This document shows positions 1 to 64,000 of a DNA stretch of 64,000 bases, piece after piece. A program made the position numbers and the translations under genes. Position 1 is the stretch's first letter. Each line of letters begins with the position of its first letter. Location: the NCBI GenBank assembly GCA_016933575.1, contig JAFGAR010000004.1:1-64000 (forward strand), written 5' to 3'. The notes below the pieces were generated by a model. It saw nothing but the letters and a program-made list of their open reading frames with translations, made no database searches and was not told the origin of the DNA. The DNA is from Candidatus Thorarchaeota archaeon. GTDB lineage: Archaea > Asgardarchaeota > Thorarchaeia > Thorarchaeales > Thorarchaeaceae.

Positions 1-125
1 CGACTCTGTGAGGTCAGATGCGTGTCAGGACAACCTCACGATCCTATCTCTGGACTATTGTATTTAAAGACCTATAAGAATGGTTCAAACAACCATCAAA
101 GAGCTGTCCAACTCTGTCCAGTATT

Positions 126-461
126 TCAGTAGCTGTTGTCAACCCTCCAATATCCACCGGTCTGAAAATTTACCTGCTCTGAAGCACCTTGATAATCTAT
201 TGAGAAATATGCGATATTGTCCATATCAGTAAGGTTCCAAGGATAAGTCAAACAAAGAAATGTAAAATTCACTTCATGAAAGATTACAGAATACGATTCG
301 TTTCCATTTTGATTGTAAATATCACTGACGTAACAGAGTTCCCCAGCTTCTTCATTCCAACAGATTCCAAGATAACGTGAATCAACAATAGACCCCTAGG
401 TAAGTGCAACTATTAGAATAATGGAAAGACCAAATGAAGCAATGACATATCTTCGCCTCAA
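126..461 (-). pseudogene. Probable decayed gene for a small signal-peptide/membrane-anchored protein, interrupted by an in-frame TAG
   Basis: Manual translation: GGAGGTG RBS, TTG at 461, (M)RRRYVIASFGLSIILIVALT, TAG at 398-396, then 89 open codons GSIVDSRYLGICWNEE...GGYWRVDNSY to TGA at 128-126. Not in the ORF track. Confidence 0.55.
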
Positions 462-483
462 GTTCAGCTGCACCTCCGTAAGA

Positions 484-999
484 TTATTTCTTCATCCTTT
501 CAGGGGGTATTGTTGCCTTATAGCCAGCATTGGTATGGTCGCCCCTCATCTCCATGATGCTAATTCCAAGACCATAACAGAAGATTGTAGGCTCAGGATT
601 GATCTTGATAAAGACCATCTCATCTTCAGATACATCTGTTGCTAGATTCATTCTACCAATCCTTGACTGGCTCATAGACCATCTTGCATCTATGTTATTG
701 AAAGATACTAGTTCTGCAGTGCCTCGAAACATGGCATAGCTGGCAGGAACGAATCGAAGCCAATAGTGTGGAAAAGTAACAACAAGTGAGACCTGATTAT
801 TTGCTTTGATATTACGCACCTTAGCATAGTTCTTTCCAACTAGAATATAGAGTGCAAAGGGCGATGTTGGAGGAGAGACTCCATAGATGATTCCTGTACT
901 ATGAGGTCGTCCCTTAGAGTTAATGGTTGTTAAAACCCCGAAGCTCTTCTTTCGTACAGCTTTCTCAACACTCTCAAAACTAAATCGTTCTTTTGTCAT
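484..999 (-). CDS. Pyridoxamine 5'-phosphate oxidase-like (split-barrel flavin/F420-binding) protein
   Basis: GVLTTINSKGRPHST and KVRNIKANNQVSLVV motifs typical of the PPOX family. Confidence 0.8.
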   Translation of the reverse strand: MTKERFSFESVEKAVRKKSFGVLTTINSKGRPHSTGIIYGVSPPTSPFALYILVGKNYAKVRNIKANNQVSLVVTFPHYWLRFVPASYAMFRGTAELVSFNNIDARWSMSQSRIGRMNLATDVSEDEMVFIKINPEPTIFCYGLGISIMEMRGDHTNAGYKATIPPERMKK

Positions 1000-1076
1000 G
1001 TAGTCCCCATTCCTTTCTAAGATCTTGTGAAGATTGCTAACTAATTTAGGTATTTGGAATGAAAAACGATTAATGA

Positions 1077-1116
1077 AACAAAAAAAAGAATGAGATGGGG
1101 AGTTACCCCCATCATT
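1077..1116 (-). terminator. Hairpin plus U-tract terminator after the 1123-1785 gene
   Basis: ATGGGG-AGTTAC-CCCCAT stem just past the stop codon, followed on the minus strand by a T-rich run (A-run at about 1076-1087 on the plus strand). Confidence 0.6.
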
Positions 1117-1122
1117 GATACC

Positions 1123-1785
1123 TTATTTACGCTTGACGCAGACAATCACGAGAACTACCAGAACGACAGCTCCTGCAATAATGATAAGGAAATTATCAGC
1201 TATTGTAGTCATGAATCCTTGACGGGATATTGCAATATAGCCTGTTCGAACATCATTCTCGAATTCCTCTACTGTGAGCTTGGCAAGAAAACCATCAGAT
1301 TTGAAGTATCGTGCCGCAACAGTTGTATGCTCAGTAGATGAAGTGTCCACAGTGTATTGAACACCCCAGTAGAAGACGTCATCTATCATTACCTCACCTG
1401 TTAGAGCGGCTGAAACAAGTGTAGTCATTAGAGTGAAGTTACCTACTGGAACAGACATATGGCTACCGACCGCAATCAATGTCAAGAATATCAGTCCATA
1501 GAGACCAATCGAAGTATCATTTGCAGCCCATTTCCAGTCTGAAACTGCAGTTGGTACAGCTCCCCAACCACTGATTGAATCAGGAATTACTGGCGTTGAA
1601 GTTATTGATGCATACATTGGTTCATTAATTGAATCTGTATCGGTATCAACTACGAAATTGAAATCGATCCTATCACTGACACTGACACCCCAAGACAGAC
1701 CTTGATTTGACTGAGCAGCAACAGGTGCTACAAGAAACATTCCAACAACAAGGAATACAAACATAATTTGGATAGCGCGTTTCAT
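1123..1785 (-). CDS. Secreted, C-terminally membrane-anchored hypothetical protein
   Basis: Signal peptide MKRAIQIMFVFLVVGMFLVAPVAA (likely start 1785 with GGAG RBS; ORF track starts at 1827); C-terminal TM helix followed by KRK. Confidence 0.75.
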   Translation of the reverse strand: MKRAIQIMFVFLVVGMFLVAPVAAQSNQGLSWGVSVSDRIDFNFVVDTDTDSINEPMYASITSTPVIPDSISGWGAVPTAVSDWKWAANDTSIGLYGLIFLTLIAVGSHMSVPVGNFTLMTTLVSAALTGEVMIDDVFYWGVQYTVDTSSTEHTTVAARYFKSDGFLAKLTVEEFENDVRTGYIAISRQGFMTTIADNFLIIIAGAVVLVVLVIVCVKRK

Positions 1786-1920
1786 AATTCTAATCTCCAT
1801 TGACTCAAATCGAGAAATGGTGTTCATTTGTATAGAACATAACTTGAAAAAGTCTTCGACTTCAATTGATTACTATAGACCTTCTTTGAAGCTTATTCGA
1901 TATGTGTGCCTTTGGCTTAT

Positions 1921-3501
1921 TTATTTGTTTAGTCTACGGTGCATGGCTTTGTTGTTTTTGTAGAGATTGAGAAACTCTGAATAGATACGATTGTATAACT
2001 TGTGATTCTCGGGATTTGGGTGAAAGATATTGGAATATTGAACTAAGTTGGATATATCATCAAAACTACAGATGCCTAAACCAACTGCTGCAATGAATGC
2101 AGCACCACGAGCATTTGCCATGATTGGATCTTTTACCTGTCTGACCGTTCTACTCAAGACATCTGCAAAGATCTGGCACCAAACGTCGGATTGTGCACCA
2201 CCGCCAATGATGTTCACAGGGTCCATCTTCCGTTTGATGAACTTCTCTACAAGCTCGAAGAGCCATCGGGTGTTAAATGCAACGCCCTCAAAGATTGCAC
2301 GAATCATATCATCTCGGGTCACAGAGAGGGAGATATTGTGAAGACCACCTCGGATGGTATGATCCTCTACAGGAGTGCGTTCGCCGTATAGCCAAGGAGT
2401 GAAGATGAGACCGTTGCTCCCAGGCGGAACTTTCTCTACGATTCTATCGAATTCTCTATAGACCTCCGGATTCTCAATCCGTGATTCATCATCGATATAG
2501 AGTACCTTGTCTCTTAAGAACTTCAAACAGGCGCCTGCAGTCTCTTGTTCATTCGCAACAAAATATCTACCAGGTACAGCTGAAGGTAGAGAGGCCATAT
2601 TATGAGTGATATCTGTCTTCTTGAAGGGTACATGACACATCGCCCAGCTACTTGTCCCAATATAGATATGTCCCTCATAGTCACGTACTGCACCAGAACC
2701 AATTATTGCGGAGTGTAAATCTGGGGAACCTACAACGACTTTTGTGGCCTCACATACGCCAAGTGCTTGAGCGACATCCTCCTTAACAACTCCTAGAACA
2801 TCTATCGACTGTTTCAGTTCAGGCAATTTTTCCCGATGAATACCCATTTTCTTGATCAGACCAGCGTTATAGTGGATGTTATTGATGTCTCGGATATCAG
2901 TCACCCAATGGAGCATTATCGAGTCAAAAGATGCTGCAAACTCACCTGTCAATCGGAGGTTAAGATAGTCCTTAGGTTCCAGGAATTTGAAGGTCCTATC
3001 GTAAATATCAGGATGTTCGTGCTTGATGTAGAGAATATGAGCAATGGGATCCTTCCCTGCTTTAGCAGGAAGTCCGCCTGTAGACCGTAACCATCTAACA
3101 AGATTCAGGAGTCCATACCCAGAGATATTGATGATACCCTCATTGATCTTCTTGATGTAGGGTTCACCACGAGAGTCCATCCAGATGATCGCATTCATCA
3201 AATGGTCGCCATTATCGTCAACAGGAACAGTTCCTGACCATTGGCTAGAGACACATATAGCAACGATTTGCTCAATAGGAACAAGTCCCTTTCCAAGCAG
3301 TCTGTTAGTGGCTTTGATTAACGCAGTCCACCACTCGTCGGGGTCTTGCTCGGCTCCTCCATCTGGAAACAGGTAGAGGGGAGTATCCTCATACTCAAAA
3401 GCGAGTATCTCGCCACAGGGATCAGCAAGTGCTACTTTCATTGCTGAGGTCCCATGATCTATTGCCAAGATGTATTTCTTCTCACCTTTCTCCTCGGACA
3501 T
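1921..3501 (-). CDS. FGGY-family carbohydrate kinase (xylulokinase-like)
   Basis: ILAIDHGTS, AEQDPDEWW, NAIIWMDSR, PWLYGERTP, IGGGAQSDVWCQIFADVL. Confidence 0.9.
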   Translation of the reverse strand: MSEEKGEKKYILAIDHGTSAMKVALADPCGEILAFEYEDTPLYLFPDGGAEQDPDEWWTALIKATNRLLGKGLVPIEQIVAICVSSQWSGTVPVDDNGDHLMNAIIWMDSRGEPYIKKINEGIINISGYGLLNLVRWLRSTGGLPAKAGKDPIAHILYIKHEHPDIYDRTFKFLEPKDYLNLRLTGEFAASFDSIMLHWVTDIRDINNIHYNAGLIKKMGIHREKLPELKQSIDVLGVVKEDVAQALGVCEATKVVVGSPDLHSAIIGSGAVRDYEGHIYIGTSSWAMCHVPFKKTDITHNMASLPSAVPGRYFVANEQETAGACLKFLRDKVLYIDDESRIENPEVYREFDRIVEKVPPGSNGLIFTPWLYGERTPVEDHTIRGGLHNISLSVTRDDMIRAIFEGVAFNTRWLFELVEKFIKRKMDPVNIIGGGAQSDVWCQIFADVLSRTVRQVKDPIMANARGAAFIAAVGLGICSFDDISNLVQYSNIFHPNPENHKLYNRIYSEFLNLYKNNKAMHRRLNK

Positions 3502-3558
3502 TTCCTAACCCACTACTCTACATGGTCAAACGACCATATATACAGTGACTATTTTTGT

Positions 3559-4773
3559 CTACATCTTCAGACGTTCGGCTTTTCCAGTCTTATCTATAGA
3601 TTCGATGATTAAGGGTGATTCGCCACCGGTCATCTTGTCCAATTTCAGATGTTCTTGCATAAGACCAAGAAAGTCAAGTGGTGTTACACATGCCTCAGGA
3701 GGAAGAACTCCTTTCTCTGTGATCTTGCCACGCTGCATTAGAATAGCCCCAAGCGCTGCTGGAATTCCAGTCCCTTCACCCATGGACTGACCAATGGATG
3801 CCATCGAGAAATCGTACTGGCGGGGTTCACCATCCTCTATTCCTGTTATTGTAATCTTGAGACAACCCCGTTGTTCACCGAATTTCGCTTCACGGAGTAT
3901 CCGTTCTCTCTGTTGAATAATGAAGGCAATGGCAAAATCTCGAGGGACAACATGTTGGTCGCCAACAGTCAATGGCTCTTCGCTCACAATACCGAGCCGT
4001 GCAATATCCTGAATCATTCGATAGTATTCAGGTGGAATCACACAGCCCAGATTGGTGACTCTCTTACACTTGATGTAATTTGGTAATGTAATGGTCTCAG
4101 GGTGAGGATAGGGATAACACCGATATGTACCAACACAGTGGAAGGTCACGTCTTCTTCTAGAGCACGTCCACTCTCTCCGAAGTAGTCCACTGTAGTAAA
4201 TTTCCCATCAAGAAACATGGGAATTGGAGAGGTCATACTATGTATTCGATGAGCAACAACTGCTGCACCTTCTGTTGGTTCACCACCATGAGCATGAAGA
4301 ATATCAATCGAATCGACTTCATCGAGCATTAGATCTGAGCAGAACTTTACAAGAAGATTCGCTACACCAGGAGAACTACCCATCCCCGTTAGAGCAGAGA
4401 TACCTGCCTTTTTTGCAGCCTTGTTCATCTCGAGGAGTTTTTTTGTTGCGTCATAGTCATCACAGACATCAACATAATTGATACCGGATTCAATTACAGC
4501 TTTCAGTACGATAGGACCCAGCTTGTAAAAAGGACCGCAGCAATTGAGAACAACATCGGACCCATTGATTGCCTCTTTGATTGCTGATGGGTCACTCGCA
4601 TCGACCCCGAATGAAGAAAGGCATTCATCACCAATCTGAGATATACATTCATTTGCCTTGTCAAGATCAATATCACCAATCACTATTTCTGAGAAATCTC
4701 CAGAAGCAATTAGAGTCTTGACAGCAACTGTGCCAACAACACCACATCCGCCTAATACCGTTACACGCGACAT
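3559..4773 (-). CDS. Saccharopine dehydrogenase-like oxidoreductase
   Basis: Rossmann VLGGCGVVG, NCCGPFY, YVDVCDD, GMGSSPG, HPETITLP, GVLPPE; likely start MSRVTV at 4773. Confidence 0.85.
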   Translation of the reverse strand: MSRVTVLGGCGVVGTVAVKTLIASGDFSEIVIGDIDLDKANECISQIGDECLSSFGVDASDPSAIKEAINGSDVVLNCCGPFYKLGPIVLKAVIESGINYVDVCDDYDATKKLLEMNKAAKKAGISALTGMGSSPGVANLLVKFCSDLMLDEVDSIDILHAHGGEPTEGAAVVAHRIHSMTSPIPMFLDGKFTTVDYFGESGRALEEDVTFHCVGTYRCYPYPHPETITLPNYIKCKRVTNLGCVIPPEYYRMIQDIARLGIVSEEPLTVGDQHVVPRDFAIAFIIQQRERILREAKFGEQRGCLKITITGIEDGEPRQYDFSMASIGQSMGEGTGIPAALGAILMQRGKITEKGVLPPEACVTPLDFLGLMQEHLKLDKMTGGESPLIIESIDKTGKAERLKM

Positions 4774-4834
4774 AAGGTAAGTTAAGGTACTCCTGATATT
4801 TAGATATACTGGACCTTCAAAGCGCACTCAAGAT

Positions 4835-5377
4835 TTAGTGAATGATGTAATCACGTAAAACATGACCTTCTGCATCAAATTGGACCCCTTCAAGTTCTAG
4901 GAGTTTTTGCTTCATCTGAAGACCACCCTGAAATCCGCCTAGAGCCATATCGGACCGGATAGCTCGATGACAAGGAATTATGATTGGAAACGGATTGCGT
5001 GCAAGTGCATTGCCAACGGCACGGTAGGCATTTGAACCAATCTTCTTTGCGATCCAGCTGTATGTTGCAACTTTTCCATAGGGAATTGACCACTCGGCTT
5101 TAATCACCTTTATCTGAAATGGATAACAGATTGTTAGATTCAAAAAATCCAGAGGAAATTTCACAGGTTTTCCTTCAAAATAATCGACGAGAAGATCAGT
5201 CAGAGGTTCTATGATTTGGGGTTGTCTGGGTACTGCTTTTGGAAAAAGAGATAGAATATGTTTTACGACCTGACTCTTCGAACTAGGAAGTATGATTCGT
5301 TCTACGCCAGCTTGTTTTGTTCCTTCATGAACTAGCCCTATATGACCAAAAGTTGTTTCGATAATGGCATAATACAT
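4835..5377 (-). CDS. ogt: Methylated-DNA--protein-cysteine S-methyltransferase
   Basis: IPYGKVATY, RAVGNALARNP and catalytic IPCHR motif. Confidence 0.92.
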   Translation of the reverse strand: MYYAIIETTFGHIGLVHEGTKQAGVERIILPSSKSQVVKHILSLFPKAVPRQPQIIEPLTDLLVDYFEGKPVKFPLDFLNLTICYPFQIKVIKAEWSIPYGKVATYSWIAKKIGSNAYRAVGNALARNPFPIIIPCHRAIRSDMALGGFQGGLQMKQKLLELEGVQFDAEGHVLRDYIIH

Positions 5378-5469
5378 CTTTAATCCTCCTAGAATACGGG
5401 CTCTAGTAATTTTTCACGAATACTGCTATCAAAGAATAGGTTGTAACAATAGGCTTTTGTAATATCCGT

Positions 5470-6237
5470 TTGCCATGGAATTCTTGGTGTATTTTACCCT
5501 TGACCGAACACAATATGTCCTGCATGATATGCGGTACTGAACTAGTCTATGATAAGTCAGCCCGCATGCAGACCTGTACATACTGTGGTTCTATAGAATC
5601 ATCACCAATCTACTGCCCAGCAGGCCATTTTGTCTGTGATAGTTGTCATTCAAAAGATGCACTTGCGTTCTTGGAACGTCTTGTTGAGTTAGATAGGAGT
5701 ATCGAACCCCTAGATATTGTTCACAAGGCACTCACTCACCCCAGTTTTAAGTTTCACGGACCAGAACATCATAGTCTCGTACCAGCAGCAATCCTCATTG
5801 CTATGAAGAACCGCGGAATCCCAAAGCTTGATGGCACTCCTGTAACAAAACAAGTGATTCTTGAGGGTATAAAACGCGGTTCAAAGATTCCTGGAGGTTA
5901 CTGTGGTTATGCTGGTGCCTGTGGAGCGTGCATCGGAGCAGGTATCGCAATTGCACTTTATCTTGGTTCAACACCAACCAAAGGTCCTGAGAGAAAAGCG
6001 GCTCATAATGCCACTTCCAAGGCATTAACCTTGTCAAGTGATGGTCTCTGTAGATGCTGCAAACGTGCGACCTATTTTGGTTTGACATCTGCAATGAGCA
6101 TCCTGAAGGATGAATATGGCATTAATCTTGGTACACTTCCACAACCTGAGACCTGCGAGTATTCAGAGCGTAATCGCGACTGTGAGCGTGAAGACTGTAT
6201 CTACTATACAGACTCTTTGATATCTACTCAATCTTGA
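5470..6237 (+). CDS. Cys-rich DUF5714-type protein
   Basis: N-terminal CxxC clusters, HGPEHH, GGYCGYAGACGA, RCCKR; true start probably MSCMICG near 5515. Confidence 0.7.
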   Translation: MPWNSWCILPLTEHNMSCMICGTELVYDKSARMQTCTYCGSIESSPIYCPAGHFVCDSCHSKDALAFLERLVELDRSIEPLDIVHKALTHPSFKFHGPEHHSLVPAAILIAMKNRGIPKLDGTPVTKQVILEGIKRGSKIPGGYCGYAGACGACIGAGIAIALYLGSTPTKGPERKAAHNATSKALTLSSDGLCRCCKRATYFGLTSAMSILKDEYGINLGTLPQPETCEYSERNRDCEREDCIYYTDSLISTQS

Positions 6238-6342
6238 TCATTCGAATCTCATTATAATCAGTGATGACCCGAATGTAGCCCCTTATGATGCTATTAGCCA
6301 TATGAAGATAAACCTCATAAGCAGTGACTCGGTTGTTAGTAT

Positions 6343-7071
6343 GTGGTGGAGATTATTAAACTCTGGATAATGAAGCCTTTAATTACAGACAGAAGGCACT
6401 TTTTCCTGCTTGAAGGGAGTGATGTACCTATAGATCTCATCGTTGAACCCTTTTGCGAAAATGGATATCGCAAAATCCAATCAAATGAGAGTGAAGCAAT
6501 TTGCCATATCGTCAAAGATGATAGAATAGTAACATTATATCAGATGCGTGAAACAGCAGATAAGCAACAAGTTACTGGAACCATTATACTAGGTGCTAAA
6601 GAATTGGCTGAGGCACGAAAAATCCAACGTGTGGGAACAATTCTCGCGATACCATTCGTATTGTATTGTATCGCTACGCTCTTGCTATACATATTACCAA
6701 TTGTTACAACTTTGTTAGGATGGCTTGATTTCATAGACATCGTAAGTCCAATAACACCATTTCTAGGCATAGGTTTCATCATATTCGCGATAATCCTGCT
6801 ATTGCCTCTGTCCTATTCAACTTGGATTCTACCAGTTCAGAACCGCGAAATCGCACGCAATGTTCTGGAAGATCTAGTTCGAATCATAAATGACACTTGC
6901 CCTAACGTGGAACTTCAATCAACTGAAACTAAACAGCAAAACTGGCCAGATTTCAGAATAAGTCATGGAATACCAGAAGATATTCTGCTTAAACTGCAGG
7001 CAATCGAAAACGCATTTCCTGAATTTGGAAATCTAGAGATGCAATTGAATTCTGTGAAAGCTCAATTGTGA
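6343..7071 (+). CDS. Hypothetical membrane protein (two TM helices)
   Basis: 242-aa ORF with two long hydrophobic segments. Confidence 0.6.
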   Translation: MVEIIKLWIMKPLITDRRHFFLLEGSDVPIDLIVEPFCENGYRKIQSNESEAICHIVKDDRIVTLYQMRETADKQQVTGTIILGAKELAEARKIQRVGTILAIPFVLYCIATLLLYILPIVTTLLGWLDFIDIVSPITPFLGIGFIIFAIILLLPLSYSTWILPVQNREIARNVLEDLVRIINDTCPNVELQSTETKQQNWPDFRISHGIPEDILLKLQAIENAFPEFGNLEMQLNSVKAQL

Positions 7072-7168
7072 AAAGGTATGACCATGAACATAAAATATGA
7101 ACATTTGGTCCAAAGTGATTGTGTTTTTCAAAATTAATGGTTTTAATTCACAGTGTCCATTTAGTTGG

Positions 7169-8296
7169 TCAGTCAACCTTCATTAAACGTATTTCATTGT
7201 AATCAGTAATAACCCGGATGTAACCTCGCAATAGTTCATCGACTGCGGAATCACCAGTATCGACCTTGAGAGTTTCTCCTTCAATCCCCTTTAGCTTAGA
7301 CTGTGTGGATATAACGTAGATATGATCTTTTCCAACTCTCTCAATGACTCCGGGACTAATTTGTTGATTACCTCGCCCAAAGAGCATACCTTGATGCCCA
7401 ATTGGTGACACTATAATCCATGTCATTTCGAAGTCTTTCACTAACTTGATGATGTCTGATTCATTTACATCATTGTATGTATCGCCATTCTGATAAATAT
7501 CAACTCCAAGAATGGTCTTTTTAATCTCTAACTGATCTGCTATGGTTTTGACAGTTGTTCCAGGACCAAGAATGTATGTTCCCATTGGAACCATCTTTTG
7601 AATGATATACCGTGCAATTGCCTCCTGTGCCTCATGCTCGTCTGATGTTTCAGGACTTGCTTGTTTGGCACCTTGGAACCTAGCTGGAACAGAGGGTCCC
7701 TTCAGATAGCCATAAAGACGGATGACGAATCGATCCTCACGAAAGGCGGTCTCATCTGCATCCATCACCTCAAAGTCAGTAATGCCAGTTCCCCCAGCAT
7801 TGACAAGATTTACGACTTCTGCTGCATCAGCAGGATTCACGACGAATATACCACTATACATCTTCACACCAGATGGTACTCCGAGGACCAACAGGTCATC
7901 CATACCATGTACCACGATGGCATCGAATATGTCACGGGCAGTACCATCCCCTCCAACAAATACAAGGAACCTGATGCCAGCCTTGTAGAGGGCAACTATG
8001 CAATGGTGGGTGTCATCAGAACCAGTCATATCTCCAATCGTGACATCAACCACAGAATAGTTAAGCCCCACCTCCTGGATGATGTCCTCGCCCATGGGAC
8101 CAGGGCAGACGACAAGTTCAATCTCAGAGTCGCGCTCCATATATGGAGATAATGCCTGCAAAAACTCCCGGGCTCGCCCAGGTGCCACTGGTTGAGCGCC
8201 TCTCTTAATAGCCTCATCAAGAACTCCATCAGTTCCCTTCAAACCCACTCGACCGCCCATTCCAGCAATAGGGTTAACAAGAAGACCTAGACGCAT
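7169..8296 (-). CDS. ATP-NAD kinase family protein (AcoX/COG3199-like)
   Basis: NPIAGMGGRVGLKGTDG, GGDGTARD, GVKMYSG, GRGNQQIS; likely start 8296. Confidence 0.85.
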   Translation of the reverse strand: MRLGLLVNPIAGMGGRVGLKGTDGVLDEAIKRGAQPVAPGRAREFLQALSPYMERDSEIELVVCPGPMGEDIIQEVGLNYSVVDVTIGDMTGSDDTHHCIVALYKAGIRFLVFVGGDGTARDIFDAIVVHGMDDLLVLGVPSGVKMYSGIFVVNPADAAEVVNLVNAGGTGITDFEVMDADETAFREDRFVIRLYGYLKGPSVPARFQGAKQASPETSDEHEAQEAIARYIIQKMVPMGTYILGPGTTVKTIADQLEIKKTILGVDIYQNGDTYNDVNESDIIKLVKDFEMTWIIVSPIGHQGMLFGRGNQQISPGVIERVGKDHIYVISTQSKLKGIEGETLKVDTGDSAVDELLRGYIRVITDYNEIRLMKVD

Positions 8297-8354
8297 CAAG
8301 ATTCTATGACCTCTGCACTCTGAAAGGTACAACCGCACTCTAAAGCAGTTTTGA

Positions 8355-8939
8355 TTATGACTTTAAAGCGTTGACCTGAGCAGCTGACTGGATCCAGAAA
8401 GAGACCCGCACTAGGACCTCTTCCAAGAATTTCTCACGATTATCTGGTGTTGCATCCTCAGGCCACTTGTTCTTGCGATAATCATCAAATTTCTTGAATG
8501 TGCGGCCATATTTCGTTGTAAGTGGAATCTCTACCTTTCTATCACATGCAGTATTGAGAGCCCGGATTAGAGTGACATAATCAAACTTGTTCCGAATCAA
8601 CCACTTGCGTAATGCTATGAAGAAGGAGCGGTCATTGATCTCACCCCAAGGGAGACCTTTCAGTCCCTCACGATCGGACCCATCTATTCTCTCCGAGTTG
8701 AAGGAGCATTCCTTGTTATAATTGCAGCGAGCTCTCACAAAGAGCTTCTTCTTCGACAACCAGAGGAATATCTCATGGTCGCCTTTCTTTTTCATCAGTT
8801 CTTTATGGGCTCCAGCAGGGAAGACGAGTTCTACAATCCCACCCTCTTTGATCTTACCACCAGCCTTGAAATACAGATCTAGAGCCCATGCTAGAGCTGG
8901 AATCGTGTTGACTGAATAGTATTCCTCAGCGTCGACCAT
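8355..8939 (-). CDS. Hypothetical soluble protein
   Basis: 194-aa ORF with protein-like composition, co-oriented downstream of the GTPase; no family recognised. Confidence 0.7.
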   Translation of the reverse strand: MVDAEEYYSVNTIPALAWALDLYFKAGGKIKEGGIVELVFPAGAHKELMKKKGDHEIFLWLSKKKLFVRARCNYNKECSFNSERIDGSDREGLKGLPWGEINDRSFFIALRKWLIRNKFDYVTLIRALNTACDRKVEIPLTTKYGRTFKKFDDYRKNKWPEDATPDNREKFLEEVLVRVSFWIQSAAQVNALKS

Positions 8940-9025
8940 GGGTATAGTTCACATCGCATCAGTCCCACTGATATGGATTAGTAATTAGACATTTGTGATA
9001 CGACAAGGATTAGCGAACGGAACTT

Positions 9026-9574
9026 CTAAACATCCTTTTCCATTCGGTTGTCTACAAGTACCTCAGCGAGCTCCCCGAAGATATCAACAATACCTTCGCC
9101 TGTCTTCGCACTGGACTCGATGTAGGGCATGTCATGGCTGTCTGCAAACTCACGACCCTCTGAGGGCTCGACCACTCTATCGGGAAGGTCTGTCTTGTTT
9201 GCCACCAGCACCAGAGGTATCTTCTTGCCAAGCGCCTTGTGGAGTTCCTCAAGCCACTCTTCTAGCACGATGAAGGTCCTTCGTCGAGTGACATCATACA
9301 CAAGTAGGCCACCACTGCTTCCCCGGTAATACATAGGTCGGAGAATCTGGAAACGCGACTGCCCGGCGACATCCCAAATCTGCAATTTAACAGTTATTTT
9401 TTCGGAGTTTGGTCTGATTATATCGACGTTCTTTACAGCAAACTGTGAGCCAATGGTGGTCTTATAATCCGTCCTGAAGAAACCGTGAGAGAATCGCGTG
9501 ACAATGGCAGTCTTCCCGACCGCACCTTCTCCTAACACTACGATTTTGAAGAGATAGTCATACGTACTACTCAT
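9026..9574 (-). CDS. Rab-like small GTPase (eukaryotic signature protein)
   Basis: G1 GEGAVGKT, G2 TTIG, G3 WDVAGQ, G4 NKTD, G5 SSAK; Rab-type YDYLFK, KLQIW, YYRG, LVYDVT; no C-terminal Cys. Confidence 0.95.
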   Translation of the reverse strand: MSSTYDYLFKIVVLGEGAVGKTAIVTRFSHGFFRTDYKTTIGSQFAVKNVDIIRPNSEKITVKLQIWDVAGQSRFQILRPMYYRGSSGGLLVYDVTRRRTFIVLEEWLEELHKALGKKIPLVLVANKTDLPDRVVEPSEGREFADSHDMPYIESSAKTGEGIVDIFGELAEVLVDNRMEKDV

Positions 9575-9730
9575 GTTTCAGCTCTCCGAGTTTGTGAGGA
9601 CTGTGGATGTGTACCTTGAGTTGGAATTTCGCATATGAAATGTCCGTGTGTGTATTCATCCGAGGTCCCCATGCAATCTATTGGCGTTGATTGAACTTGC
9701 ACGGCCAAAGCGTAAAGGGGCGTATGGACC

Positions 9731-9744
9731 TAATAAGGTTTCGC
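9731..9744 (-). promoter_or_regulatory. Possible BRE/TATA promoter for the GTPase gene
   Basis: Minus strand reads GCGAAACCTTATTA, a purine-rich BRE-like element followed by TTATTA. Confidence 0.3.
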
Positions 9745-9966
9745 GAGATTAGTATCCTTGTCAACAGCGGCGGCGGAAACCAATCATACCAGCTCTTTGA
9801 CCTACCATTCATCTGACGTTTAGTGCTGACACTATGATATGATGTCATTTGTACAATATCAAAATGAATACTTTGGATTGATTAGGAAAAAAGAGGGGGA
9901 GCATGATGGGTAGAAGAACCTCAAGTTACGGATTCTAATTCTTGCAATTCCTACCTCTGTTAACAC

Positions 9967-10470
9967 TCATTGTACTTTTGCTTCCAATTCAAACCACTTT
10001 GCGCAGTTCTGACACTGAACCTTTCCTTCCACATTCACAAGCACTCTTGTTGAGTACCTTGCATGACATGATGGGCATTCAAAGTCCTCAGTAAATGTGA
10101 TAGTTCCATCTTCAAGAATGTCTTCAAATCTCTCATAATACTCCCGAATTCTCACCTCTACCTCCTTAAGGGTGGATTCAGCTTGCCCCCATACTCGGTT
10201 TACTGCATAGCTCGCTTGGATTGTGACCATTGCAGAGGAAACATCTCGCTGATATTCTGATAGAATTGTGATGATGACTGGCTCTTGAACTCCACAGGAG
10301 AGGACATCGACTCCATATACAAGATCATCCTTATGACCTGCTTTTGCAACCAATCTTGTCAACCCAGCTTCAAAGAATCCTTTCTGTCGCTCCCAGATAC
10401 TAGGCAATCTATTGAGAAATGATAGAAAAGTTACCTCGTCTACTCCATAAAGTACAGCAGTCTCGACCAT
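9967..10470 (-). CDS. Hypothetical protein with C-terminal zinc ribbon
   Basis: CPSC...CQNC pair at the C-terminus. Confidence 0.7.
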   Translation of the reverse strand: MVETAVLYGVDEVTFLSFLNRLPSIWERQKGFFEAGLTRLVAKAGHKDDLVYGVDVLSCGVQEPVIITILSEYQRDVSSAMVTIQASYAVNRVWGQAESTLKEVEVRIREYYERFEDILEDGTITFTEDFECPSCHARYSTRVLVNVEGKVQCQNCAKWFELEAKVQ

Positions 10471-10798
10471 AGTTACAGAGCCCCTCGGAGAAGTATTTGC
10501 TTCAGAACGTATTGAGCTTTACGATGGTCATTAAGAATAATGGTAGAAATACAGATATCAAACCTGCATGATTCTGGTTATCTTACAATCGCTGTAGACA
10601 TCACTACCTGCACGGGGGCTATTGATAGCTGAAATCTGCGGAGCGACAAGAGTATTCCGTCAGAGGGTCCAGTAGTCCTGATTATGATATATGCCTAAGA
10701 CAATTTATCAGTTCGTTTGTTATCAAATGGTATCGGCAAATATCAGTATAGTTTCTTAAGATTGGCAAGAGCTATGATTCTTTTTTCGTGATATTGCT

Positions 10799-13700
10799 TT
10801 GGAGGAGTCAATCGTGGATTTTGGAAATGTACTGTTAAAGTTGGTGCATAAGAAATCAAAATTCTGCTTTCGAATTAGTGTTGTAATGATTCTTATAGTT
10901 ATGATCTCATTGGTCGAATTTGAGTACGCTGCAAATCAAGCACTACCTGTCGATAATCCAGTGCTGATACCTTATGAGAACACAACTGAGAGTGGTGATC
11001 CTCCACGAAATCCCTCTTCGTTGAAAGGACTTGTCCAAGAACTCATCGATCTCCTGCCTCCATATCCACCAGATGCAGATGACGATGGACTCCCTGATGT
11101 AGTGGAAGCGATTATCGGAACAAACTCTACGAACAATGACACAGACCACGATTCACTGACTGATTACTTTGAGGTATTTGCAGATTCGGACCCCTTAGAA
11201 CCAGATACAAACTTTGATGGACTGCCTGATAAACATGAGTTCTACGTTTCAGTCAGCGACATCGATGGAGATGGCATACCGAATGTTTGGGACTTTGATA
11301 ATGATGGCGATGGTGTCAATGATGACCTTGATGCTGACCCATTCAGAAGGACCAATACACGTATGGAATTTAATATGAGTATAGATTTGAGTGGTGTGTC
11401 AACATACATCACCTTTCAGTTGATACCTGCCAATGTCGAAAACCTACAGCTAGTAGATCAATTCTGGGATTGGCCCTATGATGCAACTGGTGCTATGCAA
11501 GATTTGGATTCTTCCAAGGAAGATGTGAAAGTCATTCCAATGTTGAATATCACACTCAATTCAATTCCTGAACAGACAGATGTGGAAGACTACGGAATTC
11601 AGGTGGTATCGAATGGCATCCATGTTCCTATCAGTCCTGTTATGGAAAATGAGCGAGTAGTGGCATTCAGTAGTAAAATGTTCTTTCCTGCGACAGAGCC
11701 CATTATCTTGATGATGAGCGTGGAACTCGAATGGGAGGTTATCGGGTTCACAGACATTAACGCAATTGCACTAAACTCCTCATCCAAAGGATATGTAATT
11801 ATAAATTCAACCGGATATAGTGTAGCTTGTGAATCCTCAATTGAGAATGCTGCACTTCAACGTGTGATCTGTGGGAGGAACCAAATAGCACTCAAAGAAG
11901 TTGGTGGTGGTTATCTCTCCGTGACTGAGGATGGTCGTGTTGTGGCAAGTGCATCCGATATAGATTCTGATGAAACATTTACTGTTCACTATATCGATGA
12001 TACCATCATCACTCTAGAGACTGCAGATCATAATTATATTGGAATTGGAGATGGTGGATTTCTCATTGCTAATGCAAGTTCTTCAACAGCAGAGCATTTC
12101 AATATGACAGACCTTGGATACAGACCTGATTCCACATTGCTTGTCACATATAATGAAGGTTTCATGCTCACAGGAATGGCTGTTGAAGAGATGCATTCCA
12201 GTAGTGTAGGTTTATTCTATAGCTCAAACAGAAACATGACACTAGCAGCTGATATGATCATACCCTACATCTTTCAACATAATTCAACAAATCATCTTGC
12301 TGATATTCCATCACTCCTACCAGACTACGACATCAGCCTTCAATCCATTACAGATGACTTTTCCCATCGTGACGAGGCACTGATCGCCCTTAGTAATGAG
12401 CTGATCCCATCTGCTCTGGAATACTTGCCTGACAATGAAAATTATCCAATCATCATTGCAACTGAAGATGCTATGAAGACTGCAGACCTATCAGACATAG
12501 TTCCTGAATCCTTTTTGATTACAGGTCCTATTGATCTGAATTTGACAGTATGTGATCTTGTGACATTGAAATCCTCCAAGACACACTTCTATAACACATC
12601 ATCTAAATCAGCTCTCTCTTTGATGGAGGTATTTGATGAGATTGATAGCTGGGCACTCAGTGAAAATGCCACATTCAACATCATATCCATGATGCTTCGC
12701 TGGCACACTGGTGAATATACTATATTTGACCCAAGTACTCCAACGGTACCGTATTCACCTGAAACAAGCCTAGTGGATACAGTTGTCTATGTGACAGTAT
12801 TAGGATTGGAAGCAGTTGGTGTGATTTCTCAAGGCCTAACAGGATGGAAGGCTTGGAAATGGTTGGACTCCATGTATACGAAGGGATGGAACAAGGCATC
12901 AGTTGGTAGGTATCTCAAGACCAAGAGCTCAAGCACCTTGACACAGTGGTCAAAGGTCTGCAAGGGTCTCGATAAGATTGATGATACTTCAAAGTTTGCC
13001 AAATCTGTAAATCGTCTTGATGAAATCATGTTGGTTGTAGGTATCATTATTGATCTAGGGATCTCCATAGCGGGAGGTATTATGCTAGCCAATAGTATCG
13101 GAGGTAGTTTTGGGAAAGCAGTAGGTGCCACATTTGGTACTGTTTCAGCTGTTGTTAGCCTGGTTATAACAGGCATTCTCTATGGAATAGTCCAGATTCC
13201 TTATGTTGGATGGGTATTGGCAATTGGTATGGTCATTGCTGACATGATTGGTGGATACTCAGATGAGCTTGTGTCGTGGTTGACAAATGTGATTGTCGGT
13301 GATGTAGAGGTCTATTCTAAAGTGACACCTTCATTTGATCGAGAAGAAGATTTTGATATCACAATTACAGACAAGGATAACAATGGACTTGATGCCAACG
13401 ATAGAATAGATGTTGTAGCTAGAATAATCGCTATTCTTAATGCGACAGGCCCTGGTCGAAATCAGGGAATTAGTGGTAGCCACAATATTCCAAAAATCAC
13501 TATAGCTCCTCCATGGGGTGCTCTGTACTCCAATACATGGGCGAGTGAACCTGTTGAGGAAGAAAGTGCTACGATGGAAGGAGATGGCTATACTGTCAAG
13601 GAGCGGACATACCGTTGTGAGGCGTGGATTGAACCTAGTACAGGTATGCCCAACTTTCCAGTGACTCTTATCCTGCACAATGATTTCTATTTGAATAATA

Positions 13701-16700
13701 TCTACCGCAATTATTGGCTTGGTCTTTTCCCAGAATATCACTATCAACCGCTGAGTGATTCCGAATCCACTTTAGAGTACGCAACTCTCTATTATGATGT
13801 GATGCCAGATAGTATTGAAAGCTTCACTCGTTGGAGATACATAACTCCTCTCGACCATGACCATGATGGTCTGAATGATGATGATGAACTCCCGGGCATG
13901 GCGTGGAAGTGGGACTTTGATCAGGATGGTCTGAGTGATTATTATGAAACGATCATTGGTTCAGACCCAGGTTCAGCAGATACGGATACTGATGGACTTA
14001 TTGATGGATGGGAACTGAATTATGGAACCAATATCACTGATAGAGACTCTGACAAGGATGGACTGAGAGACCTCAGAGAGATAGCAGGATGGCAGGTTTC
14101 CTTCGAGTTCGAATCCACGCCATTCAAGATCCATGTCTATGCAGACCCAAGAATTCCTGATTCTGAGGGGGATGGGATTGACGACTATAGCGAGTACTGG
14201 AGTAACACCAATCCTCGATCTTACGACACGAATGGTGATGGGACATGGGATGAGGAGAAACCCATGATGCAGTATTCAATAGAGTTCGAACGCAGTTGGG
14301 GCACGGATCAGCCTATCGATACAACATTTGCTAGTATTGAGAGTGACCTCAATGGAGACCTCTATGTCCTAATGGGTGATGGTGGATATTCAAGTGATAG
14401 TAGTTATTATCCAGGTGCAAGTACGTGGTGGATAACAAAACTGGACTCAAATCTCAGCGTTATACCAACAGGTTCCTATTTCTCAGCATTTGATGGAGAG
14501 CCTATATGTAAGCCAGTATTAACAATCGACAAGGAAAATGAAACATTATATTGCCATGATTTCTACTCCTATCCTGCAGACTGCATGTTCGAATCATATA
14601 GTCTTAATGGGAGTACGCATTACGGTACTATTGATACAGGCCAACCATGGATGTATGATGCCAGTTTTTCTCCACCTAACATGCTACATTATATTTGGGA
14701 CATCGAAAGCAGTGGTTTTCTTAGTTTAAATGAGATCCTCACGCCATCATCATGGACTTACGTGTGGGATGAATCCATTCCCAATATTGAATCAGACTTA
14801 GGTACACTTGGTCAGCCCATTTCCTGTGCATATAGCAAAGAGAATCAACTCATGTATGTTGCCTGTCAGAATAGAGTATTTGGTTATGATCCTACTGGAA
14901 CAATCAGCCCATTTCTCTTTGATGGGACGTTCACATATCCAAGGGGAATCACAATTAGTGATGAGAATATTATCTATGTTGCAGATACTGGTGGACATAG
15001 TATTCGTGCCTTTGATCTGAATGGTGAAGCAATTCCCACGTGGGGAATCAATGGAACCTATGGTTTCTCGGGTTATGAGGAGGGGAACTTCACAAATCCT
15101 ATGGACATCACTGTTGGAACTGATGGTTCATTTTACGTTGTCGAGAATTGGGTCGAACATGGAAGGGTTCAGAAATTTGTGTATAATAGTACATGTCAGA
15201 GTGATCAGCTCGTTGCCACCGATGATTCAGACTTTGATGGTCTCACAAATGAGGTCGAAGTAGCTGGATGGTCTACATCGATTACAGACTCCATCGGCAC
15301 TCATCAAGTCAATGTCTATAGTAACCCGCTCCTCAATGATTCTGACTACGATGATTTAGATGATTATACAGAGAATCAGATTGGAACTGATCCCCAAAGC
15401 ATTGATTCTGATGGTGATGGATTGAGTGACGCCATCGAGGTCGAGCTAGGTACTGATCCTCTTCATTGGGACTCAGATAGAGACCTACTTGGTGATGGCA
15501 CAGAGATCACCTATGGTTGTAGCCCTCTATCAGATGATACTGATGGTGATGAGCTCACAGATTTTACGGAGTTCCTACTTAACTCAGATGCAAATTCAAC
15601 AGATACCGACAATGATGGTCTTGATGACAAGACTGAGTTTGATTTCAATTCTAGTCTTGTGAACGCTGATTCGGATGGGGACCTCATGTTTGACGCACTT
15701 GAGTATGAAGAAGGCACGAATCCCAACTCTCTCGATTCTGATGGCGATGATGTAGTCGATGGTATTGAGATGCTATATGGTACGGATACAATGTTAGTGG
15801 ACACAGATGGCGATAGAGCTCCTGATGGGCTCGAGCTTGTGCTCTGGCTTGATCCTCTCTGTTCTGATTCTGATGGTGATGGACTGGGCGACATGGATGA
15901 GTTAGAATTTGGCGTGAATCCATGGAGCAATGATACTGATCTTGATGGGATTCCTGACCTCTACGACCCTGATTCCTTCAACACTGAGTTGCTTGATGTT
16001 CTCATTGTTTCTGACTCAGACATTCTCCTATGGAGTGAAGACTTTTGTGAAAATCTGGATGAACTCGCTGATGTATCCCTTCTTTCCTCTGATAATTTCA
16101 CTTCAAGTTACAGAGATTCTCCATATGTTGTCATGATTGGTAGACCTAAGGCTAATGAAGAAGGAATATGCGGATTGATGTATGATGTCCTTGAGGATAC
16201 TGGTAGTGTCCTTCAGGGAATGATGCAGCCGGGAGCTCACATGATTGCCACTCGATATGGTGTTTGGACAGAGACACAGACTGTAGTGATGTTGACCGAT
16301 GCAACAGGGTATGATGTCTACTCGGTACTTGCAGCACTCAAAGGAAAGGAGGTCACTGTCCTTCCTGACACGATCCGGATTGCGTACTCATCCTGTGCTG
16401 TGAATGCATCCAGCTATGCCGCCCGTTACGTGATGGACTCCATTGATGCCATCAAACAGACAGATTGTATTCTTGCCTTTATGATTGATTCATCTGAGAA
16501 TGTCGTGCTCAATGTGACGAGATACGCTGAGGAAACAACGCCTCATCCCCTAATAGCCAGTTCTGGATTGATGAATGATGAAGTATCTCTTGGAAGATAT
16601 ATAGACATCCAACTCACAGTTGGTGGAACAGAGACTCATGAGGTCGAAGAAGCACTTGTCAAGATGTATTATAGGCAATCTGATCTTGATATGAACAACA

Positions 16701-17029
16701 ATGGATTACTAAACGATACAGTGGATGTCAACGAGACTACATTGGTCCTCTATCACTTTAATGATACAACCGGGGTCTATACGAGACTATCTACTGATTT
16801 GGTTTGGGTTCATGCATGGGGTGTGAATACCACTGATGTTGAGATTTACGGTGAACTCTATGCGGGATATGTATGGGCCAGAGTTACTCACCTATCCATG
16901 TTAGCCATAGCTGGCTCTATGAATGTGTATTCTAGTCCAGACCAATCTCTCCTAATGATTCTGATAGTATCCTCTGGAATTATTGGTATTCTTTTGGTAG
17001 TTTTCCTCATTAAGCGGAGGAAACAATGA
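10799..17029 (+). CDS. Giant membrane-anchored surface protein (DxDxDG Ca-binding repeats, fascin-like beta-trefoil, hydrophobic helical domain, NHL repeats, C-terminal TM anchor)
   Basis: 2076-aa ORF; N-terminal basic+hydrophobic signal; many DxDxDGLxDxxE..GTDP repeats; NHL motifs FTYPRGITI...YVADTG and FTNPMDITV; C-terminal TM + KRRKQ; many N-x-S/T sequons; exact start uncertain. Confidence 0.9.
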   Translation: MEESIVDFGNVLLKLVHKKSKFCFRISVVMILIVMISLVEFEYAANQALPVDNPVLIPYENTTESGDPPRNPSSLKGLVQELIDLLPPYPPDADDDGLPDVVEAIIGTNSTNNDTDHDSLTDYFEVFADSDPLEPDTNFDGLPDKHEFYVSVSDIDGDGIPNVWDFDNDGDGVNDDLDADPFRRTNTRMEFNMSIDLSGVSTYITFQLIPANVENLQLVDQFWDWPYDATGAMQDLDSSKEDVKVIPMLNITLNSIPEQTDVEDYGIQVVSNGIHVPISPVMENERVVAFSSKMFFPATEPIILMMSVELEWEVIGFTDINAIALNSSSKGYVIINSTGYSVACESSIENAALQRVICGRNQIALKEVGGGYLSVTEDGRVVASASDIDSDETFTVHYIDDTIITLETADHNYIGIGDGGFLIANASSSTAEHFNMTDLGYRPDSTLLVTYNEGFMLTGMAVEEMHSSSVGLFYSSNRNMTLAADMIIPYIFQHNSTNHLADIPSLLPDYDISLQSITDDFSHRDEALIALSNELIPSALEYLPDNENYPIIIATEDAMKTADLSDIVPESFLITGPIDLNLTVCDLVTLKSSKTHFYNTSSKSALSLMEVFDEIDSWALSENATFNIISMMLRWHTGEYTIFDPSTPTVPYSPETSLVDTVVYVTVLGLEAVGVISQGLTGWKAWKWLDSMYTKGWNKASVGRYLKTKSSSTLTQWSKVCKGLDKIDDTSKFAKSVNRLDEIMLVVGIIIDLGISIAGGIMLANSIGGSFGKAVGATFGTVSAVVSLVITGILYGIVQIPYVGWVLAIGMVIADMIGGYSDELVSWLTNVIVGDVEVYSKVTPSFDREEDFDITITDKDNNGLDANDRIDVVARIIAILNATGPGRNQGISGSHNIPKITIAPPWGALYSNTWASEPVEEESATMEGDGYTVKERTYRCEAWIEPSTGMPNFPVTLILHNDFYLNNIYRNYWLGLFPEYHYQPLSDSESTLEYATLYYDVMPDSIESFTRWRYITPLDHDHDGLNDDDELPGMAWKWDFDQDGLSDYYETIIGSDPGSADTDTDGLIDGWELNYGTNITDRDSDKDGLRDLREIAGWQVSFEFESTPFKIHVYADPRIPDSEGDGIDDYSEYWSNTNPRSYDTNGDGTWDEEKPMMQYSIEFERSWGTDQPIDTTFASIESDLNGDLYVLMGDGGYSSDSSYYPGASTWWITKLDSNLSVIPTGSYFSAFDGEPICKPVLTIDKENETLYCHDFYSYPADCMFESYSLNGSTHYGTIDTGQPWMYDASFSPPNMLHYIWDIESSGFLSLNEILTPSSWTYVWDESIPNIESDLGTLGQPISCAYSKENQLMYVACQNRVFGYDPTGTISPFLFDGTFTYPRGITISDENIIYVADTGGHSIRAFDLNGEAIPTWGINGTYGFSGYEEGNFTNPMDITVGTDGSFYVVENWVEHGRVQKFVYNSTCQSDQLVATDDSDFDGLTNEVEVAGWSTSITDSIGTHQVNVYSNPLLNDSDYDDLDDYTENQIGTDPQSIDSDGDGLSDAIEVELGTDPLHWDSDRDLLGDGTEITYGCSPLSDDTDGDELTDFTEFLLNSDANSTDTDNDGLDDKTEFDFNSSLVNADSDGDLMFDALEYEEGTNPNSLDSDGDDVVDGIEMLYGTDTMLVDTDGDRAPDGLELVLWLDPLCSDSDGDGLGDMDELEFGVNPWSNDTDLDGIPDLYDPDSFNTELLDVLIVSDSDILLWSEDFCENLDELADVSLLSSDNFTSSYRDSPYVVMIGRPKANEEGICGLMYDVLEDTGSVLQGMMQPGAHMIATRYGVWTETQTVVMLTDATGYDVYSVLAALKGKEVTVLPDTIRIAYSSCAVNASSYAARYVMDSIDAIKQTDCILAFMIDSSENVVLNVTRYAEETTPHPLIASSGLMNDEVSLGRYIDIQLTVGGTETHEVEEALVKMYYRQSDLDMNNNGLLNDTVDVNETTLVLYHFNDTTGVYTRLSTDLVWVHAWGVNTTDVEIYGELYAGYVWARVTHLSMLAIAGSMNVYSSPDQSLLMILIVSSGIIGILLVVFLIKRRKQ
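11072..11345 (+). repeat. Cluster 1 of TSP3-like Ca-binding peptide repeats
   Basis: DADDDGLPD, DTDHDSLTD, DTNFDGLPD, DIDGDGIPN, DNDGDGVND. Confidence 0.8.
13856..14250 (+). repeat. Cluster 2 of TSP3-like Ca-binding peptide repeats
   Basis: DHDHDGLND, DFDQDGLSD, DTDTDGLID, DSDKDGLRD, DSEGDGIDD, DTNGDGTWD. Confidence 0.8.
15224..15975 (+). repeat. Cluster 3: tandem ~22-aa DxDxDGxxDxxE..GxxP repeats
   Basis: About ten consecutive units, e.g. DSDGDGLSDAIEVELGTDPLHW. Confidence 0.85.
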
Positions 17030-17127
17030 TTGAATTGATTCAGAAGAGAGAATGACACATTGTACTGCATGTGAGAGTGTGGAACATCATCCATAAAGAT
17101 CATAGCACGGTAGGACTTTGAAATCAT

Positions 17128-17940
17128 TCATAATGAGGTTTGTACACCAGCGGTGTTTTCTGTCCATTTTACGAACTTGTAGAGAAGCCTGTTGAATTCC
17201 TCATGTTGCTCAATCATGGGAGTATGGCTAGCATCACGAATGACAGCAAGATCTGAGCGTGGAAGGTCTGCTTCGAACTCTCTTACAACTTCAGGACTAA
17301 TTATGTCATCATGTTCACCTACTAGGACAAAGGTGGGTAAATCGATAGCTGTCACCTTATCACGAATGTCAAATCTGTTACAGGCATTCAGGTCTCGCAA
17401 CATGACATTCGGATTTGCCAGTCGCATCTCTTCCTCAAGCTTCTTCAGTCGATGAGCATCTGAATAGTTTTTATGGTCCTTGTTATTGAAAAAGTTGAAG
17501 CGGTCCTGGAGTGTTTCTTTCACAAGGCCTGGCGCTAGTTCTGCAAGTTTCAGATTAGGAGAAGTATCTACAAGGACGAGGGATTTTGGTCGAACAAGAT
17601 CAGATTTGAGAGAATATGACATCGCCACACAGCCGCCCATTGAATGGCCGATGAGAATGAAATCAGATAATTCAAGGTGATTGACAAGACCTGCCACTTC
17701 GAGTGCATACCCTTCTTCAATAGACACTTCCTCGGAGAGTTCATCGGACTTGCCATGACCGGAGAGATCGATTGCGATAGTTCGATTGGACTTGGAGAAC
17801 TCTCTCAACTGCAGAGCCCAGCAGATGTGTGAAGAGCCTGCACCATGGATGAAGATGAGCGGGAGGCCTTGTGATGAGTCATCTCGGTTGTCGATATCGA
17901 CATAGTGAATATTTGCGTCCTTATAGTCAAAGAATGGCAT
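17128..17940 (-). CDS. Alpha/beta-fold hydrolase
   Basis: FIHGAG, DLSGHGKS, nucleophile GHSMGG, GEHDDI and ASHTP triad motifs. Confidence 0.9.
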   Translation of the reverse strand: MPFFDYKDANIHYVDIDNRDDSSQGLPLIFIHGAGSSHICWALQLREFSKSNRTIAIDLSGHGKSDELSEEVSIEEGYALEVAGLVNHLELSDFILIGHSMGGCVAMSYSLKSDLVRPKSLVLVDTSPNLKLAELAPGLVKETLQDRFNFFNNKDHKNYSDAHRLKKLEEEMRLANPNVMLRDLNACNRFDIRDKVTAIDLPTFVLVGEHDDIISPEVVREFEADLPRSDLAVIRDASHTPMIEQHEEFNRLLYKFVKWTENTAGVQTSL

Positions 17941-18043
17941 GGTTATATCTAAAGCGCCATAGAAAAGATATCAATATTGACATTAGCTGCATAAATCAGG
18001 TACCTTTTTTTCATAACTGTGCATTTGAAAACCAGTGAATCTA

Positions 18044-19423
18044 ATGACAGGAAGACTGTTTGGTACTACTGGTGTCAGGAAGGTCTATGGTGAAGAGTTC
18101 GATCTTGAGATGGCATTGAATCTTGGGAAAGCCTTGGGGACCTATCTGAAGGGAGAGGGAACAGTCATCCTTGCTCGAGACGCAAGAACAACAGGATTGA
18201 TGGTGGCCGATACGCTCTCAGCTGGTCTACTCTCTACTGGAGTCAATGTGGTTCGAGGAGGAATCATGCCAACGCCGACTCTTGCTTACACGACAAAGAG
18301 GAAAGGATTTCATGCTGGATTGATGGTGACTGCATCTCACAATCCACCGGAGTACACAGGCATTAAGTTCTGGTCGAAGAATAGTATGGGATTCACACCA
18401 AATGAGGAGAGAGAACTCGAACAGATCTACGAGTCTAAAGAATTCATTGTTGCAGCTTGGGATAAGCTGGGAGAAGAACGTGTCTTAGAGACCGCTGTAG
18501 AGGACCATATTAATGATATTTTGAAAAAATGTGATAGTGACCTGATACGTTCAAAATCATTCAAGGTCATTGTTGATCCAGGAAATGGAGCTGCCTGTGT
18601 TCTGACACCGTATCTGATGCAACAAATAGCATCGAAAGTGATTACAATCAATGGTCAATTAGACGGTCATTTTCCAGGAAGGAAATCAGAACCTGAAGAG
18701 AGCTCTCTCGGTGACCTGATTCAGATGATGAAACAAACCAAAGCGGATCTTGGAATTGCACATGATGGAGATGCGGACAGGGTGGTCTTTGTGACAAGAG
18801 AGGGAGAAGTAATCAGAGGTGATAGAACCATTGCACTTCTTGCCCAAGACTATCTGATGACAGATAAACCAGGGACTATTGTGACCACAGTGGATAGCTC
18901 GCTTGTATTGGACGAGACCATCGAAAATGCAGGAGGAAAGAGCATCCGTACTCCTGTTGGTGACATTCAAGTTGCTATCAAGGTACAAGATACCAAAGCA
19001 GTCATGGGGGGTGAGGCGTGTGGGGTCTTCATACTCCCCGAGTTCCATCTAGCCCCAGAGCCTTTTCTTGCAGCCTGTAGGATCTTGGAGAAGATGGCTC
19101 GTACAGGAAAGAGCTTTGGTGAGCTGATCGCAGAGATTCCAATTTATCCGTTGATGAAGGCGAAAGTGGAATGCTCGAATGACAAGAAACAGGCAGTCAT
19201 GGATAGACTCTCAACAGCCCTGCCAGAGGGATTGAAGGATGTAGTTCAAGTTCTCACCGTTGATGGTATTGGTATCACATTGAAAGAGGGATGGATTCTC
19301 GTTAGACCATCAGGAACAGAACCAGTGATTAGAATTACCTGCGAAAGACCTAGTGCAGAACTGGTTGAAACCACTCTGAATAGTGCAAAAACAATTGTTG
19401 AGAGTGTGATTGATACAACATGA
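18044..19423 (+). CDS. glmM: Phosphoglucosamine mutase / phosphohexomutase
   Basis: LFGTTGVR, phosphoserine TASHNP, metal loop DGDADR, RPSGTEP; exact sugar specificity uncertain. Confidence 0.85.
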   Translation: MTGRLFGTTGVRKVYGEEFDLEMALNLGKALGTYLKGEGTVILARDARTTGLMVADTLSAGLLSTGVNVVRGGIMPTPTLAYTTKRKGFHAGLMVTASHNPPEYTGIKFWSKNSMGFTPNEERELEQIYESKEFIVAAWDKLGEERVLETAVEDHINDILKKCDSDLIRSKSFKVIVDPGNGAACVLTPYLMQQIASKVITINGQLDGHFPGRKSEPEESSLGDLIQMMKQTKADLGIAHDGDADRVVFVTREGEVIRGDRTIALLAQDYLMTDKPGTIVTTVDSSLVLDETIENAGGKSIRTPVGDIQVAIKVQDTKAVMGGEACGVFILPEFHLAPEPFLAACRILEKMARTGKSFGELIAEIPIYPLMKAKVECSNDKKQAVMDRLSTALPEGLKDVVQVLTVDGIGITLKEGWILVRPSGTEPVIRITCERPSAELVETTLNSAKTIVESVIDTT

Positions 19424-19502
19424 TATTTGACCAGAATCTAAATGCAGACAAGGTTTATAGCGATAACAACAACCTGAGGTATGAATTCACGGAGCTGTAG
19501 AT

Positions 19503-19910
19503 ATGAGCAAAGAAAAGAAAGAACTTGAAGATGCCGTCATGGAGGAATTCGAGTGGGCACTTCAAGATCCAAATACAGAGAAGATTCGTCAGCTCGGAGA
19601 AGTGGTGAGTATTATCACTACGAAGCTTACAGAGGCAATCAGTGAACTTCAAGTCACTACCGGTCAACTCAGATCACAGCTAGAATCCTTGGATTCGAGG
19701 GTGAGTTCACTCTCAAGTCGTATTGCAAGTGGCGGGACGATATCACCAGGAGCTGCATCTCTTGGTGGTGGTATGGGAGATGAACCAATCCCAACCATGG
19801 CAAAAGCTCCTACTGCGCCTCCGCCATCAGCAGGTGGAGGGATGAGTATGATGGGCGAATTGAAGCAACTACTTGCAGCCAGAAGAAGAAAGACTGAAAC
19901 CGGAGATTAA
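19503..19910 (+). CDS. Coiled-coil, Pro-rich protein with C-terminal Ena/VASP-FAB/WH2-like helix
   Basis: GGAG RBS; heptad region; PTAPPPS; GGGMSMMGELKQLLAARRRK. ORF secure, function inferred. Confidence 0.7.
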   Translation: MSKEKKELEDAVMEEFEWALQDPNTEKIRQLGEVVSIITTKLTEAISELQVTTGQLRSQLESLDSRVSSLSSRIASGGTISPGAASLGGGMGDEPIPTMAKAPTAPPPSAGGGMSMMGELKQLLAARRRKTETGD

Positions 19911-19919
19911 CAACTTCTG

Positions 19920-20573
19920 TCATAGTAGGGATTCAACACTATTCTCCTTGTAAAACGGACCAGCATGCTCAGGTAGAGTAATTGTAAAAGCCTCAGCACG
20001 ATCGCACTTTGCCTGTATCCCTCTGAGTCGCGTTCTAGCATCATAGAGCTTCTCATAGAAGGAGTCAATCTTTTGTATCTGCGATTTGTGTTCCTTCAAT
20101 GCATGTAGGGCAATAGGGTAGGTATCCGAGATGTTCACATGCACATGAGGATGAGGTATCATCGTATTGATTTCCATATTGTAAATTCGATCCACACGAT
20201 GTGCATCATCAAAGACGGTCGTGTGAGAAGCCCATTCGACTGCATCAAAGACAAGTTTTGCACATTGTTGATGATTCAGATTGTAGTCATCAAGAGAATG
20301 GGTGATGATGACCTTCGGGCGGGTCTTCAGTATTGCACCGATGATCTCATTCCTCAAGGTCATGTCGATTGCAAAGTCATCGCGCTCACTAAGATAGAGA
20401 TTCCGGGCTCCAAGAAAAGAGCATGCAGACCTTAGCTCTGCATTCCGAACCTCGTTGCCTGTCATGCAATGGATATCAACCGGAATTCCCTGGTCAGTGT
20501 GTCTTTTGATTGTGCCGCCAGCACCTATGCACTCGTCGTCAGGATGAGCAACGACTACCAGAATCGAATCCAT
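19920..20573 (-). CDS. bshB: PIG-L family deacetylase, BshB-like
   Basis: AHPDDE zinc motif, HKSQI, RGxxxxxxxAEAF; divergent from bshA-bshC. Confidence 0.7.
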   Translation of the reverse strand: MDSILVVVAHPDDECIGAGGTIKRHTDQGIPVDIHCMTGNEVRNAELRSACSFLGARNLYLSERDDFAIDMTLRNEIIGAILKTRPKVIITHSLDDYNLNHQQCAKLVFDAVEWASHTTVFDDAHRVDRIYNMEINTMIPHPHVHVNISDTYPIALHALKEHKSQIQKIDSFYEKLYDARTRLRGIQAKCDRAEAFTITLPEHAGPFYKENSVESLL

Positions 20574-20676
20574 ACGTGGTTCTTCTTTCGGTATCTAATC
20601 AAGTTTTGGCAAGGAGAGTTGTTCAAACCAAGTGCCTTAAAGGGGAAAAAACAGTACCCTGGGAAGGGTTTCTACT

Positions 20677-21840
20677 ATGCGCATCGGCGTAAATCTATAT
20701 CCATCAGTTGGCGGTTCAGGATATGTCGCGACAAGACTAGGACAGCATCTGACTGATAAAGGCCACATCATCCATTTCATCACTTATCAGAGACCATTCT
20801 CAATGATGTGGCAGCAGACAAAAGGAGTTCATGTTGATCTTGTTGATAGATTCGACTACCCTCTATTTGGAGCAATAGGACCTCCATACACAATGGCTCT
20901 TACATCAAAGATCATTAAAGTTGCCAAAGCAGCCGAATTAGATGTTCTGCATGCACACTATGCAATCCCACATGCAATGGCGGCATACATGGCTCGAGAG
21001 ATTGTCAATTTACCTTATGTTGTAACACTACATGGATCAGATGTTCATTCACTCGGTCTAGACCCAGCATATCAACCGGTCGTGCAGTACACGGTGGAGA
21101 AGGCTGATGGGGTCACAGCAGTTTCTGAGTTCTTGAAAAAGAAAGCCATTGAAGAACTTGGAATTGAGAGAGACATCAAAGTGATTCCAAACTTTATTGA
21201 TACGACCCAGTTCTCACGGGTCAAGGGAGTCAGACTTGTTGTAGAGAGTGGATGTGTGTCAGTAAGGAGAGAAGATGAAGCAATCGAGATTAGCCCTGAT
21301 GAGAAGATACTCCTTCACGCTTCCAACTTCCGAGAAGTCAAGCGTATTGTAGAACTCATAGAAATAATGCGAATCATTGTCAACGAGAATCCCAAAGCAC
21401 GTCTTATTATCGCAGGGGATGGTCCAACACGAATCGATGTTGAGCGGCGCATTGAGAAACTAAAGTTATGTAACAATGTACATCTCTTAGGTGTAAAGAG
21501 CAATATGCAAGAGATCATGTGTTCTGCGGACCTCCTTCTTCTTAACTCAACACTTGAGGGAATGCCTCTAGTTCTTCTTGAAGCCATGGCCTGTAGCCTT
21601 CCTGTGGTCACTACACCAGCTGGAGGAATTCCTGAACTTGTGCGTGCTGGAAAAGATGGTTTTGTGACTAAGGGATACGAGAATGAGGAATTTGCAGAAG
21701 CTGTACTTGGGCTGCTTAACAATGATGACGAGAGAAGAAGACTCGGACACGCGGGACGATTGCGTGCAAATGATTTCGATTCAAAGAAGATAGTTCCAAT
21801 GTATGAGAAGGTCTTTGAGGAAGTTCTCGAAAAGAAGTGA
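20677..21840 (+). CDS. bshA: N-acetyl-alpha-D-glucosaminyl L-malate synthase (GT4)
   Basis: YPSVGGSG, HFITY, HAHYAIPHA, TLHGSD, SNFREVKR are BshA-characteristic. Confidence 0.9.
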   Translation: MRIGVNLYPSVGGSGYVATRLGQHLTDKGHIIHFITYQRPFSMMWQQTKGVHVDLVDRFDYPLFGAIGPPYTMALTSKIIKVAKAAELDVLHAHYAIPHAMAAYMAREIVNLPYVVTLHGSDVHSLGLDPAYQPVVQYTVEKADGVTAVSEFLKKKAIEELGIERDIKVIPNFIDTTQFSRVKGVRLVVESGCVSVRREDEAIEISPDEKILLHASNFREVKRIVELIEIMRIIVNENPKARLIIAGDGPTRIDVERRIEKLKLCNNVHLLGVKSNMQEIMCSADLLLLNSTLEGMPLVLLEAMACSLPVVTTPAGGIPELVRAGKDGFVTKGYENEEFAEAVLGLLNNDDERRRLGHAGRLRANDFDSKKIVPMYEKVFEEVLEKK

Positions 21841-21852
21841 GAGGTAGGGACT

Positions 21853-23568
21853 TTGAAACCCAGCGTATACAATGTCTATCAGGACTTTATCTGGAAAGAA
21901 CAAAATGTCAATTTAGCAAGTACATTGTATAACATGCCCCCACTCACCTTAGATAGTCTACATGAACGAATTCCAACTCTGAAGAAAGAGTATCGAGAGA
22001 CGTTGTGGCACATTGAAGATAGAATGGACCAGTTGGAGAAGGCACTCATATCAATCAATCAAGACCTTCATTGTCTTAACCCCGAGGTTGAATCAAATAT
22101 TTGTCTCTTGAGAGATGGCGCAATAGAGGCTGCCCATCAGTCAGTTGTACTTGGTGGTCCTTCATACATATTGAACAAGGCAGTAACAGCTAATCAGGTT
22201 GCTAAATTTTGTCAGGACAAGGGGATTGACATTGGAGTATTCTTCTGTGTAGCTGATTACGATAGTGTCCAATCAGAATTGACGAACATACGCATTCCAG
22301 TGATGGGATCTGGTGGTACTCTGATTAGCATCCCAACGCCCGAGGGATTTGAATTCTCACCGGTCAATGTTATCCCTCTACCAAGAAAGGACTGGTATGA
22401 TAAAGTCGAGGATGATATTAGGGATAGCTATCGTCCAATGTTCAAGCCTCTAGAGGGACCAAAAAGATTGGTATTTGAGGAACGCTTGGAGCAAGCACTG
22501 GCAGTTAGTCGTTGGGGTTTTCTCAATTCTAAGACACTAGGAGAGTGGGCCATGAGGATCATGGGTAGACTCTTCAATATCGAAGGAAATTTAGGAATAC
22601 CTCTTGTTCCTGCTTCAACGCCTGAAGTGAGGGACTTGCTAATTGAGGGGATGGAGCTATTACTGGATAGGAGTAATCGGGAGAGGATGATAGATACTTT
22701 CAATGATGTGACCTCACTCATTGAAAGCAATGGTTACAATCCAGGTGTAGGTCCAAGAGCTACAGATTATGTTCCGTTCTTCTACGAGTGTCCTGAGAAG
22801 GAGTGCAACAGTGCCCGTACCGAGCTGCACTATGAAGACCATGGGTCAACTGCTGTTCTGACAGGTAAATGTCCAATCTGTTCAGAGAACATTGAGATTG
22901 AAACACCCTCAGAGAGTCCCTATTTGGGGGACATTGCAAGACATATCTCACCACGGGTGGATTCTAGGCAGCTTGTGATTGATACTATTATTCCAACTAT
23001 GGCACATATTGGAGGTCCTGGAGAAACTGCATACTATGCACAGGTTATCCCCAGTGCTAAAGCAATGGGATTACCATTTCCAGAGTTTATAAAATATCCA
23101 AGGGTCTACTTCAATACCCCATGGAATGAGAGTCTGGCGAAATCGCTGGAAGAGAAAGATATCAAAGTCCTGCATGGTAGCAACCTGTTCAGCTCTTTAG
23201 GGAAGCTCTCTCGTTTTAGAAAGAAGAACAGATTTGAGGACATGAATGAAGAGCTAGTGAATTTCACGAATTTACTACTGACCACGCACTCTGATTTGAA
23301 TAGGAAATTAGCTGAAATTGATACGGACATTGGTCAGTCATCAAAAGATGAGATAGAATTTCTTCAATCTCTCAAACTTGAGATAGAACGATATCTTAGT
23401 TGGACCTTTGGGCAGTATGCTGAAGAAAAATTTGGACAAGAGTCTTCATGGTCGTGGATAGAATGGGCTATCAACTCTGGATTCGTAGATCTATTTGGAC
23501 CATATGAGCGTGCATATGTCGGTCAGATGAAGAATGGTGCGACTGTCTTTGTAAACTTCTCAATATAA
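21853..23568 (+). CDS. bshC: Bacillithiol cysteine-adding enzyme BshC-like
   Basis: AHQ...GGPSYILNKA, DYD, HISPRV..R, IGGPGETAYYAQ; 12 bp downstream of bshA. Confidence 0.8.
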   Translation: MKPSVYNVYQDFIWKEQNVNLASTLYNMPPLTLDSLHERIPTLKKEYRETLWHIEDRMDQLEKALISINQDLHCLNPEVESNICLLRDGAIEAAHQSVVLGGPSYILNKAVTANQVAKFCQDKGIDIGVFFCVADYDSVQSELTNIRIPVMGSGGTLISIPTPEGFEFSPVNVIPLPRKDWYDKVEDDIRDSYRPMFKPLEGPKRLVFEERLEQALAVSRWGFLNSKTLGEWAMRIMGRLFNIEGNLGIPLVPASTPEVRDLLIEGMELLLDRSNRERMIDTFNDVTSLIESNGYNPGVGPRATDYVPFFYECPEKECNSARTELHYEDHGSTAVLTGKCPICSENIEIETPSESPYLGDIARHISPRVDSRQLVIDTIIPTMAHIGGPGETAYYAQVIPSAKAMGLPFPEFIKYPRVYFNTPWNESLAKSLEEKDIKVLHGSNLFSSLGKLSRFRKKNRFEDMNEELVNFTNLLLTTHSDLNRKLAEIDTDIGQSSKDEIEFLQSLKLEIERYLSWTFGQYAEEKFGQESSWSWIEWAINSGFVDLFGPYERAYVGQMKNGATVFVNFSI

Positions 23569-23570
23569 TA

Positions 23571-23598
23571 GGACACCGGGATGACCCCGGCAATGTCC
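23571..23598. terminator. Hairpin between convergent bshC and aminotransferase genes
   Basis: GGACA-CCGGG-ATGAC-CCCGG-CAA-TGTCC. Confidence 0.5.
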
Positions 23599-23608
23599 CA
23601 TGAATAGT

Positions 23609-24880
23609 CTAACCAAGCTCAGTTGAGAGAAGCTTACCCAGACGTTCTATTCCCTCAGAGATGATCTCGGGAGAAGCATATGAGAAACCAAGTCGCATTG
23701 TATTTGGTTCAGGTACACTTGTTTCTAATTCCTTACCATTTGATGAAACTGTATAGCCTGTTATTGGATAGAATGGTCCACCGGGCACATAGAGTAGCTC
23801 ATTTGGAATTGCAACACGCTGCATGAACTCACTCGAGTCGAAATCAGGTTTCGCGCTCTGCCACCAAATGAAGAAACCTCCTGTTGGATCAGTTCTTGTA
23901 CCATCTGGGAAGAACTCATCCATTGCCTTTGCCATTGCTTCATACCGTTTCTTGTATAGAGGTATACCGACTTTCATCGCTTGGTCAATATATTTTCTAT
24001 AATACTCATCCAATATTCGTTGAACAAGAGTTGTTGTACAGAGATCAAGGTAGCCCTTGTCTTTTAGCACCTGTTCGCGAACATTGACTGGGAGAACGGA
24101 GTATCCAACTCTCAAAACAGCTGCTTCCTTGCTACTTGTACCAAGATAGGCAACACGAGTGTTTTCCTTATCAAGCGTCTTTATTGGCTTTGGATTTGGT
24201 TTGAATTGAATCTCGGCATAAGCGGAGTCTTCCAGAAGGAGGATATTGTGGTTCTCGCATATATCGAATAGGGCTCTTCGTCGCTTCATTGAAAGCGTGG
24301 TACCCTTTGGATTATCACTGTCAGGAACTACATAGAGTAGGTCTGGAGTCTTACCGAAATTGATCTTTGAGAGGTGAATAGCTCGTTCAACAAATTCAGG
24401 GATGATTCCTTCATTATCAGTAGGTATTGTGATAACACGAGCTCCAAGTTTGACAGCAGGTACGAGAAATCCGAGGTATGCGGGTGAAGGTGTAAGAATG
24501 ACATCACCGGGATCAATCAATGTATCGAGCAGAGCATAAAGTGCCTGTTGCGAACCATTAGTGATTGAAACACGATCCCACTCATCCTCACAATTTATCG
24601 GTATCTTCCGAACATCGCAAAGCCGTTTAGCCAGTGTTTTCAGGAACCAAGTCTGACCACCTGTCGGCCCATAGTTAAGGTCGTCAAGGGCCATTGCTGG
24701 GTTTTCTTTATACTTGACACTGAGATCTGCCATAATATCAGCGAAGATATCAGTAGGAATGATTCCAGGTTTTCCTCCAGCAAAGTAGTATTTTACACTA
24801 AATTTTAGAAGGGCACGAATCTGAGACTCCTCTATGAAAGAAGTCCATGTTGCAAAACCATAGCCTCGATCATTTGCCAT
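23609..24880 (-). CDS. PLP-dependent class I aminotransferase (LysN/aromatic-type)
   Basis: NYGPTGG, ITNGSQQAL, DNPKGTT, EDSAY, GTSSK (PLP lysine), LRVG, MRLGFS. Confidence 0.9.
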   Translation of the reverse strand: MANDRGYGFATWTSFIEESQIRALLKFSVKYYFAGGKPGIIPTDIFADIMADLSVKYKENPAMALDDLNYGPTGGQTWFLKTLAKRLCDVRKIPINCEDEWDRVSITNGSQQALYALLDTLIDPGDVILTPSPAYLGFLVPAVKLGARVITIPTDNEGIIPEFVERAIHLSKINFGKTPDLLYVVPDSDNPKGTTLSMKRRRALFDICENHNILLLEDSAYAEIQFKPNPKPIKTLDKENTRVAYLGTSSKEAAVLRVGYSVLPVNVREQVLKDKGYLDLCTTTLVQRILDEYYRKYIDQAMKVGIPLYKKRYEAMAKAMDEFFPDGTRTDPTGGFFIWWQSAKPDFDSSEFMQRVAIPNELLYVPGGPFYPITGYTVSSNGKELETSVPEPNTMRLGFSYASPEIISEGIERLGKLLSTELG

Positions 24881-25010
24881 ATGGACGCACTCCGAGGAAT
24901 GAACCTCGTCTTGTTAAGAAGCATGAACACTTCTGTACATGAACTGCAAGTGTTGTCCTTTATCTGTTTCTAATCGAACACACATGCTGACGTTCGTTTC
25001 TGCGATATGA

Positions 25011-25047
25011 TGTACACAAGTGGTCGTCACGAACAAGCTTGTGCACA
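25011..25047. other. Inverted repeat downstream of pyrF
   Basis: TGTACACAAG...CTTGTGCACA, 9 of 10 paired, 17-nt spacer. Confidence 0.4.
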
Positions 25048-25067
25048 AAACAGGTCCAGTTGAGTCC

Positions 25068-25862
25068 CTATCGGGTCTCTGCATTGATAGCTGCCGCGGC
25101 TGCTGCAGGATCAGGAGACTCGATAATGGAACGGACCGCAATCACATAGCTCGCTCCAGCTTCGATTGCTTCTCGGGCACTTCCACCCTGAACGCCTACA
25201 CCAGGGCACATGATGGGTATCTCATCGCCCAGTACAGTACGTATCTCCTGTATCTTGTCAGGATATGTTGCACCAACTATTACTCCATCCACATCCCAGA
25301 GTCTTGCTTGGCGAGCAAATCGTACATAGAGGGGTTCTTGTTTCTTTGTCTTCTCATCAGGAGCGACCAGTAATCCATAACCATCCTTGGCACCTGGATG
25401 CGACATGTAACAGAGAGTGATGACCCCTCGTTTTCGATTTGTAGCTGATTCAAAGACCGTATCGAGACCACCCTCCATCCCTACAAAGGGATTCACAATG
25501 ATAGCATCGAATCCTGCATCAAAGTAATACTTTGATATGACCTTGTTCGTGTTCCCTATATCATTCAATTTACAATCGACTATGGCTGTGAGTCCTAGAT
25601 CGTGAATTTTGTCCACAATGCGGGGAATTCCGTCATAGACTCCAAGAGGTAGGATGAGGTGCCTGTTTATCTTGAAGGCAACAGCATATTCTGCTGTCTT
25701 GGCTATCAACTCTATTGCCTCTCGTTCCAGTCGGTCCTTCTCAGCTTTTATTCCCGCAGAATCCTTTCCAGTCATATTAGCAACGAGATCAAGACCAATG
25801 ATCAATTTACTCTTCCGAACAAAACTTGATGCAGCAAGCTTTCGTTTGTACATATGGTTCAC
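25068..25862 (-). CDS. pyrF: Orotidine 5'-phosphate decarboxylase
   Basis: IIGLD, AFK, DCKLNDIGNT, VGATYP, PGVGVQGG. Confidence 0.93.
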   Translation of the reverse strand: MNHMYKRKLAASSFVRKSKLIIGLDLVANMTGKDSAGIKAEKDRLEREAIELIAKTAEYAVAFKINRHLILPLGVYDGIPRIVDKIHDLGLTAIVDCKLNDIGNTNKVISKYYFDAGFDAIIVNPFVGMEGGLDTVFESATNRKRGVITLCYMSHPGAKDGYGLLVAPDEKTKKQEPLYVRFARQARLWDVDGVIVGATYPDKIQEIRTVLGDEIPIMCPGVGVQGGSAREAIEAGASYVIAVRSIIESPDPAAAAAAINAETR

Positions 25863-26009
25863 TCCTGTACCCGAAGACCCCTCAGTTCAATGGGCCACTT
25901 GATGCTGAATGTAATCACTTCCAAATAAATTCTCGTTCGTTAGGATTTTGCGTACCATCGAACCAAACTTATAACAGACTCACTACGTTGTAAAGATGGA
26001 GAGGCAAAA

Positions 26010-27050
26010 TTGAGTCCCGACTGGTTAATGACAAGGGTGACTGTAGTACTGCTAGCCATAGCAGGACCCATCTACTTCTTTCTACTCATGCTCTTTATCC
26101 CCCAGATGACACCATTTGCAGATCCAATGTTGAATCTACTGTTTCATTATGTTACAGCCCCAACAGTCTTCACACTTCCATGGATAGGTACGATATACTA
26201 CCAGAGATACCGGTTAGCCAATACTGTATACATAATGGATGAGACTATCACTGCGGTCCCGCTCCGCTGGAGAATATTCTATGGTGCCAATGCCCTCTTC
26301 GTATTGATGGTCTTCGTCCTCCCAATGGCGACGCCAATCATTGCATTGATTGAGGGGCTGATTGTTGCAGGGCATGTATTCTATCGGGTAGGATTTGGAA
26401 AGATGGGGGGAGGAAAACCAGCTGCATTCCTAGGAGTCATTGTGGCACTTGCCCTATGTATTCTTCCAGCATTTGTCATCATTGAGTTCATACCTGGATA
26501 CTTAACAGTGTGGGAAACGATTCTCCAGACCTGGACTGATTTCTGGCTGGATGTGGCATATGGTGTTGCTCAATGCCTTGTCAATGCGCTCAGTTTTGGA
26601 GCACCCGTATATTTCATCTATTTTGGCGCTCAAGAGTATGATAAAGGACTCTATGGAGAAGTCTATACCAAGACTCCAACGAACTGGATCCGTTTTGGAG
26701 AATTGGTCATCTTCATCATCTTCATTGTGATGTACCTTCCACCAATCCCAACACCAATTGGAGTCGTTCCATTTCTCGACTTGTCATTTCTATTTCAGAA
26801 TTATATCAATTGGATCTCACTGGGAATCGTAGCAATAATGATCTTGGTGAAAATGGCATTGAAGGTCAAAGGAGATACAGGTATGGGCGGCTTTACGAAT
26901 ATCTTTGTCATCGGCCTGTTTCTCGTAGTAGAACTGGTCAATCGAACAGACTTCCTTCTAAAGACATCAATCATTATACTGGCATTCACTGTGTATGCAG
27001 GCTTGGCTGCGGTCAGTTATCTGAGAGCCTCATCGAGAGAACTCTATTAG
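26010..27050 (+). CDS. Hypothetical polytopic membrane protein
   Basis: 346 aa with roughly 9-10 hydrophobic segments. Confidence 0.75.
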   Translation: MSPDWLMTRVTVVLLAIAGPIYFFLLMLFIPQMTPFADPMLNLLFHYVTAPTVFTLPWIGTIYYQRYRLANTVYIMDETITAVPLRWRIFYGANALFVLMVFVLPMATPIIALIEGLIVAGHVFYRVGFGKMGGGKPAAFLGVIVALALCILPAFVIIEFIPGYLTVWETILQTWTDFWLDVAYGVAQCLVNALSFGAPVYFIYFGAQEYDKGLYGEVYTKTPTNWIRFGELVIFIIFIVMYLPPIPTPIGVVPFLDLSFLFQNYINWISLGIVAIMILVKMALKVKGDTGMGGFTNIFVIGLFLVVELVNRTDFLLKTSIIILAFTVYAGLAAVSYLRASSRELY

Positions 27051-27086
27051 ACCCGATCACTCAGAGTGAGTATTTGGATGGACAAG

Positions 27087-27461
27087 TTACATATCAAGTA
27101 TCTCAAGTTTCTTTGCTAATCGTATGATTGGAAGAAACATGGTCATAGGTTCAGAGTCAGCAAGAGAATCAACAAAGTCAATGGCCTCTTTCGGTCGATT
27201 CTTGTAGGAAATGTAATTTCCTTTTGGTGGACCATCTCCTTCTGCATGAACCCATAGCGGAAGTCCATACATCTCATAGTAGCCATGGTTGGAAATCAAG
27301 GTTCCGTAGATGTGCTTTCCTTCATGTTCGAAATATAACATACTTGCAGGTCTTTCTCTCTGGGACCATGATACAAGCATCCTTGTTAAATCGGTCATAG
27401 AAGCAATTTTCATATTTACTGGTGGTCGAATATTGTCCTTGCTCATACTGTAGCGCACCAA
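27087..27461 (-). CDS. Small conserved archaeal hypothetical protein (resembles a TACK-conserved family)
   Basis: S..DL.R, HIYG, YY..YGLP and PII.L pattern recalled from crenarchaeal hypothetical proteins. Confidence 0.6.
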   Translation of the reverse strand: MVRYSMSKDNIRPPVNMKIASMTDLTRMLVSWSQRERPASMLYFEHEGKHIYGTLISNHGYYEMYGLPLWVHAEGDGPPKGNYISYKNRPKEAIDFVDSLADSEPMTMFLPIIRLAKKLEILDM

Positions 27462-27520
27462 ATCGTTTTTCGTTCATGCCCTTATAAGAGCAAGCATTGT
27501 ACTATGGAAAGGGACTGAGG

Positions 27521-29767
27521 TCAAGTTGATGCATGAAATATCGAGCGAATTTTATCTGCGAGGGTGATGATATGTTTTCTATCTATGCCAACAATAACGA
27601 TTGGGAGTACCAACAGCGATTGACTGGCTCCAACAGAGAAAATAGCTCGAATACCTTCTTTCCTGAAACAGACAAAGGTAAAGCCATCTTCATGGATCAG
27701 ATTCTCTACCTCAAGCCCTGTTGAATCTATACCAGCAGCCACCCACCCAATGAGATCTGAAGGAGCGGTATCTTCACGTTCTATTATTACAACCTCACGG
27801 TGATCATCCTTTGAAGTGAAGAGGAAATCATGAGATGAATGACTGTACAGTATTTTACGGGTAGTGGCCTTTGAGAGCAAATCCTTTGATACGGGTCCAA
27901 ATGTCTTCACTAAGACTTTTGAAACATCAATTGGTGTTTCGGAAATAGACTCAATCTGAACTTCACGAGGCTCAATTAGCTCTTCCGTTTCAGGGACCTC
28001 CTCAACACGGGGTGAGGCTTCATCAGTGATACTGTATTCCTGCTTCTGCTCCTCAAAGAGAGTCTCTACATACTCTCTCATCCAGCCATCAAGGACCTGC
28101 CAGTCTTCTTTGCTCAACTTCAAGGGAGGACGAGGCACTTCAGGAAGATCTTCAGCGAATTCTTCCTCAGTCTCTTCAATTTTTTCAAGTTCTTCGACTT
28201 CTCCCCCTGTAGTTACTTCCTCTTCAGGTTCTGTCACATCAGTGAATTCTTCATGGTCTTCAGGCATAAGGAGCTTTACCGCCTCAAAGAGACCGGATAG
28301 TCTGTCAGTCCCACCATGCTGAGATAACCGCGGGCGAACTTGCATGATAAAGCCACGCTTGTTCTCTGTAGCTTGATCAAAGACGAGAGCTACACCACGA
28401 GGAAGACTACTAATGAACACCTTATCACGAAACTGCTCGGGCATGACGGCAGGAGCACGTTGTTGCAGAGCACGGATATCATTATCATGAGAGAGTGAAT
28501 GGGAGATGATGATATCTGCCTGTGAGATTGCCTCATCAGATACAGCTGATGGTTGTTGTGTGCAGAGAACCAAGCTACAACCAAACCTGCGACCAAGTTT
28601 AGCGTAACTTACTATAGCATCCTTAGCAGGTGTGAGTCCAGATCGTGGTACAAGAGTGTGTGCCTCATCGATGATAAGCCAAGTTGGAGGAAGCTCTTCT
28701 CTTGCACTGGTACCATCATCCGTCCATGCCATGCGATATGTCAACACCTGTCGACAGAGCATATTGGTCAGGATAGCGAGTACAGCCTCAGCATCAGAAC
28801 CAAGCGGTGCAACATCAATGACTGTGATCTGTCCAGCAACAGCAAGGTCCTGTGCACTTGTCCCACCAGGATGAAAGACACCCAATCTATCTGCACGTCT
28901 CAACCTCTGAATGAGTGCAGTTCGTGAAGCAGGTTTGTAGAACTCGATGATGGTGGGATTGGAATCGATACACTCAATCATATCCTTAATACTGAAATCA
29001 CGCTTGAGCTTGACATACTCACCAGATTCAAGGGTGTAACCTTTCCGTACACTATCGAGGGTCTCACCAATCAGATTCTCCATAACAGTGCTCAAAGAGC
29101 CACCCTTTTCCAGTACATAACCCCAATCGGATGTAGTCAGTTCTTTTGGACCAATGGACAGGGGAAACAGACGGGCCTTCTTCTTTACCTCATCAGGGAG
29201 GCCAACATAGGTTCTGCGGGGAATATAGACATTTACAGGGAATCCTCTTGCCTCATATCCCCACTTTGTTAGAACATCCATTTGGTCATCATTCGAATCA
29301 ACCATCTGCCTAAAGACATCTACTGTGTCTACGACTACAGCTGCGACCTCAATCTCTCTACGTTCCATGGCTAAGGCCAGTTCTTCGGCTAGTATACCGA
29401 GAGTGTAGCTCTTTCCAGATCCTCGCTTCCCAGCCACAAAAATGACATGAGGACTCATTAGGTCAAGCAACACAGGCATTCCCATGAGGGATGTAAGAAC
29501 ATCATCGGAGGTCTCTGTAACACCTCCAATCATTCCAAGTCCACCAGAATGATATTTACGATGGAATGACTCAGACCTCCCAAGGACTACGCCTACGCTT
29601 AGGTCGACATGTAGATCGATAGGCTCTACTACACGGGGGTGGTACGGTAGGACTGATTTTGGGAGAAGACTGATTGGCTTATCGTCTCCTTGTGGTGGAT
29701 TCTCGGGATCTTCATCTTCAGGCGTGTCTTGGTTTCCCGTTTCGTTCAAGTGTGCACCTCCGGACAA
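27521..29767 (-). CDS. HerA/FtsK-superfamily (DUF87) ATPase with acidic linker
   Basis: PHVIFVAGKRGSGKS Walker A, LIIDEAH Walker B, GRRFG arginine finger, TQQPS. Confidence 0.88.
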   Translation of the reverse strand: MSGGAHLNETGNQDTPEDEDPENPPQGDDKPISLLPKSVLPYHPRVVEPIDLHVDLSVGVVLGRSESFHRKYHSGGLGMIGGVTETSDDVLTSLMGMPVLLDLMSPHVIFVAGKRGSGKSYTLGILAEELALAMERREIEVAAVVVDTVDVFRQMVDSNDDQMDVLTKWGYEARGFPVNVYIPRRTYVGLPDEVKKKARLFPLSIGPKELTTSDWGYVLEKGGSLSTVMENLIGETLDSVRKGYTLESGEYVKLKRDFSIKDMIECIDSNPTIIEFYKPASRTALIQRLRRADRLGVFHPGGTSAQDLAVAGQITVIDVAPLGSDAEAVLAILTNMLCRQVLTYRMAWTDDGTSAREELPPTWLIIDEAHTLVPRSGLTPAKDAIVSYAKLGRRFGCSLVLCTQQPSAVSDEAISQADIIISHSLSHDNDIRALQQRAPAVMPEQFRDKVFISSLPRGVALVFDQATENKRGFIMQVRPRLSQHGGTDRLSGLFEAVKLLMPEDHEEFTDVTEPEEEVTTGGEVEELEKIEETEEEFAEDLPEVPRPPLKLSKEDWQVLDGWMREYVETLFEEQKQEYSITDEASPRVEEVPETEELIEPREVQIESISETPIDVSKVLVKTFGPVSKDLLSKATTRKILYSHSSHDFLFTSKDDHREVVIIEREDTAPSDLIGWVAAGIDSTGLEVENLIHEDGFTFVCFRKEGIRAIFSVGASQSLLVLPIVIVGIDRKHIITLADKIRSIFHAST

Positions 29768-29941
29768 CTCAATCTCGACTTCGGATAAAGTTTAGCTTAG
29801 TAGTATTTAGAGGCGCCTTTTCATTCAGATATTATGAAAGATGCTAAAATTAGATTATGGCATGCTCTCTACCATACTCCAGAATGCAAAGTAGTGACTG
29901 TGTAGCAACACTCAAAACACAACCGCAACAGAGAACAGACC

Positions 29942-30766
29942 ATGCAAGAACTAATTCAGGATGGAGATATCATCTTCATATTCCTTGATGCAAAAAGAAA
30001 TTGGATTCGCCGAGTAAAATCTGGCGAGCAATTCCACTCCAACAAGGGTCTAATTGTTTATGATGATATTATCGGTAAGCCCTTTGGAATCAAGGTTGAG
30101 AGCCATTCTGGAGTAGTTTTTCAGATTCACAGACCAAGTGCAACAGACGTTCAGATTGCAATGGGAAGGAATACTCAGATCATCTATCCAAAGGATGCTG
30201 GTGTGATTCTTGTTGAGGCGGGTATTGGAGCAGGTGCCAGAGTTGTTGAGTCTGGGACAGGATCAGGAGCACTCACAGGTATTCTTGCAAGAGCTGTGGG
30301 ACCAACAGGGCATGTCTATACCTACGAGATTCGGGAAGATATGTATCTTGGAGCAAAGAAGAATCTTGAGAAATTTGGACTCGAAGAGAATGTGACCCAA
30401 TATAACCAAGACATCCTTGAAGGTATAAAAGAACAAGACCTTGATGCGATAGTACTGGACCTTGCCACACCCTGGCTCGTTGTGGATGAGGCGCATAGAG
30501 CCCTGAAACCCAGTCGGATCTTTGTAAGCTATAGCCCTACTATCGAACAGACAATGAAGACTTGCCAAGCTCTGTCAAGTGAAGGAAAATGGGGTATGAT
30601 AAAGACTCTTGAGGTCCTAGAGCGTGAGATAATGGTGAGAGAGAATAAAACACGTCCGACAACATGGATGGTTGCACATACGGGATATATGACATTCGCA
30701 AGAAAGATGGTCGAAGAAGTACCGTTAGAACGAGACAGAGAGCAAGAAAAGAAGGATTTGGACTGA
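29942..30766 (+). CDS. trmI: tRNA (adenine-N1)-methyltransferase
   Basis: TQIIYPKD, ESGTGSGALT, LDLATPW, YSPTIEQ, HTGY. Confidence 0.93.
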   Translation: MQELIQDGDIIFIFLDAKRNWIRRVKSGEQFHSNKGLIVYDDIIGKPFGIKVESHSGVVFQIHRPSATDVQIAMGRNTQIIYPKDAGVILVEAGIGAGARVVESGTGSGALTGILARAVGPTGHVYTYEIREDMYLGAKKNLEKFGLEENVTQYNQDILEGIKEQDLDAIVLDLATPWLVVDEAHRALKPSRIFVSYSPTIEQTMKTCQALSSEGKWGMIKTLEVLEREIMVRENKTRPTTWMVAHTGYMTFARKMVEEVPLERDREQEKKDLD

Positions 30767-30816
30767 AACAAATCCTTAAATGCAGTTGCGATATATGTGT
30801 CGATTGTTGTTGACGG

Positions 30817-31173
30817 TTGTTGATAGACATGACATATCGCCATAAACGCGATTCCTGCGTTAAGGAAACCAAGGATATCATTGAGAATATTCTCCAGATG
30901 ACTCATTCTGATTATGAATTGACAAGTACCTCAGAAGTCATCACGTCAAGAAAATCAGTAAAACTGGCAGCTGCTCAGGAGCAATCTAATATAATTCATA
31001 GTGAAACTGAAGCTGTTAATCAGGAAGAATGCATCACCGTGGACGACATGGAAGAATACGAACCATGTCAGCACATAGATTTTGAGATTTCTGAAGTAAA
31101 AGAAGTGTTTGAGAAGAAAAAGAAGAAGAGAAATTACATCGAATTCAGGCCAGACTATGGAAAAATGGAGTAG
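30817..31173 (+). CDS. Hypothetical charged protein
   Basis: 118-aa ORF ending 12 bp upstream of the wHTH gene; start uncertain. Confidence 0.5.
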   Translation: MLIDMTYRHKRDSCVKETKDIIENILQMTHSDYELTSTSEVITSRKSVKLAAAQEQSNIIHSETEAVNQEECITVDDMEEYEPCQHIDFEISEVKEVFEKKKKKRNYIEFRPDYGKME

Positions 31174-31185
31174 TGAGGGGATAGA

Positions 31186-31560
31186 ATGGCGAATAATCAA
31201 GACTTTGAAGCACTGAAGAAAGAAGTCAGCGATCTGAAAAAGACAGTCTATGGTCTAAAGAACACCATTGTTGAGCTTACAAACCAGTTGGAGGCTAGTG
31301 ATGGAAAGTCACCATATGATGGAGGACAATACAGTATATTCCCAAATAGAGCTAATTGCCTTGAGGGAGATGTCAGCTGGGATAGACTGCTAAACCTCCT
31401 GAGTGATGCCGATCGTGGATTGACTGCTACAGAGCTTGCTGAGAAGTGGGGAAGATCACGTTCGAGAACAAGTGAAGTCCTCAATAAACTTGCAGAAGAT
31501 GGGCAGATAGTCAAGTATAGGGACGGTCGTCTGATTCGTTTTAGAACTCCTGAAGAATAG
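31186..31560 (+). CDS. Coiled-coil + winged-HTH DNA-binding protein
   Basis: N-terminal heptads; GLTATELAEKWGRSRSRTSEVLNKLAEDGQIVKYRDGR. Confidence 0.8.
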   Translation: MANNQDFEALKKEVSDLKKTVYGLKNTIVELTNQLEASDGKSPYDGGQYSIFPNRANCLEGDVSWDRLLNLLSDADRGLTATELAEKWGRSRSRTSEVLNKLAEDGQIVKYRDGRLIRFRTPEE

Positions 31561-31733
31561 ACCAATCGCACACTACTCGAACCCATCCAAAAGATGGATA
31601 AAGCAGAATGATAAGAGGTAGTTGACCCGCCACTTTATTTATCACGTTCAGCGCGATTCATTTGGCGCAAGTACGCTTAAGTAAGTGATAGATGTTACAC
31701 TCTAGGGTTGGATATATTCAGGAGGCGTTGTAA

Positions 31734-34061
31734 ATGGCCAATGTTCTACCAGGTTCGAAAAAAGCAAGTAGTCCAAAACCAGAGGATGATGCTCTAATCT
31801 ATACAAGTCTGCTTTTCGAACTCAATCTCAAAGCACAAGATGCAGTAAGAGATTTCGCACTTCATGACATTGATGATAAGGAAGGTCTGGAGACCAAGCG
31901 TATCACAATGCATGACGCCTTTACTGAATTATATGAAAATGTGGCTGCGTTTAGCGAACAGGTCATGATTGAAGACTTTGATATGAATTATCTAAAGGGT
32001 AGGATTGCCCAGACAGAGGGAGAGGCAAAAGAGCAACTTGAGAAGGCTGTGGACGAACTTGTAGAACAAAGCAAGAAGAATCTTGCAGATTTGTGGATGG
32101 CGCGAGTCTTGGCTTGGCTGCATCAGGCTGCTGCAGCGAGCGGACCCTTTGTAGAAAGCGAACATGAAGATAAACAGCGGAATGCATCGAAATATCTTGC
32201 TAGAGTGTACACGATGCTTGAGAAGCCATTCTCAGCAATTCCACAGAAGGCCGATGGGACACAAAAACTACGACGTGTGGCCCTTGGACTTCAGGCTTAC
32301 AATCTCTTGAAGCAGTCTCATGAGGAGACTGATGATGAGCTTACTAGTATTCTTGGAAAGAACAAGAGTGCTGAAGCAGAGTTTTACGATGAGTTTCTTA
32401 ACGAGTTGATAGGTCAAGAGAGTACATTCAGACAGGCCTTCAATCCATTTGATGAATTGATTTGGAGGGACATCCTCAGCTCGTTCATCTTTGAACAAGC
32501 AACAGACCTTTACAACGAGGCAATTCCACTCTTCAAGAAGAAGAAAGATCTCAAAGAAAAGCTCACAACCATCACATCCTGGAAGAGTAATACAGCAGGA
32601 CTGAGCGAAGTCTATCTCGCAATGACCTATACGGATATTGCAGACTCTCAGATGCGAGCAGGAAACCTAGAAGATGCATCAAAGTTGTATGCAGTTGCTT
32701 CAGATGCCTTCGGTCGTGCTGAGAAGTGCTTCAGAGAGACCTTGGCACTTCAACCCAATGCTGAACAATCAAGGCTCGATAAGGAGCATAAGAAGGCACA
32801 GAGCCTATTCTGTAGTGCAGAAGCGAGTGTGAATATTCTCACAGAACTAATCCGAATGAACAACAAAACGGAGTCGAAGACTACACTCAAAGAGATCTTC
32901 AAGAATCTAGAGAAGGCAGAGAAACTCGCACAGACACGAGAGCTTGTTGGAGCCATCAAGGAAGATCTGAAAACTTTCTCGTTTGTCGAGGATCTTCTGA
33001 AGAAGAAGGGTGATGATATCAGTGGCATAATTGATCAGATTGAATTTGCCAAGGACCTTAGAAAGACCGGTCTGATTCAGGATATCAGTAAAGCCCTTGA
33101 TGAAGCTACTATCAAGATGAGCAAGAAGCCAGCGGAATCATTGGACTCGATCAGAGAAGCATTGAACACACTTGGAATCCTATTGAGTCTGGATGTAGAA
33201 GACGAAGAAGTTGGCAAACTACGAAACAAGACTCTAGCATTACTGAATAATGTGAAATACATGATTCAATTTCAACTGAGTTCTCAGCTTCAACATGGTG
33301 TTAAATTCATCAGTTCTCGGATCCTTGAAAACCTTCATGCTGAAGAAGCAGCTTCCTACTACAAGATAGTAGGGGAGAAAGAGACTGCAGATGAACTGAT
33401 GGATCTTGGAAAACTCGCACTTGCCACAGCCTTTGCCTCAGAAGCACAAGTATACTCCCGTCAGTCTGATCAGTGGGCCTTTAGAGCACAGATAGAACGA
33501 TTGAATGCCTTTGAGGTGCTCCAAGATGAACTAGCACAACTTGAAGCAGACGACCCAATTGATGACGTCCTTGAAACGCATGATAATACGATCAACAAGA
33601 TCAAGCAGACCGTGGCTTCTTTTGAAGCAGCAGCCAACGAGTTAGACAGTGTAAAGGGAAAACAGATTCGTACAAAGAATAATGTCGAACTCCAAGTAAA
33701 ACAACTACAAGGAGTTGTTATGAAATTTAGAGGCGATCTCTCACGGATGGAAGCAGCTAAAAACGATTTCATGGCTGAGCTGATGTTCATGAAGGGGGAA
33801 AGGTCGAAAGCGAAGATCCACTACTCAGATGCGAATGACCAACTACGGGAGGCTGTAGGAAACTACACCGTGGCTGCTCAGGTGTTCCAATCAGTGGGTG
33901 ATGCTCAGTCAGCACAGAATGTTGACGGAAAAGCTAAGACTACTGACCTTCTTGCTCGAAGCGTGTGGGATAACAGACAGCGCATTGAGAGAGACCAGAG
34001 TCCTAGTCCAAAGGGAGAATCCGAACTTGCAGCTCTCTATCTGGGGACCTCTGGTCAATAG
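31734..34061 (+). CDS. Large all-alpha (TPR/SNAP-like solenoid) hypothetical protein
   Basis: GGAGG RBS; 775 aa rich in A/E/K/L; GNLEDASKLYAVASDAF and AVGNYTVAAQVFQSVGD TPR-like units. Confidence 0.75.
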   Translation: MANVLPGSKKASSPKPEDDALIYTSLLFELNLKAQDAVRDFALHDIDDKEGLETKRITMHDAFTELYENVAAFSEQVMIEDFDMNYLKGRIAQTEGEAKEQLEKAVDELVEQSKKNLADLWMARVLAWLHQAAAASGPFVESEHEDKQRNASKYLARVYTMLEKPFSAIPQKADGTQKLRRVALGLQAYNLLKQSHEETDDELTSILGKNKSAEAEFYDEFLNELIGQESTFRQAFNPFDELIWRDILSSFIFEQATDLYNEAIPLFKKKKDLKEKLTTITSWKSNTAGLSEVYLAMTYTDIADSQMRAGNLEDASKLYAVASDAFGRAEKCFRETLALQPNAEQSRLDKEHKKAQSLFCSAEASVNILTELIRMNNKTESKTTLKEIFKNLEKAEKLAQTRELVGAIKEDLKTFSFVEDLLKKKGDDISGIIDQIEFAKDLRKTGLIQDISKALDEATIKMSKKPAESLDSIREALNTLGILLSLDVEDEEVGKLRNKTLALLNNVKYMIQFQLSSQLQHGVKFISSRILENLHAEEAASYYKIVGEKETADELMDLGKLALATAFASEAQVYSRQSDQWAFRAQIERLNAFEVLQDELAQLEADDPIDDVLETHDNTINKIKQTVASFEAAANELDSVKGKQIRTKNNVELQVKQLQGVVMKFRGDLSRMEAAKNDFMAELMFMKGERSKAKIHYSDANDQLREAVGNYTVAAQVFQSVGDAQSAQNVDGKAKTTDLLARSVWDNRQRIERDQSPSPKGESELAALYLGTSGQ

Positions 34062-34082
34062 ACATGTCGTTCAATAACCGGA

Positions 34083-36254
34083 TCATTGCACAGTATAACT
34101 GGATGGGACTTGTACTAGCCTAATTGGTCGACTGTGTAATCGTTTCGCACAGAAAGGTTTGAACTCAACACCGCCTGCATGATAGAACTTCGAAAACCAC
34201 TCAACATAATGTAATCTGAGCGTGTGCATGAATCCAAGCAGACCCTCAAGAATTCCTACAATGAGTGTGCCAATGATTGCACCCAATAAGGGTAGACTTG
34301 CCGCAACATGTTCGCCATCTATGAAGAACTCGTGTGGTATAATCTCAACTCCAAATAGGGTCAACTCAGGGAAGTATATCATGACCAGTGGAGGCAACAT
34401 CTCAATGAATACAGAACTTAGGATGATATGGACTGTGTTCAGAGCGAAGATACGTGCATAACTGACAGTGTGACTGACCATTCCAATAGCATTCTCCAGG
34501 AAAGCTACGGCTCCATCCATTCCACCAAGTAGTGAAGTGATAGCCATCAATGCAAATGGAATAATGAACATGACTATTGAGAAAATCATGGGAGATATTG
34601 GAAGCGCAGGATAGATTCCATTGTTTCCTGTGCCATATCCAATACCCGCAAAGGGTATCCAAAGATAGACGTTGCCAGTAGAGCTGAACCACTCTCCAAT
34701 ACTATTGTAGCTCACTCCAAAGAGAAGGTTGACAAAGCCAAGGTAGAGCATGAGATATGATGCAGCAGCAACGACCTCTCGATAGTTCTTATGCTTCAAC
34801 TTGTTATAGAGATTGAGAAGGATTCCAAGGGATAAGTGGACTGCACCAATCTCGATTGATAGTTTGAGCATATGGGCGTCTTTGTATGGATTCTTCTCAC
34901 CATCAATCGTATGCACGAAGGTATGCCATAATGGCTCAATAACAGTCTCAGAACCGAAAAAGCTTCCAAAGAGAAAGCCGCCAACCATCGCAAATATACC
35001 CATGAGAATAAGCCCTTCAGCACCATTCTGAACATAGCCAAGAATGGCACCCCAGTCCTGCTCCTTTCGCTTTGCACGAAGAGCTCCAAGACCGATGAGG
35101 AGAATGAGAAATCCTTGACCAACATCAGCAAACACGAATCCGAAGATCAGGGGAAATGAGAGCCACATGATCTTTGTGGGATCAAGGTCATGTTTAGAGG
35201 GTACTCCGAAGGATTTGACTACATCCTCTGTGGGCTTCATGAATGATGGATTTGAGATATAGGTGGGAGCTTCATGTTCCGCAAAATCAGGTCTATCAAA
35301 TGTGACCTCAAGAGCTGCCCCTACACGCTCACGAAGCAGTGGTTCGAGGAGTTTTTCTTTGCTCTCAGGAATCCAACCCCACATCTTGATTGATTGGTCT
35401 GTGTAGACTATTTGACTCTTGATCTCAATCCGCTGTTTTTCAAGCAAGAGTATCTCCCAGGCTGCAAGAATACGAAGACCCCATTCTGAGGCGATTGTAT
35501 GTTTTCTCTGGAGTAGTGCGGATATCTCGTTCTCCAGTTCAATCATTCGAGCAATGGCATCCTCAGCAATCTTCTCAGGTCTTCCACTCTCACCTTCAGG
35601 AATTGGGAATGATTCAAACTCAAGTGCGGATAGGATTCGTTCTACTGCATCTTTCATCTCTATTGATACAGTAATGACGGTAGCAGCAGATCCATCCTTG
35701 AGTGGATGAATACCAAGGGTGAAAGTCCCCTCTGTGACTTCATTTAGGCTCCATTCAAGCTCGTCTTGTCTTCCGGAAGGCACTTTTCCAGCAGTCGTGA
35801 ATGTAAAATCGGTGGTGCCTATGAAGCTGGGATCAACACCAAGAGGCTTCAATGAGTTTGCTACATCTCGAATACCTCTCTGTCTTTCTAATTCCGTCTT
35901 AGCCACCATGAGATCTGTATCAATCTCAAGGACTTCACTCTCGATGGCTACAATGACCTCCGAGGCGTGTTCAAGTGATTTCTGAAGTGAAGAATCATCT
36001 ACTTCAACATATGAACCTGTGCGTTTTCCAGTCTTGAGATCGAGGGACGTGACGATTTTATCTAGCCGATCTAAAGCAGTGAACACGGTCTCCTCTTCTC
36101 GGGTTCTTTTTACCTCTACCAGTCCAGCTTGACGGCGTACATCGATGAATTCAAAGAACTTGAACTCCTCAAGTGCCAATAGGACTGAACGTTCCCGTTC
36201 TCGATGAGAAACCACTTTGGCAACAATCATTTTTTCAGGACTCATAAAGCCCAT
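34083..36254 (-). CDS. atpI: A/V-type ATP synthase subunit I (a)
   Basis: DPT, FGFVFADVGQG, SHTVSYARIFAL with essential Arg, LRLHYVEWFSKFY. Confidence 0.95.
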   Translation of the reverse strand: MGFMSPEKMIVAKVVSHRERERSVLLALEEFKFFEFIDVRRQAGLVEVKRTREEETVFTALDRLDKIVTSLDLKTGKRTGSYVEVDDSSLQKSLEHASEVIVAIESEVLEIDTDLMVAKTELERQRGIRDVANSLKPLGVDPSFIGTTDFTFTTAGKVPSGRQDELEWSLNEVTEGTFTLGIHPLKDGSAATVITVSIEMKDAVERILSALEFESFPIPEGESGRPEKIAEDAIARMIELENEISALLQRKHTIASEWGLRILAAWEILLLEKQRIEIKSQIVYTDQSIKMWGWIPESKEKLLEPLLRERVGAALEVTFDRPDFAEHEAPTYISNPSFMKPTEDVVKSFGVPSKHDLDPTKIMWLSFPLIFGFVFADVGQGFLILLIGLGALRAKRKEQDWGAILGYVQNGAEGLILMGIFAMVGGFLFGSFFGSETVIEPLWHTFVHTIDGEKNPYKDAHMLKLSIEIGAVHLSLGILLNLYNKLKHKNYREVVAAASYLMLYLGFVNLLFGVSYNSIGEWFSSTGNVYLWIPFAGIGYGTGNNGIYPALPISPMIFSIVMFIIPFALMAITSLLGGMDGAVAFLENAIGMVSHTVSYARIFALNTVHIILSSVFIEMLPPLVMIYFPELTLFGVEIIPHEFFIDGEHVAASLPLLGAIIGTLIVGILEGLLGFMHTLRLHYVEWFSKFYHAGGVEFKPFCAKRLHSRPIRLVQVPSSYTVQ

Positions 36255-36408
36255 AATATCATCACCGTGCCCACAGCTTCATGTTTTTTTGTCGAAACTG
36301 CGTTGATAATGGCAGGCGCAAGCCGGCCATAAATAACCTTTGTGACAGGTCAACGTTTATCTAGGACATTTCTAGCATGACTCAAGTAACTCTGTAGAGG
36401 GTTTTCGA

Positions 36409-36732
36409 ATGTGTGCTGCACATGAAGATATCGATCAGATTCATGAGGCCGAAAAAGCCGCTCGGGAGAGAATCGAAGAAGCTGAGAAACAGGCACGGCT
36501 CATACGTGAAAATGCTGACAAAGAAGCTAAGGCACTAATGGCAAAGGCTGAGCATGACGCGAAGAAGAAAGCGTCGCAGATGATGTCAGATGCGGAAGGG
36601 AAAAAGAATGACATCGAGGCGAATGTCTTTAGTGATACTGAGAAACAGATCGAGAGCATGACTAAGACCGCAGAGAAAAAGAAAGGAAAAGCACACGAGA
36701 CGGTCTATAAGATTCTTTCAGGAGAGGAGTAG
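36409..36732 (+). CDS. atpH: A/V-type ATP synthase subunit H (G), peripheral stalk
   Basis: IHEAEKAARERIEEAEKQA coiled coil, immediately upstream of subunit E. Confidence 0.75.
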   Translation: MCAAHEDIDQIHEAEKAARERIEEAEKQARLIRENADKEAKALMAKAEHDAKKKASQMMSDAEGKKNDIEANVFSDTEKQIESMTKTAEKKKGKAHETVYKILSGEE

Positions 36733-36736
36733 AGAA

Positions 36737-37363
36737 ATGAGCGGTCTGGATCACATCGTTGATATGATTAATGAGAAGACTACAGAGAAAGAAGACAAAA
36801 TCATCAAAGAAGCTGAACGTCACAAGAAAATCAAATTAGAAGAAGCTCAGCGGAGAGCAAAGGATGTGGCTGATGCAATCACAAAGAAAGCTGAATTGCA
36901 GGCAAAGTCCGAGCTATCAAAATATGAGGCAAGTGCCAAACTTAAGTCAAAGTACAAGATCTTAGAAGCGAAAGAGACCCTTATCGCGGACACGCTCAGT
37001 GCTGCAGAAGAAGACCTTGAGAAAATCGTGGGAAAGGCAGAATACAAGAAGATACTGGCAAGACTTGTTCTTGATGGTGGTCTAGCCCTCGCAGAAGATT
37101 CTCTCGAACTGATCCTCCCAGAGAATCATTCATCACATATTGACATCGCACTACTTGAGAAAGATATCTCAAAAGCCATAGGGAAAAAGGTGAAACTCAC
37201 AATATCCAAAGAGACTCTTAGGTCCAAGGGTGGTGTCATCATTCGCACAATGGATGGTTCAAGATGGGTCGATAATACCTTTGAGAATCGACTTGAGAGA
37301 TTTGAGAACAAAATAAGAGATACCATCGCAAGTATTCTTTTTGAACAAGAGGATAAGAAGTAG
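36737..37363 (+). CDS. atpE: A/V-type ATP synthase subunit E
   Basis: N-terminal coiled coil; GGVII...VDNTFENRL...IASILF. Confidence 0.92.
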   Translation: MSGLDHIVDMINEKTTEKEDKIIKEAERHKKIKLEEAQRRAKDVADAITKKAELQAKSELSKYEASAKLKSKYKILEAKETLIADTLSAAEEDLEKIVGKAEYKKILARLVLDGGLALAEDSLELILPENHSSHIDIALLEKDISKAIGKKVKLTISKETLRSKGGVIIRTMDGSRWVDNTFENRLERFENKIRDTIASILFEQEDKK

Positions 37364-37387
37364 AGAGTGGAGGAAACCACCTCTACT
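37359..37387. terminator. Hairpin between convergent subunit E and K genes
   Basis: AGTAGAG-A-GTGG-AGGAAA-CCAC-CTCTACT. Confidence 0.5.
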
Positions 37388-37407
37388 ATGCAGCCTAAAT
37401 CGCTCTA

Positions 37408-37818
37408 TCACATAATAATGATTAGATTTGGAATGTATCCTACAAGAAGGAAGGCAATTACAAACCCATAGATAGCTACAGCCTCGATGAACACAACGTA
37501 CAAAATACTCTTACCAAAAGTCTCTGGTTTCTCAGTTATTGCACCTAATGCTGCTGCGGAGGCAGTACCCATACCCAGACTAGCACCAACACCAGCTAGT
37601 CCAAGTGCAAGACCTGCTCCAATTGCAAGTCCAAGAATACCGAGTCCAGGTCCATCAGTGGTCTGTAGCATCTCAAATCCTTGGCTTGGGGATATGCTTC
37701 CTAATGCACTCATTGCAGCTGGTCCATCAATACTAATGAGCATAAATGCCCCTAGAACGGTTACAATAGCACCCGCCATGAACAAGACCAGACTTGTGAT
37801 TTGATTATCAATTCTCAT
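37408..37818 (-). CDS. atpK: A/V-type ATP synthase subunit K (c, proteolipid)
   Basis: Gly-rich helix, EKPETFGK loop, FIEAVAIYG with the ion-carrying Glu; GGAGG RBS favours the ATG at 37818. Confidence 0.93.
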   Translation of the reverse strand: MRIDNQITSLVLFMAGAIVTVLGAFMLISIDGPAAMSALGSISPSQGFEMLQTTDGPGLGILGLAIGAGLALGLAGVGASLGMGTASAAALGAITEKPETFGKSILYVVFIEAVAIYGFVIAFLLVGYIPNLIIIM

Positions 37819-37836
37819 TTGTATTTCCTCCATCTC

Positions 37837-38898
37837 TCACCAGATTGTGATCATTCGTCTAATTGCTTCAGCAGTCTCGCCTCTTTCAATCCCAACAGCA
37901 ATAGAGCGTATGTTACGAATCTCGTATTGCTTGAGACTAAAGAATCCAATGATTGTACCCAAATGGAATGGAAAGGCAGTCATAAGTAGTTTGACCCTCT
38001 GAGCAATAAAGTCTTCAATTGCTAATTCAACATTTGCTAGGTCATTTGACTCTTCATAGAGTCTTGTGAGTCGACCTGCAAGTTGAGCAAACCGAGTGGA
38101 ATCTAACTTCGCAAGGACTTCTCTCCATGTCGTCGTGTTCTTTATCGCCTCTGTGAGATCTCGTGCTCGCGAATATCGTATGAGTGAGAGCTCAAGAGCG
38201 CGGGAGTCCAGATGGAGCAATGTTGCGCGTAGTCCTGTTAGGATGTTCTTGAGAATCACCCTAGAGTCGAGGATATCAAATACTCGCTCCCGTTCTCGAT
38301 CCGAGAACCCTTTGAGAGCGTCGAGTACTTTTCGCAGGTACCACTCTTCGATAGCAACCTCAAGAGGTGCTGTCGAATCGAATTCTTGGTACATTGGAAG
38401 ACGTGTAAGAAGTGATACTTTAAGATCCCATAGTGGGATGAGGTCAATCATCTTACTTACAGAATCTGAATCTACAAAGGTCTGGAAAAGAGCTGCCTCA
38501 CTGGGAGACCTCGCAACTGAGAATCTCAATATCTCATCCTTCTCGAGACCGACGTGTAGACCCCTCATTATCGATTTGATGCTCTCTACTAGGAACACGT
38601 CCAGATAGGTATCTGTGAACTCACGTACCTTTCCAGTCAGGGATTTAGATAGATTCGATGTTACATCAGCAAAATCATGAGAGAGAATGAGGGCAAGCTC
38701 GTCTGGGTCCGGAACCGCACTCTGTGCATGCTTTGTAATGATAGATCCATAGTACGTTCCAGATAGGATTTTGATGAAGTCTTGATAGCTATTTACTTGA
38801 AGCAGACTCTCATATGTTCCAATGCTCAGGAATCGAGACTTCAGACCTCGAATCCTTGCATTGACAAAGCCATATTCGTTTGCTGCTCTTATGCTCAT
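37837..38898 (-). CDS. atpC: A/V-type ATP synthase subunit C (d)
   Basis: YGFVNARIRGLKSRFL and KQYEIRNIRSIAVG motifs. Confidence 0.92.
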   Translation of the reverse strand: MSIRAANEYGFVNARIRGLKSRFLSIGTYESLLQVNSYQDFIKILSGTYYGSIITKHAQSAVPDPDELALILSHDFADVTSNLSKSLTGKVREFTDTYLDVFLVESIKSIMRGLHVGLEKDEILRFSVARSPSEAALFQTFVDSDSVSKMIDLIPLWDLKVSLLTRLPMYQEFDSTAPLEVAIEEWYLRKVLDALKGFSDRERERVFDILDSRVILKNILTGLRATLLHLDSRALELSLIRYSRARDLTEAIKNTTTWREVLAKLDSTRFAQLAGRLTRLYEESNDLANVELAIEDFIAQRVKLLMTAFPFHLGTIIGFFSLKQYEIRNIRSIAVGIERGETAEAIRRMITIW

Positions 38899-39031
38899 CC
38901 CAATGATTCCTGCCTATTCTCAATCTGATGAATACTGATGTGGAAACCTTGAAGGCCCGATATAAAAGTGACGAAGGCGCAAAACACCCTTTGTTTAGAA
39001 GAATTCAAATAACGAACTGCCTTCAATAGCA

Positions 39032-39625
39032 GTGGTCATTATGACAGATAGCGGAGCGCCAGTTCACAAGTCCGAAGATTACATCAATCTTGGAAGTCTA
39101 TTCAGAAGCTCTGCAACGATAACTTTTGTCGTTCAGATAGTAGCAGTCATTGTTATGCTAGGGTCACTTGCCGGCTATTTAGTTGGTAATGTATTCCTAT
39201 CTCTTACGGTGGAATTTCAGATACTTGCACTTCTTCTTGCCAGCATCGTGGCACTCATTATCTTTTTAGCTGCGATCAGTGCCTTCGTCAGATTCTCACG
39301 ACGAATAGGAGATGCAGTTGTCGGTCCAGGAGTCGAAGAAGTACGAATGGATACACCACGGGTCAAGACGGTCGTGATCCTCTATGGATTACTTGTTGCA
39401 CTCATGGCTGTTACTGGGATCTATACATGGTATCTCATTGATACAAATTACCTCGTTGCATGGGCCGTAACCTACAACTCGATTTCACTGCGTGTATTTG
39501 GACTCGCAATGGGTGCATTCATCATTGCGTTACTCATCCAGATAATCATTGCAGGAGTTGGAAGAAGCGCAACTAAGGTCATCATCGAAGTTCTTGATGC
39601 AGATGATTCTGAGTTTTTAGACTAG
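39032..39625 (+). CDS. Hypothetical four-TM membrane protein
   Basis: Two similar helical hairpins; divergent from atpC. Confidence 0.7.
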   Translation: MVIMTDSGAPVHKSEDYINLGSLFRSSATITFVVQIVAVIVMLGSLAGYLVGNVFLSLTVEFQILALLLASIVALIIFLAAISAFVRFSRRIGDAVVGPGVEEVRMDTPRVKTVVILYGLLVALMAVTGIYTWYLIDTNYLVAWAVTYNSISLRVFGLAMGAFIIALLIQIIIAGVGRSATKVIIEVLDADDSEFLD

Positions 39626-39626
39626 T

Positions 39627-39944
39627 TCACTCGGAGGTCTCGTCATCCAAATCGAAGACGACATCCTCCAATATCTCATCCAATGGCGGCATGTACGTAG
39701 GACGATTCTTTCGTTCTACTTCTGCTCGTTCTAGATAATTCACCGTCCGATAGGTCCCATACACACCTAGAAAGAATCCGAAGATTGCTCCGAGAATAGC
39801 TCCCCAAGTCGCTCCCGAGCTCCCGGATATGGACTGCCCTACAATCTGCCCTACTAACAGAAGTGCAATGACTGAGCATGGAATCTCAGAAGCAATTGCT
39901 ATCCACGGACCTATGCCTCCAAAGCCAGTATCGGACTCGTTCAT
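39627..39944 (-). CDS. AtpZ/AtpI (ATPase gene1)-like two-TM protein
   Basis: ASEIPCSV...VGQIVG and GAILGAIFGFFLGVY fit the AtpZ family pattern; next to ATP synthase genes. Confidence 0.55.
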   Translation of the reverse strand: MNESDTGFGGIGPWIAIASEIPCSVIALLLVGQIVGQSISGSSGATWGAILGAIFGFFLGVYGTYRTVNYLERAEVERKNRPTYMPPLDEILEDVVFDLDDETSE

Positions 39945-40050
39945 AATCCTATAGGAAACAGAGCCCTCGAATATTCATTGTGGTACGAATGAAGTGCACC
40001 TTGGTCAATGTTTTTGTGGACACTTTGCATCCTAGAGGTGAGGTTTCGCA

Positions 40051-41343
40051 GTGGAAATAGCTATTACATATGGTGATGGCAGACTCAAGCTCAAGATTCC
40101 AGAGGAGAATCTCGCAGGAATCATTCAGCCAAAACAAGTAGCACCTAAATCGAATACATTGGCTGAATTGGAGCGGGTACTAGACAATCCCCATGGACCA
40201 AGATTGAGTGACCTAACGAGGAGCAAGAGTGTTTGTGTTCTTGTAGAGGACCATACTCGTGACGAGCCACATTGGGATCTCATCACATCAGTTGTGCCTC
40301 GGTTGAGAGATGCCAGCAAGGTCCAATTCATCGTTACCACAGGGTCGCATGAAGTCAATCATCCAAACAACCTTGAGATTGTTGAGATGATAAAGCGAGC
40401 CGCACAGGACTCACATCTGCGAGACTACGACGTCATCATTCATGACTGCCACGCACCAGATATGGTTGATCTTGGAAAGACTAGTCGAGGAACACCAGTC
40501 ATCATCAACAAGGTCGCTGCAGAGCATGATGTGTATGTAAGTCTTTCAGACATGAAAGCACATTATTTTGCAGGTTATTCGAATGTTGTGAAGAACTTCT
40601 TACCCGGAGTCTGCGCTTTTGTCTCTATTGAAGCGAACCATGCAATGGCACTTGACCCAAGGTCAACATTTGGCCTACATCCATTTCATCCAGATGAAAA
40701 GAGAAGAGAAAATCCGCTAGCTGAGGATATGAAAGAGGCGATGGAAATCATTGCAGGTAATGCAGAGATATTCCTACTTGCAGTCATCACTAACAGTGGG
40801 AAGCTTGTATGGGCAGACGCAGGCCAGATTGAATCTGTGACTGCGGGAGCCATCGAGATTTTAGATGAGACCTCTAGTTTCACAGTGACTCCGCAAGAGC
40901 GTATTATCGTTTCACCAGGAGGCTATCCCCAAGACAAGAGTCTCTATCATGCACAACGTGCAATTGAACTGACAAAGAATGCAGTATCTAGAGGAGGAGA
41001 GATTCTCTTTCTAGCAGAATGTAGAGATGGAGTTGCTCCAGAATCTGCAATAGAGAACTTCTATAACAAACTCACAGCTCCACTCGATAAGGTAATTGGT
41101 TCGATAAGCAATCAGTATCATCTCTATGAGCATAAGGCATACAAGTTTGCGGAGCTTCTCAAGGCAGTGTCAAAGATCTGGATGTATACTGAATTGGATA
41201 CTAGAACGGTGGAAGCCGTCCATCTCAAGAAGACCAAAGATCCCCAAGCAGTTGTAGATCGTTGGATTGCTGAGAATCCGAATGTCAGGATACTTGTCCT
41301 CGACAAAGGCAATAAGATTGCAGTCTATGCAGATTCCAACTAG
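40051..41343 (+). CDS. larA: LarA-family nickel-pincer racemase/epimerase
   Basis: EDHTR, TGSH, HYFAGYS...KNFLPGV, NH, GGYPQDKSLYHAQR, AECRDG. Confidence 0.85.
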   Translation: MEIAITYGDGRLKLKIPEENLAGIIQPKQVAPKSNTLAELERVLDNPHGPRLSDLTRSKSVCVLVEDHTRDEPHWDLITSVVPRLRDASKVQFIVTTGSHEVNHPNNLEIVEMIKRAAQDSHLRDYDVIIHDCHAPDMVDLGKTSRGTPVIINKVAAEHDVYVSLSDMKAHYFAGYSNVVKNFLPGVCAFVSIEANHAMALDPRSTFGLHPFHPDEKRRENPLAEDMKEAMEIIAGNAEIFLLAVITNSGKLVWADAGQIESVTAGAIEILDETSSFTVTPQERIIVSPGGYPQDKSLYHAQRAIELTKNAVSRGGEILFLAECRDGVAPESAIENFYNKLTAPLDKVIGSISNQYHLYEHKAYKFAELLKAVSKIWMYTELDTRTVEAVHLKKTKDPQAVVDRWIAENPNVRILVLDKGNKIAVYADSN

Positions 41344-42860
41344 AGATCATCCATCCGTATCTTTGAGATTGCTTCATAGAGACCTTTGAAGGTCTCGAAT
41401 CCTTTCTTATAGACCTGGAGGGTTTCAGCACGAGGTTCTAGAGGCGGTCTTGTTTTGACCATCTCTTCAGCCGCCTTTGCCACAGATTTGAATACATTCA
41501 CACCTTTGAATGCTAGGATGGCAGCACCTACAGCTGTTGCTTCTTCCATTTGAGTTCGGACCACAGGTATTCGAAGAATGTCTGCTTGTATCTGCATCCA
41601 AGTTTCACTTCTTGCAGCGCCCCCGGTTACACGAACTTGCTTCACCGGTATCCCCAATTCTCGCATAACATCAATATTGGTTCGTATCTCATATGCAACA
41701 CCTTCAAGAATTGCACGCATCAGATGAGCTCGTGTATGACCCAGCGCAAGACCTGCAAAGATGCCTCGTGCGTGAGGATTCCAGTTTGGTGCTCCAGCGC
41801 CAACAAAATGTGGAATGTGAATCACACCTTCAGAACCAGCTGGCACATCCTTTGCACAGTCAGTGATGACATCGTATGGATCAGCTCCAGTCTCGTCGGC
41901 TATCGCCAGCTCCTCACTTCCTAGATTGTCGCGGAACCATCGTAGGGCAGAACCAGTTGTAAACATGCTTGCTTCTATGACAAAGGCATTTGGTACTACA
42001 TGACGACTGCAGAGCACTCTCCTGGCAGGGTCATGTCTCACAGTGTTTGAATACGCCAGAATGAAGGTCCCTGTTCCAGTTGTAGATTTAATCATGCCCT
42101 CACGAACAACTCCAACACCAAGCGCTGCACATTGCTGGTCACCGCCGCCTGCAATAATGGGAATCCCAGCCTTTAGACCAGTGTCCTTTGCAGCTTTTTC
42201 AGTCAACGTACCCACGTGAGTTCCGGGTTCCACTGGTGAAGGTAGCTTCTCCCTTGTGATATCCAGTGTGTTCATCATCACATCGGACCAGTCTGCAGTC
42301 CTAATATCAAAGAGCAGAGTTCTACTGGCGTTTGAGAAATCAGTGATTAGTTCTCCGGATAGACGATAAATGAGGTAATCGTGAACTAGAAGGAATTTGT
42401 GGGTCTTCTCAAAGATTGACTTCTCCTTCTCTTTTATCCAAAGAATCTTTGGTGCTGTGAAGTATGGGTCCACCGTGAGACCGGTTATCGAATAGACCTG
42501 AGCTGGTGGAGTCTCCTTCTTAATGAACTCGCATTGAGGGACCGTGCGACGATCCTGCCATACAATAGCGTTTCTTAGGGATTTTCCATTTTCATCTATG
42601 GGAACCACGGTTTCCCGTTGATTTGTCACACTTATGCTGATCACGTGTTCAGGACTGATGTTTGATTGAGTGATACATCGTTGAATAGTCTTGCAGGCCT
42701 TCTCCCACCAACTCTCTGAACGTTGTTCCACCCACGAAGGATTAGGGTAGAGTGACTCGAATTCCTCGTAAGCTTTTGCTGCGACCTTTCCAGATTTCTC
42801 AAAGAACATTGCTCGAACGCCAGTGGTTCCAGCGTCGATAGCTAAGACGAGTTCAGTCAT
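41340..42860 (-). CDS. FGGY-family carbohydrate kinase
   Basis: LAIDAGTT, TNQRET, AIVWQDRR, SNASRT, GGGDQQ, GGAARS; likely start 42860. Confidence 0.9.
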   Translation of the reverse strand: MTELVLAIDAGTTGVRAMFFEKSGKVAAKAYEEFESLYPNPSWVEQRSESWWEKACKTIQRCITQSNISPEHVISISVTNQRETVVPIDENGKSLRNAIVWQDRRTVPQCEFIKKETPPAQVYSITGLTVDPYFTAPKILWIKEKEKSIFEKTHKFLLVHDYLIYRLSGELITDFSNASRTLLFDIRTADWSDVMMNTLDITREKLPSPVEPGTHVGTLTEKAAKDTGLKAGIPIIAGGGDQQCAALGVGVVREGMIKSTTGTGTFILAYSNTVRHDPARRVLCSRHVVPNAFVIEASMFTTGSALRWFRDNLGSEELAIADETGADPYDVITDCAKDVPAGSEGVIHIPHFVGAGAPNWNPHARGIFAGLALGHTRAHLMRAILEGVAYEIRTNIDVMRELGIPVKQVRVTGGAARSETWMQIQADILRIPVVRTQMEEATAVGAAILAFKGVNVFKSVAKAAEEMVKTRPPLEPRAETLQVYKKGFETFKGLYEAISKIRMDDL

Positions 42861-42915
42861 AGAAACCACATGATGAAAGAACAGAACTTCCACGATATGA
42901 AGGCTTCGAGAATTG

Positions 42916-43203
42916 TTATCGATAGCTCAATTCGGAATCTATGACCTCGTAGATATCACGTCTTGGACCAATACAGGCCATCTTGAACGGGTAATCCTTC
43001 TTCAGACGATTCTCAAGCTGCATAGCTTCACTATGTGACTCACATTCTTTGATATACACAACATAGACGGGCCTGTGAGCCCGAAGATAGGTTGCTGACC
43101 GGGCACTGTTGGACACATGCTCTGTAAATCGACGGGCCAAGTCATTGGTCATCCCTGTGTAATAGGTTCCATCCTCAGTTTCTATTATGTAGACAAAATA
43201 CAT
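42916..43203 (-). CDS. GIY-YIG nuclease family protein (UPF0213-like)
   Basis: FVYII...YYTGMTNDLARRFTEH...AMQLE. Confidence 0.85.
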   Translation of the reverse strand: MYFVYIIETEDGTYYTGMTNDLARRFTEHVSNSARSATYLRAHRPVYVVYIKECESHSEAMQLENRLKKDYPFKMACIGPRRDIYEVIDSELSYR

Positions 43204-43276
43204 GTTCGAGTCACTCTACTACAATCCAATGATGAGTAATGGCCACTTACCAATCTTTTCATAGATACTCCCATGC

Positions 43277-44830
43277 TCAAGGAGTGAGTGCCGCATGTAT
43301 TGCTGAGAGAAAGTCCCCATTCAGAAGGGCAGTACCAGCATCTACAGCGAGATTGAAGATGGGACCCGGAAAGATACCAATGATAATCAATGCAAGAGCC
43401 AACATTCCCATACCGATGAGCATAGAGGGATTGGACCTGTGGGCATTCTCTGCAACTGGCGAGACCGGACTGAACCATACTACTGACAACATTCTAAGAT
43501 AATAGCCGAGTGCAAGAAGGGCATTGAACACTGCAACTATTGTAAACAGAAGGTAGTAGTCCCCTGCCTGAACACCAGCCAAGAGGATTAGAAACTTAGA
43601 ATAGAATCCTGCAAATGGTGGCATACCCATTAGGGAGAGGACACCAATGGCAAAGAAAGCACCAACAATGGGCATTCTCTTACCAATACCACGCAGGTCC
43701 TCTAGATTCCTTGTACCAACTGCGTGTAGAAATGCTCCAGCACAGAGGAACAATAGGCCCTTTGTTAACGCATGAACGATGATATAGAAGATACCACTCT
43801 GATATCCAAGTTCAGTTGCGGCACCGAAGGCAAACAGGATGAATCCAATCTGTGTGATAGAGCTATATGCTAGCATTCGTTTTAGATCGGTCTGTGTGAG
43901 AGCATAGAAGTTACCAGCAGTCATGGTCACGATAGCAAAGATACCTAGGAGAAGAGGCCAGTTGATTGTGATTGGAGAGAACAGAGACACGTTCATTCTG
44001 ACGATTCCGTAGACTCCAACTTTGATGACTACTCCTGAGAGCATAGCGCTTATTCCACTTGGAGCTGCAGGGTGTGCATCAGCAAGCCAAGCTGCGAATG
44101 GAACGACAGCTCCTTTCACACCAAATCCAGCGGTCATGAGTGCAACAAGAATTGGAAGCAGCGGGTTATTGGATCCTGCAAGAGCTGTTGCCATGGCAGA
44201 GAGATTGAGGGTGCCGGTCAGACCATAGAGGTAGCTTGCTGAGAATAGTATAAGCGTGGAACCAATGGCAGACATCATGAGGTACTTGATAGCGGCCTCA
44301 ATACCTTCCCAATTCCTTCTGAAAGCAACAAGAACAAAGCTGCAAAGTCCCATTATCTCATAGAAGATAAAGAGAGTAAAGAGGTCACCAGCAATGACCA
44401 CGCCATTCATGGCACCAACCATGAGCAGTAAGAGAACATAGTATTGGGTAAGCCCACTGTCTTCACTCATATATCCAATAGAGTAGATGCTCACAACCAG
44501 CCCAAGGAATGTGAAGAGACCCATGAGCACGACAGAAAATGCATCCGCGGCAAGGATAACGCCAAGCTGAGTAGTTGAGGTCTCTCCAGCGGCAGACCAG
44601 AAGAAACTTGTCGCACCACTAGCCCATACCTCCTGCCCTAGGAAGAAGACATAGAGAAAGGTGACTGCGAAACCAACAGTAGCAATGATAGCAGGGACTA
44701 CTCGGGTCTCCCTCTTTGTAATGAGAAGGCTAAGAGCTGCCAACACAGCTGTAAGTACTCCGAAGGCAATTGGTAGAAGCACTGGCATGACAGTACTATA
44801 TTCCGGGATGATTAGAAAATCAAGTTGCAT
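43277..44830 (-). CDS. Antiporter-like complex I subunit (NuoN/MrpD-like)
   Basis: DLFTLFIFYE, EAAIKY, WLADAHPAAP, KRMLAYSSI, GMPPFAGFYSK. Confidence 0.85.
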   Translation of the reverse strand: MQLDFLIIPEYSTVMPVLLPIAFGVLTAVLAALSLLITKRETRVVPAIIATVGFAVTFLYVFFLGQEVWASGATSFFWSAAGETSTTQLGVILAADAFSVVLMGLFTFLGLVVSIYSIGYMSEDSGLTQYYVLLLLMVGAMNGVVIAGDLFTLFIFYEIMGLCSFVLVAFRRNWEGIEAAIKYLMMSAIGSTLILFSASYLYGLTGTLNLSAMATALAGSNNPLLPILVALMTAGFGVKGAVVPFAAWLADAHPAAPSGISAMLSGVVIKVGVYGIVRMNVSLFSPITINWPLLLGIFAIVTMTAGNFYALTQTDLKRMLAYSSITQIGFILFAFGAATELGYQSGIFYIIVHALTKGLLFLCAGAFLHAVGTRNLEDLRGIGKRMPIVGAFFAIGVLSLMGMPPFAGFYSKFLILLAGVQAGDYYLLFTIVAVFNALLALGYYLRMLSVVWFSPVSPVAENAHRSNPSMLIGMGMLALALIIIGIFPGPIFNLAVDAGTALLNGDFLSAIHAALTP

Positions 44831-44834
44831 TTGG

Positions 44835-46388
44835 TTAGCCTCCTAGAACTCCAGTAATCAAGTCCAGTGCAGGACTTACCCATCGCCATAGAAGCCATGG
44901 ATAGATTCCTATTACCACAACGAAGAGGACCAAGACGACTCCAATGAAAAGGATCATTCGCGGTGGATCGTTCACATTCTCTAGTTCTTGCAGTACGGGG
45001 CCATAGAATATTCTACGGACCGCCCAGAGATAGTAAGCAGCTGTCAATCCGGTGGCGACAACAGCAATCACTGTAAGAGCGACTAGAGCGAGAACACCAC
45101 TACTTATTGCGAGTTCTGCAACGCCAGCAAAGATCATCCATTCACCTGCAAATGCAGAGAGAGGAGGAGTACCAGCAAGCGCAAGGGACCCGATGATAGC
45201 AATGGTAGCTAGATAGGGCATCTTTGGTCCAAGACCGCCCAACTTATCAAATTCCATTGTTCCAGTCCTTAGCTTGATTGCACCAGCACAGAAGAACATG
45301 AGACTCGCAAGGACTCCATGATTGATGAGCTGGAATGCTGCGCCGTTCACACCAATCACGGTCATTGATGAATAGCCCAGCATGAGATAGCCAAGTTGAC
45401 TGATACTTGAGTATGCCAGCATCATCTTGAGATCCTTCTGTGAGATGGCCAGCATAGCACCATAGAACATGGTGATGATTGAGATGACCATCAGTCCGGT
45501 CGAATACGCACTGAGAGCTGTCCCAAAGAGTGGAATGACAATACGAATCACACCATAGGCGGCTGTCTTTGTCATTGCCCCACTAAGCAGAACAAGGACA
45601 GGCATTGGAGCCTCTCCATAAACAGGAGGAGCCCATACATGCAAGGGAACAAGACCGAGCTTGATGCCAAATCCGAGTAGAAATATCAGACCGATGAGCT
45701 TTGCAACCTCTGTGGCAATGCCAGATGTTGAGAGATATGCCAGAGTGGTAGGACTGGTCTGAGTGACATACTCCATTGTTCCAGTCTGGCTGAAGATGAT
45801 GAATACTGCAACCAGAGAAATGAGTCCGCCCACAGCAGTCCATACCCAGAACTGCAATGCATTTCTAGAACGTTTCTCAGGGTCTTCAGACACTCCATAG
45901 AGATAGACCAGAATGAATGCAGGGATAAGCATGAGCTCATAGAATAGGAAGAACTGCATGAGGTTGGTTGCATAGATGACCCCGACCATGGCTGCAATGA
46001 ACCAGACTAGTAATGAGTAGTATACGCCAGGATTCTTGAGGTCCTTCATATACGAGAATGAGAACAGGGTTGAAAAGAAACCAAGTCCAGTGATAAGGAG
46101 GACTACGGGAACACTTAGTCCATCAGCAAGAAAGCCAAGAGTGAGGATTGGTGTCGTATCAATGGCCAACCAGACATAACTCTGGAAGATAAAGGCTCCA
46201 TGTTGAACTTGTATGAGCAAAATGACATTGAGAAGGATAGCGCCTGCAAGAGAAATGGCTGCCATGAGTTGCCCAACCTTCTCAGAACGTTGTCCAGTAA
46301 TCAGAGTGAGAAGACCTCCGATAATGAGGACAAGGAGTGTCAGTTCCATTGATGAGTTAGCAATAGTTGCGATATCGAGTCCTTGCAT
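44835..46388 (-). CDS. nuoM: Complex I subunit M-like
   Basis: FFLFYELMLIP, IKLGLVPLHVW, LAYSSISQ, NHG, GTPPLSAFAGE. Confidence 0.85.
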   Translation of the reverse strand: MQGLDIATIANSSMELTLLVLIIGGLLTLITGQRSEKVGQLMAAISLAGAILLNVILLIQVQHGAFIFQSYVWLAIDTTPILTLGFLADGLSVPVVLLITGLGFFSTLFSFSYMKDLKNPGVYYSLLVWFIAAMVGVIYATNLMQFFLFYELMLIPAFILVYLYGVSEDPEKRSRNALQFWVWTAVGGLISLVAVFIIFSQTGTMEYVTQTSPTTLAYLSTSGIATEVAKLIGLIFLLGFGIKLGLVPLHVWAPPVYGEAPMPVLVLLSGAMTKTAAYGVIRIVIPLFGTALSAYSTGLMVISIITMFYGAMLAISQKDLKMMLAYSSISQLGYLMLGYSSMTVIGVNGAAFQLINHGVLASLMFFCAGAIKLRTGTMEFDKLGGLGPKMPYLATIAIIGSLALAGTPPLSAFAGEWMIFAGVAELAISSGVLALVALTVIAVVATGLTAAYYLWAVRRIFYGPVLQELENVNDPPRMILFIGVVLVLFVVVIGIYPWLLWRWVSPALDLITGVLGG

Positions 46389-46400
46389 TTCTTTAGCCTC

Positions 46401-48407
46401 CTACATATAGATCAGAATCAAGAGAAACGCGATGATGCCAATCATCATGCCCAACACATTGGTATTGAGCACACCAGTCATGGTGCGTCGCCAACCCTTT
46501 GACAGGGAGTCCATGCCGCCACTGAGTGCACCACTAAATGCAATCAGAGCAGTCTCAACACGGTTCTTTAACCCGTTACTTAACCAGAGATAACCATCAA
46601 CAAAAATCCGGTTCCAGAGGGCGTTGATGTACCAGCGATTGATGAGGAACTTGTAGATACTGCCTTCCTTGAGGCTGGAGAAATCACGACCATTCTTCCA
46701 GTAGATCCAATATGCTGGACCGATACCAATAGTCCAGACAATTATTGTGAGAATGGTAGTGAGACCAAAGCCCCATGGAACAATATGAGTCCATTCCAAG
46801 ATCTCTAGACTGACTGCACCAAAGGTGTTGAAGAAGCCAAGCTCGAATAGTCCTCCAACGAGTGCAAGACCTGCAAGAATGGTGAGAGGAATGGTCATGG
46901 TGGGTGGAGCCTCGTGGATGTGATGCCCGTGAGCCTCTAGTTCCTTGATATGAGTGGATTTCTCACCATGGAATGTCTGATACACCATCCGGAATGTGTA
47001 GAATGCTGTCAGAATCGCTGTAAGGAAGGCCATCCCAAAGAGTAAGTAGTCGCCACCATGCCAGAGTGCCTCGAAGATCAGTTCCTTCGACCAAAAGCCC
47101 ACAAAGGGAAATACTCCAGCTAGTGACAACGCACCAAAGGTGAATGCCCACCGTGTGATCTTCATATCGTTCTTAATGCCGCCCATCTCACTCATCCGTT
47201 TGGTCTGTGTGGCATGAAGGACTGCACCAGCAGCAAGGAAGAGGAGTGCTTTGAATATGGCATGAGCCATGAGGTGGAATGCACCAGCCGCATAGGCAGC
47301 GGCACTCTCAGCAACAAGACCGGAGGCACCGAAGGCCATGAACATGTACCCGAGCTGGGATACTGTTGAATAGGCAAGGACCTTCTTGATCTCATCCTGG
47401 ACAAGAGCCATTGTCGCAGCCATGAAGGCTGTGAATGCGCCAATCCAGGCCACTGTCTGGAAGAAGATGATCATCCCATCAATGTGAACCATGACCTCCA
47501 AGAATATTGGAACGAGTCGTGCCACAAGATAGACACCAGCCTTCACCATTGCTGCTGCATGGATGAGAGCTGAAACCGTCGTGGGACCTGCCATAGCTTC
47601 AGGGAGCCAGATGTGCAGAGGGAACTGAGCACTCTTACCGATAGGTCCTGCAAAGAGGAGGATAGCAACGAGGGGGAGAAGGCTTGCTACAAGACTCACA
47701 TCTATTGGCCAACTATTGGTCTCAGCAAGATGAGTCAACTCCTGATAGTTAAAAGTTCCAGCAATGAAGAATGTAAGAAGCACACCCGCAAGAAGCCCAA
47801 TGTCACCTACTCGCGTGACCATGAAGGCCTTCATCCCACAGACTGCGTTATACTCACCCTCGGTCTCGTATTCAGGAACGGGGCTTGGGGTCTTCAGGTT
47901 ATGCCAGAAGCCAATCAAGGCGTAGCTGCACATACCTACAATTTCCCAACCAATGAAGGTCATGAGGAGGTTATCAGCGACCACGAGTAGGATCATGCCC
48001 GATACGAAGAGTTGCATGAAGAAGTAATAGCGAGTGAGGCTTGGGTCCTTGACAAGGTTGCCCTGTTCATCATGCCCAGTCATGTATCCAACACTGAAGA
48101 GAATAATAAGTGAACCAATTCCACCAGCGATGACAGCAAGAAGAACACTGAGTGGGTCAATGAGGACACCAAACTCGATGATTCCAGCCACTGCAACCCA
48201 GCGGAAGGGCTCAACTGCGAAGACCACAGGTGAAAGGACCATTGTGAGGAGCATATCGACAGCAATGAAGGCTGTGACAAATCCGATTAATACCGCCATG
48301 AGGTCTCGAAAGTTTCCATTGATTCTCGCAAAGATAGGAGTTAGAACTGCACCAAGGGCAGGGATCAGAAAGACAAGCCAGCCTGCGAGCTCGAGTGGTA
48401 AGATCAT
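46401..48407 (-). CDS. nuoL: Complex I subunit L-like
   Basis: GWEIVGMCSYALIGFW, GKSAQFPLHIWLPEAMAGPTTVSALIHAA, HAIFKALLFL. Confidence 0.92.
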   Translation of the reverse strand: MILPLELAGWLVFLIPALGAVLTPIFARINGNFRDLMAVLIGFVTAFIAVDMLLTMVLSPVVFAVEPFRWVAVAGIIEFGVLIDPLSVLLAVIAGGIGSLIILFSVGYMTGHDEQGNLVKDPSLTRYYFFMQLFVSGMILLVVADNLLMTFIGWEIVGMCSYALIGFWHNLKTPSPVPEYETEGEYNAVCGMKAFMVTRVGDIGLLAGVLLTFFIAGTFNYQELTHLAETNSWPIDVSLVASLLPLVAILLFAGPIGKSAQFPLHIWLPEAMAGPTTVSALIHAAAMVKAGVYLVARLVPIFLEVMVHIDGMIIFFQTVAWIGAFTAFMAATMALVQDEIKKVLAYSTVSQLGYMFMAFGASGLVAESAAAYAAGAFHLMAHAIFKALLFLAAGAVLHATQTKRMSEMGGIKNDMKITRWAFTFGALSLAGVFPFVGFWSKELIFEALWHGGDYLLFGMAFLTAILTAFYTFRMVYQTFHGEKSTHIKELEAHGHHIHEAPPTMTIPLTILAGLALVGGLFELGFFNTFGAVSLEILEWTHIVPWGFGLTTILTIIVWTIGIGPAYWIYWKNGRDFSSLKEGSIYKFLINRWYINALWNRIFVDGYLWLSNGLKNRVETALIAFSGALSGGMDSLSKGWRRTMTGVLNTNVLGMMIGIIAFLLILIYM

Positions 48408-48742
48408 CCTCTCAACCTCCTGAGTTCACGGATGTCCAATGTGCCGTAATGGCGGTACGCTTTGACAATCAGGCTCATCGCTACTACTGCAATGGCACCA
48501 CCAATGCAGATTGAGATTATAACAAAGTCCTGAACAAGTGGGTCTACAGAGTCAATGGTACTCGGTCCAGTTGTGAAGGCACCAAGAGCAATGAAATTAA
48601 GATTAACTGCAGCTACGAGTATCTCTATGCCCATGACCAACTTGACCATGTTCTTTGAACTTGCAAGGGTATAGAGTCCGAGCATATATAGAAAGATCGC
48701 AAAGATGAGATAGAAATGGAGCATGTCAAGCATTCTATTCAA
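48404..48742 (-). CDS. nuoK: Complex I subunit K-like
   Basis: NMVKLVMGIEIL...NLNF and YRHYGTLDI...LRG. Confidence 0.85.
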   Translation of the reverse strand: MNRMLDMLHFYLIFAIFLYMLGLYTLASSKNMVKLVMGIEILVAAVNLNFIALGAFTTGPSTIDSVDPLVQDFVIISICIGGAIAVVAMSLIVKAYRHYGTLDIRELRRLRG

Positions 48743-48983
48743 CCTCCCGTTGAGCGGTCCTGAACATAGCTGAAGCGCCCATCACTGCAGCCAGAAGTAA
48801 TGTGACTTGAGCTAGAATGTCAATAGCCCTGTAGGTACCCAACCATTGAGCTACAGCATCGTTCGCATCAATGTAGTCGAGTAGAGGCAATGCAAGTGAG
48901 AAAGTAGAGTAGTCGATCAGTTGTCCGATAATCAGTACGAGTATGAGAACTCCCAGAGTCAATGCTGCAATCTTGTATCTCAT
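48735..48983 (-). CDS. NuoJ C-terminal-half-like membrane protein
   Basis: WLGTYRAIDILAQVTLLLAAVMGA; lies between the J N-half and K. Confidence 0.65.
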   Translation of the reverse strand: MRYKIAALTLGVLILVLIIGQLIDYSTFSLALPLLDYIDANDAVAQWLGTYRAIDILAQVTLLLAAVMGASAMFRTAQREVE

Positions 48984-49273
48984 CAGGCAATCACCTCGTC
49001 TGAAGTATTCTTAGGGGGCTCTTCATTCTCAGGTGTATCAAGGTTCATTGTAACGAGAAAGAGGATTGCTACAGCGCCCGAGAATACTGAGAGATTGAAG
49101 ACTGCCACAAGAGGCGCGCCAAGAACAAAGAATGATAGGCTCAGAAAACCATTCCCAACAGCAAAAGCAATGATAGCAAAGGATAGCTTTCGATACTCAA
49201 TGGACACCACCAAGAAGATGAACATGAGTACAAGGATGATAACCTGAAGCACTTCGAGTAGTGTTGTGATCAT
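48983..49273 (-). CDS. NuoJ N-terminal-half-like membrane protein
   Basis: LGAPLVAVFNLSVFSGAVAILFL resembles NuoJ TM3. Confidence 0.75.
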   Translation of the reverse strand: MITTLLEVLQVIILVLMFIFLVVSIEYRKLSFAIIAFAVGNGFLSLSFFVLGAPLVAVFNLSVFSGAVAILFLVTMNLDTPENEEPPKNTSDEVIA

Positions 49274-49413
49274 CGTACAGCCCTACCTTGGGTCTAACCA
49301 TAGTTGACAGCTGCGTCGGCGTGGCTAGTGCTTCATAAGTCTAACTGAGTGTACATAAGAATCATAATCAAGAGAAAGGATTACATGGGTGTCGTTCTAT
49401 CTCTTCCATTGAA

Positions 49414-50361
49414 ATGACAAAGAGAGTATTGGTCACAGGAGCGGCAGGTTTTATCGGTTCAAGACTTGTTGAGATTCTACTTTCTAAGGGATATCAAGTA
49501 GTGGGCATTGATAATTTTAGAACAGGAAAGAGAAAAAATCTGGAGGAAGCCCTACAGAATGACCGATTTCGATTATATGAGTTGGATATATCGCAGGCAG
49601 TTCCCACAACAGATATCAATGGACCAATAGATGTAGTCTTCCATCTTGCTGCAATCTCATCAGTGAAGGAATCGATTGAAAGTCCAATTCTTGTGGATAG
49701 CACAAATGTAGTGGGTACAATTAATGTCCTTGAGCTAGCTCGTAGATTAGATGTTAGAAGGATAGTCTTCAGCTCTAGTGCAGCAGTATATGGAGACCCC
49801 GAACGAATTCCTATCACTGAAGACACTCCAGTAAGTCCTCTAAGTCCATATGCTGCATCAAAGATTGCCGCGGAGATGTACATTCAGACTTATTCAAAGC
49901 TCTACGGAATAGAGGGAACGATTCTTCGTTACTTCAATGTCTTTGGCCCTCGACAGGCCTATTCAGAGTATAGTGGTGTCATTTCTATATTCATCAATGA
50001 AGCCCTCAACAATAGCCCTATCAAGATCGAAGGCAGTGGTGAACAGACTAGGAGTTTCATCTATGTGGACGATGTGGCAAAGGCAAGTATCCTGGCTGCT
50101 GAGAGAGAGGGGGCTAGAGATATGGTCATGAATATCTCTGGCACAAAGGCTGTTTCAATATCATCTTTGGCACAACAAGTGAAAGAACTGGTGAGAGGAA
50201 CTCGCTCTGACATACTCAATATTTCACCACGACCCGGGGATGTGACACACAGTATTGGAAATATTGAGCGAGCCCAGAGGATTCTGGGCTTTACTCCAGA
50301 GATGACTCTAGAGGATGGGCTCAACCATACCATCGACTGGTACAGGTCGCACCATACCTAG
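49414..50361 (+). CDS. NAD-dependent nucleotide-sugar epimerase/dehydratase
   Basis: TGAAGFIG, SSSAAVYG, YAASK, RYFNVFGP. Confidence 0.92.
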   Translation: MTKRVLVTGAAGFIGSRLVEILLSKGYQVVGIDNFRTGKRKNLEEALQNDRFRLYELDISQAVPTTDINGPIDVVFHLAAISSVKESIESPILVDSTNVVGTINVLELARRLDVRRIVFSSSAAVYGDPERIPITEDTPVSPLSPYAASKIAAEMYIQTYSKLYGIEGTILRYFNVFGPRQAYSEYSGVISIFINEALNNSPIKIEGSGEQTRSFIYVDDVAKASILAAEREGARDMVMNISGTKAVSISSLAQQVKELVRGTRSDILNISPRPGDVTHSIGNIERAQRILGFTPEMTLEDGLNHTIDWYRSHHT

Positions 50362-53300
50362 GTCACTGTTATGATCAGATTGATCTGGTCCACTTCTTCT
50401 ATCTCAGTTCTGAGAATCACCTGTACGATATATTGTCCACTCACCTGCCCTTCAGGGAGATAGACTGTCAATAGAGGGATTGTTCCATAGAGGTCACCTA
50501 TGCCAACATCTCCAACATCAAGCGTGTATTTCGAATTGACAGATGTCACCACAGAGCCATGCCACAGAATGGAGAAGTTACCAGACGGTGGAACGACAAT
50601 ATCTATGTAGAGGTGATGGGTGACATTGTCATTATTCCGCATCAACGCTGTGAGACTAGTGTATTCTCCAGATGTAATGGTAACAGGATTGAAGGTCACG
50701 GACTCAAATCCGACTTGGCCCTCTTCAATCGTGCTTCTATTCAAGAGACCAAACATCTTGTAGTATGCCTCGATGACATTCTCTCCCAGCTCAACTCGTT
50801 CTCCAGTACGAGCATCGACAAGTCCCACGCCACCAAGCTTCTGGATGACTCTATTTGTTGAGGTCTCCACCTCAAGAAAGACTGGTACTATGAAGAAGAG
50901 GTCACCACCAAGATGATAGAGCAGTCTGTTACCATAACGGTGTGACCCCCAAAGCTGAAGCTGGGTTCGAACGACGTCGTTTGTTTCAAAGGCCTGTACC
51001 ACAGCTGTCGGTCCAAGCCAGTTAGAGGCTCCACTCTCACCTGCTCGATAGAATGTAAATTCTCCAAAACGTTGGTTACCACAACCCATGACGTAGATAC
51101 CTGCTAGATTATGTGCAGAGACCGCAGATGAAGCAATTTTGAACTCACTATTGTGATAGGCTATAAACCGCTCCTCACCCTCAATATTCATGATGACATA
51201 TCGTGTATCAGAATCATCTGGTTTCTGATGGAAGTCGACACCATCAAGCCATGTGTTAGGGTTGTTCACATGGTAGATGTAGGCTGTATCGAGTTGGCGC
51301 TCGTAGAGGTCTTCAGGCCATTTCAGTTGATATTGAAGCCAATCGGGACACTCATGCCAATCATAATAGTTCTTGTATGTATTATCAAGGAAGAGATCAT
51401 CACCAAGAACAGGGGATTCGTAGAAAGCCATCTCACCAGTCTCAACATCTACAAGAACTACACCCATGAATCTCATGTAGTGCTCATGTGCATATCCAGT
51501 AGAAAGACGATAATCAATGAAGATGGAAACAGCATAGCTGATCGTACCATATGGATCAACAACGATGTAGGGGTCTAAGTCAACAGATAATCCCTGTAGC
51601 ATCACAGCACTGACCCGAGACCTAACATCACGTTCCACAAGGATATCCATGTCTCGGCCCAAGTATGACCAAGCCTCAGGACCCATAGTAAAGAGATAGA
51701 ACAGCGACTCAAAACCACTCAGTGTATAATCGGGGGTTCCCTCAAATGTCGTATTTCCAACCTCTTCGAAATTGGGAACGTTCACAAAGATGATATCATT
51801 GAATCCATCGCCTTCTCCATAATAGAAATTAACGGAATCAGTTCGATTGAGAAGTGAGATGTAGTTGGCGTCTTCGACAATCTCGCCACTATAAGCATCA
51901 AGAATGACCATGCCTTCAGTATGTGTATAGATGATACGTTGATTGAGGAAATTGGTCCGGGTTGCACCAGTCTCAAAGGTCAAGGGTGCAATCCAATACT
52001 CGTGTCCCTTCAGATAGGTGATATCCGAGTCCGCCAACTGCATCCAGTTGGCACCTATTTGGTTCCGCATCCGAAGGTAACTCGCAGTCTGATCCCACTG
52101 CCGGACCGTAGTCAGGGACTCTATCTCACTCTCAGGTGTAGCATTCGATGTAAGGTCATCAAGACTCTTTATCTCCAGATCAGATATGCCAGCAGCCCAG
52201 TTTGTTATCTCAATCTCCTTTGCTGTTTCGTAATTGAACTTCCAATCGATGAATTTGTCCCCATCCATTTGAATTCCATAGTAGAGAGCCTGTGTCACCG
52301 GAAGCATTACTACGATTGCGATGAGAAAGACAGAGAGTAGCGCAAAGTTCCGTGGCGACCCTCCAATTGGAATCATTCGTTCAATCTTGAGTCGTCTGAG
52401 TTCGTTGGAGATATGAGCACGGTCTTCCATGAGATAACCTACTCGTGTTCGGTATTCTTCAGCAGTGGTCGCGCCAGACTCATACTCCTGTCGCAATGAG
52501 AGTAACTCGCCCTGAAGTCTGGCTAGGTCACCCTCAAGTGATGCAATCTTTGACTTGAGTCGTGTTCGAACGTCTCCAGAACGAACGCGAATGACCATGA
52601 AAGCAAATGAACCAAACAGACATGCTCCAAGAGCAATGATCATGGCAAGATAGCTCATCCAAGTACCTGCGTTCACAGTCCACGTGGGAACTGCAAGTAT
52701 CTCTAATAGAAGCGCGAGTGCACCTACTAAGAGACCCTTGGAGATGACTACGAAGATGTCCCGTCGCTGCATCATGAGGTCGGTGATAATACTTAGTACT
52801 AGTCGAGCTGCGGTAGCGATAATCAATGTAGAGATGAGTCCAGAATAGAGCTGGTACGCCTCCATAGCAGGAATCAAGGACATGATTGATTCTGCAGAGG
52901 TTCCAGGGGAGAATGGAAGTGCAAAGAGGGTTGAGAATTGTGTAGCAGATATTGAGATGGATCCATCCCCAGCCAGCATCATGAGAAAGGCTACATTCTG
53001 GCCTGTGACTGCATAGCCGCCTGTTGATACATAAAACAGGAAGAATGCACCGAACTCAAGCAGACGCCAGATTATCGCAGTCTTGTTATCAAGTCGTTTA
53101 ATCAGTGGACCAGTCTGACCCACTGCGGAAACAAACGTGAGAAATGTTGAACGTGACCAGAGGGTGACTAGGCTACTAAGAAGAGCCAAGAGTAGGGATG
53201 CTGTGAAGATATTATTCCGAAGCGTCCAGGTCATCCAGAAGTCTACACTGGCCTTTGCATTGTAGGTACTAATGTAGATACTTTGACCTAGCAACCAACC

Positions 53301-53378
53301 GTATACTGTAGCAAGAACCGCAGCAGCAATTACTGCAATGATGCTGAAGATAATTAGAATACGTAGGAATTTCATCAA
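50358..53378 (-). CDS. UPF0182-family membrane protein
   Basis: N-terminal multi-TM region, VRQWD, YTHTEG, YYGE, DPYIV, WPEDL, YHV. Confidence 0.75.
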   Translation of the reverse strand: MMKFLRILIIFSIIAVIAAAVLATVYGWLLGQSIYISTYNAKASVDFWMTWTLRNNIFTASLLLALLSSLVTLWSRSTFLTFVSAVGQTGPLIKRLDNKTAIIWRLLEFGAFFLFYVSTGGYAVTGQNVAFLMMLAGDGSISISATQFSTLFALPFSPGTSAESIMSLIPAMEAYQLYSGLISTLIIATAARLVLSIITDLMMQRRDIFVVISKGLLVGALALLLEILAVPTWTVNAGTWMSYLAMIIALGACLFGSFAFMVIRVRSGDVRTRLKSKIASLEGDLARLQGELLSLRQEYESGATTAEEYRTRVGYLMEDRAHISNELRRLKIERMIPIGGSPRNFALLSVFLIAIVVMLPVTQALYYGIQMDGDKFIDWKFNYETAKEIEITNWAAGISDLEIKSLDDLTSNATPESEIESLTTVRQWDQTASYLRMRNQIGANWMQLADSDITYLKGHEYWIAPLTFETGATRTNFLNQRIIYTHTEGMVILDAYSGEIVEDANYISLLNRTDSVNFYYGEGDGFNDIIFVNVPNFEEVGNTTFEGTPDYTLSGFESLFYLFTMGPEAWSYLGRDMDILVERDVRSRVSAVMLQGLSVDLDPYIVVDPYGTISYAVSIFIDYRLSTGYAHEHYMRFMGVVLVDVETGEMAFYESPVLGDDLFLDNTYKNYYDWHECPDWLQYQLKWPEDLYERQLDTAYIYHVNNPNTWLDGVDFHQKPDDSDTRYVIMNIEGEERFIAYHNSEFKIASSAVSAHNLAGIYVMGCGNQRFGEFTFYRAGESGASNWLGPTAVVQAFETNDVVRTQLQLWGSHRYGNRLLYHLGGDLFFIVPVFLEVETSTNRVIQKLGGVGLVDARTGERVELGENVIEAYYKMFGLLNRSTIEEGQVGFESVTFNPVTITSGEYTSLTALMRNNDNVTHHLYIDIVVPPSGNFSILWHGSVVTSVNSKYTLDVGDVGIGDLYGTIPLLTVYLPEGQVSGQYIVQVILRTEIEEVDQINLIITVT

Positions 53379-53437
53379 TTCTACCTCTCAGGTCCTCAAT
53401 GTAAGAGTTTTGAACGTGAGCATAAGAGGATAACGCT

Positions 53438-53944
53438 TCAAGATTTTTGAAGAAGTTCATGTTGACTTGTCAGGGAAAACGAGTGTCCATCGATTGCACG
53501 TGATACTGCAAGGATGCCCTCTAGATGGTCATATTCATGTTGTAAGAGTTCGGACAGGTCATCTGCGAGTTTCATCGATTGAGATCTCCAATGTTGATCT
53601 CTATAATCGATTATACAAAAGCGATGTCGTCTTACTCGAACAAGAAGCTCGGGAAAGCACATGCAATCATCCCAGAGTTCTATCATTTCCCGACTCAAGT
53701 CCCTCAATACTGGATTGACAAATACAACAGGTCTGTCGATGTGAATGTAGATGATGCGTTTCATCACTCCAATCTGAGGAGCAGCAATCGCGCGACCAAC
53801 ACCGTACTCTTCGCGAAAGACCATCATAGTATCATGGAGGTCCTGAACAACACGCTGAACCAAGTCAATCTCTGTCTCATGCACTTCTTCAGATACTTCG
53901 TAGAGCTTGGGATTACCAAGCAATAGAATTTCTTGTACTGTCAT
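53438..53944 (-). CDS. def: Peptide deformylase-family protein (variant motifs)
   Basis: GRAIAAPQIG, DDCMC in place of EGCLS, QHEYDHLEG; likely start 53944. Confidence 0.85.
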   Translation of the reverse strand: MTVQEILLLGNPKLYEVSEEVHETEIDLVQRVVQDLHDTMMVFREEYGVGRAIAAPQIGVMKRIIYIHIDRPVVFVNPVLRDLSREMIELWDDCMCFPELLVRVRRHRFCIIDYRDQHWRSQSMKLADDLSELLQHEYDHLEGILAVSRAIDGHSFSLTSQHELLQKS

Positions 53945-54042
53945 CAATCCGTAATAGATACATTCTGTGTTAAGAATATGGTTTAAGATGCGATTCACAC
54001 TAAGTCGATACTAATATCAGACCCGTTGTATGTTGATGACCT

Positions 54043-54873
54043 ATGGCACGATCCATGCGGTTCGTCAACCTCCTGAAACGGACTTTTCCACGAAGACGGG
54101 CTATTGCAAAGATGACAAAGGTACCTCTGTTAGGCAGGCTCATAGACAAGATGCTCTTTGAGGGAGATGATATAATGTATCTGCCAAAGGACACTGTATA
54201 CCAGAAGACAATCCAGATTGGTAAGACACTTGACCGACCGGAGGAGACTGCGCTCCCCTCAGAGATTGTGCATCACTTTATCGATAAGGCAAATCACCAC
54301 TGGATCATGAACTTCTGTCTCTGCCGAGATGCCTCAAAATGTGAGGACTATCCTATAGAATATGGATGCCTCTTTCTTGGAGAAGCTGTGCACGGCATCA
54401 ATCCCAAACTCGGACGTCTCGTCACAAAAGAAGAAGCCCATGAGTACGTGAGGAAATGCAGAGAAGCAGGATTAGTCCATTTGATAGGGAGAAACAAGCT
54501 CGATTCTTCTTGGCTTGGAGTATCTCCAGGTGATAAGTTATTGACCATCTGCAACTGCTGTCCGTGCTGTTGCCTATGGAAGATTCTGCCTGACATGAAT
54601 CCTAAGATTGGCAGGAAAGTGACTAAGATGCCGGGTGTCGATGTCAAGGTAACTGATGCCTGTGTTGGATGCGGAACATGTACGGAAGAAAATGTCTGTT
54701 TTGTAAATGCTATCAGCCTTGTTGATGGGCGGGCTGTGATAAGTGAGGAGTGCAGAGGTTGCGCGAGATGTGTTGAAGTCTGCCCAAATGATGCCATAGA
54801 GTTGACTATTGATCGACAGGAGTTCATCAATGAGTCAATTGATAGAGTGTCGTCTGTTGTCGATGTTGAGTAG
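54043..54873 (+). CDS. Fe-S protein with C-terminal 2x[4Fe-4S] ferredoxin domain
   Basis: CLCR, ICNCCPCCC, CVGCGTC...C, CRGCARCVEVCP. Confidence 0.85.
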   Translation: MARSMRFVNLLKRTFPRRRAIAKMTKVPLLGRLIDKMLFEGDDIMYLPKDTVYQKTIQIGKTLDRPEETALPSEIVHHFIDKANHHWIMNFCLCRDASKCEDYPIEYGCLFLGEAVHGINPKLGRLVTKEEAHEYVRKCREAGLVHLIGRNKLDSSWLGVSPGDKLLTICNCCPCCCLWKILPDMNPKIGRKVTKMPGVDVKVTDACVGCGTCTEENVCFVNAISLVDGRAVISEECRGCARCVEVCPNDAIELTIDRQEFINESIDRVSSVVDVE

Positions 54874-54951
54874 CCATGTGGTAATGTTTTTTACTTGACA
54901 CGCTTCGGCTCTCTCACTCATCTAGAGGTCATGACCTCAAGAGGGAGCCTC

Positions 54952-56292
54952 ATGGATACTAAGATTACAGTCATAGGCCTTGGTTACGTAGGTATACCTT
55001 GTGCTGCGCTATTAGCTGATGTAGATGGCTTTCAGGTCACTGGTCTTCAGCGACGATCGAAGAGGTCGGGATGGAAGATTGAGTATTTGAATGCTGGAAA
55101 ATCTCCTTTTGCAGGAAATGAGCCGGGTCTTGATGAGTTAATTGCTAGAGTGGTAAAGAAGGGTACATTCAAGGCAACAGATGATGTCCAAGTTCTCTCA
55201 GATTCCGATGTCATCCTCATTGATGTACAGACACCAACAGATGAGAATCATGTCCCTCAATATCATTCTCTGAAGGAAGTCAGTGAAGAGATTGGAAAGC
55301 GGATTAAGAAAGACACTCTTGTTGTTGTAGAGTCTACAGTAGCACCGGGTACCACGCATAATATTGTCCAGAAACTGATTGAGGAACACTCGGGTATGAA
55401 AGCAGGGGAAGACTTTGACCTTGCATTTGCCTATGAGCGAGTTATGCCAGGTAAATTGATCTATAACATTGTGAACCTTCCAAGAATAGTTGGTGGAATT
55501 ACTCCAAAGAGTGCAGATCGTGCTGTAGGAATCTACTCAAAGATTGTTAAAGCCAAAATTCACAAGACTAATGTCATTACTGCAGAGCTCTCAAAGACCA
55601 TTGAGAACGCCTATAGAGATGTAAATATCGCCTTTGCTAATGAGATGGCTCTTGTCTGTGAGAGTCTAGGAGTGAATGTGTTCGATGTCATAGAACTTGT
55701 GAACGAACTTCCAAGTAGAATGATGCACATACCCGGCGCAGGAGTTGGAGGCCATTGTCTCCCAAAGGATACTTGGCTTCTTAGGTATGGTCTCAATGAG
55801 TACGGAACTCAGAAGATGGAACCACGATTCATTGCTCTTGCACGAGACATTAACAATCATATGCCAGTCCATATGGCAATTCTCGTTGAAGATGCCCTAA
55901 AGCAAAGAGAGGTCAATATCAAGGGAGCTACAGTCACAATTCTCGGAATTGCTTATCTTGAAGATTCCGATGATACAAGAAACACTCCAGCAGCAGCGCT
56001 TGTTTCAACTCTTGAAAAGATGGGAGCAAATGTTATACTTCATGACCCATTTGTAAGGGAATGGGACTTTGGATTACACACAATTGAGCGAGATATTAGA
56101 AAGGCTGCAAAGAATTCAGATTGTCTTGCCTTAGTCACGAAACACAAGCAGTATTTCACACTTGATTTTGACGACCTTCGTACCATCATGCGGACTCCTA
56201 CCTTCATAGATGGTCGTAATGTCTACAACGCAGAAACCATCAAATCAAAAGGTTTCGAGTATCGAGGTATTGGAAAAGTCGGAGTGTTGTAG
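54952..56292 (+). CDS. UDP-N-acetylhexosamine 6-dehydrogenase (WecC/WbpA-like)
   Basis: GLGYVG, ESTVAPGTT, ERVMPG, ENAYRDVNIAFANE, GGHCLPKD; likely start 54952. Confidence 0.9.
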   Translation: MDTKITVIGLGYVGIPCAALLADVDGFQVTGLQRRSKRSGWKIEYLNAGKSPFAGNEPGLDELIARVVKKGTFKATDDVQVLSDSDVILIDVQTPTDENHVPQYHSLKEVSEEIGKRIKKDTLVVVESTVAPGTTHNIVQKLIEEHSGMKAGEDFDLAFAYERVMPGKLIYNIVNLPRIVGGITPKSADRAVGIYSKIVKAKIHKTNVITAELSKTIENAYRDVNIAFANEMALVCESLGVNVFDVIELVNELPSRMMHIPGAGVGGHCLPKDTWLLRYGLNEYGTQKMEPRFIALARDINNHMPVHMAILVEDALKQREVNIKGATVTILGIAYLEDSDDTRNTPAAALVSTLEKMGANVILHDPFVREWDFGLHTIERDIRKAAKNSDCLALVTKHKQYFTLDFDDLRTIMRTPTFIDGRNVYNAETIKSKGFEYRGIGKVGVL

Positions 56293-56323
56293 CGAGAGTC
56301 GTGGGATACTATCTCAATCAGTT

Positions 56324-57565
56324 TCAAGCACCTAATTTCTCGATATGACCAGCATAGCCAAGGAGTAAAGGCATAACATCCATTCCCCGTATTGTGTGTA
56401 ATGCACCTTGAGCTGCATCAAATTCAGAGTATCGTTCCACACAGTCCGACCTCATTTGAGAGGACCAGAGAACTATTGGTACAGGATCACATGCATGCTC
56501 TCCAATTGTTACAGGTGTTGTGTGATCTCCTGTGACAACTAGTACAATCTTGTCGCGTGTTGATTCTAGGATCTCTCCGAGCATCTTATCGGTACGTTCG
56601 ATTGCGAGTATCTTCTCTTTGACATTTCCATCATGGCTTGCATTATCTGTCGCCTTGATGTGAACAAAGATGTAGTCGTAATCAGATTCGATGCATTCAA
56701 TGGTCTTCAGTGCAATATTATGGAAGTTTGTATCAATGGTACCTGTCTGACCTTCAACAAGTGCATGCTCCATTCCTACATATTTTGCAGCACCAATATA
56801 GAGTGCACCACCCGCAATCACTACTGATTTTATCCCATACTTTTCCTTCAGCGTTGTAATCTCATCATGACGACCAGGGCCTCGTAGTAGAATTGCATTT
56901 GCTGGAGGGATTCCATGTCGCGCTCGTTCTTTATTCAACGGTAGGTCCCTCATACGACGATTGGCTTCAATCATGAGCTTATTGACAATAGCAGCAGTCC
57001 GCTTGGATTCGGGGCTTAGGGGTTTGCACTCAAGTATCTTCTTCCCAGTCTCATGAGGGTCAACATCACTGATGTTTGCATAGAGCCCTTCTCCACGAAG
57101 CACAAGCGCGCCTCTGTGTTCAACTGTTGCAAGAAATCGAACCTGTACTCCATCGATTTCGATACCATCTATTACGGACTGAAGAGCGGCCTGTTCCTCA
57201 GGTGTAAAGACGCGACCGGCTCGACGATCTGTCACAATCATGTCTTTATCTACGCTGGCGAAGTTCGAACGGAATGCAATATCTCCAGGTTTTGTTTCCA
57301 GGCCAGAGCCAAGAACCTCAAGCGGGCCCCTACCAGGATAATTGGTATAGGGATCATAACCAAAGAGTGCAAGATGGGCTGCATCAGACCCAGGTGTGAT
57401 CCCTGGTCCGATAACATTCATTAGACCATTCTGACCCTCTTTTGCAAGTATATCCATAACTGGAGTATTGGCAGCCTGGAGAGGAGTCATTCCTCCCAAC
57501 TCGGGAGTCGGGCGGTCACCAAGACCGTCCATAACAACAAGAACTGCTTTCCGTTTTGTTGACAT
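56324..57565 (-). CDS. apgM: 2,3-bisphosphoglycerate-independent phosphoglycerate mutase, archaeal type
   Basis: DGLGDRP, PGSDAAHL, GRGPLE, HIKATDNASHDG, TGDHTTP. Confidence 0.93.
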   Translation of the reverse strand: MSTKRKAVLVVMDGLGDRPTPELGGMTPLQAANTPVMDILAKEGQNGLMNVIGPGITPGSDAAHLALFGYDPYTNYPGRGPLEVLGSGLETKPGDIAFRSNFASVDKDMIVTDRRAGRVFTPEEQAALQSVIDGIEIDGVQVRFLATVEHRGALVLRGEGLYANISDVDPHETGKKILECKPLSPESKRTAAIVNKLMIEANRRMRDLPLNKERARHGIPPANAILLRGPGRHDEITTLKEKYGIKSVVIAGGALYIGAAKYVGMEHALVEGQTGTIDTNFHNIALKTIECIESDYDYIFVHIKATDNASHDGNVKEKILAIERTDKMLGEILESTRDKIVLVVTGDHTTPVTIGEHACDPVPIVLWSSQMRSDCVERYSEFDAAQGALHTIRGMDVMPLLLGYAGHIEKLGA

Positions 57566-57568
57566 TAA

Positions 57569-58867
57569 CTAATATTTCCTCCAAGCAATTCTAAACTCAG
57601 AGCTTGGGTAGCCACATTCGCCGCCAAGAAGATCATAGATCTCCAATAGTCTATTGTATTTCTCGACCCGATCACTGCGAGCTGGAGCACCGGTCTTAAT
57701 CTGTCCGTTTGAGAGAGCGACAGATAGGTCTGAAATGAATGTGTCAGAGGTCTCTCCGCTTCTGTGACTGACTACGACACTCCATCCTGCACTATTTGCC
57801 AACTTTGCAGATTCTATTGCCTCTGAAACAGTTCCAATCTGGTTGACCTTGAGCAAGAGCGCATTTCCAGCTTTTTCATCGATAGCCCGTTTCACAATCT
57901 GGGGATTAGATACTGTCAAATCATCGGTGATTACCTGTATCTTAGTACGTCGTGTATAGTCTGTAAAATCAGCAAAGCTCTCTTCTTCAAAGGGATCCTC
58001 TACTATAGAGAGAGGGTATGACCGCTCGAGATTGATGTAGAAATCACGAAGTTCTGGGGGATCAAGCTGTTCACCATCGATGTGATATTTTCCGTTTTCA
58101 AAGAAACCACTAGCAGCAGCATCAATACCAAGTACTACATCCTTCTTTGGTCGATACCCAACTTCTTCGATCGCACGAATGATTGCATCAAAAGCATCAG
58201 TAGTGGACTTTAGTCCAAATCCACAGTATCCACCTTCATCCCCAACATGCTTTGCCATTCGACCATATTTCTTGATCATTCCTTTTCCCAGAGTCTGGTA
58301 GACCTCGCTAACACATCTCAAAGCCTCTGGAAAACTCTTCATTCCAATTGGTAGAATCATGAACTCCTGGATAGCCAGTTCATTACCTGCATGCGCACCA
58401 CCATTGATGACATTTGACATAGGAACGGGCTGGAGATATCGGACAGGCCTATCAAGGACCTTGGTTCGCAGATATTCAAAGAGCTCCATCTGTAGGTGTT
58501 TGGCAGCCGCAGCCGCAGTGGCCATAGATACTGAGAGAATGGCATTTGCACCTAATTCTCCCTTCCCCTTACTTGAATCCAAGCCAAGGAGAGCTTCATC
58601 AACAGCCTTCTGTGAGAGGGGATTGACAGATATCATGGCTTCAGCAATTGTCGTGTTCACATTCTTCACGGCTCTTGTGACGCCCTTGCCGCCAAATCGT
58701 TTCCCACCATCCCTGAGTTCAACGGCCTCATGAATGCCTGTTGAAGCTCCACTGGGTACTTTAGCCTCTCCGACCGACTCGTCAGAGAGAACGACCTTTG
58801 TCAATAATGTAGGATTTCCTCTGGAATCCAGAATCTCAATCGCATGTATTCTTGTGATTTCTACCAT
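57569..58867 (-). CDS. eno: Enolase
   Basis: ILDSRGNPT, PSGASTG, GDEGG, LLKVNQIG, SHRSGET. Confidence 0.96.
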   Translation of the reverse strand: MVEITRIHAIEILDSRGNPTLLTKVVLSDESVGEAKVPSGASTGIHEAVELRDGGKRFGGKGVTRAVKNVNTTIAEAMISVNPLSQKAVDEALLGLDSSKGKGELGANAILSVSMATAAAAAKHLQMELFEYLRTKVLDRPVRYLQPVPMSNVINGGAHAGNELAIQEFMILPIGMKSFPEALRCVSEVYQTLGKGMIKKYGRMAKHVGDEGGYCGFGLKSTTDAFDAIIRAIEEVGYRPKKDVVLGIDAAASGFFENGKYHIDGEQLDPPELRDFYINLERSYPLSIVEDPFEEESFADFTDYTRRTKIQVITDDLTVSNPQIVKRAIDEKAGNALLLKVNQIGTVSEAIESAKLANSAGWSVVVSHRSGETSDTFISDLSVALSNGQIKTGAPARSDRVEKYNRLLEIYDLLGGECGYPSSEFRIAWRKY

Positions 58868-59003
58868 TTGTGGTCACCAAAACTGCAAAACTGCAACTAT
58901 GTCCTGAAAATTCAGAACCTTCTTTAATTTATGTTCATGCATGTGAACGTTGACCTATATTATTCTGTCTTTGGACGTGGCAGTATTTTGTCGTACCAAT
59001 TAT

Positions 59004-60179
59004 TCAGTAGAGAGAGTCGTAATCCATATCATGTGAGATAGTAGGATGCAATGATGAAAAATATCCGTACCCATAGAATCGTATACCATACCGGCGTAGA
59101 AAATCACGGATGTCATGTACAAGAGGTGTCAGATTACCAGTTATTTTCAGTGTTTCAACATTCATCACAACTGTGCCAGGTTTCTTACTCTCGCCTCTGA
59201 AGGTGAGAAGAATATTAGCATCGCCTGCAAAGGCTTTTGGAGGAACTTGGGGTCCTCTAAAATATGAAAGGACAATCTTTTCAGAGCCATGTGTCATTTC
59301 AAAAAGAATACCTCTTTCTTCCTCAACAACTCGGGTGACATCAAAGCCTTTGTCAATGAGTAGGGGTCTGTAGGTCTGCAAGATTTCTATCATCAATTTG
59401 TCTTGTTGCTCTTCAGAGATTGGAGTGGGATAATCAGTCTTGATTACCTTGGCGGGAATTCCTACAGCAACACATCGTGGAGGCAGTGATCTTGAAACAA
59501 TTGCGCCAGCTCCGATAGTAGTACGCTCACCAATCTCAACGCCGGGTAGTATTGTTGCCCGCATTCCAATGATTACCCAGTCATGGATAGTAATGGAGGC
59601 GTATGTGGCGGAATATCCCTCAAGGACTGATTGCCAATAACCATGAGTTATGAGGATGACATCTGGGCTTAATCCAACATCGTTACCAATTGATACTGGT
59701 TTTGCTAGATTGATGAAATTGTTGTGCATTGTACAACGGTCGCCCACAGTTAGAATTGCATCAGGTTCGTTTCTACCTCCACCACCTACACGAAAACCGT
59801 TCGTAATGAAGACATCATCGCCAAGCGTTACCTCACGACCACGTATATGCGCCTGATTACCAATACGAGATGTCTTTCCCATCTTGAAGAGTGAATAGGG
59901 TTGGATATCGTTGTTGTTACCAATGCTAGATTCAAATCCAAGTTCGATCTGATTGCATCGAAGCATACAATTCGAACCAATCTTCACATCAGAATCTAAT
60001 ACTAGATTCTTTGTGAATATTTTGGTATTGGGTCCTATTTGGACTGCGTCACCAATCTTGATTTTTTTGGCAACAATCTGCGCAGTCTCGTGGATTACAA
60101 CACTTTTTCCAATATCCGCACCTTTGTTGACTAATTCAGCAACTCTGTCGACTGGTTTTTGACTCAAGCCCCACCACAT
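59004..60179 (-). CDS. Hexapeptide-repeat (left-handed beta-helix) acyltransferase with extra C-terminal domain
   Basis: Long [LIV]-G-x4 repeat series, ITH, ILPGVEIG, VGIPAKVIK. Confidence 0.85.
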   Translation of the reverse strand: MWWGLSQKPVDRVAELVNKGADIGKSVVIHETAQIVAKKIKIGDAVQIGPNTKIFTKNLVLDSDVKIGSNCMLRCNQIELGFESSIGNNNDIQPYSLFKMGKTSRIGNQAHIRGREVTLGDDVFITNGFRVGGGGRNEPDAILTVGDRCTMHNNFINLAKPVSIGNDVGLSPDVILITHGYWQSVLEGYSATYASITIHDWVIIGMRATILPGVEIGERTTIGAGAIVSRSLPPRCVAVGIPAKVIKTDYPTPISEEQQDKLMIEILQTYRPLLIDKGFDVTRVVEEERGILFEMTHGSEKIVLSYFRGPQVPPKAFAGDANILLTFRGESKKPGTVVMNVETLKITGNLTPLVHDIRDFLRRYGIRFYGYGYFSSLHPTISHDMDYDSLY

Positions 60180-60184
60180 CCTTA

Positions 60185-60931
60185 CTAGAAATACAGTCCA
60201 CCATTAACATGTATGACCTGTCCGGTGATGTACGATGCCTCCGGAGAGGCAAGAAACCCAATTGCTGCGGCTACCTCTTCGGGTCGTCCGAACCTTCCTA
60301 TTGGTATCTGTTGGATTAGATCTTGTTGCATCTTCTCTGGTAGACGCTGACCCATACCAATATCGATGTAACCTGGCGCAACTGCATTTGCAGTGATCTC
60401 ATACCGAGCTACTTCCAAAGCAAGAGACTTGGTAAAGCCAATAATTCCCGACTTTGCTGCGGCATAATTTGATGCACCAAATGCGCCAGTGAATCCCGTT
60501 ATTGAACTGATATTGATAATTCGCCCCCAACCACTTTCACGCATGAGAGGAATTACTTCTCGAGCACAACTAAATGCGCCAGTGAGACATACATTCAGAA
60601 CTTGATTCCAGGTTTCATCACTCATCTTCCGTATTGTAGCGTCAATATTGATTGCTGCATTATGGACAAGAATATCAACAGAACCCAATTCAGAAGTGAC
60701 TGACTGGAACATATGATGCACTTCAGAAGGATTAGCAATATCAGCTTTAATTGGAAATGCCTTATTGCCAAGATTCTGTATCTCTTTGCAGACTTCTTTA
60801 GCACCTTTAGCGGATGCATTATAGTTTACCGCTACATTAGCTCCCATCTTTGCCAGGTACAAGGCGATTGCCCGTCCAAGGGATTTTCCCGCACCTGTGA
60901 CAAGGACTGTCTTTCCATCTAGTTTCTGCAA
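60185..60931 (-). CDS. FabG/PhaB-like 3-oxoacyl reductase (SDR)
   Basis: TGAGKSLG, NISS, YAAAK, VAPGYI, GRFGRPEEVA. Confidence 0.9.
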   Translation of the reverse strand: MQKLDGKTVLVTGAGKSLGRAIALYLAKMGANVAVNYNASAKGAKEVCKEIQNLGNKAFPIKADIANPSEVHHMFQSVTSELGSVDILVHNAAINIDATIRKMSDETWNQVLNVCLTGAFSCAREVIPLMRESGWGRIINISSITGFTGAFGASNYAAAKSGIIGFTKSLALEVARYEITANAVAPGYIDIGMGQRLPEKMQQDLIQQIPIGRFGRPEEVAAAIGFLASPEASYITGQVIHVNGGLYF

Positions 60932-61074
60932 AACATTCTCCTCACCGAAGGGTAGTTAACAGTAATGTTGATGTTTCGGATAGGCAAACTACAAAAAGAT
61001 TATGGACTATCTACAATTGACTGTCTATCTTAGATGAGCTTACCTATTTAACAGATTCAGCAGGTGCTGGAAGT

Positions 61075-61710
61075 ATGAACTTCAAAAATGTCTTACTCAT
61101 ATCTGCGCATCCTGATGATGCAGAAATTGGAGCGGGAGGAACCATTGCATTCTTGGCACATCGAGGTGCACAGATAGACCATCTAGTCTTTAGTCAGTGT
61201 ACAAAGAGCTTGCCAACAGGGATTACACAGGATCAACTACTTGATGAATGTCGAGCCGCCGACAAGATACTTGGTATCCAAGATACAGAGATTCTGGATT
61301 ATCCTGTTCGAAGGTTCAATGAATATCGCCAAGAGATTCTCGATATCCTGTGGCAAAAACGTCAACAAAAATATGATCTGATACTATGTCACTGGCCAAA
61401 TGATACTCATCAAGACCATCAACAACTAGCTAATGAGGTTGTACGAGCTTGGAAACGTGCCCTACCAACAATTCTATTTTATGAGATTCCAGCGAATTGT
61501 ATGGGATTTGCTCCAAACTACTTCTTCATACTTTCAGAGAGAGAAGTCGAAACCAAACTTAATGCACTCAATGAATATCAGAGTCAAGTTATACGAACAC
61601 CAGAATATTTCTCATTGGATAAATTCCGAGCTGTTCTAACCTACACAGGAATGCTTGTTGGCGAGAAATATGCTGAAGGATTCGTAATGCACACTAGCAC
61701 TATCCGATAA
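61075..61710 (+). CDS. PIG-L/LmbE-family deacetylase
   Basis: AHPDDAE, DTHQDH, YQSQ, YAEGF. Confidence 0.88.
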   Translation: MNFKNVLLISAHPDDAEIGAGGTIAFLAHRGAQIDHLVFSQCTKSLPTGITQDQLLDECRAADKILGIQDTEILDYPVRRFNEYRQEILDILWQKRQQKYDLILCHWPNDTHQDHQQLANEVVRAWKRALPTILFYEIPANCMGFAPNYFFILSEREVETKLNALNEYQSQVIRTPEYFSLDKFRAVLTYTGMLVGEKYAEGFVMHTSTIR

Positions 61711-61833
61711 TGCAGAGAGAACAAGAGGTTGCGATTCCAAATAACACAGTCGAACGATATTTTTGGTTTTGACAAAAGCTCTTAAACTGGGATAGCAAGG
61801 ACCCAACATGCAAAACCGGAGGGACCTCTAAGA

Positions 61834-62937
61834 ATGCTCGTTTCAATCGTTACTGGAACAAGGCCGCAGATAATCAAATCAGCCCCTGTCATTCATGCAA
61901 TGAGACAACAAGGTGTTGATTATGAGTTCGTTCATACAGGGCAACATTATGACTTTGAACTAGCGCAATCATTTGTCAATGATTTTGATCTGAGTAAACC
62001 ATTCAATCTTCACGTCGGGTCTGGAGATTATTGCTATCAAGTCTATTCGACCATTGAACGTCTGTCGGATCATTACCAAAAAAATCGCCCAGATATTATG
62101 ATTGTTCCAGGAGATACAACCTCTGCTCTGGGTGCGTCTATGGTTGGGTTCAAGATGGAGATTCCCGTATGTCATCTTGAGTCAGGTCTTCGAAGATACG
62201 ATCTTACAGTTCAAGAGGAACTTAACAGAAGACTAATTGACCATGGTTCATCCGCCCTATTTGCGCCTACACCTACAGCTGCAGAGAATCTCGAACTTGA
62301 ACGAGTACAAGGAGAAGTGTACATGCTAGGTGATACAATGTATGATGTGCTCAAGAATCGGATGAAGATCTTTCTAGACCCACCATTTCAGGAAGAAGTG
62401 CTCTCAAAATACAATGTATCAACTGGAGATTATGCGATAATGACATTTCATCGAAGAGAGCATGTCGATGTCAAATCCAATCTTGAGCAAATTGTCAATG
62501 CTATCAATCAATTAGAGTTTCCAATTATCCTGGCAATGCATCCGAGAACAAAAAAGAACCTTATCGATGCCCATCTCGAGTTGAAGAGTCCGAATCTGCG
62601 TGTCGTTGCTCCACTTCCATATGATGAATTCATGTGCTTGATGGCAAATGCTGGTCTTGCAATCTCTGACTCGGGGGGTATACAGAAGGAGAGTTACATT
62701 CTTGGAACCCCACTTGTTTCACTGCATAATTGCACAGAATGGGTTGAAACTCTGAAATATGGTAAACATAGATTGGGTGAGCTAAAAACTGACCGAATTC
62801 TGAATGACTGCAAAGACCTTTTTGGAAAGAGGTATGAGAGTGACCCTTCAGTTTATGGGGATGGAAAATCAGCGGAGAAGATACTACCAATACTCCTCTC
62901 TGGTGAAGTGAAAATCCCAACAAAACTTCGTTATTGA
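61834..62937 (+). CDS. wecB: UDP-N-acetylglucosamine 2-epimerase (non-hydrolysing)
   Basis: GTRPQIIK, HTGQHYD, GDT, HLESGLR, HRRE, DSGGIQKE, YGDG. Confidence 0.92.
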   Translation: MLVSIVTGTRPQIIKSAPVIHAMRQQGVDYEFVHTGQHYDFELAQSFVNDFDLSKPFNLHVGSGDYCYQVYSTIERLSDHYQKNRPDIMIVPGDTTSALGASMVGFKMEIPVCHLESGLRRYDLTVQEELNRRLIDHGSSALFAPTPTAAENLELERVQGEVYMLGDTMYDVLKNRMKIFLDPPFQEEVLSKYNVSTGDYAIMTFHRREHVDVKSNLEQIVNAINQLEFPIILAMHPRTKKNLIDAHLELKSPNLRVVAPLPYDEFMCLMANAGLAISDSGGIQKESYILGTPLVSLHNCTEWVETLKYGKHRLGELKTDRILNDCKDLFGKRYESDPSVYGDGKSAEKILPILLSGEVKIPTKLRY

Positions 62938-63064
62938 AGACTATAGTCAGAGCTAATGATACCTATGGGAAATATTGTAAGTGTAGTATATCAGGCGATT
63001 ATTGAGAAAAGACAAGTTCTATTATGTTCTTTGTAAATTGGAAAATCGTCAGGTGATAATTGAG

Positions 63065-64000
63065 ATGGTATTCGATACCCCAAATTCTAAGATCGTTTGT
63101 ACAATAGGTCCAGCTTCTAAATCAAAAGAAGTATTGACCAAGATGATAGAAGCAGGAATGGATGTTGCTAGGCTCAATCTATCACATGGTGACCATGATA
63201 CTGTAAGAACCACGTTCAATACAATTCGTTCCATCGATGATACGGTCCCGATTCTCTTTGATCTGCAAGGACCCAAGATTCGTATAGGTGAGATGACAGA
63301 ACCTGCCACTCTTGTATCAGGAAGTGAGTTCATACTCTCAACTGATGAGTTTGTAGGTGATGGGTCAAGAGTATCGATCTCATACAAGGACCTTCCAAAG
63401 GATGTGAAGAAGGGAAATATCATCGCCCTCAATGATGGAATCATACGATTGAGAGTCAAGACGATAAAGAAGAATGATGTCATCACAGAAGTTGTTCATG
63501 GAGGGCCAATCTCTAGCAGAAAGGGAGCAAACATTCCCGGTATCAAACTTTCATGCAAGGTGCCGACGACTGAAGACCTCCGAGATCTGGATCTTGCCGC
63601 TGAACTTGAGCCAGACTTCATTGCACTCTCATTCGTCACAGAGGCTGATGATGTCAAGAGACTGAGGTGGGCAATGGAATCACGAGGTCTTGAGAATGCA
63701 AGTATAATCAGTAAGATCGAGCACAGACTTGCTATCAAGAACTTTGATGCAATCCTTGAGGCTTCGGATGGTGTCATGGTTGCGCGGGGTGATCTAGGAA
63801 TAGAAGTTCCAATCGAAGATGTTCCTATACTCCAACGCGAATTGATACGTAAAGCGAACATGTGGGCAAAGCCTGTAATTGTAGCAACGCACATGCTTGA
63901 GTCGATGACCGAAGAAGTGGTGCCAACGAGAGCGGAAGTGAGCGATGTCGCTCATGCTATTCTTGAACGGGCAGATGCAGTTATGTTGAGCGGAGAAACA
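63065..64000 (+). CDS. pyk: Pyruvate kinase (3' end beyond the window; absent from the ORF track)
   Basis: Manual translation from ATG 63065: MVFDTPNSKIVCTIGPAS...ARLNLSHG...DLQGPKIR...MVARGDLG...AVMLSGET. Confidence 0.96.
   Translation, partial: MVFDTPNSKIVCTIGPASKSKEVLTKMIEAGMDVARLNLSHGDHDTVRTTFNTIRSIDDTVPILFDLQGPKIRIGEMTEPATLVSGSEFILSTDEFVGDGSRVSISYKDLPKDVKKGNIIALNDGIIRLRVKTIKKNDVITEVVHGGPISSRKGANIPGIKLSCKVPTTEDLRDLDLAAELEPDFIALSFVTEADDVKRLRWAMESRGLENASIISKIEHRLAIKNFDAILEASDGVMVARGDLGIEVPIEDVPILQRELIRKANMWAKPVIVATHMLESMTEEVVPTRAEVSDVAHAILERADAVMLSGET

Follow-up and report, generated by a model that had tools for sequence, protein, structure and literature searches.

The gene at positions 19,503 to 19,910 of the window, the 64,000-nucleotide stretch of Thorarchaeota DNA analysed here, encodes a 135-residue protein that is a member of an undescribed archaeal family; no paper describing this protein family was found in a literature search. 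We tentatively read the protein as an oligomeric tether or adaptor, whose terminal helix docks on the membrane or on another general target. Its conserved N-terminal helical block and heptad helix would form a stalk, probably self-associating, and a flexible Gly/Ala/Pro spacer would hold out a near-invariant, basic amphipathic C-terminal helix, which may act as the localisation or docking element. The likeliest target of this tail would be something present in all carriers of the gene, i.e., an (anionic) membrane surface. In some Asgard archaea, the same module is used as the tail of Arf/Rag-like GTPases and would place these GTPases at the target. A general docking or membrane-anchoring tail is likelier than a role in actin assembly, the function proposed by the first-pass annotation of this DNA.

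The Gene and Its Predicted Architecture

The open reading frame is real, with an ATG start, 135 amino acids and a translation identical to that of the first-pass annotation, and both strings PIPTMAKAPTAPPPS and GGGMSMMGELKQLLAARRRKTETG are found in it. The features of the gene are as follows.

19503 to 19910, plus strand: whole gene (P0001), 135 amino acids and a stop codon, from the reading frame translation and 312 homologues, with GGAG about 11 nt 5' of the ATG
19521 to 19640, plus strand: N-terminal conserved block, residues 7-46 (ELE..EFEWAL.DPN.EKIRQLGEVVSIITTKLTEAI), from alignments of the Thor-type proteins and of the broad family
19575 to 19727, plus strand: long helix, residues 25-75, with heptad spacing, a putative coiled-coil stalk, from AlphaFold2 (pLDDT about 90) and direct reading
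19728 to 19832, plus strand: disordered Gly/Ala/Ser/Pro spacer, residues 76-110, containing PIPTMAKAPTAPPPS, from pLDDT below 50, alignment and proline statistics
19833 to 19892, plus strand: C-terminal motif, residues 111-130 (GGGMSMMGELKQLLAARRRK), a Gly hinge and basic amphipathic helix resembling the VASP F-actin-binding motif (FAB), from invariant columns, family logo, predicted helix 116-133 and a PSSM test

The AlphaFold2 model of the protein, built on an alignment of 32 sequences, predicts helices at residues 3-21, 25-75 and 116-133 and disorder at residues 76-115, with a pLDDT of about 90 for residues 31-70. Read directly, residues 28-74 carry hydrophobic side chains at a 3-4 spacing (I28, L31, V35, I38, L42, A45, L49 ... 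L56, L60, L63, V67, L70, I74). This spacing and the predicted helix at 25-75 bear out a heptad helix in the stretch, about residues 28-74, that had been described as a coiled coil; the coiled coil and its oligomeric state are putative. Scans of the protein against Pfam and NCBIfam gave no family, and all coiled-coil-type matches were below threshold. The names "MazG" and "eIF-1/SUI1", which JGI gives to some homologues, are unsupported by these scans. Look-alikes of the protein in the ESM Atlas are unnamed Asgard clusters only, and the structure rows are generic long helices.

A Narrow Family with Two Invariant Blocks

A word-indexed search returned 312 homologues, almost all of them labelled Thorarchaeota, with identities of 59-84%, and two blocks are invariant in their alignment, residues 7-46 and 111-130; given these homologues and blocks, the gene is more than a product of chance. 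The first block is invariant among the Thor-type proteins and takes the family-wide form P..EK...lgevVEkim, and the spacer at residues 76-110 is variable in the Thor-type alignment except for E94-P95. A profile based on the Thor sequences gave weaker, full-length matches in further families of the phylum. Just 456 profile matches at E ≤ 1e-3, and 90 at E ≤ 1e-10, were obtained among 1.84 billion representatives, and the family is therefore narrow.

Twenty non-Thor homologues that were retrieved present the same architecture, are much richer in proline (PPPPPG repeats) and have the tail P-A-S-P-V-S-L-R-G-A-I-M-G-E-L-K-x-L-F-x-K-R-K. The motif S-L-R-G-A-I-M-G-E-L-K-x-L-F-A-K-R-K is almost invariant, and its Thor form is GGGMSMMGELKxLLAARRRK. 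According to the logo of 150 distinct tails, E0, L1 and K2 are almost invariant, conservation is strong at M-2, L4, F/L5, R8, R-6 and I-3, and the side of the helix opposite its hydrophobic face holds small residues (G/A/S). The first-pass annotation had staked its reading on the conservation of this C-terminal helix, and the alignments and the tail logo show it to be strongly conserved. The polyproline segment that it had described stands for one part of the family and not for the other: spacers outside the Thor type contain 36% proline, with a run of at least five in 127 of 199, whereas Thor-type spacers are weakly Pro-rich, with a mean of 17% and a median longest run of three.

Several genomes of families f17-f20 carry two to four family matches. 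Tandem paralogues, two adjacent copies each, are present in two f17 genomes (L021:82-973, minus strand; L022:2809-3602, plus strand), and a 217-aa protein that adjoins them (L021:1261-1914, plus strand) combines a zinc ribbon with a Vps36 GLUE-like match at the Pfam cut-off (24.1 bits).

Distribution Within and Beyond the Phylum

The broad family profile detects the gene in 293 of the 400 genomes searched in the phylum and, among the high-quality ones, in 73 of 90. It is carried by 78 of 85 genomes of the window's own family, by 126 of 135 in f22, 13 of 14 in f21 and 18 of 19 in f14, and by all genomes of f15, f17-f20 and f28-f30. The same profile finds it rarely or not at all in f8 (5/31), f11 (0/22), f13 (1/12) and f27 (0/5). 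Actin was found in 26 of 27 sampled high-quality genomes, a sample that left out f11 and f13 and that included three of three each from f8, f27 and f10. The family is thus not coextensive with actin, being rare or absent in the actin-bearing f8 and f27. The Pfam profilin model gave no match in the window's own genome, and no match in its control either. This genome has 22 Arf/Ras-like matches, and its actin gene (contig C57) has two Arf-like genes at a distance of about 32 kb.

Outside the phylum, a homologue cluster labelled "archaeon CG..._38_6/38_8", which has no close match among the 400 Asgard genomes, sits in a 0.8-Mb genome (G400). Full-length matches, with E values from 8e-25 to 4e-6, were found in 7 of 41 relatives of this genome (0.5-1.3 Mb). 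The carriers outside the phylum (loci L074-L080; genomes G400 and G403-G408) stand at NCBI as "unclassified Archaea", with names of the Crystal Geyser type, and their small genomes suggest that they may be DPANN. Six of the small-genome loci were translated; in five, the stalk and a spacer with proline precede a tail that is still recognisable and has a basic KRK/KRR end, e.g., NLRKEIMVELQEILKKRK, and the sixth has a weaker, more divergent tail. The tail pattern kept outside the phylum consists of R-6, hydrophobic residues at -3/-2, E0, L1, K2, hydrophobic residues at 4/5, and KRK. These copies may represent a transfer from Asgard archaea or an older origin, both being possible.

The Pfam actin model, with which the actins of L. 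ossiferum and of the window's genome are detected, found nothing in six small-genome carriers, whose genomes may be incomplete. Four such carriers yielded no MIT domain, and three of four no clear Arf-like GTPase; a GTPase as the universal partner of the N-terminal block is unsupported in these organisms. Because actin, MIT domains and a clear Arf-like GTPase were not found in carriers outside the phylum, a shared target of the tail should be universal. The first-pass annotation had conceded that homologues common in actin-less lineages would speak against it, and this is borne out in part, by full-length, tail-bearing homologues in a minority of these relatives and by the missing actin in the six searched. 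The small-genome relatives temper the actin reading.

Gene Neighbourhood and GTPase Fusions

At the Thor loci, a PGM/PMM-type mutase gene lies upstream, and genes for a PIG-L deacetylase, a GT4 glycosyltransferase and a BshC-like protein lie downstream. This neighbourhood is one of metabolism (sugar, thiol), not of the cytoskeleton. In the window, positions 19,920-23,568, with 18,035-19,423, hold the PIG-L deacetylase (BshB-like, minus strand), the GT4 protein (BshA-like), the BshC-like Rossmann protein and the PGM/PMM-type mutase. Together, these genes resemble a cluster for the biosynthesis of a bacillithiol-type thiol, here in an archaeon, and the arrangement is kept in 10-12 related Thor loci.

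The Loki-type neighbours are BAR-like, Elf1-like, radical SAM and eRF1/Pelota genes, and no linkage to actin, gelsolin or profilin genes was seen at the loci examined. Two of these neighbours recur.

L023:2248-2868, plus strand (and 10 other Loki-type loci); G138:C1:3020645-3021262: BAR-like 207-aa gene, from AlphaFold2 and Foldseek
L031:2094-2714, plus strand; L017:2123-2740; L019:2359-2949: Elf1-like gene, neighbour of the family gene

The 207-aa protein has no Pfam family, and its gene lies directly upstream, on the same strand, in 11 of 20 Loki-type loci. AlphaFold2 predicts three long helices (pLDDT 90), for which the Foldseek matches are mostly BAR domains, led by arfaptin (TM 0.60-0.67) and followed by endophilin, Pil1/Lsp1, amphiphysin, SNX, MIM IMD and PACSIN, all with weak E values of about 1e-2. 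A PDB profile search with this neighbour returned nothing relevant. In L. ossiferum, the BAR-like gene does not adjoin the family gene but lies at a distance of about 19 kb from those for 2DGel2 and profilin-2, and in the window's genome it was not detected. The Elf1-like zinc-ribbon gene also adjoins the family gene in 11 of 20 Loki-type loci, in either orientation, and its product has a long acidic extension ending ...GFLEF.

The complete module (profile positions 12-133) is additionally found at the C-terminal end of Arf/Gtr1-RagA-like GTPases that measure 399-464 aa (P0296, P0314, P0346, P0387, P0337, P0336) and of one HEAT-repeat protein (P0381). Every one of these proteins ends in the same helix, and those with a name are labelled Promethearchaeota. 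Since it is found C-terminal on both GTPases and a HEAT-repeat protein, the module behaves as a transferable stalk and tail. Fused forms are rare, as a search with the P0337 tail among proteins of 219-699 aa returned just P0337 itself. A BAR-like neighbour in Loki-type loci, together with a module fused to Arf/Rag-like GTPases elsewhere, is reminiscent of the pairs formed by the arfaptin BAR domain and Arf/Arl; this likeness concerns gene context and not the protein itself.

Two other features of the window are recorded here. Positions 10,799-17,029 (plus strand) hold a 2076-aa reading frame, probably for a giant surface protein, in which a Fascin-domain match (32.4 bits, above the cut-off) is accompanied by NHL repeats and bacterial TSP3 repeats; a fascin-type beta-trefoil in an Asgard genome may merit attention. 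Positions 9026-9574 (minus strand) encode a 182-aa Ras/Rab-like small GTPase (Ras family, E 2e-48).

A Possible Membrane Anchor or Docking Peptide

The tether reading draws on the position and character of the tail. Across the family, the helix follows a disordered spacer of 35-60 residues, carries a net charge of +3 to +4 and is hydrophobic on one face (L/I/M/L/L/F). In the protein of the window, helix 116-133 after disordered residues 76-115 has the layout of a candidate membrane-targeting helix, with z = +3 to +4 and a hydrophobic moment of 0.28-0.35. It resembles the targeting helices of MinD and FtsA in being terminal after a flexible linker, with a hydrophobic face and a basic end. The MinD membrane-targeting sequence has LKxLF in common with the tails and scores 6.7 bits against their profile, third among the control peptides after VASP FAB and WASP WH2. 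Unlike the MinD and FtsA helices, the tail is longer, contains an invariant Glu and Lys and conserved small residues, and always comes with its own conserved stalk.

Small GTPases canonically need a membrane anchor, and a module that serves Arf/Rag-like GTPases and a HEAT-repeat protein as a transferable C-terminal tail recalls the polybasic tails of small GTPases. The BAR-like gene directly upstream in Loki-type loci is consistent with a membrane location, and the persistence of the tail pattern in small-genome archaea points to a universal target. However, the hydrophobic moment is moderate, and the lipid-binding discriminant is carried by charge. The invariant Glu and Lys, with conserved Gly/Ala/Ser on the opposite face, fit a protein groove better than lipid. 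The BAR-like neighbour was not found in the window's genome and stands apart from the family gene in L. ossiferum, and the fusions involve one GTPase family and may reflect a single event. A membrane anchor also leaves the VASP FAB likeness unexplained except as convergence.

The same polar residues lend themselves to another explanation, in which the tail would be a short linear motif held in the groove of a specific protein and the N-terminal block would bind a second partner, giving a two-ended adaptor. We regard this as somewhat unlikely. It would account for the sequence-specific polar positions (E0 and K2 invariant; R-6, R8) and for the small residues opposite the hydrophobic face, and it is consistent with an N-terminal block as conserved as the tail, with a pattern that persists in distant small-genome archaea and with the adjacent Elf1-like gene at Loki-type loci. 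Yet the gene neighbourhood, which differs between lineages, offers no candidate partner, and the PDB profile search found no similar peptide in solved complexes.

The Lokiarchaeum Homologue in Proteome and Co-Immunoprecipitation Data

A single-contig genome of 6,035,313 bp (G138, family f21), which is taken as L. ossiferum, carries the homologue at 2,628,799-2,629,242 (L031:2857-3315; 152 aa, monoisotopic 16.13 kDa). The locus tags of the L. ossiferum proteomics are collinear with this genome, with 2DGel2 (02589), actin (03343) and 2DGel1 (04136) as anchors, and the product of the upstream Elf1-like gene, at 24.013 kDa, matches GNAMCCOK_02218 (24.01 kDa). From this neighbour mass and the collinear numbering, we infer that the homologue is GNAMCCOK_02219. 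This protein is quantified in 16 of 16 proteome samples at a mean log2 of 18.47, roughly in the top 15% of 3061 expressed proteins. The gelsolins and profilins of L. ossiferum fall within the top-500 range (proteomics preprint), and the abundance of GNAMCCOK_02219 is near the range given for them.

The published Lokiactin co-immunoprecipitation (co-IP) enriched actin, five gelsolin-homology proteins, profilin and an Arf GTPase. GNAMCCOK_02219 is absent from its rows with a log2 ratio above -1.06, and no 16.13-kDa protein occurs among the rows above 1.13, all of which were read. The experiment used light formaldehyde fixation, 0.1% IGEPAL and cleared supernatant (Nature 2026 paper), and, according to the authors of the preprint, it is biased against membrane-associated proteins. 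Because of these soluble conditions and this bias, the result is evidence against a stable soluble actin complex and no proof that binding does not occur. For the tether reading, an abundant protein that is missing from the soluble rows is in keeping with a membrane location.

Other co-IP rows were compared with the family and its neighbours. The co-precipitated Arf GTPase (04696; reading frame of 329 aa, 38.10 kDa) was considered as a carrier of the tail and rejected, the motif being absent from its C-terminus. The neighbour-gene masses of 34.6, 39.1 and 45.9 kDa have no match in the rows above a log2 of -1.06. GNAMCCOK_02218, the Elf1-like protein, is modestly enriched with Lokiactin (log2 1.36, adjusted p 0.034).

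The Likeness to VASP and a Possible Role with Actin

The actin cytoskeleton of Asgard archaea serves movement and changes of shape, and profilins and gelsolins are its only known regulators. The Nature 2026 paper contrasts this system with the formin- and Ena/VASP-driven migration of eukaryotes, and it names no filament polymerase for Asgard archaea. A protein that is abundant, present across the phylum and unannotated, with an end helix that mimics the filament-binding motif of VASP, is an obvious candidate actin factor. The first-pass annotation had proposed a minimal oligomeric actin polymerase or bundler, which would make the stalk the oligomeriser and let the terminal helix bind Lokiactin filaments, as FAB does, or monomers, as WH2 does. 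The proline tracts of the Loki-type proteins might then recruit profilin-actin, giving a minimal bundler or elongation factor that in some lineages would be delivered by an Arf-like GTPase. We consider this proposal unlikely.

The motif on which it rests was given correctly: the FAB of human VASP is printed as residues 259-278 in PMC10340426. A Smith-Waterman scan with this 20-mer ranks the protein 2nd of 3205 reading frames of its own genome, with a score of 45, although such a raw score corresponds to about E = 5 in one proteome, with nine points from the Gly run and a part from the Gly and Arg runs together. Against a position-weighted PSSM of 162 distinct tails, FAB scores 17.6 bits, above the background maximum of 16.2 among 986,908 windows of the own proteome, and only 0.04% of shuffled FABs reach this value. 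The score is 25.4 bits against the Thor tails alone, with a background maximum of 11.6. With the Thor-type tails left out, 14.6 bits remain (4e-6 of windows), so the result is not circular.

The control peptides narrow this likeness. The VASP GAB scores -4.8 bits, which is background. Control peptides for the WIP and WAVE WH2, for thymosin-beta4, for Lifeact, for calmodulin targets and for MIM are likewise at background, and the WASP WH2 is intermediate at 9.7 bits; the WH2 peptides span 2-10 bits. A PDB search with the tail profile found no WH2, VASP or WASP chain at E up to 10 and nothing relevant. The VASP-like C-terminal helix thus survives at the level of the motif, where FAB beats the proteome background. 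Judged from sequence, the pattern match is reproducible, but what it matches are two amphipathic helices with Gly hinges and Arg/Lys ends, seen against an archaeal background, and it is not evidence of homology.

The layout of the protein can also be compared with the EVH2 region of Ena/VASP, which comprises a Pro-rich region, GAB, FAB 259-278 and a tetramerising coiled coil (PMC10340426). Like Ena/VASP, the protein has a Gly run followed by an amphipathic helix ending ARRRK, and it unites a putative oligomerising helix and a Pro-containing spacer in one polypeptide. Unlike Ena/VASP, it has no EVH1 and no GAB (KLRK), its stalk is N-terminal (residues 25-75) and not C-terminal, its Thor-type spacer is Pro-poor, and homology is undetectable by any profile search. 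Loki-type tails start R-G-A-I-M-x-E-L, similar to the R-x-A-L-L-x-x-I of WH2, but the helix runs directly into A-K-R-K or A-R-R-R-K, with no LKK(T/V) at the right spacing. The linker of Asgard 2DGel proteins carries LRRV/LKHV/LVDV (PMC9433394). In MIM/MTSS1, too, a helical dimer (I-BAR) is joined to a region rich in Ser/Pro and to an actin-binding helix at the end. Neither EVH1, GAB nor the WH2 LKK(T/V) was found within the 135 residues, which hold no second motif. A forerunner of VASP/WASP, as further suggested, cannot be claimed, and it is no less likely that two basic amphipathic helices have converged.

Several observations favour an actin role besides the FAB scores, which lie beyond or at the extreme of background. 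An oligomeriser, a Pro-rich spacer and a basic helix mirror the logic of EVH2, and the Loki-type spacers contain PPPPP runs. Among prokaryotes, regulated actin is found in a single phylum, the one in which the family is concentrated, and the Lokiarchaeum member of the family is abundant. The BAR-like neighbour and the GTPase fusions recall the membrane-actin coupling of eukaryotes. The evidence on the other side weighs more with us. Tail-bearing homologues are carried by small-genome archaea that yielded no actin, and the gene is rare or absent in four Asgard families, of which two, f8 and f27, had actin in every genome sampled. The Lokiarchaeum homologue is not enriched with Lokiactin, unlike the five gelsolins, profilin and the Arf GTPase. 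Linkage to actin, gelsolin or profilin genes is lacking, as are EVH1 and LKK(T/V), and the PDB search and most of the actin-binding control peptides lend no help. The Thor spacers are poor in proline, and Loki profilins are reported, as cited in PMC8410842, not to bind polyproline. The claimed polymerase or bundler function is therefore unsupported, given the carriers in which no actin was found, the missing co-IP enrichment, the actin-bearing families without the gene and the absence of linkage.

The MIM1 and MIM2 motifs of ESCRT-III proteins are C-terminal helices after a Pro-rich spacer. The tail is similarly placed, and it or the IP..AP stretch might recruit Vps4 or another MIT-domain ESCRT protein, for which the window's own genome has an MIT-like match of 27.3 bits, below the Pfam cut-off. 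This is essentially excluded, since with hydrophobic positions aligned by direct reading the charges misfit the MIM1 consensus (D/E)xxLxxRLxxL(K/R), the CHMP1B MIM scores -9 bits against the tail profile, and no MIT domain was found in four small-genome carriers.

Significance

The most far-reaching version of the actin proposal holds that the Asgard tail would be a true Lokiactin-binding helix of the FAB/WH2 kind, and that the family, free-standing or fused to Arf-like GTPases and partnered with BAR-like proteins, would be the actin assembly or bundling factor still missing from archaea, connecting the membrane and the GTPase switch with the filament; the small-genome copies would be secondary acquisitions. 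We think this quite improbable. If true, the family would represent a functional, and possibly an evolutionary, precursor of the VASP/WASP/MIM design. Even without any contact to actin, the oligomeric tether that we favour bears on how GTPase switches, and perhaps membrane-shaping proteins, would be placed in the Asgard cell.
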